A stretch of 64,000 nt of DNA, taken from assembly GCA_048772705.1 (NCBI GenBank), contig JBLWGC010000033.1:1-64000 (forward strand), written 5' to 3'. The notes below the pieces were generated by a model that saw nothing but the letters and a program-made list of their open reading frames with translations, ran no database searches and was not told where the DNA came from. The DNA comes from Leidyana gryllorum EB-2025a (taxonomy: Eukaryota; Protista; Apicomplexa). This document shows positions 1 to 64,000 of this stretch, piece by piece (the stretch's first letter is position 1; the number at the start of each line of letters is the position of its first letter). The position numbers were made by a program, and so were the translations under genes.

Positions 1-9
1 CTGTCGACG

Positions 10-435
10 CTATCCCAACACTTCGTCAATAATAGTGGCCCAGGTGGGGTTCCTGCAGACCGCACTCCACTTCTTCTGGAATGTGGCGAGGGAGGCCTTC
101 CTCCTATTGACCTCGGCCGCGGCTTTGTCAACCCAGTCTTCGAACTCTATTTCTGTTCTTGGACAGAACACCGGTAGATCTAGGTATTTAATTGCCTTGG
201 CCTGGTCCTCCTGCTGTCTTTCCGCCTCAGCCACTCCCGGTGGTGTTGAGAAGCGCGGTTTCACTCTACCCTGGGCTAGCTCCAGTAACAGTCCAACGTA
301 ACGGTTCCCAGAACAGCCCCCAATGATTTGTGAACCGTTACTGTCCTGTCTGGTTGGGTCGAGCAGAGGTGAATGCGTCGGTTGGTTTTCAGTGGTCGAA
401 TCCTTTTGTTGCGGCGGAATGGTAGCTGGCATCAT
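10..435 (-). mobile_element. Gag-like ORF fragment of an LTR (Ty3/Gypsy-type) retrotransposon, probably truncated
   Basis: Intronless 141-aa ORF. Segment LPVF..RTEIEFEDWVDKAAAEV..FQKKW resembles a retrotransposon capsid N-terminus. Ends at a TAG at the window edge. Family resemblance from memory only. Confidence 0.45.
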
Positions 436-691
436 CTAACCGTAGTTTTTGGTAGTCAATGTTCAATCACTCAATCAGTCAAAACGCGTGTGTGTAAACG
501 TGTGTCTCCCCGGCCGGGTATGGCCGGGCACAAGGTGCTTTACTACGACCAAACTGCTTAATTCGGTGTCCATGAACTATTTATTGGGTCCTTAAGACGT
601 CGCTCCTACTGCTGGTAGTGTCAATCAGAAATAGACACAACATCATTTTTTGGATCACTAGTGATAAGGAACCAGCGTAGCAGCAGTCTAA

Positions 692-3064
692 ATGAGAGGC
701 GCAACCACAGCTTATAAGCTGCTCCCGAGTGTGTTCAGCTCGACGTCAGAGCTCACTACCAGTGTCGTCTACACCAGTACTAATGCTGTAAACAGCGCAA
801 TCGCCACGACAAGCACAACACACATCACATCGTCATCATGCGAGATGGCGCACACATCATATTGGGCACCACGAAGTTTCGCATTCAATAATGTTGCTAC
901 ACTCGACCGGTGCCGAGCACATTGCCAGGTTTTCAGCCCGCCATTGGAACTATTGGGAACGGACTTGGGGAATTATTGTTACCCCGATTTTCAATGTCGG
1001 GGATCCAGTTACAACCCCGCCACTGGACGCTGTGAACTCTTCGATAGCGATGTAGATACGGTATTTGCCAATTATGTCGAATCAACTAGTATCACCTGCC
1101 GTTTGCCAAAGGTTTTCACTCAAAGACGATCTAAACTCAGATGCTTGAACATCACTGAAAGAAATGAATTGAGCCGTTTTAACATAATCGAGGATGTGGA
1201 TGAGACCACTTTAGATTATTTCAATGTCGTTGATCAACAACTACCAGAATCTATACCACAGCTTCACTCACTCCGATCTGATACTTCCTATGCCTTCTTA
1301 TCTACCCGTAAGATCTGCCAGTCGCCCATTCCATTGGTGTGTGTGCGTTTGTCCGGAACCCGTGTCTCCGTGTGTGTGTGTAGCCCTGCCCGCCGCTCCA
1401 GGACATGCGCATCCCCTTCCGCCTCCTTGATGATACCGAAATCTCGCAGACCTATCGCAAGTAGCGGACGAACAAGGGTGGATCACTCAAACCAACATTC
1501 AGTCTGCTTTTGGGTATCACAATGTTCGAAATCATATATGGGGTGTTCCCCGGGGAGTCGATGACTGGAGGTACTGCTTTTTACTCTGTCACTATGAAGA
1601 AGAGTGTATGCGTTGGACTTTCGTTGCATCGAGAGAAACATTCGACCAGTACGGCGGGGGCTGCTATCTAAAAACAGCCTACTCGCCCATGGCCCCTATT
1701 GAGTCGACCCGCCACATCGCTCTGACTGGGGGTCGTGAGATATCCGAGTCTGACCGAGAATTCTATTTCGGGTCCGCTCGGATATACAACAGCTCTGTGT
1801 TGGAGGAAGACAAGGATTTAAATGAACTCAACCCATTAGTGGTGTCATGTGTCCAAAGAGGCGAAGTTGCATGGCATGATGGCGAGCTTATTAGATCAGA
1901 TCTTATCGGCGTTGACGTTAATGCGACTACATTGATAAGATGCTGGGTGGCCTGTGCGCTAACAGACCGCTGTACAGCGATCCAGTTCACTCCAGTGGAC
2001 TTTATCGAGGATTTTCCCTTATTGTTCTCAGATGGGGCGGGTTGCCTCCTTTTTAGCTCTGTGACGCAGACAGTGCCAGTTTTTCCGTTCTCGACCGTCA
2101 TGCAGTCGTCCGCGACGTGTCCTCTTCTTCTGGCTTCCCTGGAGGAGAACAAGTTGGTGGATTCTTCGGATCTTGAGGGTGAGGTCGAGTTTTGAGAGCT
2201 TTCTCTCAGCGCGGCATGTTGCAGATTTGGAGGAACGTGCGGATCATCTGGCCGATGGAGTGTCAATAAGAGGACAGTTCCGGGACGAGGCGAAAGGGAA
2301 TTATATCGTTACAAAGTCTGTTGAGAAGTGTCACGAGCTGTGCAAAGAGTTGGAGGACTGTGAGGCTTTCACCTGGATGCCTGTTCAACACGTATGTTAC
2401 TTTTTCGAGTCTGTGCGAGACTTCCGCCGTGATGTGCGCGGGAAGGTATTCAGCGGCTATGCAGACGAGAGCAGAAACATTGCCACTGATTGGCAAGCTG
2501 TGACGGCTGGCGGCAGTGCGAATATTCTTCTGACTAATGAGGGAGAGGAAGTGCGGTCAGTAGTGACGTGTGCCTACATGGAATTGGACACCAATCGGAC
2601 ATCTGAGACATCATTGCGGATACCCGATGTGTACTATGCTCAAAATTGCTTTGAATATTGTCGCAACCGCGTCGGATGTCTATCCTTCTCATGGAACACT
2701 GTGACTCGAAACTGCTTCTTGCAATTCTCAACCGCATGGAAATACCCAGTGGAAGTCGCATCGGGCACTATGCTCAGTGCTCGTTCAACCTGCGATGGCA
2801 ATGGCCACCTCCGTAAGTGCGCACACACACACACACACACACACATCAATCAATCCTTCCTTCTGTGGGGGCCGGGCCGCCGGCCAGCTCCCACCTGTGT
2901 GATTCATTTGATCGGCTCTTTTCCGTTCCAGCTTCACTGACCCTGCAGGACTTTACGTGGAGACGGTAGAAGAGAGGCGGCTCCCACTACTAATCGCCAG
3001 CAGCGTCCTGGTGTTGCTGGGCGTGTTGTGTATAGTCGGCTGTGGCTTGGTGCTGGTCCACTAG
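692..3064 (+). CDS. Multi-PAN/apple-domain surface or microneme-like protein with C-terminal hydrophobic anchor
   Basis: Exons about 692-1307, 1450-2178, 2225-2812 and 2949-3064, joined by GT-AG introns. Repeated C-x3-C-x5-C-x2-F/Y..C-x-L motifs (YCFLLCHYEEECMRWTF, KCHELCKELEDCEAFTW, NCFEYCRNRVGCLSFSW). Last exon encodes LPLLIASSVLVLLGVLCIVGCGLVLVH*. True start is uncertain. Confidence 0.75.
2823..2844. repeat. (AC)n microsatellite in an intron
   Basis: About 11 AC units directly visible. Confidence 0.9.
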
Positions 3065-3485
3065 TGGTGCGGACCGGCGCCGTTAGTGCTCCTGTTCCCG
3101 CCACAGCCAGTGGCAACTTCGTTATTCGAGGGTTGCAGGACACTAGCCCGCCGTCTAATGACATCCAACATTCGGTCTGGTCGGGGCTCTTCCCAACGGG
3201 CGACCCGCGCCGATGGCGACAATGCCCGGTCCCGTTTCATTCTGTTGCGACCAACTCGGGTGTTCACTACCAGAGGAGAGATTGATGCTATTCGATCCGG
3301 ACTTACACGACCCTAAGGACGACTGAGCGGACGTCATGGAGGTACTGGATATCGAGGGCACCGGGATGGAGGAGGTGCTTTCCCGTGTCGAGACCGCCCG
3401 CAGATCACGAATTAGAGGTGTCTGGCTGAGGGGTACTGTCTGGACACGGCGATTGAGGTCCCCCACCCCTGTTGACACCTCATCG

Positions 3486-6400
3486 TCACCCCACGACGAA
3501 GTGGATTTCACTTCGCCCAAAGACCACGCTTCGCTGTCCATGTCGGACCGTTTCCGGCTGAGGAGTTGGTGGCAACACGTTGTCATCCGAGAGTATATTT
3601 GAGCAGTGACCATTGTCGAAGGAGGGAAAGGGACTAGACGATGGTCAGTCAGAGGGGGGCCGGGCACACAAGTCGACTTACGGTCGTCTTCGACGAGGAG
3701 GGGGACTCTCCCTCTCCGAGGCGGAGGCCACAAGCGGCACCAAACCCGTCGTACCCGTCAGATCGCCCACAATAGATGTCCATCTCCTCTTCTTGTACCG
3801 CTCGCGGTTCCGATAATTCCGTCCATCCCCGCCGTTCTCAACACTCGGCATTTTGGTCAGCTCCATGTCGACCTCTTTGCCGCATTCCTGCACATCCGCA
3901 GGCACCTCCAGAGCCGACTGGTCATTTCCAGCAGCCAGAGTTTGCCACTTTGTACTATTCGCCTGCAACACGGACGCCAAATTGTTGATGTGCCGATTAT
4001 TCTCGTCAAACATTCGCAATTCATACATCATTGGCTGAGAGAGAGAGTGGATTTGAGAACGGGTGGAGGCGGCTTACTGTGACGACGAACTCTATAAATC
4101 CAGACTGAGATTTTGCAAACTCCGTTGCGTGCTTTGACCTGTCACATAGAGGTGATAAAGGGAGGCCCAAGGAAGCTTCCTGTTCCCCTTGGCGGTAAAA
4201 CTCCTCTACCACTCGGAAACACCAGTTCCGATGAATTTCCCAGTCGCAAGCAGACGATGCCAGATCCCCAGCTTTGATACACATCTCCAGCATCAGGCTG
4301 CCACGTGCGTTATCCATTGCAAAGACCCCCAAAACCTCACGTCATGTCCTCCTGATTCCTATATGGATCGAATTCCGGGTCCGATCGACGAAGTTTGAAG
4401 CGGCTGATGTGCTCAAAGTGGCTCTTCATGTCCGTGGCGAGGATTAATTTGATAATCATTTCACGGACCAATCGGAAGATCTCAGTCTTGAAGGGGAAGA
4501 GGACGTTACAATTCTCTCTGAAAATAGCACAGAACAATGAAAGAGTGTAATTTCAGCTTACAACTCGAGTGTCATGAATAGCAGACAACAGTGATAGTTC
4601 TCCAGCACTGAACTGTCATTGTAGATGACCGACTGACGACGACGACAGAGATATATATAATAACCGATTAATTTGGCCCACCAATGGATCGTAAGAGTTG
4701 ACAAAGAATTGATTGTTTCGTCCTGGGTGTCCAACATCGTGTCCTAAGGATGCCAACACATAGGCAATCTCAATAGCGGGGCTGAAAGCCTGTCTGCGGA
4801 GAAGAAAATCAACTTGTTTCACAGATCACAGGTGTGGTGGCGCGCCCAAAGGTAAAGAAAGCAGCACGTGTGACATACCCAGATTTCAAGCCCAAATAAG
4901 AGGACATGGCTGCTGTAGCGTGGGCTACGTGGGCGGCATGGACGGCACTGTGGTATGGAAGTTGACGATATTGCTGCTGCAATCCATAAAGGAAGCTCAT
5001 GAACACAAAGTGATGAAGGACCGAAAAGTGGAGTTCTGGGGGTCCCTCGGAAACCCTGTCGGGCTGCGTGGTCGGCCGCCGTGACGGATTAGGTTTGCTC
5101 AGCGATGCAGCCCGCGTGCCCATTGTTTGCAATATGAGGGACGAGCGTTTTTCGTAGAGTCGCTCGCTTCCAGGAGTCTCGACTGACTTGAGTATCGCAG
5201 GGTCAATCAAGTGGGGATGAGTTTGTATCAAGCTGCTGATCTTCCGTCCAATGAGGGCGTAGCCCACCTCCACCAAGATGTTGCCCCCGCACCGTTCGTC
5301 AAGTTTGTGGAGGTCCAGAGTCCACTGATTTCCCACAATGGCAATTAACTCTTCAGTAAGCTGCCGTTTGGGCAAATCCTCGGGCTTGAAGCCCCCCACA
5401 ACAACCGAGTTCCCCTCCACTGTAGTATCGTCCTCCGAGTCGAACAGATCCGCGCTGCTAAATCTTCGACTCAGCCGACGGGCTGAAGCGGCGTGCATAC
5501 GCCTGCGAGCCAATCGGTGAGTGGCAGCCGAGTCGTCGTCGTCAGACTCATCTTTGGGTATTATTATTTCCTTTTGTGTTCGCGAACGCTTCCATAACAT
5601 TCTTCGCTTGAGAGCGTCTTGCGAACGTTTGGCCCATCGTTTGGACCTACTCGTCCGTGGTGGTCGTGGGGACTCCCGCCGGGCTGGCTGAAACACTCCA
5701 GGTCGGCTCACCATCACTCGTACAGCGTCCTGGATCTGGACGGGACTCGGAAGAGCAGCAGGGCCTCCTGGAAGTACTTCCGCTACAGCCGAGTGGTTTC
5801 GCCGTAAGTCTATCGTGTCAGCCGTGAGCTGATCATCCAGTCGCAGAGAGCCCCCAGCGCGCCATCGAGAGCCACTGGCACCCTCTTCTACACTGTTCTG
5901 TGGCCCCAAGTCTATCCCGTACATTCGGGCATAGTTCAAAGGGACTTGAGCGTTCACGCTGTCATATCGCGCCGTGACTCGCACTTTGAAGAGATCCTGC
6001 ACGCAAACAACGAACCGTTATGACAGCAGAAGGTGAACGAAGGATTGCTGCCATCAGATGGGAAGGCTAAGCCCATGTGGCGGTGTAGAGTGCGGCCAAA
6101 GCCGTGTCTCCGTTCCACCGCACACATGTGTGCAAGCGCAGAAGGAGGAGCGGCACGTACCTGATAACGTGTCAACATTTTCTGAGCCTCTTGTACTCGT
6201 GTGACAATGCGCATTGTACTATCGGTGTACCGCATGGTGCCAGCTGGCGCGGACGAGGCCGTGGTAGCAAGTTTGCCAATCTACAGGACCAGAATTGGAG
6301 GCTTTGAGCAGGTGTTTACCTCACTCAAGAGTGAGAGAACATTTTCCATTCCTGTGGTGGTGAACAGGCTATTGCCGGGTCCTTCATCGACTGAGTCTGA

Positions 6401-7891
6401 AAGGTTGGCCTGTGCTGAAGGTTGTTTGAAGGGTACGATCGGTGGGTTGTTGATTTACCCGCCAAGAGGTGAAAGCCCACATTCTGGCATTGATGTCAAG
6501 CTGACATCGAATAATAAAGCCTCCAGAGACGGTGAGCACCATTAAGAGATCCATGAGCGAGCTAAGACTGAGATTTGGCCTGTTTCTGGCATCCACTTAC
6601 TCCTCAAAAGTCACTTCGCTCGTTCCAATATATCCAGCTAAAGTTGGTCCAAGAATGGAGATAAGTTGGAATACCCAAATCCAAAAGCAGAGATGTGCAC
6701 TACACAGATCCGAATATCAATGTATACAAATGAGCTGTCTCGTACCTGATATATATACTCCTGCCTGCCATAAAGGCCCACAGAACACACCACACTGAGA
6801 TGACCGACCCAAGATGAAGAAGGTAAGGCTGTACACGGGCACCCGAGTCATCAACGAAGAAAAGACCTACGGCTTGCCATGTGGCCACATTGATGGTCAT
6901 CTGCGAAAGCAGCAAAGATGAGCTCCAGCAAGGGTGTGTGGAGGGGTGTGTGTTCACACAGGCCCACACAGTGTAGCGTGTGACTGACCAGACAAAGTAG
7001 AACAACAAGTGTGATTTGGGTGCAGCAGATATTGACGAGGCAGGCGGATTTCATGAACCAAGGTAGTTGTTCGGTATTTTGCTGTGTGGTAGAGGATTTG
7101 ATATCAATGTGTAAGGAGTCTTCGTGTGTGGTGGTAGGGAGTGTGTCTTCGTTCAGGATGGTTGTGAGGCTGTCGAGATGGCGGAGGTGCCACTGATTTC
7201 TAGATGGATATTAGACGGAATTTCGTTGTGGGTGTTACCTGCGAACGAGACATACGACGAAGAGGCACAGGAAGATGAGTGTGTGCATGACCAGTCCTGA
7301 GAGTATGATGAGGAGACGGAGGCCATAACAGTGTGGTTCGCATTTCTCGCTATCGACGCCTGCCAAGGTGAAAGCCCAACCACAAATATATATGGCATAT
7401 AGCATAAGGAGTAGATACATGCGTTGTTTAGTCTCGCGTAGAGTGTGTAATTCTTGATACCGTTCTTCGAGTTCAGCATCACGGAACTTGAAGGCTCGAA
7501 AGACGCTGTAGTGAATAGCTTCAACAAACTCAGATCGATGTAGATCGCTGTGGACGGGGCTTTCGCTAAGATCCATTAACCATCGGGCACAGAGTCTCCG
7601 TATTTTGCTGCTCGCTGTGTGCAGACTAGGTGGCTCGGCAGAGGGAGGCGAACTGCTAAGATCCTCTTCAGACATATGTACGGAGCCCTCCTCATAATAG
7701 AAGGTGCTGTGCATCACCTTGGCGCCCGCCCGCACTCCTCCCCAGTCGCCGCCGGTCGTCGTTGGTTGTACCAAGAGAGCGGATGGCAACCGGCTGGTGC
7801 TCGGGAACGGCGGCTCCCCCCAGGTCACTTTGCTGTGTGACTGAGCCGAATTAGCCGCCGTGGCTGTAGTCAGCTCATCGGAGTGCCTCAT
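3486..7891 (-). CDS. Class I cyclic-nucleotide phosphodiesterase with N-terminal transmembrane region (multi-exon)
   Basis: Catalytic motifs in order across exons: YHSAVHAAHV, LGHDVGHPGRNN, LILATDMKSHF, IKAGDLAS, EEFYRQGEQE, KSQSGFIEFVV. Hydrophobic exons at 6.4-7.5 kb. An intron donor at about 3681 gives a last exon ending at TGA 3486; without it the stop is at 3678. Confidence 0.9.
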
Positions 7892-8023
7892 CCAAATACA
7901 CACCCAAAAAACCAACTTTTACGCTCAGCTACCAGATCGCCTCGTTACCTCGCCCTCTGGCAGACTCATCAACATCTACAACAACTCTTTCAATCACTTC
8001 ATTCTACTAACAAACAAACGAGG

Positions 8024-8163
8024 TGTGCGTCGCCGCGACACCCGGCCGACAAGGCCCCTCATAAGGCCGCGCCGCGCACTCCAAAACTCAAAACTCACCC
8101 GTTCGATGTAAACCTCTGTTATTCGGGACAGAGCTTTCAGACTGCGCGAGCGGTGAGACACTG
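8024..8163 (+). ncRNA. Candidate H/ACA-like two-hairpin RNA upstream of GAR1
   Basis: Hairpin 1 GTGCG..CGGCC/GGCCG..CGCAC, an A-rich hinge, then hairpin 2 CTCAcCCGTTCG..CTCTGTT/GACAGAG..CGAGCGGTGAG followed directly by ACA. No canonical H box. Confidence 0.25.
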
Positions 8164-8435
8164 AGCCGAGAAAGGAAATGCGGGCTTACCTCCCCAGCCC
8201 ATTCACATTGGCCCCGAGGCCGCTAAATAACAGAGCAGGGATGGCAGGATGCACAGCCGGATTCTCGTGAGCTGAAGCGGCCAGATAAGCCCCTTCAATA
8301 GCTCGAACCTCGCCTTCTTTGCGTCCCGCGAATGCCAACCCCGGCCCCATTATACTGGCCGGCTGCTGCTGCTGTTGGTTAGACTCGCCTCCACCGTCCT
8401 CCATGTGGTGTGACCAGTTTCTTAAAAATTTGGCC

Positions 8436-9139
8436 ATGTCATTCCGTGGTGGAGGATTCAGAGGGGGTCGCGGAGGCTTCCGTGGCGGCCGTGGCGGCTT
8501 CCAGCAGCCAATGGGCCCTCCACAGCAAATAATCGGTACGCCGCGTCTCCCAGCACACACATCTTGTTTTCCACGCAGAGGTTGGCAAGTTCTTGCACGT
8601 TTGCGAGAACGAGCTAATTTGCGAGGTCACTAAGCTCGATCAGCAAGTGCCATACTTCAATGGACGCGTATTTCTAGAGAATAAAGCTGAAATAGGCAAA
8701 ATAGACGAAATCCTGGGACCCCTAAACCAGATGGTAAGTCAGCCGCCGGCCCAGTTAGTCAAATAAAGTTTTCCGACAGTATGTTTCGATCAAAATGGCC
8801 GAAGGAGTCAAATCAGACTCTATCCCCGTCAATACGAAGATCTTCCTCGACACACAACAACTCCTCCCTCTTCAGCGCTTCTTGCCCAAAGAGCCCGTTC
8901 TTAAAACTGGAAAGTCTAAGAAACCAGCCGCTGGCGGTGCAGCCGGCGGTCGCGGCGGCCGAGGCGGCCGTGGTGGCCGTGGAGGTGGATTCAGTGGCGG
9001 TCGCGGTGGTGGATTTGGCGGTGGAGGTGGATTTGGTGGTGGACGAGGAGGAGGTGCTCGTGGCGGCGGGTTCGGTGGAGGTAACCGCGGTGGCCTGGGG
9101 TTCGGCGGTGGTAACAGAGGACGCGGCCGTCAGTTCTAG
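8436..9139 (+). CDS. GAR1: H/ACA ribonucleoprotein subunit Gar1
   Basis: Exons 8436-8535, 8579-8733 and 8780-9139. RGG-rich N- and C-termini flank the core VPYFNGRVFLENKAEIGKIDEILGPLN...LLPLQRFLP. Confidence 0.95.
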
Positions 9140-9276
9140 ACCGAAAAAGCTTCTCGCTCTTAATTGGAATTCCCCTTCATCAACCGCAACAGCAACAACA
9201 GACGCCCACCACTGGATGGAATACCAAACTATGTATGACTACTGCACATTCTTTGCTAACTATGTATGGTACTATT

Positions 9277-10653
9277 CTACCAGCCCCGAGCCTGTGCATG
9301 CTGAGCGGGGGGTTGTGGCTGTGCGTTCAGCAGTTGGGCAGATGCCTTCCACACAGAGTCCAGCCATCTGGCCCGCAGCTGATCTGCTGTTACATGTTTC
9401 AGCTTTTCAGCCAAGCGAGGCGGTAATTGGCCAACAGGACAGTCTGTCCATCCGGCTGATCCAGACTTGATCAGACACTTCAGTTTGTAAACTCTCTTCT
9501 TGCTTTCCTCCAACGCACCCTTCACTTGCAACGCCCCAAATCTGTACGACAGCGCCGCCAGAGTCTCCTCCTGGAACCTCGGACCTCCCACTTGTTCGTT
9601 CACCTCCGACACTCTGCGCCATCCATCGGACCCATCCACTTCGGGTGCCAATGGGAAGTCCACCGGATGGAAAGCGCCGCACGTGTGCTCCGGTCCGTAC
9701 CTCTCCAACACTGCCATACAATGTTGACTCACATTCTCAAGATAACGCCGAACTTCGGGAAATGAGAGTGTATCAGCCGATAACGGGGACAGGGAGGACA
9801 GATGGAATTGGATATAACCTGCCGTCTCTCGACACGAATTCACCCAATGCCACATCTCAAGTGCGTTGCTCTTGTCTTGCGGCTCCTCGTTCCACTTGGT
9901 GTGGTATACAACTTGCATCGCGTACATGAAAAGTCTCGCTGTTGTCAGCTGAGCAGCTGTGTACCGGGGATTGCTAAAGTCTATCTGACTCAAGTCCAAC
10001 GGTACAGTCGGAGCCTCGATACCGGGCACAGTCGGGTAATTGTATGGATTAGGCAGCTTAGTGCCCTTCGCAGACGGCCTTTGGACCCAATCTCGATAGC
10101 AATCCCAGTCCGCCGGCAGCCGCCCTCTTGCATATGCTTTCACCTTTCCATTACGCTGACTCGGCACATTATCCCGCAACAATCTCTCGAACGAGTCCAA
10201 GAACTCTCTGCCTAACCGCCCGATCTTGCCATCGCCATTCCGGCCCACACTCGGCTTGACCGTCTTCAATCTCGCCTCACCGTCTTCCGTAACATCCCAA
10301 AACTCCCCTCGCTTACGCATTGACCGCAACTCTTCAAGCGCCCCCAACACCTCCGACAAGCTTTCCATCTTCTTCTCTCCCTTCGCCGCTAATCCAGCCA
10401 ACACTGGATGTACCAACCCGACGGCCGGGCCAGATCCTATTTGGGGGAATTCCATTCCAGGCGGGGCCTTCAGCGATGTCCAATATCGATGCTGCGCTTC
10501 CTCGTATCCCAAAGTCGCGGTATCAGTCAGTCTCGTAATCTCCCGCATATCTCGATGTAAATGAACAGTTGCGGAGGCCGTTACGGCTGCGAACACTGTA
10601 CCCCTTGATGACTTGCCATTGACCCGCACCGACTCTATACGACTTGCCTTCAT
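9277..10653 (-). CDS. Hypothetical protein, 458 aa
   Basis: Long ATG-initiated ORF preceded by a short AT-rich spacer. No recognised domain. Confidence 0.6.
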   Translation of the reverse strand: MKASRIESVRVNGKSSRGTVFAAVTASATVHLHRDMREITRLTDTATLGYEEAQHRYWTSLKAPPGMEFPQIGSGPAVGLVHPVLAGLAAKGEKKMESLSEVLGALEELRSMRKRGEFWDVTEDGEARLKTVKPSVGRNGDGKIGRLGREFLDSFERLLRDNVPSQRNGKVKAYARGRLPADWDCYRDWVQRPSAKGTKLPNPYNYPTVPGIEAPTVPLDLSQIDFSNPRYTAAQLTTARLFMYAMQVVYHTKWNEEPQDKSNALEMWHWVNSCRETAGYIQFHLSSLSPLSADTLSFPEVRRYLENVSQHCMAVLERYGPEHTCGAFHPVDFPLAPEVDGSDGWRRVSEVNEQVGGPRFQEETLAALSYRFGALQVKGALEESKKRVYKLKCLIKSGSAGWTDCPVGQLPPRLAEKLKHVTADQLRARWLDSVWKASAQLLNAQPQPPAQHAQARGW

Positions 10654-10773
10654 TAGACAATAGCCAAAAAAAACACAAAGTTTATAACACCATTAAGCAT
10701 TAAACTTCAAGAAGTCATCAAATTCAATGTAGTCCAATGACACCAAATCCACCGGCAAAGCCGCACGTATATC

Positions 10774-13529
10774 TCAGTGACTGCAGAATGGCAATAACAA
10801 TATCCAAAAGATCATGCGTACAACCATCATCAACATATATGTCGGGTGCTGTTCCACAGAATCTCGAACCACTCGCCCCACTATAGATTGAGGGTTTCGC
10901 AGCCGCTGTATACGCCGTCCGAACAAACAGTACTCCAAATACAAAGCAATCGCCAGATGCACACAATCCAACACCATCATCCCCACCACAGCTTTAGTAC
11001 TGATCGGCAAACATCCTATCCGGCACAATGAGAACCAGGAATGACCAGTCTTGGACCCACGTCGCGTGCCACAATCACCAACACTCCAAACATTGGGCAC
11101 AGTTGAACCTTCGCACTCACCAAATGCTGCTCGAAGATAGCAATCTTGACCACCACAATGCACTTCCAAAGCGTTCCGCCACATCACAATCTCCTCTTCT
11201 AGGTCCCTGTCGTCTAACGCTTCCGCGGTCAAACCATCTGACATGTACTGGCTGAGAAGTGAACTAGCTTCCGTGAAAGAATGAATGGTTCCACAATCGC
11301 CAGATTCACAAATGAGAGATCGTAATGTGCGCAAGCCAATTAGGGCCACTGTGCTCGCAGCTTTCCCTTGTGTGGAATACCCACTCAGTTTCTTCTGGGT
11401 GGATCCCCAGCGGATCATTCCAGCCAATAACAGACCCAAATCCTGATCTTCACACCTGTGCCCGAGGCGGTGTATGGCTATCAACCCATCAGCCACCGCG
11501 GCCAGCGCCTTTGTGTGCGTCTCGGAGCTCACATCCATTGACTCATACTTCATCGCTTTGAAGTCTTGCTCCAAATAATGCAATGTCAGCACCATCGCCT
11601 TCATTATTAATGGTCGTATGGTCTCGTGCCGTTCGCCAAGAGTACCTGCCCCCTTCCCATGCTCAGATTGCTGCAATCGTTGGGGAGGAGTACGTGTACC
11701 AGTATCGGTGTCATCAGTGCTGCCGCTTTGTCCGCTTGTGACCTGTTCGGCCCGACTCAACGGCCCTTTTCGATCGGCTTCGTCTTCCTCACAATCCTCA
11801 GACATCATCACGGGCGGGAACCCGAAAGGCTGGGTCCACTTTTGCGTTGAAGGCAACATGGCACAAAGCCTGATGTACAACTTGATCAAGGCCGTCCATC
11901 GACGAAGACGAGTTGGATCGGCCTCTCTTTGCACACGGCGCAGGATGATCGGAGTACCCGGGGAAGCAGCGTTATCCGTGTACTCCGGCGGTACACTATC
12001 CTCTGAAGACATGGCTGGCTCAGATGGGTGCTCGCTGTCGTCTTCCTCGCAGACCGAGTTAGGGAAGGTACCATGGTAAGCGTTGCCTTCCGGTCCACTG
12101 GCTATGATCTCTAACATGTTGGTGAGCAACACCAGTTCATTGTGTGTGACGATACTCCATCTGCAATACATTGGGGTTGGAAGTGCTGGACTACCCGCTG
12201 TAGCCAAAGCGGACTGTTCGCCGTCACATTCGGAGCTCAGGCTCATGTGAGCTATAAAATGCCACTCTTTCCCGAAGATGAAGTTCCATTGGGCGAAACA
12301 ATTATCTGAAAGCCGTTGTATAATATCTCGAACCACTGCGTCTTGGGCTTCCGTTGAAGAGCGAGGTTGCACCAGACTCTGGCTAGGACCGCGTGGGATG
12401 GACACTGGGAGCACATGATTCAAGGTGCGCCACATCTCGGCATACAAAGCTGATCTCAGCACAGTTCCTTCTTGGGGAAGGTGTTGCAGGGCGAGGGCAA
12501 CCATGGGGATTGGAGCTTTAGGGCCACGCGTCTTCAGCCATCCTCCTCGATTTGTGGAGTGCTGCTGGCCTGGTGTGTACTCAAAACAACATATGGTGTC
12601 CCGACACGTGTACAAGAGGTCCTCAAAGTCACCCAATCCCGAAGCACTAGCCCGGTGACCTCGGTGGGATGAATAGTCCAGTCTGCCTGGCAGGACAGTG
12701 TTCGCTAACTTCGTGCGGAGCCGGGATAGACGGTGTCGAGCTGCTGTACTCTGGGGTGAAGTCATAAGAGTGCGGGTGGAGTTGGAGTCCAACAAGTTGG
12801 AGAGAGCCCTCCATGCTACTAACGCAACTAAACAGGCCCATACCGAGAAGCTAGAGACTTGTTCTGAGCTCTTGGATCCGCGATGTAACAAGGAAGCTGT
12901 GCGACTTCTGGGAGGCAGATAAAGGGTGGCGCACCGCCAGGCAAGAGTCACGTAGTACGCCTCGAGTTCAGGGGATATGGTGTCCTCCGAGTGGTCATTC
13001 TGCGAGAACAGCCATCTATGGCCGTAGAATAGCTCAATCGATTCCACGGTCTTGGCAAAATTATCAGCACTGCTACTGCGGTTGTCCAACGTGCGGAGCG
13101 TGACTGCCCGCCACAGATGTTGTATAACTTCCCCTTTGGTCGCAGGCTTGTCGGAAACGACAGAAATATCACGTAGGAGGGATTTCAAATACGAGCTTTC
13201 GTCCATGTTGGCTAATTGTATCAGTAGTTTGCTAAAACGGACATGGAATGCGGAGATGCTCGAAACTCTTACTTGTCGCTGACTGAGCTTTTAGGGGGTG
13301 TGCTGGGCTCCGGGCCACATTCCAAACGTTGAGCGAGCGTCTGATCGTACGCTTCATGTTCATCGGTCCACATGGTAATGGCTGCCTGGCCGGACGGCGA
13401 TTCTGTTAGTTGTGGGTGAATATGCTTGCGGTAAGCGTTGGTAGCCTTATGTGCTCTCAAGTCCAGCGACTGGAGCATATTGGACTCGAAGACGGTATCT
13501 TCAGCAGGGGGTAGATTCAAGAATTGCAT
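10774..13529 (-). CDS. Hypothetical protein, about 900 aa
   Basis: 810-aa ORF plus an upstream exon (about 13529-13273) that joins in frame via a GTAAGA...TTTTAG intron. The start may lie further upstream. Confidence 0.65.
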
Positions 13530-13711
13530 TGTTGAAGCTTGAGCACACGTGTGTGCTATATGCGTCTCGACCTTATTTTGCCCTGGGGCCAACTGCCATG
13601 CGAGCCGGATTGATATGTATGCCCAGCGTCATGTACACTTGTAGTGATAGTCGCCGTGTACACTAGTGTCAGCAGGACATAGGTGCAAACGACAGTTGTT
13701 CTTTTTGACAG

Positions 13712-14437
13712 ATGGCGGAGAAGCAAAGGATATTTGTTCCACCTGAGCTGTTGGCTGCCAATCGTCAAAGCGCTCTGCCACGGAAGCAGACTCAGATTGG
13801 CTTCGCTACGGACCTGGCGCATGACCAATTGGTGTTCAGATGGAAATTGAATGATTTTGCGGACTTGCGAAGTTTGGCAGCCGGAGGTAGGCTTGACGAT
13901 CGTTGGCTTGCATTAGATGAGGCGATTGCAGACACCGATAGAGCAAATTTGAGCACTCCCGCCTATGCAGACTTGGAGGGTGAGTTGTGTATGGTAGTTG
14001 TGTATATAATCCTTTAGGCCGCCTATGGTGGTTGCGGTTGAAGTTGTGGACCGATCCGACTGGGGACCTGGGTATTTTCGTACACACGAAAGGGAAGGCA
14101 GACAGTCCTGGATGCACGACAGATCTGGCCTTCCACGTGGAGGGTGAGGAAGGCGAAATATGTAGGTGTTGGGGCTTGTTTGTATCGGTTCAACTTGGTG
14201 TTCGCAGTGTACCCGCTTCAGCGTGAAGGTAGCAATGTGAAGGTGGCCGGTGGGAGCGAGACGTCAAACTTTGGTTTAGCGGACGCTTTGACGAAGGAGG
14301 AGTGTGAAGACTTGGAGGACAAGAGCATTAGTCCAGTGGTTGTAGTGACATTGAACATCTGGGGTTCAGCGATAACGGAAGTGACGACAGAAGCAGCACA
14401 GAGTATTAACGAGGGAGACAGCAGGAAAGTGGTGTGA
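13712..14437 (+). CDS. Small MATH/TRAF-like domain protein (3 exons)
   Basis: FRWKLNDF..LSTPAY..GRLWWLRL..DLGIFVH..NFGLADAL..VVVTLNI follows the MATH strand pattern. GT-AG introns at about 13980-14017 and 14162-14207. Confidence 0.55.
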
Positions 14438-14587
14438 GACGATGTCTCACTTGATGAGGGTTAGTTTCCAGAAGATTAGTACAAGGTTGTGTCAGCTTCG
14501 AGACTCCCCCGAACGCTATCTTTTTGAGATTCTTCGGCTGTTCTCACACGTCCTCTCCCCCGCTCGGTGTTGTCGGGAGTGGCTTGC

Positions 14588-14612
14588 TCGACTGACTGAC
14601 TGACTGACTGAT
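14588..14612. repeat. (GACT)n tetranucleotide microsatellite
   Basis: About 5-6 units. Related tracts at about 16450-16482 and 47877-47896. Confidence 0.85.
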
Positions 14613-14797
14613 TGTGACACATCACCAATCGTGCCTGACTGCCTGCCTGCCGAATTCATTTCTTGTCTAATCCCTCCCTCTGTATTCTCTTTCTCTTCTC
14701 TCACTCTCTATCTTCTTCTACTCTACTCTCTCTGTCCTTCCTTCCTTTCTCTCTCTCTAACTCTCGCGGCCTTTGATTTCGCGTGTCGAAGAACGAA

Positions 14798-16090
14798 ATG
14801 GTTGGTTCTACGGCAGTGCTGCCAACTCCGAAGCACCGTCACAACGGTGGTGATAAAGACGTGGCAAGCCCCGCTTCGAGCGAGTATGACAGTCCGAAGA
14901 CGCCCGGGGGAATGACGGCTCAACGAATGCAGTGCTTCAAGACCAAGCGGTGTAGATTTTGGCTCGAGTCCCGATGCACGCGAGGCGATCGGTGTACCTA
15001 CGCGCACACGGATGTGGAATTGCGCATCCCACCTGACCTCACCAAGACAAAGATCTGTACCCGGTGGAAGCGAGGAACGTGCGACAAGGAAGCTGGGGAG
15101 TGTGCTTATGCACACGGGATGGAGGACCTGCGGGAAGCGACTACGCCTTCTACTGTAACGAATACGGGTCGTAGTAACGCTCCCGAAGGTCTGAGCTTTG
15201 GCGTGCCCCCACCAGCTACGAAATTGCGCGACTCGCCTCCGTATTCGTCTCGCAGTTGTCAGACGATAAGCAGCACCGCGTCAACGCGTTATACGTCTCG
15301 GAGGGACTCTGACGCGTCCTCGAACGAGGGTGGTCAGACGACGACAGCGGCGGCAGCAGCAGTCAAACAACAGTCACGAGGAGTTGGAGGAAAGGCGGGG
15401 TCTCCGTCAATTACCGGTCATGGAATTGCGTCGTCGTCAGCCGCTGTGACTTCGTCGCCGCCTGCGCCGTCCCACCCGACGCCCTCTGCTTCGGTTGTTA
15501 TTCCGATGGCGTCATATGGCAGTAGCAGTCGTCCCTCTGCTGGTGGGAGCCTGAGCAACAGCCCGCCGCCAATTCTTCCCTTATGTGGATCGCCAAACAA
15601 GCCGGCTGGTCCGCAATCGTCTCCCATAATGGTTGAATGCTCCGGAATGACAGGAGCCGCGGCCGCTTACTCGAGTGCAGCAGGGCTTGAGCTGTGTGGG
15701 GGCGACCATATGATGCTGATGGCGGGTCCTTCTTCTTCTGCTGCTGCTGCTGCGGCGGGACCCTCCGCCATGGACATGTCGGAGGCTCATTCAGCTGCTG
15801 CCGCTGCATCGAATACGCCTCTGAGTCGGGCGGCAGTGTACGCTGCAGCTCAATACTATCATATTCCCACCGCGAGTGCACACCACGGCCCGAGCAACGA
15901 CCACAATCCTTTACACAGCTCTTCGTCTATGATGACATCATCGATCGCGCGTGTTTGCAGAATGGAGGAGTCTCTACATCAGAAGACAGATCGTTACACC
16001 CCTGGTGAGTTTTTGACTCTTCATCTCCCAACTTTTGTTTGATCAGATGAATTGTTGCTGGCGGTGTTGACCGTTCCATATTACGACTGA
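14798..16090 (+). CDS. Tandem CCCH zinc-finger RNA-binding protein
   Basis: FKTKRCRFW..CTRGDRCTYAH and LTKTKICTRW..C..CAYAHG fingers, followed by a low-complexity tail. Short last exon DELLLAVLTVPYYD* after an intron at about 16005-16046. Confidence 0.85.
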
Positions 16091-17224
16091 TTGGAACTAT
16101 TCTCTTGGAGTATATAGTCACATTGTTTGAGTGGTCTGGCGGTAATGGCCAGGGACAATCGTCACCAAGACGCGTCTATTTGTATCACTCTGTTCCCAAA
16201 CATCCATCTCCCTATTTATTTATATTCGTGAGCTGCGTAGCGGCTTTGGTGTACCGCAATGCCTCGTCACCGTCTGATATGACTGACGGTGAGCAAGTGA
16301 GGTGTGCGGAGGAGACACAAGTAGTGGCTATGCGGCATTTATTGTCCGTTATAGATATCGAAGCGGAGACATCGCTTCTTATGCAACTCATCGGTCTCTC
16401 GATCGATGACATCGGAATTGCCGTCGTGTTCTTATCGTCACTAACAACGACTGACTGACTATTGATTGACTTACTGACTGACTCCTCGTGATCGCGACTT
16501 TTTCGACGAGCGCTCCCAGGAAAAAAAGCGGGTTCCATCCTGCCTGCTACCTGCAGCTGGTGTGTGCGACCGACGTGTACCCACCAGCTCGCTGATTTTC
16601 GTCCAGCCGAGGAAAGCTCAATGCTTCTATTACTATTGTTTGATCTCCTTATATACAAAGCTTGTCTTCTTTCTGATTGTTCACTACACCCCCTCCCCTT
16701 CATTTTAAACTCCCTCACATCGCCCTTACCAGCCAAGTGGTTCATACCGTACCGCACGACGCAGGTCTGTCCCCTTCATATCTCTGATATATTGCTGTTA
16801 GTCTGGTCTCTTCTCGCTCTTTCTTTCCCCCCTCGCTCTCTTCTCTTCTCTTCTGACTCTCTTACTCTTCGCTCTCCACCATCGTAACTGTGCATCACTA
16901 TATGGCGCCCCCCTCTCACTTACTTATTCCACTCGGGATCGAATTGCGCCCCGCATCACTTCTCTCTCTTCCTCTCTCTTACCCTATCTATCTCTTGAGA
17001 TCGGCCGACGTTGGCGGTGGAGGACTCCAATTGGCCCCGGTTAGAGTCGTGTCGTCGCCTCTTTCCGTCGATATCTGTTGTCTGTCTGCCCACCCACCGA
17101 TACGAACAAAAGGAAGAAGTGTAGCGTCTTCACCTAGCGAAGCTTTTTGCAGTAACTCTTGATGAGTGATTGAGTATGTCGTCAAATCAAAGTGAAATGA
17201 CTGATTGACCGACCGACCGATTTA

Positions 17225-18421
17225 TTAACAACAAACATCGTGGAAACGCATTATACCCACACTACCGAGGATCCCACCCGCTATCAAATTGAAGGTGCTC
17301 TTCCGCCAGAATGATAACGAGAGACCCCCGACAAACAAATGGAAGAAACCCTAAAGTCAAATTGAGATCCGTGTCAAGAGAGGAGGAGACACCCACGACA
17401 ACAAACTCCATCGCTGCCTCGCCTCCCGATCGCCCCGCCGGTGCCCACAATGTGTATTACTGCATGTGTCACTAATATCAGTCAGTCGTCCCCAAAAGTG
17501 AGGTGCCGGCTGGGGGGCAGAGCGATGGCCACCAATACATACGTATGTTTCGACCGAAAAGTTGTCACCGCATTTATACTTACCTTCCCCGTTGAAGTGG
17601 TCAGAATGCGACACCAGTTCTCAATCCCTTTATTTATCAAACTGTGCCCCGGCAGATACGAAGCTTCGGTAATGAAGATCACTACGCCAAATACGGCCAG
17701 GTACATCTGAACGACAAATTCAACCGGACTCGTGACCACCGTTATCGACCCAAATAGCGATGCCATCGCCAGACACACTCCTATAATTGCCACATTTATC
17801 AGAAATATACATTCAGGGCTCATCACCAAAATGCAGACCTCTCATCGACGAACAAAGCCCACCTGCAACAGAGCATATTGTGTCCATTGTCCTGCGCAAC
17901 GCTCTGGCCAAAGGCGACGGACCCACTGGCGCTTGCGGAAGAGGCATAGCTATGTACCCATTCGGCGAAGGAATTAGTGCTGCGGACGTCCCAACTGCTG
18001 GTGGCAGATATATAGCGTGGTGGTGACATCCACAACCCTCCACCTGCGGAGACGGAGACACACAAGCTGATGATGATGGCTGGTAAAACTCTTGTAGTGC
18101 TTGCGCAATCCTCCGTGCAATCGCACTTTTAATTTCCCCTGATAATGACTGAATCGCTGACTCTCCTCGGGGAGTGAATGGAGGGAACTCATAATGATGC
18201 TGTAAAGCTGCTGACGGCATGCCCATGCCGCGGGGGGTAGAACTCAGATAGTCAGGCGCCGCCGCTCCACCGCCCAAACCAGGACGCTGCTGCTGCTGCT
18301 CACGCCGCCTCAACGCGTCTTCAATCAACTGCTGTAGCAACTCTGCACTCATGTCATTCCTCTTCTCTCCAGTAGCATTAGCACCAGTCGCTCTCTGAAA
18401 ACCTTCATGTTCAGCCATCAA
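17225..18421 (-). CDS. COPI-associated / TVP15-like Golgi membrane protein
   Basis: Spliced product contains MYLAVFGVVIFITE..NWCRILTTSTGK|GFFHLFVGGLSL. May extend through extra exons to about 16212. Confidence 0.65.
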
Positions 18422-18450
18422 AAGGTAAGCAACCTTTGAACTTCAATTGA

Positions 18451-20776
18451 ATGGAACCTCCAAAAATACCTCCAGCAGACCCCAGACCCGCCAAGTGGCA
18501 AGGCTCTGCTGCTGCCTTCTTCGAGAATGATCCGCCTATCGACTATACCCCCATCACTGACGCACCGAAACTCGCCATAGCAGACTTTGAGGTGACCACA
18601 GAGAAGTTCTCCCCCAGACTTGTCAATCAATCAAACTACCTTCTCAGGATCAAGGAGAAATAGGTCGTGGACAGTTCGGCTCCGTTCACAAGGTCAAACA
18701 CAAGAGTGGAGTGAGTCGACATTTCCTTTGCTTCACACTATGGAACAACTCACAGGTCGTATGCGTTTGGAAGAAGCTAGACTATCGCCGCATGACGGAA
18801 AAGGATAAGAGTCAATTGACTCAAGAAGTCACTTTGCTTCAATCCCTGCATCATCAACACGTCGTGCGCTATCTGGGCCGTATTCAGGACAAAATCAGTG
18901 GACATCTCTACATATTGATGGAGTGGTGTGATGGAGGGGATCTGGGCCGATATTTAGACCACACGGTGCGCAAAGGCTTCTTCATTGCCGAAGACACAAT
19001 TTTGACGTGGCTGGCCCAACTCATAGACGCACTGCACTATTGCCACACCCGACCAGAAGGTCGAGTCTTCCATCGGGATATCAAACCGCAAAATGTCATG
19101 ATCTGCTGTCAATATAAGGTGAAAATCGTGTGTGCCGCCATCGTGTGCGTGTGTGTGCGCGCGTCAGTGTGATGTCTGTGTCTCACCACCTGCCGCCCCC
19201 ACCCCCCCTGTTCTTCAACTTAAAAGGTGTGCAGAAAGTCAAACTGGGTGATTTCGGCCTGGCGAAAATGCTCCAGCCCACCCAGTTAATGACTCAGACA
19301 CATGTCGGGACCCCTTACTATATGTCGCCGGAGGTTTTGAACAAGAATCAATATGATGCTAAAAGTGACGTCTGGTCTCTGGGGTGCTTATTATATGAAA
19401 TGACAACGGGAAAGAGTCCTCACGCTGGCGCAGCCAACTATGACCATTTACGTCAGCTCGTACAAACATCTACCGACTTGCCCGGGCTCCCAAACTACTA
19501 CAGTCAAGAGCTATTCAGCTTGATAATGTGGATGCTCAATCGCGACCCAGTCAAACGGCCCAGTTGCAGCGACTTACGACTCACCTTCGCTTTTCGGTTG
19601 GGCTGTTTCATTGGTCTCGCTGAGCTCACTGAGAAGGTAATAACTCGGAGTCGCGAGACCGAGAAGATCATTGCGCTGTTAAAGCGCGAGCTTAAGAAGA
19701 CTCGGGGGCGGCTGGAAGACACGAAAGCCAAAGAAATAGAGGCAAAGGACAAAGAGGAGGAGCGGCCGGGCAGTAAGGATCATTGCTTCGGTCGTGACAT
19801 CATCCACACGGAAGCCATAACGACTACGACCGCTGGGGAGGAAACGCTTCAGCCTCCGTTGAGTACGAAAGAATCAACCAGTCGGGCGAGTACGAGACGG
19901 TACGTTGAGCAACAGACGAACCGTCTGACCAGTGGAGAGTCGTCAAGGCGGCAAACTACAGCGCAAGCGATTGGCCCTCAAGTGATTAATAGCAGCAGTA
20001 GCAATACCACCAGTCCGCCCACAACTGTTGTACGGTCGGACACCGATGATGTTGGCCAGATAATAAGCCTATTACCCCCTCAAACACTGCAGCGTCCCCC
20101 TCAAAGCCAACCTGTGGCGGGATTCCGGCCCACTTGTCAACTCGCAAGACTCCACTCGGAGAGGCAGTCGGGACCGAATGCGATCAGTCACGCCCAAGTG
20201 CATCGCAAATTGGGGAGTCAAGACTTGCCACGAGTGCAGACGCAACCGACAATACGTGCGCATTCGCAGCCAAATGGGGGCGGAGAATATGGCGGCTACG
20301 GGGGACACAAGTACCCCTCGACTACACGTGTGAGCTCGAGCTCTAAGAGGACGATGGAAGCTGCAGCTGCACTTGGCGAGTTGCCGTTTGTTCTTGAAGA
20401 TGAAGACCTGCTGCCGACAGCTGTTGAACCAAAAGGCGCATCTGTATTGTTGGGCTTAGAGTCACCGCCTCGTCTGCGTCCGCGGAGTGACATATTGGGA
20501 ATACCATCTTCATCTGCACTTCCGGCTGCCTCGGATGTGTCAGCGCTCTGTCGGACAGCGGAAGATGACTCTAAGCGAATAGAAAAAGAGCGTCGTGAGC
20601 GTCAACGAAGGCGTCTCCTTGACTTTGGTATCCTTCCTGCTGTTCCTGAGGACGATTTAGAGGTACTGTCACCAGAAAAGCTGAATCTGCGTAGTCGGAT
20701 CTCTCCTGGGGGTGGGCTTGACCTAAGCCCTCATTTAGCAGCGAATCCATTGTTAGAGAGCAAAATTAATTACTAA
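18451..20776 (+). CDS. NEK1: NIMA-related Ser/Thr kinase, apicomplexan NEK1-like
   Basis: GRGQFG loop, VWKKLDYRRMTEKDKSQLTQEV, LYILMEWCDGGDL, HRDIKPQN, DFGLAK and GTPYYMSPE motifs, then a coiled coil and disordered tail. Three introns. Confidence 0.9.
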
Positions 20777-20788
20777 GCTATAGACGCG

Positions 20789-23700
20789 ATGGTGGCCCCA
20801 ACTATTGGTAGAAGAACCGTCTGGATTCGCGATCCAACTGACGGGTTCCGACGAGCCGTCCTGGAAGGGGTACAGGGAGAGAAAGCCTGTATTTCTCTAA
20901 TGTCGTGTGAGCGTATTCGTTGCTTCTTTTGATTGAGACCTGTTTGAACTCTTAAAGCGAGTGCACGATCACCTAATGTGGTGCCAGAGAGTACTCGAGT
21001 GTTGATGGACTGCGCACACGTGTATGAGGACCTTCCCAGTACAGCCGAGGACTGTTGTCTGCTGCCTCAGTTGACCCCCTTCGCGGTGTTGCGCAACTTG
21101 GAACTCCGCTACGCGCGTGGAGAGCACCTGACCTTTGTGTCAGACGTGCTTTTATCCATCAATCCCTGCGAGGACCGCACTCGGACCTCAGCTTCCGCCA
21201 ATCACTTAGACGTTAATGCCACGCTGTACTCTCCCATCGGGACTTTATTGAACAATGTCTTAGGCCGACTTGAAAAGTCGCCACAGACTATTGTCATCAG
21301 TGGTGACGCAGGCGCTGGCAAGACGGAACTGGCCAAACGGATGATGGCCGCCTTCTCCAGCAGGCTGGAACCCCGTCAAGCAGATCAGCTGCACTCCTGG
21401 TTGAGTTTCATACATCCGGTGGCAGAGTCTTTTGGGAACGCCGCAACTAAGCGGAACGCTAACAGTTCACGCTACGGCCGGTTGACTCGATTGGACTTGC
21501 GGGGTGTACGAACTGATGGAAAGAACATCTGCTCCCAAGTCGCCGGTTTGGAAACCACTCCCTTCCTATTGGAACGACGACGAGTTCTCCAAGTGTCTCC
21601 TGGTGAAACGACATTTCATATCCTCTGCCTCCTTGAAACAGGTTGGCCTCCCATTCAATGCTTCTGTCACTCATTTCCCCCTTTGAAAAGAGTTGGCGCC
21701 GTGGCTGAAGCGGATTGACCCCAAGTCCACCAGTGGTCGGAGTCTTCACGCAAGTCTGAGCGATCTGGTGGCGTTTCACGATGGGAGATATAATGTTGCA
21801 GTCTTCAACTGCCTAACTAGTTCGCGACACCACCATCACCATATCAGACCCCATTATAGCTTCGATCAAGTTATGAATGCTCTGTCAGCGCTAAGCCGGA
21901 GCGTGGATAGCTGCCTGGAAGTCATTTCTGTGCTCCTAGCAGTCCTGTGTTTGTGTACCCTTACACGTGACGGCAAGGTATGCGGCTCTGCGAACATCAC
22001 AACCACCATCCTTTAGAGTCTGAAATTGAGTGATCTGAGGAACTCAACAATGCTTCGCGATACACTCCCTGATCTGCTCGGAATTGAGCGGTGTGAATTT
22101 CTCAAATTGGTGACTGAAAAGTAAGATTTGTTCCTGTTTGCAGCGTTCCTTGGGTTGCGTCTCCGTGTGTGCTATCGTGTGAGTAGCGAGACACGTACAG
22201 GGGTTGTAGTCTGATTACTTGTGGGCTGATTATCATGACTTGTGCGCGTAATCTTGTTGCAGACGGTTGCCCCAAGGCGACGTGCTGACTCGCGATATGA
22301 ATGATGTGAACGTCATCATGCGAGCGCTGGCCATGGAGTTGTATGAGCGACTGTTTAATAGAGTCATGACACTGGAAACGTTCACGTATCAGCAGCATGA
22401 CAAGGAACAAGAGGCGGCTGTGACGGCTGTGGCTGATTCATTGACATCTTTATCGTTATTGGATATCTTTGGTTTCGAGAACCTGGATCACAATTCATTG
22501 AACCAACTATTGATCAATACTGCTAACGAGCGAATTCAGCAGCTCTTTGTTGAGCAGCGAATGAAGCATCAGGCCCAAATGTTACGGGAAGAGGGCCTGT
22601 TGGACGTTGCCTCGCATCAATATGACAATGTGAGTGGTGGTGTGGTTTCAAGTGGTTGATGAGGTTGTTTGTAGTCTGGAATCTTGCGACTACTGGAAGG
22701 TCCCGCACCTTTTGCGATTATACCGACATTGAATGACGTAACCAATCTTACTGCAAACAAACCGGTTGAAATGCAAACACGAAATCTATGCAATCGACTA
22801 AAGGTGATTGGCTATGTTGCGTGATATGTGGAATATGTTTGATGTAAAGGCGTGTATGGAAAAGGCTGGACCAGATCTCATCCGTGCTTTTGATGACGTT
22901 CGACGGTGCTTTGGAGCTATGCATCATTCTCCCTTGGGTGGTGGCAAGGTGAGCGAGCGAGCAGTCGATCCACTGTGTTGCCTGGACACTCCTTTCTTGC
23001 TTCAGTGTTTCAGTATCCGACACAGTGGTGGTGGTGTGGTATATACAGTCAATGACTGGGTGACGATGAACATGGACAAGGTGGGTTGCTGGTTCGTGTG
23101 TTTTCTGACGATAGACTCAACGTCCGCCGTTGTAGTCTGTATCTGGATTGAGCTATGTTCTGGGAACGAGCAAGTACCAGACTGTGAGGGCGCTTGCGAA
23201 AGCGACAGGCTTGAGACGGCCAGAGGGGACCCAACAGAGATTTCAAACAGTAGCCCAAAGGTACCAATCGAGGTGCCATTGTGGCTGACACTCACACTGT
23301 AATTCCCCGCAGCTTCAGTTATTCCGTGGACTATATGATCAATCTGCTCAGGAAAGATGAGCTGAACTACATCCGGTGTCTGCGTCCCAATTCCCAGCTG
23401 ACTCCCAACCATTTCGAACGTCGCCATGTCCTCGAGCAAATGGAAAGGTTGGCCATACCTCCCTTAGTACAGCTACTCCAAACCTGTCTGGCACTCAACC
23501 TCCCCCTGGCCAAGATTGAAGAACAACTGGGAACCAGCCCCCACGATCTGTTGAGCCGCAAACGCAATATAACCAGAGGTAACCGCTGCGCTCCTCTAAC
23601 CCCCCCCTCAAACTCGCTCGTCAGCCCTCGAAGCCGCCCTGATGACTGCGGGCGTCGACTACAATGATTACCGCGTGGGACGTACACGACTCTTCATTAC

Positions 23701-25952
23701 ACATCAAGGATTCCAACGCCTGCGAGCGTGGTGGACCAACCCCGAGTCCCCCTCCACACACTCCGAAGCCCTCCAAACATACAGCAGACTCAGCTTTGAG
23801 GCCGGCAGACGCAAACTTCAGGCGGTCGTCTATGCACTCGTCTTCTGTAACCACCTCCAGATGCTCAATCGCAAGAATCGTCTGCTCGCACTCCGCAAGG
23901 GATTCTCCAATCCGACCTTCATGGAGGTGAGCTGCCCATCTTTGCGCCCATCTTTGCCCTCTCAGGCCCGCTTACTCCTCGCTCTCCGTTACCTTCGACG
24001 CTTCGACACTTTTCTTCGCTCCCTCATTCGTTGGCGCCGTCGACTCAGCACTCGTCAAGTGCTCCTCGCCTGGAGAGCCCACACCTCCTTCAACACCACC
24101 ACCAACAGTGGTGGTAACAGGGAACCCGAAGACGAGGACGAGACTCACTCTTCCGTCCGTTCAGAGACGCTCAGCAGCATCGCTAGAGAGCCTTTGGAGG
24201 GCGACGAAGGGGGCGCCCTCAACGTCGCCAACGTGCAGGAAATCGATGAAGAAGAACCCATCTTCGGCAATGACACTTCCACAGAGGAACATTTGGCCAA
24301 TTTCTCCTTCACAGACGCTCCTCAGCACCCTCACCCCACACGCGTCACTATGAACAGAGAGTTTTCTCCACGTGGTACAATATTGAGTACTCCCGACAAT
24401 CTATCAGTAAGCTGTACTGTCAGTGACGAGAACCGAGACGGAGATCAAACTCGCGTCTATCGACACAAAGATCGCAACGGCTCCCACATACGAGGCATCT
24501 ACACCTTAGCCTTACCTCGAGATGCCGAAGATCGTCTGAAACGAGAATTCATATTGGTGCATATGAACAATCGCTGCTGGGCCATCGTCATGCAGACCAT
24601 AACGCAATGCGTTCAGACCGGCCGTTCCTCTCCACTCTCGCGCGATCCCGAAATCATAAACATACGTGATGTCGACCTCGACTTCCTAGAACGCCAGCGT
24701 TGGCAACCAGTCGAGCATACCTTCGGAGTTGCCAACAGCGCGCCTTTCTGGCAACAGATCGATGTCGAGACAATGTGCTCTAACGCCGATCGGACAGTGG
24801 TGATCATCGTAGATCAACACGGCAATGTATTCGAGATCAAGTGGAGATCCGATCACCGTGGCTACAAACAGAATTGGGTCGGATCTATTGGGCTGCCAAC
24901 ACACTCGTACTCTCGCTCACATTCCGATCAATTATGGCGAATAGATCGGAGTCAACTATTGTTAGAGACCTCCCGCTTCTATCTGTTGTGTCTACTGATC
25001 CTCGAAGGCCCCACGCTGTTGGTAGTTCTAGTCGAGCGTATCACACATCAGGCCCACATAACGCAACAATTCGCAGTGTCACTGGATCATAATCATGGAA
25101 ACCGTCCTTGTACCCCACGTTCCACTATGCTGTGGGACTGGGATGCTAAACTCATGACATTGATCATTGACGGAGAATTCCACATGTATAGTCTCCATAT
25201 GCAGTGCGGAACGTGGGCCTTGTTGCCAATGCCCCCTCTGGCGCTGATCGATCCTGGGAATGTGCTCAGTCAGGATTTCGTGGACGGCGCTATGATTGAT
25301 GATTCAGTCCTCCTGCTGTCCCGCACCGGAAGCGTTGTGCACATGTCGTGTGAAAAGGACGCGGCCTACGAACCTCCGCAGAGTGCCTTCGGACCGCGGC
25401 CCATCAACCTGAAGTTCCCATGCATCCAGGTCAAACTCCTGCGGGACTTGAAGACCGTTCCCAAAGTCAAAGACAAAGGTGAGCTGTCAACCCTATCTGC
25501 GGGCGGACGGGTACACACGCGTGTGCGTGTGTCTGTGTCTCGTGTTTTACGGGATGGTGGCTTTCTATCTGTCGTTGTGCGGTTTTTTCTGCCCATGGTG
25601 TCTTGTGCAAATGGTGTCTTGATCTGCAGAGTGGAGCAGCGTGGCAGTTCGGCATTGCGAGATGGAAGATCCGCAGATGATGTGCATATTGGCTAGTTGG
25701 TGGGGTGACATTGTATACATATCGTTGGAGGGGGAGTTGAAGAAAGGGTTCAGGTTGCGAACGTCTGACGGGTTGCCTACGCGGTTGCAGGCGTGGGGGA
25801 ACACAAATTCGGTGAAGCATCTGACGATATTTGCTAACGAGTTGGACTGGGCTATCTTATTCCTGGACATGGAGGTGGAGGCTGTTGTGGCGATGATGAG
25901 GTTACCAGGGAGTCCTCCGACGTCTAGGGTAGTTGGCCGTTATCGATGTTAA
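20789..25952 (+). CDS. Divergent myosin: SH3-like N-terminus, motor domain, beta-rich (propeller-like) tail
   Basis: VWIRDP N-terminus, LRNLELRY, P-loop GDAGAGKT, ESFGNAATKRNANSSRYG, LLDIFGFE, NERIQQLF, YIRCLRPN and YRVGRTRLF. About 10-12 GT-AG introns, with phases checked for most. Confidence 0.9.
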
Positions 25953-26122
25953 AGTTATACATATATATCTAGTTAGGCTATAGATTTGAGATTGATTGTT
26001 TGTCTGTTCGGGGAACGACCAGTTTGATAGATTAGCAGGTGTGGTGATCATCTTTATCGCACACTGGTTGGTGCGGTGGTCTTTGCTGAGTGGTTGTTGT
26101 TTCGGGTGACTGTGAGAGAGTA

Positions 26123-29100
26123 ATGGAGTCTGCGCCTCCACGGATAGAGGTGGTTCACCCTCCGCGTGTGAACGTGGATGGGGTTGAGTCCCCATTAGCG
26201 TCTGGTTCTACGGCAGCATTCGACATACTGGAGACGTTGGGAGGCGCTCGAAGGTTTGTGATCCGTCACGCGTTGTTGGTGACTAGTTTACTTTGGTTTC
26301 TGAGTGGTGCTCAGATATCGTTATCTCTGTTTGTGACACAAGAGCCTCCCCGATTTCCAGTATGCCGTCCGGGCGACACCAGTTGTCGTCCGAGCATTGC
26401 GCTGGACGTCAAGGACTGCACGACACCATACCACTACATGCGGCCTGGGATTTCGATAGTGTCAACGTTCGACTTGCCTACCAGCGGTTGTGAGCCTCGT
26501 CCATGGATGAATGTGTCTTGGATTCACTCTGCTCTGTTTTTGGGAATGCTGATTGGAGCTTTGACCATTGCTCCGATGTCAGATCGGAAGGGTCGTCGAC
26601 CAGTGATGACAATGGGCGTCATTGGTTTGGTGGTGGCGGCAATCTATTCAACTATGGCTCATACCATCTATTTCTACGGTTTGGCTCGATTCTTCGTGGG
26701 ATGTTCGCTGAGTGCCGTCTGTTTGCCGTCAATGGCTATTCTCTCAGAGGTCACTCTAAGTCGGAAACGTCAGTGGATCGTGGCTGTTCAGGCAGTGTCC
26801 TTTGCTATCGCTGCCGGCTATGTCGCTCTGCTCGCCTGCGTGATTCCCAGTTGGCGGCTGCTCACCATTCTGGTCACAATGCCCGCCTTCTTCTTTGTCT
26901 GCGGTTTCCCGTGCTGTGGCGGTGTCTACATCGAGTCCCCTCGTTGGCTCGCGGCCAAAGGACGGATGGAAGACGCTTTCGGGACGTGGCTTCGGATAGC
27001 TCGGATCAGCAGAGTGGAGCTTCCGGAACAATTGAATCTCGATCTATTTGTCAAAAATGAGCTCCAAGCGATCCACGAACGGCTCATTAGATCTGACAGT
27101 GATCTGGAAGAAGAGCTCTCCATGATGTCAGTCAAACAGATGGTGACGCCCGACACTCTATCCAAAGCGTTCCGCACTTTCCCAGCCTCAATCTGGATAT
27201 GGACTTCAATTTGGATATGGATCGTCACCGCTTTTGTTTACTATGGCGTCCTCCTCGACTTTGGGGACCTCATCGCCTCTTTACGGATGGAAGGGTGGGA
27301 ATCTGCGCTCCTCCACCCCGCAGCAGCCAACAATCCTCACGCAACGCTGGGCGGGTCCAACGCGCCCATCCTCTTAGCTGAACGCCCGCACAATGATACC
27401 GACGGACCCGTTCAGGCACCGACTGCGCACTCCGTTCAGCCGCCCAACCTCAACGCTGGCGGCAGCGAACATTTGGGAGACGACCACCCGCCGCTCCTCC
27501 GTCAACTGCTCGACATGGACACTCTCACCACTGTCGCCAAGATACTGACCCGGGCTCCTGAACACGAACTTCTCGAACCTCAGCAGCGGGAGGGAGACCC
27601 CATCGTCCCGGCTCTGTCCATTGGCAAACCGCCGCTCGGCAGTCTCCAATCTCCGATCGCCCCCCCGAAAGCAATGTTCGACGATGCCGCCAACGAACGC
27701 GTCAAAGACACCCAGAACGCGAGGGACGAAAATCACTCGAACGCCCCCCACTCTGACGACAATAGCCACGCGGCCGACGCTCACAACGACGCTGATGACG
27801 ACGAAGGAGGAGGAGCGGGAGATCGGAGGGACGACGCACCAGCGACAAAGGCAGCCGCCGCCTCTCCGGCACTCCCCAGCACAAGTCACATGGCCGCGCT
27901 CGCGGGAGGTAAAGATCTGCAACAGGCCGCCGGGGTGGCAGACGAAGACAGAGTGATCCCAGCGTCCGGGCACTCCAGTGCGGGAGGACGACTGTCTCCA
28001 ATCACCTCAATTCTCGACCGCGAACGCGCAGCGGCCTATCTGCAGTACCTTAGCGACGTCGGCAGCTATGTGAAAAATAGCTCCGTCAGCCTATATGAGT
28101 CTGCCAAACACATTCCGCACGAAGCGGAACGACTGTATGACGAAATGGCAATGCAGAAACGTCTTGATGACTTCTACTCTGACGTTTCTGCCCAATTCAC
28201 TCCCGATGATCCTATGGCTCCCTATTGGCAAAAGATGAGAATTGAAGGACTCTTAGTACTCGTTTCCTTCGCCCTCGAGATACCCGCTTATGCCATCGCT
28301 ATGTTTATGGCCGGAATCCCACGAATTGGCAGGAAAGCCACCACTATCTCTCTGCTCACCCTGGGTGGGATCTCTATCACCCTGGCCTATGCCGTCCAAT
28401 TCACCAACCTCTCCGGAGTGCAACTCTCAGTAAGTCCTCCGGCGCAGCCGCTCAGTCCAAATGCCCCATCAGGCTGCGACACTGGGCTTAGTGGTCGCCG
28501 GCAGGTGCTGCATCGCAGCAGTATTTCAATTATTGTACCTATATTCAGCCGAACTCTTCCCCACCAGCATCAGGGGCAGTACTCTGGGTCTCTTCAGCGC
28601 TTCTGCCCGCGTCGGCTGCATAGTTGCCGCACCCTTAGCTACTTATCTGGACGGCCTCCATAACGGATTAGCCCTATGTTTCTTCGGAGTACTCTGTCTC
28701 GCCGCCGGTAAGTGGGGAACTTTTGAGGGGAGTTCCAAGGAAAATTTACCGCAGCTCTGTCGGGGGTGAATGCGCTGCCCGAGACACTCAATCAGCCGTT
28801 GTACGACACACTCGACACCTTAGAAGACATTTATGCTCGATCGCGGTTCGCCGACAAATTCTTCAACTCGTATGGAGTGCGGTGCTGCGCGTTCCTTGGC
28901 CGCGGAACTTGCTGCTTGGGTCGATTGTTCTCTCGATGCCTCGGCCTGCCAAGTGACATGGAACCGTCCTCATTTGAAGCTAAAGGCCACGCGTGGCTCA
29001 AAAAGCAGTGGAAGAAGTCACGAGGAGCAGACAACCATCTGATCACGAACAACAAACGCCCAGAGTCCGAAAGAAGTCATTTTGTCCCCATCGCAGATGA

Positions 29101-29212
29101 TGGGAAAGATCCAGCTCCCCTCGCCTCTGCCTCTACAGTGAGAACCTTCGAATTAGGAGAACTGGACGAAAGTTATGATGAAGACTCGCAGCGCCCGAGA
29201 TACGATGTTTGA
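26123..29212 (+). CDS. MFS transporter, organic-cation/sugar-porter-like, with a very large loop insertion
   Basis: SDRKGRR motif A, ESPRWL, GRKA, YLYSAELFPTSIRG and LPETL motifs. Two introns near 28430 and 28708. Confidence 0.9.
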
Positions 29213-30089
29213 CGACCGTCACTACCAGGAGGTAGACGACGTGGATCATGGCTGCTTGCGGATACGGTTGTTGGCGGAACCGAGACGGGGAGGCCCTTTC
29301 TTCTAACCAATTAATTGCCACCTCCATCGAATCAAAAAGGAAGAGGTTCTGCGTCTGTGTGGTACTTGTTGGTAGACGAATATGTGTATGCCTGCCTATC
29401 TAGCTATGTATTAGTGTCCTAATCGTCGTCAAGCGGGCTCTCAACGACACTCGACTCTGTCTGTTTCAGCCTCCGACTCCATTTCCACACCCTCCTCCAC
29501 GCGACACAGAAACAAGAGGCGCATTGCCTCTTGTAGCAACAATTGGGCAAACAGCGGTCTCAAAGGGAAGGGATCTGCCCTGAGCTGCCACACCCACCAG
29601 GTCGGTGGCGGCTGGGTAAACTGAAGACAGCTGGTCCCCGAGAACGCGCTCTGCGAATGACAGGTGAAATGATTCTAACTTAGCCTTAAGACTATGGAAT
29701 CAGTTACTTAAGCTCTCCTTTGAAGGACTTCTTTGCTTGCTAATCTCCCCTTTCAAGACTCATCTCCAGGGATACTCTTTGCGGAGAAGAGTCCCAAGAC
29801 GTCAAGTATCGCGGAAGCGTATCCGCTCGATGGCGACCCCAATTCATCGCCATCCAAGCAGTCGAACGCGAAGAGATCTGAAGGAGACATTGAGACCCTT
29901 CTCATTTGTGAAATTCCTTTATTTCTCGTCTGTGATCAATACGTCGGTTGTGTAACTAACCCGTGGCCAAAGTATTCCCTCCTTGGGTTGTAGAATGGGT
30001 CTTATTCGTTTGTGGATGTCTCACAAAGACCAAACTTGACCACCCCGCGAAGTCAGCCCACTTCCGACGCCGCTTCTAAGCCCACCTAA

Positions 30090-30166
30090 GCGCGTCTGTA
30101 CACACACACGTGTGGGCGCGTCTGTACACACACACGTGTGGGCGCGTCTGTACACACACACGTGTG
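30090..30166. repeat. 26-bp tandem repeat x3 (GCGCGTCTGTACACACACACGTGTGG)
   Basis: Directly visible. Each unit contains the palindrome CACACGTGTG. Confidence 0.95.
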
Positions 30167-30258
30167 TGCAGTCCATTCATTTGGCATATGCCGTTCATTG
30201 AGTACAGTTTCCTAACGTTCACGAGTGTGGAGGCCATCAAATCCGATGGTCACTATGT

Positions 30259-30294
30259 GTTGTGACACTAAGGGTTGTGACACTAAGGGTTGTG
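30259..30294. repeat. 15-bp tandem repeat x2.4 (GTTGTGACACTAAGG)
   Basis: Directly visible. Confidence 0.9.
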
Positions 30295-31189
30295 GCGACC
30301 CATGCGCCCGACGAGGTCGTCTCACGGAGGAAACGGGAGTGGGAACAGTGATGCTTACACCACACATCCGAACAATTGGCAGATCAACTGTTACAATATT
30401 TGGCCATTTCAGATCTTGTGAAAGTTGGCACGGCACGCTCTCGAGAACGAGGCAGATCTTGCGAACGGCACCGATCCAGGAGATCTAGGCAATACCTCGT
30501 GCATGGCGACTTAAGTCACTGTCAGTTACGAGATGTCTCCGAGGGTCTGCACGGAGGGCACGGCTGCTCTGTGGACAATGGCATTGGAACATTCTTCGGT
30601 CATTTAGACCCAACAAGAGGGGGTGACGACATCCGCAGTGAGTGACAAATGCTTTGTCCCTGATTCCAACGACTGTTCACTCACTGGACCCGTTTGCTGG
30701 ACCGCGCCCTCAATACACCCAGTGTTACATCCCTGTTATGTCGCAATCTGAGGTGGTAAGTGTGATTACAATTCCCGTTGGCCAAGAGTGACAATTGGCC
30801 CGACTCGGCAATTTTGTAAATCGTGCGGATGATCGCTCCAACGGTTCAGTGGACGCTGATTGTACGGCAAGCCACGCTACGCTGACCGAGTTGGCTCATA
30901 ATTCATCGGTCTGTTTAGTTGATCAGTGCACATTACATTAGATAGTAATGAGACACCTTCTGTCCCGCTACCTTTTCCAGGCACGGGAAGCTTAGACGCC
31001 ACCCAAATGTACCTCATACTCATAATTAGCCCCAGACTCGAAGGTTCATTGATATGACAACCGCGTACCACACAGACTGTCCACCTCTTTTTTCATCGTC
31101 GCCCGAGTCAACCGTCCCTCAACATGAAGCTGTCGCATCTTGCGGATCGACCGATCTCACTCAATCTGCTAAAATTAGTCTCGAATGTC

Positions 31190-31350
31190 GGCGTCGAGTC
31201 GAGCCCCGTCCGCCCTCTCAGAAAGTCTCAGGTGGGAGAACCACAATATGTGTGACCCTCCCGGGGGACTTACATTCACCAGAGTGCAGTGGTTGCTCCT
31301 CCCCCTGCGCATCGCTTCTTGAGCCAGACACTGCAACCCGCAGGTAAGTT
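31190..31350 (-). ncRNA. U1: U1 spliceosomal snRNA
   Basis: 5' AACUUACCUG; helix H CGGGU/ACCUG; SL I loop GCUCAAGAAG (70K site); SL II GGGGGA..ACCA-CUGCACUC-UGGU..UCCCCC (U1A site); SL III GGAGGGUCACA/UGUGGUUCUCC; Sm-like GACUUUCUGAG; GC-rich SL IV. Length about 160 nt. Confidence 0.92.
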
Positions 31351-31717
31351 GAGTTTTCTTCCAAGTTTTGTTGAAGATATCAGTCCCGTCTCGTCTCCCC
31401 CTCGACCGACGCCCACCCGCATAAAAGTCAACGAGTTGAGAATTGATGTTTTGAACTCTTCGTTCCGGATGCTGATCCTACTAAGCCTATCGCAGGGTCT
31501 GTTTTTGATCCATCTAGTATTGAGCGCATTTCAGAATCATTAGGAGTGTTGTTCATGTTTTTAGTTCAGTCCACGTAATAATAAAAAGAAATGTAAGCAC
31601 ACGTGTGTGTCTATTCTGTGTCTCCGCTCGATTGATCTAGGAATAATAACCATGTAAAAATATTGCTAATTTGCCTAACTGAGGCATGACTATTGGAATA
31701 AGGGGGTAGCTAGCCGC

Positions 31718-31998
31718 AAAAACAAAGTCAGATCTATTAGGCGCGGTCCGGGCTTGACTGACCAAATTGATGAAAGAAGAAGTTCCAACTGGTTCTCCCC
31801 CACGCTGTCCGAAGTGTGTGGCTGACCCGCTCTGTTCCCAGCCTGGTGTGACCACACGGGTGTCTCTCGACTGTGGACACCTTCCGGTGCGCACCCTCCA
31901 GAGTCTCCAGCCCACCCTGAGGGACCTGTTGATCTGCTTCAGTGTGTTAGTATCGCCTCCCAACCGGGTCACAGTGGGAAGTTATCCCACCAGGCGAC
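31718..31998 (-). ncRNA. Signal recognition particle RNA (7SL)
   Basis: Alu domain UCGCCU..GUGGGA/UCCCAC-UGUGA-CCC..GGG-AGGCGA; helix 5 pairings AGAUC/GAUCU, GGUCC/GGACC and GGGCU/AGCCC; helix 6 GCACC-GGAA-GGUGU; helix 8 CCAGGCUG-GGAA-CAGAGCGGG. Ends in a T5 Pol III terminator. Length about 280 nt. Confidence 0.88.
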
Positions 31999-32047
31999 GA
32001 TTAGTCCAACACTGATCAGCGGTGGGCCGACATCACTTCAGATCATT

Positions 32048-32077
32048 GGTTGGGTCGACCAAGTCGATTACCCATCC
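32048..32077. promoter_or_regulatory. Putative back-to-back snRNA upstream sequence elements (USE/PSE) for SRP and U5
   Basis: Dyad GGTTGGG-TCGAC-caa-GTCGA-tta-CCCATCC. Each CCCAWCC half lies about 50-60 nt upstream of its inferred start. Confidence 0.5.
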
Positions 32078-32130
32078 GTTACATCCAGTACACACGCCGT
32101 CTCCGGCGGCTGGCGGGTCTCAGCTCCAAA

Positions 32131-32237
32131 ATTGGTGTGGAGAGTGCCTCAACGCTTATCACCCTCTCGCCTTTTACTAGATGGTGCAGTGAGGCGCTCG
32201 CTTTAACGCTTCAACTTTCTTGAGGACCTCTGGTCTG
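32131..32237 (+). ncRNA. U5: U5 spliceosomal snRNA
   Basis: Invariant loop 1 CGCCUUUUACU (32168-32178) closed by CACC-C-UCU/AGA-U-GGUG. Lower stems GAGUGCCUCA/UGAGGCGCUC and GGUGU/ACGCU. Sm-like AACUUUCUUG (32213-32222), then 3' hairpin GGACC/GGUCU. Confidence 0.92.
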
Positions 32238-32999
32238 ACGTTGGATTCATTCGTGTGGGCGGAGCTATGTGCGAAGACGAGCACCATTTTGGAATGTTGA
32301 CTCGTACGTAAACTTGTTCATGAGGCTGATTGGTTATGATTGTGGATCTACGATGATTTGAGTGCTTGTCGAGATGGAGCCAGTGTGAGGGACGGAGCCC
32401 TCACCTTCCAGAGGCCCAAGGGTTGGGCAAAATAAATTTCCTCCGGCAGCGCTGTGAGGAATTGGAGTGACTCGGAGGGTTTGGAGATCGCCTGACGCAA
32501 TGCTGAGTTATTATGCAATCCCTGCATTCGGTCCCGCGGTTGTGTTAGCAAAAGGGTAGACTGGTGACGTTAAGTTGTATTGAGGTGCCATGACTTGCGG
32601 GAGAGCATTATGCAACCCATCATTCCGGTTATTTGGCGAGTACGACTTGTGAAGTCTGTGGGAACATAATCGGCGGAAGGATCTACGTGATCTGAATGAG
32701 GTCATTGGATACGTTCTGTCCGGCACTGCAACGATCGGAGTACGGGAAGCTCTAACCCTATCTCTGCGAATGTCGACATAGCGCCAGACGCCGATCCTTC
32801 CCGTTCCACTCCCACCCATTCACCGCACTTGAGACACATTGGCAGAAAATGATGCCGCCTCAATTTTCCCCTCCAACTCTTCGTATCTCGAGCCCGAGAA
32901 GATAATTTCGTCACTCAGTCGATGAATACGTTGACGGCAATGCCGGACTCTGTGGCGAGTGCCTTGATGTCTGGTCGACACGATATATCGCTTTCGACG

Positions 33000-33870
33000 G
33001 GCAACTATGAAACACAACGATTTTCCGGCGCAGCTGGACATGAGCAAACAACTGCTTCGTATCGAAGGTAAAATCAGGGAACGTTCACTCGTCGACGACG
33101 ATGCGGCTGAAGAGCGCATTCCAATGCTCAGTAATCGGCGATCGACATCAACACAAAGTAACAACAAAGATCTCAACTCCGTCACCAAGAGTGACTACAA
33201 TTCCACAAGACTGGACCGATGCTTGAAGCGGGAGTCATAGAGCGCGATGAAGATCCCGCGGCCAACATCCAAGTCATAGCTTCTCGATTGGGGAGGCCAT
33301 CGATCGATTCTTGGGAGACAGAGGAACATAGCTTGGCGCCTCTGAGGACCCCTGCGAGCTGCAGCGCATGGGATGGAAATAATGAGAGTCTCACTCATCA
33401 AACGTCTTGTCTCACACAACGTGGAGGCTTCCAGCGACCTCGACTTGTGCGAACCACAGGAGGAGCGTCAATTCACGGATTCTCAAACTCCGTTGTTCAG
33501 AGATGCAGTGGACATATGGGGACGACAAGAGCTTGGGAGACTGATCGGCACAGCCTGTGGGAAGCAGCCCATATTCTCGCCGGCGGGGGGCTGGCAACCG
33601 ACAGTTGCACCAACTTTGAAGACACCGTGCCGAGTCCGAGGGGATTCCCGAATCGCGGAGACGCCACTCACGGGCCCGCAATACAGCCACGAATAATACA
33701 GACGGTGTTTGTTTTGACAAAGGAGGATCGGAAGGACATAATGACGCGAATGCGAAAACTTTAAAGCTCATTGGAGGTGTGCTCTAACCGTGCGCAAGCG
33801 AAGTGGTGCTGTGACCCGCAATATTACAGATGCACGACACTGTCTTAAATGCGAGTGCTCTTGTTGCCCA
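33000..33870 (+). pseudogene. Highly decayed Ty3/Gypsy pol-like relic
   Basis: Scattered fragments in different frames: KDLNSVTKSDY, MLEAGVIER and HQTSCLTQRGGFQ (RT-like), plus AHW..TVRK..D..HCLKC (integrase Zn-finger-like). No YxDD motif seen. Confidence 0.35.
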
Positions 33871-33953
33871 GCAGCGATCTAGTCAAAGATTCTTCCATTG
33901 AGTGACACTTACGGGTGGACCCAAACACTCGAGACTCATCCCTCCTGTCCCAC

Positions 33954-35345
33954 TCACATACATTGACGGCAGTTGGGACAAATGGCGGGATCAGATAATG
34001 GTGTATCACCTTGTTCCTCCAACTTGCTCAACTCCAACCCGAGATGAACTATCTCTTCACCCAATCGATGAAGAACTTCACGACAGTTCCGGACTTCGTG
34101 GTGAATTGCTTCGATATCGCCTTTGTCATCTTTTGCCCTCTGGAATGACGAGATGGCAGCACTGAGGTCTGTCTTCAGATAGGTGAGGGCTTCCACGACG
34201 CTGTAGTTGGGTTTGACCGGGGGCAGCGCACCCTCAGCATCGCAGTGCGTCTCGCAGTGCCTCTTAGCCTTGCGCTGAGCAGGAAGTGTAGGTACCTTAA
34301 TAGCTTCGGAGTTTGAGGAAACCGTTCCGAGCGATGATTGCTTTGGGCGAGGCTTCGACCCTTTATCCAACGCCGATACCACAGGAGCCGCGACTTTTGA
34401 CAGAGAACTTTTGGTGAATGGAAGTTCAGGAGATGCCACGGAGGGGGGCAACCCGACAATACTTCCACTCGGCAACGGCGGTGATGACATCTTCGCCTCA
34501 AGGGTCGACAAGAGTCTGAGAAGAGGCAAATGGCCACCTGACCCACACTCTTCATAGGCGGCCTGGAAGAGACATCGTCGTAGCGTCTCTTCCCGTTCCA
34601 CAGAGAACACTTTGTTGCGCAATCTGTAACTGCAGTATATGCCGTGATGAAAGCGAACTCACGACTTTTTTAGCTCATCAATGCGAGATCTATGTTGTTG
34701 CGACGAATTGTGCCTCTCAGCAAGAACAAGAGAAGTGAAGTCGGTGATCGGTGCGATCGTCCTCAGACCATCTGTCCAGGACGATTTAGCGGAGCTGACG
34801 CGAGCCGTTCCCTCTCGCAGCCAATCTGTTGGGGTGTAGTAAGAGTTTCGCCGCTGAGCATCGACGAACACGACGGTTTTCGGTGGGAGTTGTTGATAAG
34901 CCGGCAGATGTTCGGTATCAAAGATATTGTGCCGGCAGTCTGCTGTGTCTGCGACGGTGGAGATCAACAACACATCACCAATGAGCCCCCCGAACCTCAG
35001 TAGTTGGGGATTGACGCCAACACAGTAGACCAACAAACTCCCCACATCCGTCACGGGACCGATCACAATTCTACCATCACCACGTCCGCGTGGAGCGGAC
35101 TCATCGAAGCTGGAACCATAGAGCTCGTTGAGGATTGACGCAACATTGGGATCTGGATTGGCGTACTCATCGCACTGATAATACCCCGATCTATGGGAGT
35201 TGGGTGGCGAGTAAGCAGAAAATCCAACGATTATATGACGAAAGTTCTTGAGCTTCGTATTCTCAAAAGTGGCAGTCGTTTTGACTATTGGACCTCCAAA
35301 TGTATCGGCGCTCAGAAGGGTCTCATTCGAGTTCGAGTTCAACAT
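33954..35345 (-). CDS. Hypothetical protein (2 exons, about 450 aa) with C-terminal coiled coil and CxxCxxC end
   Basis: ORFs 34659-35450 and 33954-34622 joined by a GTGAGT..TTACAG intron. Confidence 0.6.
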
Positions 35346-35478
35346 GTTGTCTGTTCCTTCCCAAAAGCTGGATGACGATAAAAGACCACACAGTGTCACC
35401 AGTCTTACTGATGCGTTGGAACGCTGACAACTGCTGCGGACCTCAATCACATTTCCGACACACTGATCTGACTAAATG

Positions 35479-36516
35479 TCACTTGAAATTCTTCCAGTGT
35501 GCTGCTTGGTGATACAAGGCTGCTTCCTTCTCCTTCACTGCCTGACAATGATGATAATAATATATACCGCCTATACCACAAGCTGAACCCCCCCTGCCCT
35601 TCAAAGCCGGACTGGACCTACCTCAAGAAGCTTTATTTCTGCTCGGAGCTGCTCTAGTCGTGGCATCCGGGCTCCTTCTTTCTTTGTGCTGCTCTCCGCC
35701 AAGGACTGCAAAGATTCTGCCTGTTTTGCTTGTCTAATAGGAGCTGTGGGATCTCTATTCAGCATTCTGAATTCACGCTGCAAATTAGTTGTTGTCGGAG
35801 TTTGAACAGAATGCCGATTTAAATCACTTTACCTCAGCTTTCAGGACATCTTCGGTATTGACCAGCTGAATTGAGCCGGGAGGCTTCGCGGCCTGCGGAG
35901 CCTTCGGGAAAATTTGATGTGCGCCGGGTGGAAGATCAGAACCATCTTCTCGGACGTCATGATCAGGCAGCACTACATGATCGCCGCTCTGATACCGCAC
36001 CCCATCTTCCACCATATGGGTGTCAACTTCGGTCGTGTCACCATCGGCCGTGTCACCATCGGCCGAGTCAACATCGGCCGTGTCAACATCAGCGGTGTCA
36101 ACTTCGGCCGTGTCAAGGTCGGCCGTGTCCAGGTCGCCCGTGCCAAGGTCGGCCAGCTCGTCTTCTTCAGACCCTGAGATGCGGTCTTCATCTTCCGCTC
36201 CTACAAAGTGATCTGCGTCGTCATCGTGGACCTGTAGAAATGCCGGGTGACGGTGTGATACTGCTAGAGCGCTATGGTGCTTTGGCCTTTTGTGATGCTG
36301 CTTTTCTAGGCCCCCGTAGACAGAAGGAATGCTTCGATGATGATGATGAGTTTGAGCTAGTGCGTGATGTTGGTGCCGAACTGGTTTATGATGCTTTTGG
36401 AGGGCCGAGTGATGATGTACCGTTGGATGGTGGATGTGGGGTTGGCTGTGCTTGCAATAAGGGCAGTCTGAGGTTAGGACATGGTGAATTAACACGAAAG
36501 TTAGAAAAAATCGCAT
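35479..36516 (-). CDS. Secreted His-rich / acidic-repeat protein (3 exons)
   Basis: Signal-peptide-like MRFFLTFVLIHHVLT, CPYC, His-rich block, AFLQ and D-T-A-D/E-x repeats. Introns at about 35832-35781 and 35624-35546 give the C-terminus AVKEKEAALYHQAAHWKNFK*. Confidence 0.7.
36020..36150. repeat. 15-bp coding tandem repeat (about 8 units, DTADL/DTAEV/DTADG)
   Basis: TCGGCCGTGTCA.C units directly visible. Confidence 0.9.
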
Positions 36517-36616
36517 GTGTGATTATGGTTCGAACGTTCGATGGGATCTTAGTTCGCAGGTAAACACCTCGAAGGACGGCATTTGAACCGGCTTTGAATG
36601 CAGCACGCCGGCCACG

Positions 36617-36849
36617 ATGGCCGTTATTGAACAGTTGAACGAAAGCAGTGATTTCATTGCCTATCGAATCAGTGAGGAGTTCGTGCTTTGCAAACGCAAG
36701 GTATTGGATGACTTGGAGGTTCGTGTGTCTCCTGCTGTTGATATTTGTCGAACGCGTTCTGTTGGTTGCAGGGGCAAGTACGCGAAGTGCATGAGAAGTT
36801 TGAGAAAGCGACCAGTCAGATGGAAAAAGGAATGAGGGATAAGGCCTAA
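36617..36849 (+). CDS. Small spliced coiled-coil-like protein (about 59 aa)
   Basis: Exon 36617-36718, intron GTTCGT..TTGCAG, exon 36772-36849 in frame: MAVIEQLNESS...DDLE|GQVREVHEKFEKATSQMEKGMRDKA*. Confidence 0.5.
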
Positions 36850-36856
36850 AATTGCG

Positions 36857-38739
36857 ATGCTTTGCGGGACCTACGTGATAGTCGCAGTGGGCGCCTTGCT
36901 GCATCTAGGCCTGCTGGGCTATGGAGTAGTCCAAGATAAGCTATGTGAGCCGGCCTTTCGTCAGTTAGACTTCTCTTACATAAAATGCGAACACTGACCA
37001 GTCAACCTGAAATACACCGATGTCGACTATCTTGTATACACTCAAGGCGCTGATGGCATCTTCACCCCGCCCACAGGTGTGTGAATAGGTCATTACACCT
37101 TCGCTTTCCGTATTGCGCTGCCAGAGGCAGGTGGAGATGTGGAGGCTGTATCAGCTTTCTTCACCCGTCCATCACCCTATCTGCGGTCTACATACCGCTA
37201 TACACCTCTGATGTGAGTTCATATTGGCGTCGGGACATTATGACTCGGCTTCGATACTTGCAGGGCTCTATTCACCTTACCGAATTACCTGGTGGGAGAC
37301 CTGGGCGGCAAGCTGGTATTTACTGGCTTCTCACTGTTGACGGGTTTCTATCTCTATGTGAGTTTGCGAAGACCGAGGGAGTCACAAATGTTGCAGCGGT
37401 TACTGAGTCTGCGGGGAGTTCAGGGTTGGACGAGGCATGCACTGGCCGGTATATGGCTGCTGAACCCGCTGGTTGCTCAAGTCAGTACTCGAGGCAACGC
37501 TGACTCGATACTGACTTGTTTGAGTCTGGCTGCGTTCTATCACACCAAGATGGGCTCTCCCGTCCTCGCTGGCCTGTGGTAAGACGCGAGTGTCGCAGCG
37601 GTTTCGTCAGCATGAGGTTTTGTTGTCGGTCAGTCTGGGCACCGCTATTCATCTGAAGATCTATCCGGCTCTGTACGCCTTTCCATTGCTCCTCTTGATG
37701 AACCCCAAGTTTGACTTGAAGGTGATTTTTGCTGGGGCCCAGAATAGAAATGCGTTATGGCAGGCGATATGGGCAAAAGCAACATCGCATGTCGACTTTA
37801 AGAGTCCTGCCATTGGAGGCCCGAAGCTGACAGCTTTGACACTGACTACTGTGAAGGCGGCTGTCGCTTTGTCGCTGATCCCCGTGCGTCTAATGTATGG
37901 GGGCATTCGCGCTCTCGATCGTAAACAATGGAAGTTTGGCTTATCGGCATTGGCCATTTTTGGCGCGTTGACCACTGTATTTTACCTTCAGTAAGCGGAT
38001 CTGTCAGCGAATCTGTCGACGGCTCCATAGGTATGGGTGGGTGTTCCTTTATGAGACCTATCTGTACCATTTTGTGCGTCACGACCACCGTCACAACTTT
38101 TCTCCTTTCTCACAATGGGCGACACTGGTCACTCCTGTTCGGTATGGAGAAGTGGATATTCTGTGGCCGCACAATTTGGAAGCGTTCAAATACGTTCAGA
38201 AGATGTCGCAGGTCAGTGCAGTCGCTGCTCCTAAATTGGACGTTATCATCAGTGGCCCTTAACTCTGGCATTGAGCTTCTTATATCTTAAGGAAGCCCCG
38301 GAAATTAGCCTGTTTGGCTGCACATTGACCTTTGTTACCTTCAATTCGGTGTCAACTGCTCAGGTAATCCGCACCCCTTCTTCGAACGCAACAACACCGA
38401 CCGCAGTACTTTATATGGTACCTCGCCTGGTTCCCTTTGGCATTGAGTTACATTCCGAGTTTGACACTCAAGAAGACTGAAAACGGCCGTCGCAGACAGC
38501 TGTGGGCGTGGCTCGCCTTAGTCGTCGTCCTGGGCATTTGGTTCGCCACTGAACTTCATTGGCTCTATTGGTCGTATCAATTGGAATTCAAAGGCCGCAA
38601 TGACGCTTTCCTCGGGGTGAGTCAGACTTTGACCCCGTACAACTTGATCGTTTTCCAGCTGTACGCCTCTACACTTATGTTCGCCTTTGCGAGTTTGAGC
38701 TTATTGACCTTTGTTCTTATGGGGAGAGGGAAGGCGTGA
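36857..38739 (+). CDS. PIG-M: GPI mannosyltransferase 1
   Basis: KYTDVDY (DxD), SPYLRSTYRYTP, NPLVAQVSTRGNADS, HLKIYP, YLYHFVRHDHRHNFSP and FVTFNSVSTAQYFIWY motifs. Multi-exon. Confidence 0.93.
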
Positions 38740-38827
38740 GAGGGGATGTGTGCGGTGTGTGTGCGCTTAGAGCTCGTGTCAACCTATCAATCGATGCATG
38801 TACCTATTTGATCGGAACTGATATCAA

Positions 38828-41800
38828 ATGTCGAATATACGCCGTGAGTTCCTCACTCATCCGCTCCTTCCACGTCCACCTCCAAACTATTAGCGCGGGG
38901 TGACCAGGGAGTCACTCAGGCAGTCGATCTTATCTCAAAAAGCAAAGATTCTCTATTATTGGCCAAATACGGTCTCAATGCCCTATCAGAACTGTGTACT
39001 CCTCCCAAAGTCCGCTTTCGGGAGAATGCACTGGAAGCTTTTGATGTCAATAAGGGAGAAATCGTACAGAATCTCACTCGCTTAGCAGAGAAACTCAAAG
39101 AAGATAGTGGAGAACAGGCCCTCAGCATAGTCAAAAGTGAGTTACTCCACTCAGTCCACACTCAATAGCGCCTCATCTCTCAGTTATATGGGGTATTCTC
39201 GAAGGTGTCCACCAATATCCCGGACTGTAAGTTCAACACATTCATTTTCACACAAACTACCATCCTCTGTCCAGTGACTATCAGAAACAACTCGCGACCG
39301 CATCCTGTCATGCAGACCGCCTGCTGTCTATCTTAGCCCACTTCCCGAATCCCGATCCTGAACTCTTGACTTACACAGTTCAGGCGGCTGAGAGAGGGGC
39401 ACACTATAATGTTATAGACGCCGAAGAAGCACAAAGCATCGGTGTGGGTATCCTCGAGTCGATGAGCAAAGCCAAACTCGATGAAGCTACTCAAGCCAAA
39501 GCCACTTTGGCCATTTGTGCCCTCGGCAACCGTCATGAGAGCTGTTTATATGCTTTCGGAGAAGCCGGTGCTTCACAAAATATCTCGGAATTCATCAAGA
39601 ATGCCAATCTGAAGGATAAAACGCAGCATCCACAGATCGAAACTGCTCTCAAAGCCGTGGAGCGCATCAACCGCGAATATGTCCAGAAGGAAGCTGATAT
39701 GGCTGACAAGATTCTCATTCTGGAAGTGCTGAAAGGAGTCAAGGCGCAATCGGGCACGCTCAAGAAGATCAATGAGCTAGCCACGAAAGGCATCCACGCA
39801 CTCTTCAGTGACGAAGAATTCATTCAAGCCTTAGACACAATGGGTAACGCTGACGCAGAAGAGGAAGAACAAGTTCAGTAAGTCATCATCGACCCCAGAG
39901 TTGCCGACACACGTGTGTGCCACAGGGCCCTTGAAGTCGCTGGTGCGCTGTGCTATGATCCAGCCTACGCACAAAAAGTGGTCGACCACGGAGCCGTTCC
40001 GAACCTTCTACAGGCTTTGGAGGGTGCCACTGGCAGACTGGTTGACGGAAGCACCGATAGGGTTAAAGAGGCAAAGGGTATAGCTGCCATTTTGAGTCTC
40101 CTTACCCGTGTTGCGGAAGGTGGACCCGACTTGGCAGGTGTTTTGGTTGAAAACAAAGTCATCGAGGCTTTGTACAACTCCCTTACTCAATTGGGTGAGT
40201 GAATTTAGCTTGAGTGATCCCCAACTCACATCTTCAGATTTCGAACGCGATGCCGATGTGGCTACATCCATGTGCGAGCTGCTCGCTATCCTTTGTTCCG
40301 ATGAAGAGGTGGCAACAGAGGCGAACGACATTGGATTGATCACTGAAGTGCTGCGCTTCATCGATGAGAACTGCAGTTCGGAAGGGTTTGGTGTTGGCCC
40401 TCTAAAGGTGCTCGCGCAGGTGTCTGTTTATGAAGATCTGCGCTCCACATTGGTGGACGGCAGTGCCTTTGAGACTACAGCCAAAGCCACTCAGTACCAT
40501 TTGGACAATACCCCTTATCAACTCGCCGCATTCGAAACAATGTGGAATTTGTGTGCAGATGTATCCGATCTATCCGAGATCTCCAGCAATGGTGGTTTTA
40601 CAGGTATTGCAGGGTCGCTCGTGGCCAACGCCTCGGACAAGATGCTGGTCGACAAGGCTCTGCAGGTTATCTCGTATCTGGCGGCTGTCAAGTGAGTGCA
40701 AGCTCTTTCTTATTACCCGGACACACACACTTGATAAATCTGCAGTGGTGCTGATGAGTATGCGGCGTGCCCCGAACTCATAGACGCTATTTGTGTGACG
40801 ATGTATGTCAATCAGGAGAATGCCACAATACAAGCTGTCGGTCTGGAGAATCTTGAGGCGTTGGTGACGAGTGCAGATGTCACTCGGGCCGCCAAGAATA
40901 TGTCTGCGGTCAAAAACTGGCGCAAGTCTCCCGACGAGGCTCTCCAAGCCATTGCCTGTGCCGCTGTCTTACCTCAGGTCTCTCGTTTGGGGGACGACGT
41001 GGAGTCCAGTGGAATGTTGGCGCCTCTGATCAATAATGTGTCGAGCCTGCTATCGGGCGACGGGACTGAAAAGTTCAAACAGACCTCGCTGCAGACCTTC
41101 TGTCTGCCGGATGAGACTGTGGGGTTCGCTCTGTACCGTGGAGCGGTCCAAGCGCTCGGTAGCGTTCTGTCCAAGTGTTCCGGAGAAGCCATCGATGATA
41201 ATCTTCCATCCCTATGCGGGCTGGTCTCGAACCCTACAACCCAGAAGATGGTCTTGGAGCAGCCTACACACTCTGTTATTCTGCTGGAGGGGGTCAATGC
41301 CGTGAAACTGTGTCTCGCTGTGGACAAGGCGACTCAGGACGCAACTTTTGCCAAGGCCGCCACCACTGTCCTCAAAACCTATGGCACCTTTGCTGAGTAT
41401 CGCAACATGACTTTGCCTATTGCTGAGTGTCTCATGGCGTTGGCCAAGTCGAACAAGAGCTCGGGAGCGGACGCGATGATCGACGCTGGAGCTCCACCAC
41501 TCCTGACACAATACTGTCGTCGTCACCAATTCCAGCCGAAACTCCTCGTCGCTGGGATGAAGACTCTCCGGTACACCATCCAGAACGCCTCTGATCAGGA
41601 CAAGTGCACTAAGCTCTACAAGAAAGAGGGGGCTCTTCAGATCCTCATGACTGCCATTCGCGCTTGCAGCAGTGATCCGGAAGTCCAGGAAGAGGCGCAA
41701 AAAGTCATTCCGCTCCTAATGGACGACGAAGAGGCCGACGAAGTCGCTCGCAGAGTGATCCAAGGCATTTCTGCTGCCAAAACACCCGCGCAACGTCCCA

Positions 41801-44800
41801 AGAATCTCCTGGTCGCTCTCAAGGAAGGCTCCGCCGCAGCTGCGTCCCCGCTGGTGGCTAAAGCGCTGGCCCGTCACGGCCTGGGAGAACTCGCCAAGGG
41901 GGTACTCAGCGATCTCAGTGGTCTCTCTGACGACGATCAGCTCAGCTGTCAAAAGGAAATGGCCACTATTCTCAGTCTTTCGGCTGCTACCGCTCCTGCA
42001 GCCACCAAGCTGAAGCAAGCCGGACTTTTTGAAGATGCCGTCAATATCCTCGGGAACCAACTCGAGGCGGGCGATGCTCAAGGCATCTCCATCGCCCTCT
42101 CAGCCGGTCACAGACTATTTGAAGGCTCGGATTCGGATGCACAGATCGCCAAGAGCAACGATCTGGTGGTGTCAATTTGCAACGCCGCCAGTACTTTTCC
42201 GGACGACCCCGCGCTCATTAAGAACGCGGGTAACTTCCTCGGATCTCTCGCTCGAGCGGACAAAACGGTGAGTCTCCACGTCGTCCCTTAAACAGCACCA
42301 CAATCGATTGCAGCGCGCTTTGATGAGAGATCCAAAGGTCAAACAATTGTTGGCGGAGTCTGTCGAGAAACTGAGTAACGCCACTCGTATGGAGGAGAAG
42401 AAAGCTCTCATCACATTGATTGGCGGCTGTCTCGCCGGCAAAGACGAGCAGCTCGCCAAAGACCTTTTGGGGCACGACCAGCTGTTGGAATCCTGCTTGG
42501 AAGTGCTCGAGTCTGATACCGAGGGTGATGCCAGCGCGGGTGCTCTGGGTATATTGGAAGGCCTCGGTGTCTGTGCGAACGCCAGAAACCGATGGAATGA
42601 CGTCACAGGGGACGACAAGTTGGACAAGTTGTGTGAGGGTACCATTAGCTGTATCCAGGCCAACTCTGAGGATCCTAATCGAGTCGCTGCGGCCCTTCAG
42701 GGATTCACAGCTCTCGTTCGTGCGGGCGAAGACAAAGCAGCGAATAGACTGTTGTTTAACGGAGGTGTTGCGGCGATCACGAGCAAACACGAGGGTCATC
42801 CTGCCGTCCGCAAAGCCCTGGCCGACTTGGCCAACACGTTGCCGCCGGTCGGGGCAGAACTGGCGGAGGAAATCGAACGGTGTATTGCGGCCTTCGACGA
42901 AGGTAACGTCCAGAACGCCGGAAAGTCCCTCGGCGTCATTCAGACTGCCCTCCGGGCTCCCATCGAGGATCCTGACACTAACTTGGAACGGATGCCCGAC
43001 CTTTTGGCACATCTGAACACTCAAGTCAAAGCCAGTAAGAGCCTCAAATGTTCCCCGCCCCTCATTGTTTGTCTCATCAGAACCGGGCGACATTGTGGGA
43101 AAGAATCTGGCGATTGCCAGTTTGCGAACAATGAACGTATTGGCCAACAAGTTCAAGGATGAGGAAGAGAGTCCCCACGGCCATCGGGCAGTGTGCGACG
43201 CGGGGTGCCCCGAATCGTTGCTTCTGATATCGGCCAAGAAACATCCCTTCTCTGAGCGCGGATCGTCCGTGAAACAGGCGTGTGACACAATGGCTCTGAT
43301 GGCAGAAGACGAGGAGACCCGCGAAACCTTTCTCGAGGCCCACGCTTCTATGCCAGTCTACGTGGAGCTGCTGGAGGACTTTGAGAATGAGCCCGAAGTC
43401 AAGGCTTCCATCATCAATCTGCTATCAAAGATTATCTGCGGCCCGCCTTCGCCTTGGCTCCAGAAGGTTATGGAGGATCAGGCCTGGAGAAACAAAGCCC
43501 TCGAGATTCTGATGGGACAAAGTAAAACGATCACAGACCCCACCAAGATGAAGAATCTCCTCGCCACTGTGTGTGCGATGGCCAATTTGGTCGGAGGCGA
43601 CCTCACTGACACCCCAGAAGGAATGGCTCTGATGGAGTTGGCTGGCCCGATGTTCGACATTATGCAGGAAAGCGAAGCCATGGACCCGGATATGGAGGAG
43701 CCCTTGATGGATATGATTGGGTCTCTGCGCCGGATGCCTGGAGGCCGCGAGGAGGCCTACAAGCTACTGCAAGGCGCCAGACAACAGCTCAATAACCTGG
43801 ACTGTGGATCGCCTTTCCGAGGTCGCTACGTAAGTTATACTTTTGTCGTCGTCTACCAAGTCGAAACCTTTCTATCAGTTCGCTCATCTCAAGGAGATTG
43901 GTTTGGAAGGCTTCCCGGATGATATCCACAAATGGAAGTTGGATGCCACTTTCGGCGAGTTGTTGGACTCCCAGGGCGCTGAAATCAAAGACATCTGTGA
44001 AGTCCTAACTATACAGATGCAGGAGGGAACGCCCGAGACTAAACAGGCAGTTCTGGAACTGATTGAAGAACAGGAAATCAATCAAAAGATCCTTCTTCCA
44101 ACTTATGAAGATCCTCCAGACATCTTTTCCGATCCCGAGGCTTTGAATGCTTACCTCAAAATGCTTGACGAAGCCTTGGGTGACGAGCAGTATGTCAGAG
44201 ACTTTATCAAACGCGACGATCTGATGGAACAACTCGCCCAATTAGCGACGGAAGCAGAACACGATGTAAGTGATTTGAGCATCTTTGGGCTGTGTGCGCA
44301 ACAATCAGCGTGTGTGTTCGATAGGAGGAGACACCAGAATTGCTGGAGGCTGTCTACGCTCACTTTGCGGACGTCGAAGACGAGAATGGCGACAAATATG
44401 AGTTTATCTTCAGCGACGGAATGGTGGTGAAGAATGTCCTCTTGAAGGAGTTGGAAGGCGCACCGCCTCCGGATGAGTTGACCTTGAAAAAGGTGTATCA
44501 CTTCCTGAAAGAGCGTCAAGAGGCGGGCGAAGACATCTCTCCGCTCCGAAATGAAGACGTGAGTCCCACTGCGTGTTGCGGCTGATTATTTGTCATTTCC
44601 TCTTTCTCCGCAGCCTGAGCTCGCCGCTTGGCACGAGTTCACATGGGAGCGAATGAGTCTTTACACCGGCTACGAGTCGTTGACAAAGAATGACTTTGCG
44701 GGTGATGAGATCAAATGGGGTTGTTTGATTTGGGAATTGTGGCTCGAGACTGACTACGATCTCTGCCCAACGGTTCTGGAATGGGACGTCCCGTACTCAC

Positions 44801-47792
44801 TACTGATTGCCGGAATTGTACAGTGTCAGGAAACCGGGGTTTACAAAGATGTGGAGATCTGTACGGCAGCGAGTTCCGCTTTGTGCGCTGTGGGTGCTCA
44901 GACCCATCCGGGTGGCAAAGCTCTGGCCGACATTGAAGGTATACAGGATGACTGCAACAATAACATCCGTGTGGCCCTGGACGATCGGGTGACAGCCAAC
45001 AATCAGGATCACATCATTGTAAGTGGAATTTCGAAGTTCTGATCAAAGACGTTTCCCAGCCGCGTGTTCGTTTGGTGGAGAAAGCCGCCGTAGATCGATC
45101 GGTCTTCCCCAAGCCTATTATCCAGAGAACGCTTTTGGAATGCTGGGATCGCTACGATAACGGGACCTACAACCACATCTGTCTCCGTCAAGTGTTCAGG
45201 TCAATGCGTCGAGCTCTCGCACCCACTCACGTCGACCTGATGGAGAAGGAAGAGGTTTGCAAACGACTTATTCAGGAGTTGAAGAAAGACTTTGACTCTC
45301 CGTTACTGGTGGATGGGTTCTTCTTGTTGGGTATTCTGGCCGGTTACCCTCGTCTTAGGAACATTATTGGCAAAGAGGGTGGCGTTGGAGAGACACTGAC
45401 TGTGTTGCGAAACCACTTGGCTGACGGCCCCACCGTGGGTGTCGTCACCAACACTTTGTCAGCTCTGGGTAACATTGTTTTGGATCACCGAGCGAACGAT
45501 GACGAGTGAGTGATTGAGGATTTAGCTCTGTGGTGGCATCAAAACTGTTTGCCTTCTTCCCGCAGATTCGTGAGACTGGACGGTTTGGCCACAGCGGTGT
45601 GGGTTCTGAACAATCGCGGCCACAACTGGGCGGAGGTGAATGCGGCTTCCGCCCTCATTGCGAACAGTTCTTACAAACGCGATGATATCAAGGCTATGTA
45701 CGGATCTCGAAACGTCGGCGGACCGGCAGCGTTGGCTTACGCTATCAGCTGCTACGACGGCAGTCTGTCTGAACAGGCGTTCCGTGCATTGATAGCGTTG
45801 TTCAAAGCTATTGCCAACTTGGCTCTGTACGTCCCGAACTGTGATCCGTTGATCGACGGTGGTTTGGATGAAGCCTATTACAATCTATTGATTCAATTCG
45901 AGAATCTGCCCGACAGAGTGATTGCAACGTCGCTGCTGACGTTGGCCAACTTGACGGCGGAGTATCGTCCCGCACATGCGGCCAAATTCAACCCGATTCT
46001 CGAGCCTCTGATCCGATGTGGACAGCACGAGTCGCGTCAAGATCCAACTCTGATCGCCTTGATTTTGGAGACATTCGCCTCTCTGTGCAGACTGCCTGAG
46101 AACAGTACGGCTTTCAATGAGATGGGAGGCATCGATTACGTTCTGGAGGCTCTGGACGGCTGGGGAACCTCAAACATTGAGGTGCTGAGGTGCGGGGCCC
46201 GCGCTTTGGGTACTGTCGCTCGAACTCCCGAGAACGTCGAAGCGCTGCTGAGTCAGAACGTTTTGGCTGTTTTGACTTCCATTCTGGCTGGTGAATATTA
46301 TCAGGACGACGTCCCTCTGAACACACAGTTTGAGGTCGCTATGGCGTGTTTCCGAGCTGTGCGAAAAATGGTCGCGGGCCATCCAGATCCCGATGTGTAC
46401 TCTGATTATCTGATCAACGGGTCGGGCGGCGAGACTTGGATTTGGTTCATTGAGCAGCTGGCAGGCGTCGATGATCCTTTATCACCATTGGTGGTCGAGT
46501 TATTCTCGTTGGCGCTGGGATTTGTCTCGGTTTTCCCACCGGACTCAACTGATTGTGAGTTGGATTCACCCATACAACGAAAGCTGAAGAATGATCTCGA
46601 CTGTGAATTCCGCCCCGACCGGAATGCGAATTACACTCGGTTCGACTACTCTGAATTCTTCGGCTATTGGCCTATGGACACTGCCACAGCGACGACAGTG
46701 ATGATGAACATTGCCACCATTTGTGAAGCAGAGTCGTTCAAGCAGAATAAGAGGGAGTTGGCCGGTGGATTTATGCTCATCGGTACAATGATGGCCAACA
46801 TGGCGCGTATTGAGGACTTCTCTGAAGACGTGGATGAGGCGTTAGGGAATACATTGGTGTTCATATCCAAAAAGATGGCTCTCACCTTTGATGCTGTCAA
46901 CGGTGTGCCCTGGGACCTCATTGAGATCACACTGCTGATCGTATTCACCTTTGGATATCAGTACGGCAGTGCGGCTTTGGCGGGTCACTTCCCCGTCAAC
47001 TCGGAGCTCTATGTGTCAATGACAAAGATGGCCAACAGAATGCAAAAAGCCGAACGTCGTGGCTTCCATGAGCTCATGGCACTCTGGAAGGCTGGTGTTG
47101 AGGGGGGTGACACAACGGAGCTGTACACACCCTGGGTGAATTACCACTTTGATATTGAGCGTCTGAGTCCGTGGGCCACCGACACCTATCCGAACGGTGT
47201 CCAGGATTTGCCCTTCAAGGACGTGCTGCGTCGAGGTGGCAAATGTGAGATGGTCGACAAGGACAAGAACAAAGTCGGTATCTACTGGAGATCGAGTCAG
47301 CAGTTGAAACATCTGCAGTGGCGTTTGATCAACGCTCCCAAAGCGGGCGGCGGAGGCGCCGAAGTGCCCGAAAAGGAGAGCAAGCTGAAACGGCTGTTCG
47401 GGAAGTTCAAGAGAGATAAGGGGGAGGCTGAAGGTGGCGGTGACGCCGGCGGAGGAGGTGAAACTGGAGGTGCTGCTGCTGGCGGTGGAGACGAGGCTCA
47501 AATCGGTACCAATATCACCGGTCCCGGTGTTGATTTGGGTGTGCTCGAGTTCAAGATGCAGACACCGATCGGAAAGCTGCGTATTACAAAGGGTCTGGAC
47601 ACTCCCGGTTTACGAGAACTCGGCGGCAATCCCTTCAGCGGTGTGAAGGCCGACAATACCATTTGTATTCTCGGGCCTCCCAGCGAGGAGAATGCCAACG
47701 GAGACGAATTGGGACTCATTATGAAGAATAAGAAGGAACGCGATGAGTTTTACACAATGTTGTTTGAGTGGAAAATCGCAGCGACCAGTTGA
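38828..47792 (+). CDS. GAC: Glideosome-associated connector (ARM-repeat giant with C-terminal PH domain)
   Basis: About 2,700 aa of armadillo-like helical repeats over many exons. The C-terminus YPNGVQDLP..LRRGG..WRSSQ.L..W..KGL..ICILGPPSEE..G.EL..KNKKERDEF..W..AAT matches the GAC PH domain as recalled from Toxoplasma/Plasmodium. Confidence 0.9.
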
Positions 47793-47893
47793 ATTGCTCA
47801 TCATCAGTGTGTGTTCTGTGTGTGTCACGGCTGTGGGTTGTGTCTCTTCGCTGAGGCCCTTTCGATTCGTTACATACTCAGTCAGTCAGTCAG

Positions 47894-48169
47894 TCAGCCT
47901 GTGGATATGCTTGTCCTGGAGGAGGGTTTGATCGAAGGTAGTGCATAGCTACAGCGTGTTGCTGTTGTGCTAACTCTGTATGTCATATTGGATTTGGGGT
48001 GATGGGGGCTGCAATTGCTGTTACCTTCTCTGCGGGCATCCATTTCGAGTTGTCTAGCTTGTGATCGTCTGTTGGTTCTATTGGTGAAGAAAACGACGAG
48101 GACGGTGGCTCCTATGGCACCCAGTCCGGCAGCTGTGATGGTTAGGATCCAGTACCAAGGCAACGCCAT
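47894..48169 (-). CDS. Small single-pass membrane protein
   Basis: MALPWYWILTITAAGLGAIGATVLVVFF followed by a basic stop-transfer segment. May be spliced. Confidence 0.5.
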   Translation of the reverse strand: MALPWYWILTITAAGLGAIGATVLVVFFTNRTNRRSQARQLEMDARREGNSNCSPHHPKSNMTYRVSTTATRCSYALPSIKPSSRTSISTG

Positions 48170-51100
48170 AGTGAGCTCGTCAGCCTTGTTGCTAGCGAGC
48201 GCACTTTTTCACCGGCAACAGACACCTCTATCATAGACTTTCTGCCCGTGTGACAGTTATAGTCCTTGTCGTTGATTATGGTGCGAACCGCAGCATCATC
48301 GTTGGTCGTGATTAGCTGAAGCACACGCCCAGCCGTGTATGGATCCTGGTCGCACAAACGGTAGAGTAGAGCGGTACTCTTGGCCTCTAGCTGCGGATTG
48401 TCCACAACAGCACTAATTATTAAGATACCTAAAAGCCCAATATAGATAGTCTTGGAGCCTTTATACAACAAAATCTCACAAGTCAGTGGTAAACCCAGCG
48501 GAGCGCTGGCAGGGGCCGGATCGCATTGAGTGGCCGTCAGAAAGCTCACTAACTCCTCTGCTCCTCTGTGCGTGTGTGCGAAGCGGCCGCCGTATCAACA
48601 CCAATCTTACCTCGAGAGAGCAGTGCCCTCGACAGACTCACCGCGGCAGTCGTGAAACTTCACCGCCATCTGTCGGAGGGCCCGTTCCAAAATTGGTCGC
48701 AGAGCATTATTGATTCTGGCGATCGGCGAAGAGACGCCCCGAAGATTGACAATGACGACCGACCTTCACCACTCACCTGTGGACAACAAAAGTTCCACCG
48801 AAGACTACACAAACGTCTTTAAGTGTCCGCAAACTGGCGGCCATCGCCAGAGATGAGCTCTTGCTGTGTTGAGTGGCCATCTCCAGTGCTGGCCAACACT
48901 GGTGGAACCGTGGGAGGAAGCCGAGCTTCTGAGTAGAGTGTAAATATAACGCGTGGCGCATCCCGCAAAAAGCCCAGCAGACTCGGGTGGGATCGCCCGC
49001 GTCCTCCAAGGGAACGGCCTGACACTTTGGAAGCGCACTGTCCGCGAACCTTCGAGCTTGGAGAAAGTGCTCTCCTGTCTCGCCATCTTCGTCACCGGCC
49101 TCAACCTCCTCCAAATTGTCTCCAGCCTCGACACGACGAGCGCGATGAACCGCGATACCCCTTGCCGCTCTATACAGACAGACGGCGAGAACACGCAGGT
49201 ATCCGGTACTAACGTTGGGTGTCCATCTACTGATGTTCAAAACCTCTTCTCCAAGAGTCGCAATGGTTGATGCGGGAAGCCAAGTCATCAGACGTAACAG
49301 CCCGTTCCAATAAGGATCCAACGCCGGTGTATAGTCAAACGTTCTTAGATCAGATATCACAATGTCTGTGAGCAGATGCAACACCGAATTGGTCGCCCGC
49401 TCCAACAAAACATCGTCATCCATTGGCGACTCCGTGCCCCGACGCAGGAACGTAATAATCGCCGTTCCCGCAGCAACTGTACTGAAGGTCAGTCGTATTA
49501 TCAAAACCGGAAGGATGAACTGCCTTCGGCTCCCATTCTCAGTATACGTCAACATATCGATCATAGCCAATGATTCAGCTGTCAAACTCACATTCACTGC
49601 AATCGTTAGATCACGAAGCTCGTGGGGCCGTAGACTTGGACTTGACCATGTCAATGGCTTCCGCAAACAATCAAATACTTCGTCCACTACACTCGACGGT
49701 AAAACCTGGATCAATCGACTCGTGATCACAGCTAGCAGCGTCCGGGCTGCTATCGTCTCCTGTAAACAGCGGATCTGACTCGCAACTCCCGTTGTCCCTC
49801 CCGATGATGAACATCTTCTACCCCCTCCGACAACTAATTCCATTAACTCTTCGATCAGAGCACTACACAATAGTGCACTCGAACCTGCCACCTCCAACCA
49901 CCCGCTTATCAAATCCGAAACATGTGTAGCCGCGCTTGCCAAAATGACATTCGCGGCTCCATCTACCGCCCTTTTGAAATAATCAAAGGGCCGATCTACC
50001 CCCAAGCTACTTGTGTGACCAAGTACACAGGAAAGGGCATCTGTGTGCTGTCCAAAAGATTGAGCTCGTCGGCACCAAGTCGAACGTACCATGAAGTCGA
50101 AAGGGGAAAAGTAATTATGGATCATTGGTTGAATCCAATCCGTGTCAAAATGCCTGAATACTTTGTAGGTCATAAACCACTCGAACAGTCCAACGGCAAT
50201 CGCTTTCATGTATCTGCACGTCGCAACCTGTGCACGAACTTCAGTGAATGCCTCTATGGCTTTTATCACAGGCGGCAGGTCGCTCAAGTCACCTTCGGCC
50301 AACATCACTGCATCACGTAATATTTGATACTGTATTACAAACACCACACACGGGTGTGGTGGCTTCCGTCTTACATAATCGGCTCGGAAGTGTCACTATT
50401 TTCTCGGTCAAATGGTGATAATGCAGGCCGAAAAGTGGTTGGAAGAACGGCTCCAGATCGGTCTGCTGCAGTACGGGAGCCAAATTAGGATTGTCAAATA
50501 TGATCGATACCGCCAGCGATAAAGCGGACCGCTGCAGCAGCGGGAAACGGCGGCGGGCTTGATCTTGCTCTTGAGCGGCGTACCACAGCAGGGTGACTGG
50601 CATATTGGCACATATTTCTACGATCGCTCGCTGAACGACTGAAATGTCGATTTCCTCTTTTCGTACTTTCAACAAGGTCCAAGCGATACGGGTCATCGAA
50701 TCTAAGAATCTGGACGAATCTTTCTTGATCATGGAATCAAACTTGGCCAGCTGTTTACATGCGGCTGCATTATACGCCTCGAATTCGGTTATTTTCTGGA
50801 GACCTTCTGTTCGCTGCCATTCACCAAATGCTTCAAGGACTCTAGGATCATCCTTGAGTCCCTTGGTCGTCCACACCGTGAGTAAAGTCGAAGCTTGGCG
50901 AAAAACATCTTTTCCCAGTCTGGGATCGCCCGATTTGAGGACTCGAATGGCCAGCAGTAGAACCAAAGGCGCTTCGGACGAGACCAAGTCCTTTCCAAAC
51001 CCCCAATTCATTTCGCCAATAGATATTAGCCATCCCATCAGTGCTTTGACGGGGCGTCTGTCACTCGAAGTTCCTTCTTTATCGACACCACTATGTGACC

Positions 51101-51749
51101 TGACGATTCGATCAGCGACACGGATCAAATGCATCAGGCCGTTTTGTACATATTTATGACAGGCCACATTGACACAAATTGCTTGGCAGGCAGCTTCTAG
51201 GGACCGATCTGGTCGCAAGGCCTTCAGTCCAGCTTCCTCAGAACATATATCTCCAAACGAGTGTACCTTGTGAAGTCGCAACATGACCTCTTTGGACAAT
51301 CGTCCATAGAGGACATCGGAGCTGGTCGTCGTCACACTGGGTGCTGCCTCCTCCTCCGCATGATACAATCGGAAGAGGGGTTCTAGTCGTTTTAGCACCA
51401 GTGCTAAGTCAGTAAATGAGACCACTCCTTCCAATCGTTGCACTAATGACAGTGCAGGCCAGGCTCGCAAGCTTTGTCGCACAATTGGATGCGAAAGTAA
51501 TGATGCTTGTGTCATGTTGGGTGTTGTCGGCCGTGATGATTGAGCGGTTTTGACGAGTTCGAGGAGGCGGCGATGGTCGGCCAGATATGGTGTGATGTTG
51601 TCGGCCACATATTCGTTGTCGGTCCAACATTTCTGGAGATTGGTGGTTGTCTCAAGGGCGTTGACAAACTTGGTGTGATTGTATTTAGCTGCATCCGTCA
51701 AGGAAAGCAGAAAGGGGGGCCTTTTTAGCAGGGTTGCGAAGGGATCCAT
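48142..51749 (-). CDS. Large helical (HEAT-like) hypothetical protein, multi-exon
   Basis: Consecutive ORFs 50313-51860, 48773-50347 and 48142-48549 with leucine-rich helical character. Junctions and 3' end are approximate. Confidence 0.6.
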
Positions 51750-51781
51750 TGACACATTGTTGCATAAAAATTGAATCTCTC

Positions 51782-52192
51782 TCAGGGTCGCCTGACTACC
51801 ACAACTCTCCTTTCTTTTCGCTTGACAGTCTTTGATATCACTACCCCGGCCACAACACATAGACTAAGCAAGAAGCAGGCAGCTGCTGCATAATGAGCCC
51901 AGGTCTCGTCCTCGTACTCAATGATGGTGTATCCAGGCTCATACTCCGTCACGGTATATCCTGGATCTATCTCCTCGTATTGGCAGGTTATAGCTTCTCC
52001 AACAATCGTTTCACCTGGTTGCATGTACACTTGATCCACATTTGTGTATAAAGTGGCATCTTCTATGACCACCTCTTCCCCATAAGACGGTTGGACTGTA
52101 ATGGTTGAGGCCAATGCAGCTGGCAAGGCGCTACGTAGCGTTCTGCGCCTGCTCGTCGAAGTTGTCGCCTTCCTGAGAGACGGAGGTCTCAT
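51782..52192 (-). CDS. Small membrane protein with an acidic Tyr-repeat segment and C-terminal TM
   Basis: (E/D)PGYT(V/I)xEYE repeat, TM segment AAAACFLLSLCVVAGVVI and a basic tail. Confidence 0.55.
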   Translation of the reverse strand: MRPPSLRKATTSTSRRRTLRSALPAALASTITVQPSYGEEVVIEDATLYTNVDQVYMQPGETIVGEAITCQYEEIDPGYTVTEYEPGYTIIEYEDETWAHYAAAACFLLSLCVVAGVVISKTVKRKERRVVVVRRP

Positions 52193-52222
52193 AGAGCAAA
52201 AAAAAAGTAGAGCCACTCACAC

Positions 52223-53049
52223 TTAGGGGGGGTTGTTGTTCAGTGCGGGCGGCGACTCCTCCAACTCAGAGGAAGTCAATCCAGCGGCTTGTAGTAATGT
52301 GTAGACAAACTGACGACCCTGCGAGGCGCGCAGCAAAGCGGTCAGGGAGTGTAGCCAATCCGCTTCCGAACAGGGAACGCTGTCCAGCTTTTCTAAGATC
52401 TTAGTAAACAGTGTCTCGATGCGTCGCAACGTTGCAGCCGCCGAGTCGTTGTCGAATGTAGGTTGCTCCTCATCACTGCTACCTCCACTGGAGGTCGCAG
52501 CCTCAGGCAGACTCTTCGCATTAGTATTGCCGGTCCTATCCGCTGCAAAAGCGTTCACATGAGATCCATGGATATATATGTATATATCACGGGCACAATC
52601 ACGTGTGTGCTGTATCACAAAATGCGTGAGGACAGGGCGGGCGGACCAGAGAGAAGAAGATCATTGTTCCAGGCTGTCTGGGTGGAGGCATCACACAAAC
52701 CACTCAAGCACTTGCCACGTGGTAACACGTGGGCGGCGCTGCACCAAATACAGACGGAATTGCCTGGACGGCAATGTCTATCGGTGTGCGTGGCGAGAGT
52801 GTGCGGCGGGCCGGCAACTTGGAGACACGTGCGATGTATGCATTCTCTGAAGCCGTACACTGCTAATAGAGATCGAGTGCCCCAGATCTGCAGCGCGTCA
52901 TTGCAGGCGATGTTGAACGCGCCGCAGAGCTCCTCCCACACCATAGACTTGCCCACAGCGACCAAAAACGTTACCACGGGTGCTGGCTGACTTTGAGCAA
53001 CGCAGCTCCGGGCCGAAGCAGAAGACGGAGAGAAGTAAAGGACAACCAT
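52223..53049 (-). CDS. Hypothetical protein (spliced)
   Basis: ORFs 52615-53061 and 52223-52618, with an acceptor TTTGCAG at about 52543. Internal structure unresolved. Confidence 0.4.
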
Positions 53050-53099
53050 ATAGGATTGCACAGCTGGGAGCGCGGACGGCTGCTCTGAGCGCTCTCGAG

Positions 53100-53945
53100 C
53101 TACTTACAGGATTGGTCAGGAGAGTTTAAACGAGCCTTGCGGCCCTGTTTGGGCGTAATAGTGCTGCTGATGCGCCTGCTCAGTTCGCTGGCGTTTTCTA
53201 TGGTTGAGGTGCTTATAGAGGATTGGTGCTTGTCCATCAACTTTGCACAGAGAGAAGGCCTCCCACCACTAGCGCCACCGCAGACAGGAGAGGAAGTGGG
53301 AGGTTGGTCGGCGTGTTTGGACTGTCGCAGAGAATGATGATGAGCCACTTGTCCAGGTACGTGATGCTGCTCGCCTCGCTTAATGGTGACCTTTAGGCGT
53401 TTTCCCGCTACCGGATATCCGTTAAGAACACTAACGGCTTGACAGGCGGGCGCCACCTCAGTGTAACTGACGAATCCGAAGCCCAATCGTCGTCCTGAAG
53501 ACTTTTCAGTGGCGATGCGAGCAGAGAGTATGGGGCCGAACCGAGCAAAATGCACTGCCAGCTCATTTTCGTCCCACTCATTCGGGATATGGAACACGAA
53601 TACGTTCGCTCCAGGGGGCCCGTGGGCTTGTGAACCGATGGCGGCTCTCGGTATATTAGCTGTAAGCTGCGCGAAGCGCAAGGGGGGCGTTAAGCACGGA
53701 GAGGGCGGCTGGGGGGTCTCGAAAATACGCTTGAGATGCGCATCAAGTGTGTCAGGCCGGGTCCACCCCGGCTGAAATGCCTGCTGCTCACTCTCCGCGC
53801 TACGCACCACCATGGGATACCGCTTGCGGTAAGCATCGAGCAGTGCGCTGGCGGTAGGAAGTGGCAGGTAATTGTCATCAACAGCGATGACCCCTCGTCC
53901 TCCTGTGCCGGACGGCACCTCAGCAGCCGATCGGCCCAGTAACAT
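53100..53945 (-). CDS. Single-RRM RNA-binding protein, CELF/Bruno RRM3-like
   Basis: GPPGANVFVFHIPNEW..RFGPILSARI..GFGFVSY..LNGYPVAGKRLKV. Confidence 0.85.
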   Translation of the reverse strand: MLLGRSAAEVPSGTGGRGVIAVDDNYLPLPTASALLDAYRKRYPMVVRSAESEQQAFQPGWTRPDTLDAHLKRIFETPQPPSPCLTPPLRFAQLTANIPRAAIGSQAHGPPGANVFVFHIPNEWDENELAVHFARFGPILSARIATEKSSGRRLGFGFVSYTEVAPACQAVSVLNGYPVAGKRLKVTIKRGEQHHVPGQVAHHHSLRQSKHADQPPTSSPVCGGASGGRPSLCAKLMDKHQSSISTSTIENASELSRRISSTITPKQGRKARLNSPDQSCK

Positions 53946-54281
53946 CTTTTAACTCAGACAGAACTTCGAATGGTACACGACGAAATAGTCAAAGTGTAGA
54001 TTCGTTAATCTACAACGCACAGTGAGAGCCAATAGAACAAAGAAGGTTGGTGATTATGATATATCCTTCGGTCAAATGATGAGCTGTAGGATAGATCCAC
54101 GCACGCGCAAATCGTCAGAACTCGACGCCACAATTACAACGCCACAATCAGCGCTTCGAGTTCTGTTACGGCCTCAAGGTACACAAAAACGGTAGATATA
54201 TGAACTGGCAACGGAGCCAATAGCCGTGAGTGAACCTTCGAGGTTTAGCCCCTGTTGAAACTTACCACACGAATTTTACAA

Positions 54282-56657
54282 ATGCAAAACCCCCAATCCA
54301 CCCCTGAACCCACCCGCCTCGTCGAATACCCCGATGCAAGGGCACTTACACTCAAGGATGCTGTCCGGGCGTGGCAGGCACGCTCCAATAAAGAGGATGG
54401 AGAACTAACCCCTCCCACGCTTCCGCGTCCTAAGAAGGCACCCAGACCGGAGCTACGCTTACAAAGTGAGTACCGTTCACGCTGGTGGTTGTCCCTAGGC
54501 ACCGACTATCGATGCCAATCAACCGCTTATCTCATTGCGTCTCCGCTATGTGCCGTGTGCGTTCGCACACGGGTATGCTGTTTAACCTGTTGCTGCGCTA
54601 TGCCATCCCAGTCCTCCGTTGAGGGTGGTGAACAGCTTTGCTTTACATTAGCACTCCGAGTGGTCCATCGGCATCCTTGATGGGATGTGCGGCGTTGGCG
54701 GCTGTGAGGGTCGGATGCTTTGTGACTAGAGCTTCCATTATTCATGTTTGGCTGCCCACACATTCTTTTGCCCTCAGGAGAAGGTGGAGCACCTAGCGCT
54801 ATTTCTGCTGCCGTTGCACTGGCCGAATCGGCTGGTTCTGGACGACCTGCGACTTTCACTGGGCCAAAATCATTTGAGGAGATTATGAAGGCCAAACGCG
54901 GCGAGAACGATGAAGATTCAGTTTCCGCTCAACATGTGACTAAGCAATTGCGTATAAGTACAGAGGAAGCGGGAATACCCACAGGTGAGGGACGGACTTG
55001 TTCGTTCGGCGACTCAAATTGTTCTTCAGCTACTACACCTCTTCGCCCACTAATGAGGCCACAGTCTGCTCGGCCGAGGCCGGCAGGGTTGAGGCCAATG
55101 GTCGCCAAAGGGGCGACGGCGACTCCGACTGTTCGGCCCGCAATGCCAGCCGAAACACCTCAAACCACCCCAACCGAAGCTCCTTCGTCAGCACCACTGC
55201 CAGTTCCATCGGCGTCCGATATATTCGGTCGCCCCTCGGGGCTGCCAGGATCCACAGGGCCGTCTTCCGTCATTAGCAATGGTCCAGCGCAGCGTCGTCC
55301 CTCGTTACAAGCAACTGCAGTTGCCCCTCCCAACCCCTTAGTTGGAATGCCCCCTTTAACCCCGTCAGTTCCCCTTCCTGTGCCCGGCGGCATGGGGGGC
55401 GATACGGCGCCACCGCCCCAGAATGTGGCTCCTCCCAATATGTTTGCGACTGCCCCGCAACGGCCCCCAGCTGTGCAGCCGAGTCGCCCTCCTCTTACCA
55501 AGTCAATACCTTTGCCGGTGACGGTGAACAACAACAATAATGTCCCGAGTCCGCAAATCCCACAGCCTACGGTGACGCCACCGGTGTCGAAGGCACCCAC
55601 ACCAGGTCCCAAGCAAGGCCCCCCACCTCTACGCAAGGCCGTGGCCCCTGCATCATCGGCCAAGGCTTCACCTGTCCAGCCCAAGCATCAGCCTGTGAGA
55701 CAGGTGGTCTCTGTACTGCCGCAAACAGCCAAAGTGCCCAGCGTGACTGTGACTCCATCACCGTCGTCGCTCGGTACAACACCGATGACATTACAAACAA
55801 TCTCTACAGCCGACCCTTCTCCCCCCACCCCAGCAGCAGCCGCTGCAGTGGCTCCTATAGTGGGGAACGCATTGGCCGTTGCTGCCGATGTCGCTCCCTC
55901 TCCAGCCGCGGTGGCTGCGCCGAGCCCGGTCAAGGCGGCTCCCCCTACGATCGAAGCGGTGCGAGCGAAGATTCCAGCGAAAGCTGTACAACAAGTGACA
56001 GGAGCGAAGAGTGGGCCTGGCGTTCCGGTCAAGACGGGTGGCAAGGCGGCTGCTCCTCCTCACCCCAACTCTACTACTACGGTCACGCCGGCGAAAGCCG
56101 CCCCCAAGGCGGTGGGTAAGGTGATGGCAAAGGCTCCACTGGCGGCAGGAAGCGGTGGTGTTGCTAGTAAGGGCGGCCAGCAACCGCCAGCAGCAGCAGC
56201 AGTGCAACAGGTTCCTCCTCCTGCTGCAGGAGGAGCAGCAGCACAGCAACACCCTCCACCTCAGCAGCAGCAGCTGCCGCCTCCTTCACAGCCGCAGCAG
56301 CAGCAGCAGGGGAAGGCGGCAGTTCCGAAAGCGGTTGCGGTGACGGCAAAAGCTGGTCGCGGTGGAGTGCAACCTGCAGTTGTTGCTCCAAAAGTGGTTA
56401 TTGAGACTGTGGACGTTTCATTAGCCGAAGTATTGGGATTGGGGGGTAAGAGCCGTTTGGAAGCATTGGAAGCTGTTGCGGGTCGTTTGGGGGTTGGGGA
56501 CCGGGAAAGTTTGGATCGGCGAGTGAACGCGATATTGGCGCCGCTTACGGAGGTTTCTGGTCCGGCCGCTGAAGAGATGACGTGTGAAGAACTATGCACG
56601 GCTCTGCATGACATCGTTGGGATGTTCGAGTCTGAGCTCGAAGGGCCGGCGATTTAG
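54282..56657 (+). CDS. Pro/Ala/Gln-rich low-complexity protein
   Basis: Exon 54282-54465, intron GTGAGT..CCTCAG to 54777, then a long exon with a GPKSFEEIMKAKR motif and a small helical C-terminal domain. Confidence 0.7.
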
Positions 56658-57165
56658 TAATTCAGCGTCAGTTGTAGCTGTTGAACAACACATGCATAAA
56701 TTGATCATATACCTCTAAGGGGGGGGGCGAGCGTGAGGAGTCTGGTGCGCGAGCCAGCCAGCCAGAGAGGCAGACAGGCAGGCACGCACTGTATAGTAGG
56801 GGGGTAGGGGGCTTGAGCTGTCGGCGGTATGACGAGTTGTCGTCCGCTCCCAGGCGATTTGGGCGTGAAACGGACCGCACAAGTCGCACGGAACACACAC
56901 ACACATAACCTCGAGTACGTTTAGTATTAGTAGAAATATAGGGCTGTTACCAGGGGTTGTTATTATTGGTTATTCGTCGTTGTTATCGTCGTTGTGGTTG
57001 TCGTAAAAGGTCGTTTGGTCAGTGTGGGGAGGAGTATTTAGTTGAGCGAGTAGAGGATTGGTCATTTTCGTTGCAGCATTTTGAGATGAAATGGGTGTCA
57101 ATGCTTTTCTTTCTTATCTCTCGAGAATGTAAGAGGTGGGCAGTAGATAGGCATTGAATGTAGCA

Positions 57166-58471
57166 TTAATCTGCGGCGGGTATCCATGAAGTGTTTGCCC
57201 TCCTACGCGCGCGAGTGCGTATTAGTTCGCGGCTGTCCAGAGTGTAGCTGCGATCATCACGACAGCGTCTCTCTTCGGAGAGAGAGTCGCTGCGGGATGG
57301 TCGATGCAAAGAGACGGTGGTGCTGGTTGTCGAGCCACTTCGGCAGGACTTCTTGGAAACATTGGCCGAGAAAGAGCGATTTAATGCAATACTCACTCGA
57401 CGGGGACGATCGGGCCGCACTGGTGTATCAGCCCGTTGGAGCGCGCTCCGCCGCGAGAGAGACGCGACTAGTGACCGGCAGAATATTTCCAGATCATCGC
57501 GAGTCTTCGGCAGGCTTATATGTTCTTCCTTGGGGGGCGGCATTGTGTATATATTCGGAACAACTAAATTTACGAGCAGCTACCTCGCTTCGTCGAATAC
57601 CGTCTCTCACAGACCGGCCACGCGGGTCCCCCCATTCCCCACCCCGCCCAAATCCGACCTGCCACCACCCTGGCCCGTTTCATGCTCCAGGTGCCAGCAT
57701 CCCAACCCTGCGAGTGAGATCAAACCAAGATCAAGCAATAAGAGTACACCTCTTCCCCCCTTTGCCGCAGCTAACCTCCTCTCACCTTGTACCAAGCCCC
57801 TGAGCACGACGGTTGTGGTTGTCCCTCGAACACCGTTCGGACCACCTGCCAAGACAGACAGATCGATCTCTCTGTAGATGAAACGGGCGGTTTACCGTCA
57901 GAGGCCAATTAGACACGTGGCGGACAAACGCTTCCACGCCGTCCAAGCGATTGACAGCGTAATCCGCAGAAATACCCGCGCAGTCATCGGCACTTGTCTC
58001 TCTCTGTTTTGGAGTCGCTCCTTCATGAGCGTGCAGCCCGAGCAGCTCGGCAGCTAAGCAGGTCCAGAACTGAGCGACAATGATGGATAGTGACACACGA
58101 CGCGCTCCCACTCACTCCAATGACCAAGTCTCCCATGGCACCGAGACCCGTGAATAGGCTAGTTCTAAATCCTGAGGACTCGTAAAAGTGAATCGCAGGC
58201 TCCAAGTAGTAATCAACCTTCTGTAATATCTCACGGCCAGCCTCAGTCCTGTCAGCACTTTCAGACACCGCCCTCCGACCGCCCTTACCGATCGGCGACA
58301 GATTTTAGTCGCGGACTTAGGTATTTGTCCGTTATAGCGGGCACATATTGATTTGAAAGTACCAGCAGGTAAGACCCCAACCGTGCCACCTGATTGTAAG
58401 CGGCTGCCAGACCACCAATCAATCACTCCTCCCCGCCAAACCTTACACTCCAGTGGCTTGTGAATCATCAC
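57166..58471 (-). CDS. Hypothetical protein, multi-exon
   Basis: Chain of minus-strand ORFs separated by GT-AG intron-like segments. No recognised domain. Confidence 0.45.
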
Positions 58472-58593
58472 TCTCTCCCGCTCAAAGAAAACAAGTCCCC
58501 CACTTCGACGGTCAGTCTAACTGTCTGTGCAAGAAGAACTCACTTCCCTCACAGTCAGCCAGGAGAGAGATACGCCAAAAAAAGCGACACGAG

Positions 58594-59904
58594 ATGGCTC
58601 TGCCCTTTCGATTAGAAGAAGAGTCAGAAGACCTCCGCCAACTATGCGAACTCGATGGAGACATCTTCGACCCCGCTCCACCCTCGCCACCCACGCGAAA
58701 GCACAAATCAGACCGAAGAGCAGAACGCCATGAGCGCTACAAAGAAAGAAGACGCATCAGACGCCGCGCCAAAATCAAGGAGAAACGCGCTGAAGCCTCA
58801 CAGAAACGTAGAGCAATGCTCGATGCCATGACCACAGGTACGCACAAACTCTTTCGCCGTCCTCTGACACTCAAACCGCCCATGAGCGACCGCCTCTCCT
58901 CCAAACCTTCAACAAATCACCCTTACCGCAGAGGAGAGGATCGCCTACATCCAAAATGAGCGTGCCACCAAGGAACAGGACGAGATCGACACGCGCGCAA
59001 GGCTTCAAACTGACCAGGCCACCGGCAGACTCAAACTCTGGATCAGTCTTGATTTCATGGATATCATGAGCGAAAAGGTAACTTTCCTTTTCACATTGCT
59101 TGAGGGGGGGGGGGGGCGACTCCATCAAGGACCGCCCAACATTCACTGAACCTTCTAAACTCCAATATCAATGTTCTGCCACCTTCAGGAATACAAAAGT
59201 CTCGCCAAACAGATTCAATGGATGTGGAACTCGATTGTTCGGCATAATAACTATTCTGTCAAGATCACATTGGGCCCGTTCGTCGAAAACGGCCACTTCC
59301 ACAAAGCCGCCCAGATGCTGGGCTTTGTGAATTGGAAGGTCAACTGTGACCCAAGGAGCGTCCAGGAAGTCGAAGAAGCGTCAAATGTCATCGTTCTAAG
59401 CCCCGACGCTGAGGAATACTTGACATCGGCAGAACTTGATGACGATGCAAACGTGTTTGTGATAGGCGGAATTGTTGACCGAACGGTCCGAAAGGTGAGT
59501 AAAGCTCCTCAATAGCCACTGTGGGACTCCGCTGCAGAACGAGACATGGACAATGGCCCGAAATTGGGGCGGTGTTCGATGCCGAAAGCTCCCACTACAT
59601 GAAAGCCCTGTTAAAGTACATGGGATTCTCAACGTCAACACTGTGTATGATATCATGGCCGCTGTCAAGTTCGATCGACTGTCTTGGGGAGAAGCCGTCG
59701 AGGAGCACACCCCAAGCAGACGCCACGGCGACCCAAAGCCACGGGTGGGTCCTTTCTACAGTTCAACACACGCATTGTTTGCAGAAACCACGAATTCGTG
59801 GAGAACGACCGGTTGGTGAAGAAGTCGCTGCTGATGTCCGTTCTTCATCGTCATCGTCGTGCGTTTCCGACGCGGATGACAATTCATCTGACAGCAGCAG
59901 ATGA
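58594..59904 (+). CDS. TRM10: tRNA m1G9 methyltransferase Trm10
   Basis: Basic N-terminus, then LDFMDIMSEK|EYKSLAKQI, VLSPDAEE, FVIGGIVDR, RKLPL, ILNVNTV and SWGEAV..PSRR. Confidence 0.9.
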
Positions 59905-59937
59905 TAGATTTCTATACGGTTGGGACAGATCGAATCG

Positions 59938-61155
59938 ATGGAGGTGGGTTTCTCCCGAATGGCAAACAATGAGCCCACACGAAGAAGACGTCGAAGCCGT
60001 GAAGCTACAAGACTTACGGAGATAGATTTGACGGACCCTTTGGTACAACAAGCCGATGAGTTGGTGGCTCAGATACCATCGGTACCCCGTCGGATCCCAA
60101 TTCAGCTCTCAGCGGGTACAAATCGCGTGTCCCCTGAAGAAGTGGCTTGGTGCTGTGGGACGCCCCTGAATGTGGACTGGACGTTTTTACTCGTAGAGTT
60201 GGCCGTCCGGATCCTTCTGGTCCTGTTGGGTTTCGCCCTGTACGAGTTTTACCATCCCTTTGTACGAAGAGTGTGGCCAACGGAGTGGGATCACTATGCA
60301 TTTCCCTATGCTGAAGAGGAGACGTTTCCAATGGTTCAGACAGCCATTTTAGCTTTTGCCCTAACATTGACAATGCTGTTGGTATTTCTCTTTCTACTCT
60401 GGCGTGTGGCGGGCTGGAAAAGGCAGTTCGTCTACGAAGAGGCCATTTTCTTCATGCTCGGTATCTCGCTTTCTGCGCTCTTTGGCTTTGTGGTGAGCGA
60501 AATGACCAAACGAATGTACGGCAGACTACGTCCGGACTTTCTCGCGCGCTGTTTCGGACAAGGCAAACTCCAGGACTGGCTGGACCGCTGGGGTTGGCGG
60601 GGTCTGGATGACATTCCCGAAGTACCAGATTGCTCTCAGAGTCCCTTGAGTTCTTGGGCTTTGGAGGACGGGCGAATGAGTTTCCCCTCGGAACACAGTT
60701 GTTTGACAGCAGCCATATTCATCTTCAATGCCTTCTGGTCGTATGGCAAGCTGTGTCTGTTTCAGAACGTTGGTGCTCTCCGACTTATGGTGCCCTTTGC
60801 CTTTGCTGCTTTCCCGGTGGCTGTGGCAATTAGTCGCACCTCAGATTATCGTCACCACGCTACTGACGTGCTCGCAGGGTTTCTCTTCGGCTTTGGTTGC
60901 GCCGCGATCAGCTATTGCTTTTACTTTCCGCTCAGTATGCGTCCGTTGACCACGACTGTCTACGCGCTTTACGAGGAGAACTGGCCAGAAGGCATGGCCC
61001 GCGTGCGTGATGTGGAGGCAGCGCGTTTGCGGGTTTTAAAGTCGCCGATAATGGAGCCCCCTCGTCGCTGGCGACGGCATCATCAGAGCAAGAGGCATCA
61101 CCATCAGTTGGTGGAGACGGAGGCGGAGATATCGTTTCCCAGCGGTTCAGTTTAA
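59938..61155 (+). CDS. PAP2-family lipid phosphate / phosphatidate phosphatase
   Basis: About six TM segments; C1 KRMYGRLRP, C2 SFPSEH, C3 SRTSDYRHHATD. Confidence 0.9.
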   Translation: MEVGFSRMANNEPTRRRRRSREATRLTEIDLTDPLVQQADELVAQIPSVPRRIPIQLSAGTNRVSPEEVAWCCGTPLNVDWTFLLVELAVRILLVLLGFALYEFYHPFVRRVWPTEWDHYAFPYAEEETFPMVQTAILAFALTLTMLLVFLFLLWRVAGWKRQFVYEEAIFFMLGISLSALFGFVVSEMTKRMYGRLRPDFLARCFGQGKLQDWLDRWGWRGLDDIPEVPDCSQSPLSSWALEDGRMSFPSEHSCLTAAIFIFNAFWSYGKLCLFQNVGALRLMVPFAFAAFPVAVAISRTSDYRHHATDVLAGFLFGFGCAAISYCFYFPLSMRPLTTTVYALYEENWPEGMARVRDVEAARLRVLKSPIMEPPRRWRRHHQSKRHHHQLVETEAEISFPSGSV

Positions 61156-64000
61156 ATGGGGTTCTCTTTGGCGACTTTGGCACAATCCCTGAGAGCGGCT
61201 GATCGGACTCCCGTTTTGGTTCGTCTAGCGTGTCCAAGGATGTATTGGACGACCTCCCGCTCCGTCTCCAGCGTTGCACTCTCCCAACTCGATCCTTCGC
61301 TGTTGCTGCTGGTGCCCTCGACAGCGGGGTTCTGCTGCTGCTGAACACCTAAACTGTCGACACGATATACCACTCCGCTTCCTTGATTTCGGATTAGCAC
61401 AATGTGAATCACGGCACTTGAGACGTTGGGCAACTCCCGTCGAAGTGACTGTAGATTCACCACCGGACGCGCTCTGCATTCACATTGAACGCCCAATCCC
61501 TGCAGTTTGCTCGCCAACGACAACGCTCGTCGGCAAGTTGACCATCGCTGAGAATTGTATCGAATTATTATAGATAGTCAGTCATTAAAGACATCCCACA
61601 GAGAGATTATTAGATTGGATTGACAAACAGATCGATTGATTGGTCAGAACCAAAGGTTCAAAGGAACACTTGACGTATTCTTACCTGCATTACAACCAGT
61701 ACACTCGCACTCCGTGTATGCGATAACAAGAGTTGACGCGGTCCGCCTTCTTCGACCTTCTGACATTCGTAGTGATTGAGCAGTCGACAGTAATAGTCGA
61801 CTGAGACCTCTACAAAGTACAGAGGTGCGCACGCCGCTGTTCGGGGAGAGCCCTCGTGGGCATCTGTTGTGCACACCTCGCCTCCACAGGCCAGCAGCGG
61901 TTGATATCCCTCCATCATGCTGTGCACACAGACAAAGAACTGTGGCAACGAGCATTTATCGATTGCGACGGCTCGTCCAGTAGCAGAGAACAGATCGACT
62001 TCCACTGTTTCCATTGTGCAGATATCGCTTCTCAACATGAACAGAATAGTGTCCGTTGTCCGCTGTCGAGCCTCTTTGAGCCAGCCGAGAAATACACGAT
62101 CCTGGAGTTACAAAGTGGATCGATTGAGCGGTCAAGTCGAGACTCACCTTTTGAAAAATCACCTCCAGTTCGGCTAAAGTGTCAACAATTTCCCGCGGGT
62201 TGCGCGAGCCTAACCGAGCCAGACTGTCGAGTATGGCCGTGTACCGTTTATCGCTCTTCAAGTGATGCACTTCGGGAGGCAGCTCTTCGTTGAACAGCAA
62301 CGAGTCGAGGACGTCGCGCTGACGAGCTTCAGGAACATCGAGCACCCAACAAAATGACTCCAGGAGTGCCGGGAATGTTATGCTGTACCGCAGAGCCCCA
62401 GCGGGAAGTCCTTGGAACGGGCTTAACAACCCTTTCAGGTTGATCAAACAGGTGCACCAACTGTGCATAACCGCCGGATAACGGGAACAACTCGCTGGAT
62501 CTGAGTGAAACGCGAGCGCTCTCAGGGCCATTTGAGGATGGCTATATACTCCAGACGGCTGTCGAGGCCAAGATGAGCACAAGCTGCTTTGGCAAAAGTT
62601 CACCCGCTCACCCTATTCACCGGCATCAACACCAAATAAGCTTTCTCCATCGGCAGCTTACGCGCTGCACTCTCGGGATCCGTGTTACTCAGAAACGATG
62701 TCAGAGTGTGCTGCAAACTCTTCGGCAGGGACACCAACAGGTTGGGACGCGTCAAGAACATTGAAGGGGTGTCATCAGGAACATATCCCAGAAACTCAAG
62801 AACTTGTACAGCCTGCGGAGTAGTATATTGTGAAGAGAGAGAGAGAGGGATAGACGGCCGGCTCAATTCGCTCAGGACGCGCTATGTCTCACCTGAAGTG
62901 CTCGCTGATGAACTCGTTTGTCCGTGACACACAGCGCATTCAGCAGTGTTGGAGCCAATCGATTTCCAACCTGACCCCTACACTTGAACGACTCCAAAGG
63001 GACCAGCACGGGCAGATCCATTTGACAAAAACTGTACGCCCTGCAGTGGATGGATGTGTCGAAAGGGGGAGTGGGCAAGGAGACGGAGACACGCGTTCAG
63101 CAACGGAGACGGAGACACGCATTCAGCAACGGAGACGGAGACGCCGGGATTCTCCACGACATTAGTGCATGTGTCAGACAGAGAGAGGGGACTTACTCGA
63201 TAACCGAGCTGAGTATTTGAGCCGTATAGATATCTTTATAGACCACCATCGGGAGGTCGAATGACTCCGTATAAGAACTAAAGTGGCACGCTTGATCGGC
63301 TTCCAGGAAGTCATCCAATAGGTCGTCGACCGGTATTTCGGTTCGGTCTGCTTGCAGTGCCCGGACAGCATCCACACAAGAAGCGAGATGATGAGGCAGC
63401 TGATCATCCCATTGCCTCCAGAGACTGGATTCTTGGGCTTGGAAGAGAAAGGACAATGTGCTGGAGAGGTTGCGGTGCCGATTGAACAGGGCTTCTACTG
63501 TCATAACCGCATCATCAGATTCCGGGTGAGAAACTTGATACAAGAGATCCTTGAGCGCATCGGTCGCGATCCGTGGCTGTGTGATTACTTCTTCTTGTAA
63601 CATCTCCATCGCAGAGGGCATTGCCACAATGGGCAGCTTTACTTTGGCCTCTAAAATCGGGTTGAGACGATCAATCTCCGCAGCCAGTCTGAAGGCTCGT
63701 AGTGAAAGAAGCCAGCGTCAATGTCCGAACTTACGGTACGGAGGCTCGTTTGAGGATATCGAGTAGCTTTAGTATATAGAGTCTATGGGCGACGCGATGA
63801 ATATTGAATATATATAGCGCAGCCCCGCCCGGCCGGCACTTACCCGCACAAGTTATTGTCCACACGCAGGAGGACTGGACAAGCGGACCGTCCACCTCGA
63901 CAACGGCTGGTACACATTACAGAGTGTTGTCGAAGAAGTCGCTGAATTGGGGCAGAGAGCTGCAGTGCTCGGCCAAGGACCTCCATGTGGTCGACAACTG
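61152..64000 (-). CDS. Large hypothetical protein, 5' end beyond the window
   Basis: Minus-strand ORFs linked by GTAAGT/GTAAGA..AG introns, e.g. MQ|RWSTCRRALSLASK and SVP|LAAEIDR. Its stop overlaps the PAP2 stop at TTAA. Confidence 0.6.
63079..63143. repeat. 26-bp intronic tandem repeat x2.5 (GGAGACGGAGACACGCRTTCAGCAAC)
   Basis: Directly visible. Confidence 0.9.

Follow-up and report, generated by a model that had tools for sequence, protein, structure and literature searches.

A dispersed cassette of U1, SRP RNA and U5 genes in the gregarine Leidyana gryllorum

In the genome of Leidyana gryllorum EB-2025a, genes for the U1 and U5 snRNAs and for the SRP RNA lie together in a compact cassette, arranged as U1 ← SRP RNA ← → U5. 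It occupies positions 31187-32262 of the window, by which we mean the whole stretch of 64,000 nucleotides that was analyzed (C33:1-64000, part of the 317,743-bp contig C33). We consider it likely that this interval belongs to a family of small-RNA cassettes that are scattered through the genome in multiple copies, that contain separately transcribed genes and that spread by segmental duplication. U1 and SRP RNA are encoded on the minus strand and U5 on the plus strand, so that the SRP RNA and U5 genes diverge from a 132-bp spacer. Genome-wide searches covered the window’s own assembly, which comprises 15.5 Mb in 237 contigs (designated here by C and a number).

Three RNA genes and an inserted repeat

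Scanning the whole window against Rfam at the gathering threshold returned U5 as the sole match, and a permissive scan of positions 30400-33200 added U1 and SRP-clan matches. A sequence-only reading of this DNA had placed all three genes here, and its proposal is borne out by the Rfam matches together with covariation among paralogues. The covariance models did match U1, SRP RNA and U5, but only U5 scored above its gathering threshold; the U1 and SRP calls, which fall below theirs, are rescued by the covariation among same-genome paralogues. ARAGORN detected no tRNA genes anywhere in the window. In a Pfam search, the six open reading frames flanking the cluster had no match, neither to a protein gene nor to a retroelement. 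The same reading had described the cluster as flanked by retroelement debris; the flanks hold no Pfam retroelement frame, and the sole retroelement-like piece is an LTR-like repeat inside the cluster.

The U1 snRNA gene (31188-31351, minus strand) matches RF00003 with 47.4 bits (local E-value 4e-10), compared with a gathering score of 69.5 bits; the best-scoring U1 in the genome, on C104, reaches 68.9 bits. The 5′ segment ACUUACCUG, which would pair with the 5′ splice site, is invariant in all 19 aligned copies. In the Rfam alignment, the loop of SL1 (the U1-70K motif, CUCAAGAAG) aligns with the model’s GAUCAAGAAG and that of SL2 (the U1A motif, ACUGCAC) with the model’s AUUGCAC, binding being predicted in both cases. 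The consensus fold of the 19 copies obtained with RNAalifold is a four-helix junction with SL1-SL3, followed by SL4 after a non-canonical Sm-like site, ACUUUCUGA. Compensatory changes were found in 25 of the 40 pairs across these paralogues. The window gene, which is 99% identical to the copy on C85, retains 38 of the 40.

The U5 snRNA gene (32134-32236, plus strand) matches RF00020 with 48 bits (gathering score 40), and the best-scoring U5 elsewhere, on C12, reaches 55.4 bits. Across the 14 copies, loop I (GCCUUUUACUA) and the stem closing it do not vary; the outer stem and the 3′ hairpin do show covariation, and compensatory changes affect 13 of 25 pairs among the 14 paralogues. All 25 consensus pairs are intact in the window copy. 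The Sm-like site varies: the window has ACUUUCUUG, the majority of sister copies have ACUUUGUUG and a single paralogue has AUUUUUGG, compared with a canonical type of RAUUUUUGR, and the window copy has a C where the copies on C82, C186, C152 and C159 carry a G. A conserved 3′ flank follows (32237-32262, plus strand), in which YGACR stands directly after the 3′ stem in 14 of 14 copies, and the homology among cassette families stops about 25 nt past U5, at approximately 32259-32262. From its conservation, this flank could possibly be a signal for 3′-end formation.

The SRP RNA gene, of the 7SL type, spans about 229 nt (31773-32001, minus strand), with a 5′ end that is approximate to within about 5 nt. 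Matches to two SRP-clan models, Archaea_SRP (31756-32006, minus strand, 39.3 bits) and Protozoa_SRP (31776-31978, minus strand, 37.3 bits), are below the respective gathering scores of 96.5 and 65. An alignment of 11 paralogues, 58-92% identical to the window copy, yielded a canonical consensus fold with Alu helices 2, 3 and 4, helix 5, and helices 6 and 8. The predicted loops of helices 6 and 8 are both GGAA, the latter with the AGC/GGUCA motif, in agreement with an S domain that has GNAR tetraloops and SRP54-binding internal loops, and the Rfam alignment assigns the stretch AGGCUGG..AACAGAGCGGGUCA to the model’s helix 8 with high posterior probability. Overall, 95.2% of the alignment cells are paired. 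Within the Alu domain (helices 2, 3 and 4 and the UGUNR turn), columns 7-47 are 100% paired in the 11 copies and three pairs covary. Double changes occur in 29 of 64 pairs, compared with 8.4 ± 2.4 in column shuffles (none of 500 reached 29) and with 3-14 pairs in slid controls. The window copy retains 61 of the 64 pairs and, folded as a single sequence, also adopts the canonical structure (z = -2.07).

The alignment of the copies also places the 3′ end of SRP RNA, at a T-run directly after the 3′ strand of helix 5. In the window this end is CUUCUUCUUU, whose T-run is only T3; the runs elsewhere are T5 in the C82 and C186 copies, T4 in C85, T9 in C104 and T7 in C41. The sequence-only reading had given the RNA a length of about 280 nt and an end at a T5. 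That length is too great, and its terminator is mistaken because the T5 run in question (31718-31722) lies within a 318-bp inserted repeat, outside the gene. We likewise rejected the terminal SRP helix drawn by Rfam (GACUAAUCG with UUUGGUCAGUC), since its 3′ strand belongs to this insert and is absent from the C85, C159, C12, C104 and C41 copies. Owing to the inserted repeat, sequence alone is thus a misleading guide to where this RNA ends.

The repeat itself (31447-31764, no strand assigned) has TG...CA termini and is bordered on both sides by a 6-bp target-site duplication, AATTGA (31441-31446 and 31765-31770). The cassette on C85 has an uninterrupted site with a single AATTGA. The empty site and the target duplication identify the repeat as an insertion, and the empty site further indicates that it arrived later than the cassette. 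Most cassette copies contain the LTR-like element. Solitary copies, 92-96% identical, are located within tRNA arrays on C123, C155, C27 and C72; those on C123 and C72 have their own 5-bp duplications, the one on C27 has none, and the one on C155 is cut by the contig end. A search of the organism’s own genome found such solitary copies and no full-length element. The term “solo LTR” for the 318-bp repeat would therefore be a label resting on the TG...CA ends and the 5-bp duplications. In the history that we propose, the element inserted 3 nt downstream of the T-run of the window SRP gene after the cassette had been duplicated. A weaker suggestion is that the amplification of small-RNA genes, including tRNAs, U1 arrays and cassettes, might be mechanistically linked to the landing of LTR-like elements past Pol III terminators.

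Upstream boxes and a model of transcription

Upstream of the genes, short conserved boxes recur. Between divergent lineages, such boxes, standing at fixed distances, are all that can be aligned in the upstream regions. The candidate U1 promoter (31352-31440, minus strand) contains GAGAC/GGGAC boxes at approximately -30 to -55 (31376-31398) and, in the minus-strand reading, a CGGGTGGG box at -68 (31412-31419). Conservation of the two blocks extends to the C159 copy, despite its identity of only 70%. The 132-bp region between the divergent SRP RNA and U5 genes (32002-32133), whose promoter role we infer from its conserved boxes, holds a CCCATCCG box (32071-32078) located at approximately -76/-77 of the SRP gene and at -63 of U5, with the opposite orientation relative to the latter. 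It also includes an ATGTC box at about -32 of the SRP gene (near 32033) and a near-palindrome containing GAGAC (32096-32110).

These boxes follow patterns across the genome, with the reservation that they were found by inspection and by k-mer enrichment among a few dozen related genes. The distal motif, CGGRTGGG, stands at -75 to -77 in four of five SRP lineages (its background density is 0.125 per kb), and the U1 genes of the cassettes have it at -67/-68. The proximal motif, ATGTY, is located at -31/-32 in five of five SRP lineages; the two types of U6 gene have it at -39, and it was present between -48 and -25 in only 2 of 38 U1, U2, U4 and U5 genes. A third motif, GGGACA/GGAGAC, shows enrichment in front of U1, U2, U4 and U5 genes at a distance of about 40-60 nt (p ~ 1e-9 within this set of related genes); in the cassette, it precedes U1 and, inverted, also U5. 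No T-run directly follows U1 or U5. The orientation of the boxes varies between genes, for which a simple promoter model has no explanation.

The SRP RNA gene has the ATGTY box in common with U6 and ends at a T-run, and U1 and U5 lack the T-run; these features lead to a model of a Pol III SRP gene beside Pol II-type U1 and U5 genes. The mixture of polymerases anticipated by the sequence-only reading thus gains inferential support, as SRP genes end in T-runs and have ATGTY in common with U6 only, and U1 and U5 have neither. The conserved upstream boxes suggest that each gene has a separate promoter, and the position of CGGRTGGG midway between SRP and U5, as well as upstream of U1, makes the use of a shared factor plausible. 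Under our model, each cassette gene is probably its own transcription unit. Pol III would transcribe the SRP RNA up to the T-run, directed by a bipartite promoter outside the gene whose two elements are CGGRTGGG (about -76) and ATGTY (about -32). The promoters of U1 and U5 would be snRNA promoters of the Pol II type, carrying GAGAC/GGGAC boxes. U1 would be served by its own copy of CGGRTGGG, and U5 would use the single box of the SRP gene, read in the opposite direction. If U5 indeed uses that box in reverse, SRP RNA and U5 share the 132-bp spacer as a bidirectional control region. A more elaborate version, in which the cassette is a co-inherited module that yields matched variant RNPs, all the divergent sets of U1, U5 and SRP RNA are expressed and functionally specialized (for example, by life-cycle stage), and a single orientation-dependent box with or without ATGTY sets the choice between Pol II and Pol III on each side of the 132-bp spacer, strikes us as rather improbable.

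Copies of the cassette and their origin

The window locus is far from alone. The genome contains at least 42 U1 matches, including tandem arrays of 342 bp, 14 U5 matches, and 10 SRP matches identified by the model with an eleventh added by DNA similarity. Each of the 11 SRP genes that were found has a U1 gene no more than about 3 kb away. The complete layout recurs on C12, C82 (twice), C85, C152, C159 and C186 (twice); partial cassettes are present on C35 (U5-U1) and C41 (U1-SRP), and C104 carries a rearranged SRP/U1 pair. Overall, the order and orientation were found at least 10 times at 70-90% identity. A mixed spliceosomal and SRP RNA cluster, as first read from the sequence, is thus genuine and not an accident of position, its arrangement being maintained in all these copies. 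The locus is neither hidden nor unique: it belongs to a family with dispersed members and lies inside a segmental duplicate shared with C85.

Most copies are 86-90% identical to the window cassette and the C159 copy is 70% identical; there are at least three divergent lineages, with some copies only 58-82% identical in the RNA genes. The genes are better conserved than the DNA between them: compared with C159, they are 82, 76 and 74% identical, whereas the spacers are 62, 52 and 38% identical. We propose that the RNA genes of the cassette remained under purifying selection. Some members are nonetheless damaged, as one C186 copy (C186a) lacks U5 and the U1 of one C82 copy (C82a) has been displaced by 3 kb.

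Homology across families starts sharply at the U1 3′ end (31187) and ends at approximately 32262, and the flanks of different copies are unrelated except inside duplication families. The window shares a duplicate of at least 4.8 kb (30298-35092, about 90% identical) with C85 only; copies C82b and C186b share 1.4 kb; and the two C186 copies, in opposite orientations, lie inside a duplication of at least 5.2 kb. A tblastn search with the window’s open reading frames found no protein-level synteny between the flanks, recovering only the cassette and the C85 duplicate, and on these grounds we rejected orthologous or homeologous loci. The duplications of varying extent, together with flanks that lack synteny, point to segmental duplication as the route of spread, and in our model the cassette would have been carried through the genome by DNA-level duplications of differing extent. 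In metagenome contigs, exact patterns for the SRP Alu domain and for U5 loop I both had no match.

We weighed three other accounts of these copies. If the cassette were the cargo of a mobile element or itself a transposable unit, spread by transposition or retroposition and not by segmental duplication, the sharp breaks in homology at 31187 and about 25 nt past U5 would be expected, and the presence of an LTR-like element inside most copies would fit. That element, however, is a later insertion whose site is empty in C85, the duplications differ in extent (at least 4.8 kb, 1.4 kb and at least 5.2 kb), and from the retroposition of an RNA one would not expect divergent transcription units that still have their upstream promoters. 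The copy alignment, moreover, shows no target-site duplication, terminal repeat or poly-A at the cassette ends. We rejected a mobile cassette with its own termini on the same alignment, and regard the broader account as very unlikely. It would be hardest of all to credit that several species or strains were assembled together, so that the divergent paralogues would really be orthologues and the copy number per genome would be overstated. SRP RNAs only 58-76% identical in a single 15.5-Mb assembly are admittedly unusual, and many cassette copies lie near contig ends; yet two copies reside together on C82 and two on C186, C159 combines a divergent cassette with a U1 array, the same LTR-like family and tRNA arrays run throughout the contigs, and the flanks of different copies lack protein-level synteny.

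The third account accepts the family and concerns the window member, which would be a decaying duplicate or early pseudogene cassette, with the functional U1, U5 and SRP RNAs supplied by better copies. Its SRP terminator is only T3, so that transcription would continue into the LTR-like insert for about 50 nt until the next T5 is reached, and its SRP RNA has three non-standard pairs where copies C82a, C82b and C186a have none. The Sm-like site of its U5 departs from that of most sister copies, and decay is plainly visible in another member of the family, the copy C186a without U5. Higher-scoring genes for U1 (C104) and U5 (C12) exist elsewhere in the genome, so the window copy may contribute little. 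Against this, only one of the three SRP mismatches remains if helix 6 is drawn in an alternative register, folding the sequence by itself gives the canonical structure, the window U1 is 99% identical to its C85 counterpart, the 25 pairs of U5 are intact, all promoter boxes of the window copy are preserved, and the cassette genes are still more conserved than their spacers. We therefore find decay unlikely, and judging from these sequence features the window copy is probably functional, although its status is the point at which our argument is weakest. Taken as a whole, the evidence favors a segmentally duplicated cassette of separately transcribed genes.

Relation to known small-RNA gene clusters

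The closest described case is that of Euglena gracilis, in which linked, multi-copy small-RNA genes are an already known kind of arrangement. Many sequence variants of small-RNA genes exist there, each still linked to a different small-RNA gene; the linkages form families by spacer similarity, attributed to locus or segmental duplication, and a case of U3-tRNA linkage is mentioned in the abstract of the Euglena work. Our cassette resembles the Euglena U3-U5 linkage in that the same linkage is repeated in variant copies that group by spacer similarity. The partners differ: in Euglena they are U3 and U5, in convergent orientation, whereas the cassette joins U1, SRP RNA and U5, with the latter two divergent. 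A further difference from Euglena is that a presumed Pol III gene stands beside presumed Pol II genes in the cassette, and two of these genes have one upstream box in common.

In trypanosomatids, 7SL, U-snRNA and U3 genes have divergently oriented tRNA genes as linked neighbors, and these provide them with promoter elements. The cassette is similar in that a 7SL/SRP gene lies in a compact mixed cluster, with a short divergent intergenic region presumed to serve both sides; it differs in that the divergent partner is U5 and not a tRNA gene, and dependence on A and B boxes is not suggested.

External, type-3-like snRNA promoters include the PSE/TATA combination of vertebrates and the USE/TATA combination of plants. 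In Dictyostelium, the corresponding DUSE lies at about -60 (PMC7919456). As with the PSE, USE and DUSE, the two presumed classes, Pol II and Pol III, have in common a box about 60-75 nt upstream of the gene, and the presumed Pol III genes (SRP and U6) are marked by a second, proximal one, ATGTY. In contrast to those systems, the boxes have other sequences, no TATA box was seen, the distal box occurs in either orientation, and the elements are known here at the level of sequence.

The folds and functional motifs of the cassette RNAs match the Rfam entries RF00003 and RF00020 and the clan CL00003. Compared with these families, U1 and SRP RNA fall under the curated thresholds, the Sm sites are non-canonical (of the ACUUUCUG type), and the SRP RNA is short (about 229 nt). 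In the literature, we found no description of a U1-SRP-U5 cassette or of the organization of gregarine snRNA genes.

For genome annotators, a practical consequence is that Rfam gathering thresholds miss U1 and SRP RNA in this genome. For an early-branching apicomplexan lineage that has been little studied, the analysis contributes three essential RNA genes that had not been annotated, along with their many paralogues. Small parasite genomes usually carry few copies of SRP RNA; this one has at least 11 variants under structural constraint, and every one of them is linked to U1. The conserved boxes further offer a concrete and testable promoter grammar for gregarine small-RNA genes, in which the distal CGGRTGGG would serve the presumed Pol II genes as well as the presumed Pol III ones, and the proximal ATGTY would be confined to SRP RNA and U6.

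Duplicated segments and divergent SRP RNA lineages

Copies of the cassette, the ~1-kb set of U1, SRP RNA and U5 genes, were found within larger segmental duplications. One of these links 30298-35092 of the window to G000:C85:20501-26420 on a second contig; the two segments are ~90% identical over at least 4.8 kb and differ by several indels. This duplication contains the cassette and unannotated sequence, and its open reading frames had no match in Pfam. A second duplication, of at least 5.2 kb and 96.5% identity, pairs G000:C186:3324-8548 with 83791-88999 on the same contig. Its arms lie near the two contig ends in opposite orientations, with one copy of the cassette in each; U5 has been lost from the one at 7679-8592. 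The second cassette copies on contigs C82 and C186 share ~214 bp past the U5 3' end (L030:4377-4590 and, for C82, locus L021) that are absent from the window; an Rfam search of this stretch returned no match at E 0.01 or better.

Overall, the 15.5-Mb genome holds at least five divergent SRP RNA lineages, with 58-76% identity to the window copy, including those at C104:250530-250759 (L033), L039:1900-2133 (C41), L025:4883-5114 (C12) and L029:5033-5263 (C159). Compensatory changes preserve the canonical fold in all of them, and in each lineage a U1 gene resides within ~3 kb of the SRP RNA gene. U1 genes also occur in tandem arrays with a 342-bp period, at G000:C216:5002-13790 (>25 copies) and C159:287498-291432 (~12 copies).

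Sequence signals flanking the snRNA genes

The motif YGACR immediately follows the 3' hairpin in every U5 copy of our alignment (14 copies; 32237-32245 in the window), and nearly all of the 19 aligned U1 copies end in GCCGAC(A). The two motifs could represent a common 3'-end signal. Most U2 genes (e.g., L065, L066, L067 and L070) carry a U2-specific, near-palindromic box, GTGTCGCACAC, ~40 nt upstream, often followed by GGTAT or GGTACC.

An LTR-like repeat beside Pol III genes

Just past the SRP RNA gene, the window carries an LTR-like repeat (31447-31764) with TG...CA ends and the target duplication AATTGA. Members of this repeat family have TG...CA termini and 5-bp target duplications, and are positioned immediately past Pol III genes. 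Further SRP-adjoining copies, in the C82a, C152 and C159 cassettes, are flanked by different target duplications (ATGAT, GTCGG and GAACT, respectively), and the insertion site in the C85 cassette is empty. Together, the distinct duplications and the empty site imply at least three independent insertions, each no more than ~12 bp downstream of the SRP terminator. All stand-alone copies (L041:1207-1520, L040:4-317, L042:1118-1431 and L043:936-1251) reside in regions densely packed with tRNA arrays, and in each case a tRNA gene lies 12-60 nt away. This placement, both past SRP genes and inside tRNA arrays, suggests that the family integrates in a Pol III-targeted manner, as do Ty3 and the Dictyostelium TRE elements.

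Follow-up and report, generated by a model that had tools for sequence, protein, structure and literature searches.

Sm sites with cytosine in place of the second adenine in U1 and U5 snRNA genes of a eugregarine apicomplexan

The window (the whole stretch of 64,000 nucleotides that was analysed) belongs to the genome of a eugregarine apicomplexan, assembled as 237 contigs that total 15.5 Mb. It carries a U1 and a U5 snRNA gene in divergent orientation with an SRP (7SL) RNA gene placed between them (Table 1). The U1 gene was matched over its full length by the Rfam model, at a score which lies below the Rfam gathering score of 69.5 and which was retained by E-value reporting. It is made up of the 5' segment ACUUACCUG, a four-helix fold, the Sm site and a 3' hairpin. 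Its 5' end reads CAACUUACCUG, in which the ACUUACCUG pairing with the 5' splice site is present, and the columns that make this pairing are invariant across all U1 copies of the assembly. The SRP-clan match likewise falls below its gathering score. The U5 gene exceeds its gathering score of 40 and consists of the invariant loop I CGCCUUUUACUA, which was found in all 14 U5 copies of the assembly, followed by the Sm site and a 3' hairpin.

Table 1. Features of the small-RNA locus in the window, and the related loci elsewhere in the assembly
Feature	Position	Strand	Remarks
U1 snRNA gene	31188..31351	-	RF00003, full-length match, 47.4 bits, E 9e-10
U1 Sm site GACUUUCUGAG	31217..31227	-	Column for column with model AAUUUgUGg
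Upstream element GGAGACGAGACGGGAC	31382..31397	-	-46 to -31 of U1
SRP (7SL) RNA gene	31756..32006	-	SRP-clan match, 39.3 bits, E 1.4e-6
U5 snRNA gene	32134..32236	+	RF00020, full-length match, 48 bits
U5 Sm site AACUUUCUUGAG	32213..32224	+	Column for column with model AAUUUUUGg
Module loci on other contigs			C85 (L012), C152 (L014), C186 (L013), C82 (twice; L009 and L005), C12 (L001), C35 (L010), C159 (L011)

The divergent arrangement of U1, SRP RNA and U5 is a repeated module, and the window is one copy of it. A U1-U5 pair was located at eight or more loci, at least, with an SRP-clan match in between at seven of these, the window and six other modules. The genes of the module are conserved and the flanks are unalignable. 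The stretch directly 3' of the window U5 (32237-32386) was 73% identical in the duplicate on contig C85 and 26-37% identical in the other modules, a conservation unlike that of the RNA genes.

Both Sm motifs were unpaired and stood ahead of the 3' hairpin in the consensus folds of the paralogs, and both fell on the Sm columns of the Rfam models with the sequences and positions given in the original prediction. The assignment of heptad positions to Sm proteins was taken from PMC4756616. In this register the heptad A1-C2-U3-U4-U5-C6-U7 runs from 31226 down to 31220 in U1, followed by G8 and A9, and from 32214 to 32220 in U5, followed by U8 and G9; written in the register of the crystal structures, the sites are A-C-U-U-U-C-U-G-A and A-C-U-U-U-C-U-U-G, respectively. 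A commonly used consensus is PuAUUUNUGPu (10.1101/857334). The purine of position 1 is present (A in both window RNAs and in 39 of 39 tabulated U1 copies), and positions 3-7 read UUU-C-U in both RNAs, as the consensus has them. Positions 8 and 9 are G and A in U1, again the consensus, and U followed by G in U5, which amounts to one extra U. The A of position 2, which occupies the SmE pocket, is absent from both RNAs and is replaced by C. As judged from the aligned sequences, the sole true departure from consensus is this C for the second A, with the extra U before the G as an additional feature of U5. Two cytosines had been put forward as non-canonical. The one at position 2 stands as such; the internal one sits at the N, where any base is allowed, and so does not deviate.

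The string ACTTTCT(N)GAG occurs twice in the window against 0.5 expected, and two occurrences were reached in 9 of 100 shuffles, so that the count alone is weak. The case for a non-random motif is made instead by its homologous position in two RNAs and its recurrence across the genome.

Searches of the assembly with the snRNA models returned 42 U1, 14 U5, 11 U2, 5 U4 and 8 U6 matches. All 42 U1 matches scored below the Rfam threshold of 69.5 (top score 68.9 bits) and would therefore be missed by routine annotation. Cytosine at position 2 (C2) was present in 33 of the 42 U1 copies, in the form A-C-UUU-C-U-G. Contig C216 has 28 U1 units that were found by their 5' motif, 26 of which form an array with a 342-bp repeat while 2 lie on the opposite strand; the C2 site was seen in 27 of the 28. 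The other nine U1 copies have A at position 2 in four cases (e.g. AAUUUAUG, AAUUUCUG) and U in five (AUUUUAUG, AUUUUCUG). No U1 subfamily departs from A1, UUU, U7 or G8, while C, A or U is found at position 2 and C or A at position 6; all of them have one and the same sequence for recognition of the 5' splice site. Of the 14 U5 copies, 8 have C at position 2 and 2 have G, the others having A or an ambiguous assignment; a fully canonical heptad is present in at least three (GAUUUUUGG, AAUUUGU and AAUUUCU).

The U4 heptad is AAUUUCU in all five copies, so that C6 occurs there together with a canonical A2. In most U2 copies the site is UAUUU(C/G/A/U)U, where position 2 is A and position 1 is U. 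A short core, UUU-N-U with N mostly C, is common to U1, U5, U4 and U2. The genome-wide comparison of Sm sites which the original prediction had called for thus gave a divided answer: C2 recurs in U1 and U5, and is found in none of the 11 U2 and none of the 5 U4 matches. C at position 2 is a trait of U1 and U5, not of all Sm-class RNAs, and structurally intact U1 and U5 paralogs also carry A, U or G there. The suggestion of a general, lineage-specific Sm code finds no support in view of these paralogs, U4 and U2.

An altered Sm ring had been offered as a cause of the deviation. A Pfam LSM search of the whole assembly yielded 14 genes, six of which were matched to solved orthologs (SmG, SmB, SmD1, SmD2, SmE and SmF); LSm4 and LSm8 were confirmed against solved structures, and the remaining six were assigned by eye as LSm1, 2, 3, 5, 6 and 7. 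The L3 motifs are DMFMN in SmG, DRHMN in SmB, DISMN in SmD1, DRHCN in SmD2, DEYMN in SmE and DNYMN in SmF, and all six keep the pattern of an acidic residue, then a hydrophilic one, then either an aromatic residue or His or Ser, then Met or Cys, then Asn. The L5 motifs, which together with L3 make up the nucleotide pockets, are RG, KG or RC (Arg-Cys in SmF), matching the solved orthologs, and SmE and SmF keep the Tyr and Asn that read the two adenines. The RNA-contacting residues, which the original prediction had proposed to compare, were accordingly canonical in SmB, D1, D2, E, F and G, with no change seen, and no extra Sm paralog was present among the 14 LSM-domain genes. An altered ring finds no support in this set. 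Unlike the six Sm and eight LSm proteins, SmD3 was not found, either by the Pfam LSM model or by a search that took SmD1 as query; introns may break up its gene, or the assembly may not contain it.

The different Sm sites might mark classes of snRNP, that is, distinct cores or variant spliceosomes formed by way of an altered or alternative Sm subunit or assembly factor. The presence side by side of several intact subfamilies of U1 and of U5 makes a variant snRNP set of this kind possible, and the U1 subfamilies, each of them conserved, have different bases at position 2; U2 has a typical deviation of its own, the U at position 1, and the undetected SmD3 gives room for a divergent subunit. However, the 14 LSM genes fit one each to six Sm proteins and LSm1-8, the contacts are canonical in the six Sm proteins, and a single 5' splice-site recognition sequence serves all U1 subfamilies. 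Near-identical U5 paralogs, moreover, differ at position 2, which looks like drift and not like the mark of a class. The window U5 is 94% identical to its nearest paralog, that on C85, and of the few differences between them two fall just before the UUU (CAAC in the window, CGAG on C85), so that the paralog has G at position 2 where the window has C. The U5 positions just before the UUU look to be under weak constraint, and on this comparison the U5 picture appears looser than that of U1. Separate snRNP classes are for these reasons considered improbable.

The statement that the deviation is not the product of decay was borne out. An RNAalifold consensus of 14 U1 paralogs drawn from all subfamilies gave the canonical four-helix fold with 45 pairs and the Sm columns unpaired, and compensatory changes were seen in 30 of the 45 pairs. 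Among 13 U5 paralogs, 13 of 25 predicted pairs showed compensatory changes and loop I was invariant. Between modules the U1 genes are 82-99% identical and the U5 genes 64-94%, as against 24-41% for the outer flanks in six of seven module comparisons; the flanks of the recent C85 duplicate are 73-79% identical. When the Sm columns were left out of the alignment used for a tree, the C2 site, which is the majority U1 form, fell in two deep U1 clades. Of 20 regions upstream of U1 genes, 18 have the hexamer G[AG]GAC[AGT] at -36 to -46, compared with 7% of random 51-nt windows; the upstream element, represented in the window by GGAGACGAGACGGGAC, is a candidate snRNA promoter element. It is present in all C2-type U1 genes among the 20, and absent from the U1 copy at C104:252782, which has the best Rfam score and the heptad AAUUUAU. 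The folds, the conservation relative to the flanks, the two clades and the upstream element together argue against decay of the U1 genes. In the module U5 genes the reverse complement CGTCTCC was noted at about -35, between the U5 and SRP genes.

The same observations bear on whether the C2-type copies could be silent or weak duplicates, with splicing carried by the minority of copies that have a canonical AAUUU. In favour of such a division are the top Rfam U1 scores, which belong to copies with A or U at position 2 (C104:252782 and C121 among them), and the three or more U5 copies that are canonical through the heptad (GAUUUUUGG, AAUUUGU, AAUUUCU). C2 is nevertheless the commonest state and makes up the tandem array. 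In the C2 copies the fold is preserved through compensatory changes, the genes stay similar where their flanks can no longer be aligned, and the positioned upstream element is present, which the canonical copy at C104:252782 is without. It is unlikely that the C2 copies are silent or weak. That the register is wrong, through a shifted heptad or another protein set on this stretch, is very improbable: just three consecutive U are conserved and the U5 copies permit more than one alignment of the site, but Rfam places the UUU on the model UUU in both RNAs, the site has the canonical position between helix and 3' hairpin, and six of the seven Sm proteins (all except SmD3, which was not found) are present and conserved.

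The second adenine of the Sm site is among the best conserved of spliceosomal RNA-protein contacts. The reading preferred here, to which a probability of roughly 60% is given, is that of an ordinary Sm core with a local relaxation of position 2, where U1 and U5 favour C as the replacement. The C2 site accordingly reads as a tolerated local variant and not as a new binding code. The conserved core of the Sm site in this genome is limited to A1, U3-U4-U5 and U7, with the addition of G8 in U1. Position 2, normally an invariant A in the SmE pocket, would be free to vary and is C in the dominant U1 family and most U5 copies; position 6, in the SmD1 pocket, is mostly C, a base that lies within the usual consensus. 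Most likely, such sites would be bound by a seven-membered Sm ring of the ordinary type.

Structures of the U1 snRNP and of the U4 core after re-refinement (Li et al. [quoted passage not shown] Cytosine would present a ring-nitrogen acceptor and an exocyclic amino donor arranged as the N1 and N6 of adenine, and would probably be the least disruptive replacement, since it offers the same two base contacts. In the human system the second A is described as irreplaceable by G and the pocket as one that prefers purines (PMC4756616), so that binding of C, U or G by a standard ring is not a given. Also counting against the preferred reading, the U1 copies with the most canonical Sm sites are those with the best Rfam scores. 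A wider claim would be that the SmE/SmF pocket of eugregarines has lost the adenine requirement and accepts C, U and G, the U1 and U5 subfamilies forming functionally distinct snRNP populations with the same Sm proteins; this is possible but rather doubtful. No snRNA gene of a related species was retrieved, and the relaxation at position 2 may therefore be limited to this species.

The human Sm core is one point of comparison. There, as here, the site lies between a helix and the 3' hairpin, and the U1 site of this genome keeps A1, U3-U5, U7 and G8; six of the seven ring proteins have orthologs here with canonical contact residues. Both also make use of the free N at position 6, which is G in human U1 and C here. 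The difference lies in the second A, read in the human core by SmE and SmF: most U1 and U5 copies of this genome have C in its place, and some have U or G. A variant Sm core of the trypanosome type resembles the present case in that a parasitic protist has snRNA-specific departures from the Sm consensus, but in that system the departures are accompanied by additional, specialised Sm paralogs, and no extra Sm paralog was found among the 14 LSM genes of this genome. The U7 snRNA with its Lsm10/Lsm11 ring is alike in having a changed Sm site that could in principle select a changed ring. In U7, however, AAUUU is retained and it is the 3' half of the site that differs, and the RNAs of the present case are plain U1 and U5; the assembly gave no recognisable Lsm10- or Lsm11-like gene. 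The human variant snRNAs (PMC8457000) share the large families of diverged U1, U2 and U5 genes. The present case differs in that the non-consensus form is the majority and makes up a tandem array, and is no fringe around a canonical master gene.

A dominant U1 family and most U5 copies with C, in a genome whose Sm proteins look standard, would provide a natural test of how strict the contact to the second adenine is. The effect is a modest one, in that a single position departs and the other snRNAs of the genome are without C2. No paper on gregarine Sm sites was found in a literature of incomplete coverage, and a search for the motif strings returned microRNA papers alone. Amoebophrya, which belongs to a separate lineage, has been reported to be without U1 (PMC7789003). 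Metagenome pattern scans, one for the U5 loop with its stem and one for the U1 5' end with loop II, gave no matches, and a 97-aa open reading frame antisense to U1 had no matches among 1.8 billion representatives.

The placement of the genome was taken from its proteins. SmD1 was most like the proteins of Blabericola migrator (92%), Gregarina sp. (87%) and Protomagalhaensia (86%), with further gregarines and apicomplexans next in order, and GAPDH had the same nearest neighbours. The genome is not that of Gregarina niphandrodes, since the GAPDH of that species is only 74% identical. A dinoflagellate origin was rejected: no dinoflagellate spliced leader was found in the window or the assembly, and the SmD1 and GAPDH matches point to eugregarines. 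Four near-matches to the 3' half of the dinoflagellate spliced leader were discarded as lying within a repeated tRNA spacer. They consist of the 16-mer GCTATTTTGGCTCAAG (loci L061-L064; G000:C27:25776-25791 and three others), which is no SL RNA gene but part of a tRNA-cluster spacer that is identical on four contigs.

Several minor features were recorded. The GAPDH gene of this genome (L004, G000:C104:1110753-1113852) ends about 620 bp upstream of a U5 gene with the canonical GAUUUUUGG. Neither Rfam nor the U5 loop motif revealed an snRNA around GAPDH in Gregarina niphandrodes (21 kb searched) or on a Logan contig (7 kb), and the GAPDH-U5 linkage is absent at both loci. An imperfect repeat of the ACACGTGTGTGTGTAC type at 30097-30171 of the window gave weak chance matches to microRNA families, far below thresholds. 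The usual branch-point recognition sequence GUAGUA was present in none of the 11 U2 matches (L045-L055, e.g. G000:C211:8480-8672), which at that place read UUGUAUUU or UUGUAAUU. Just after the terminal hairpin, GAC(A/G) is found in the window at 31188-31192 (minus strand) and 32236-32240 (plus strand) and in nearly all U1, U4 and U5 copies of the assembly (CGCCGACA, GGUCUGACG, GCCUGACA), and may be a 3'-end signal common to these three RNAs.
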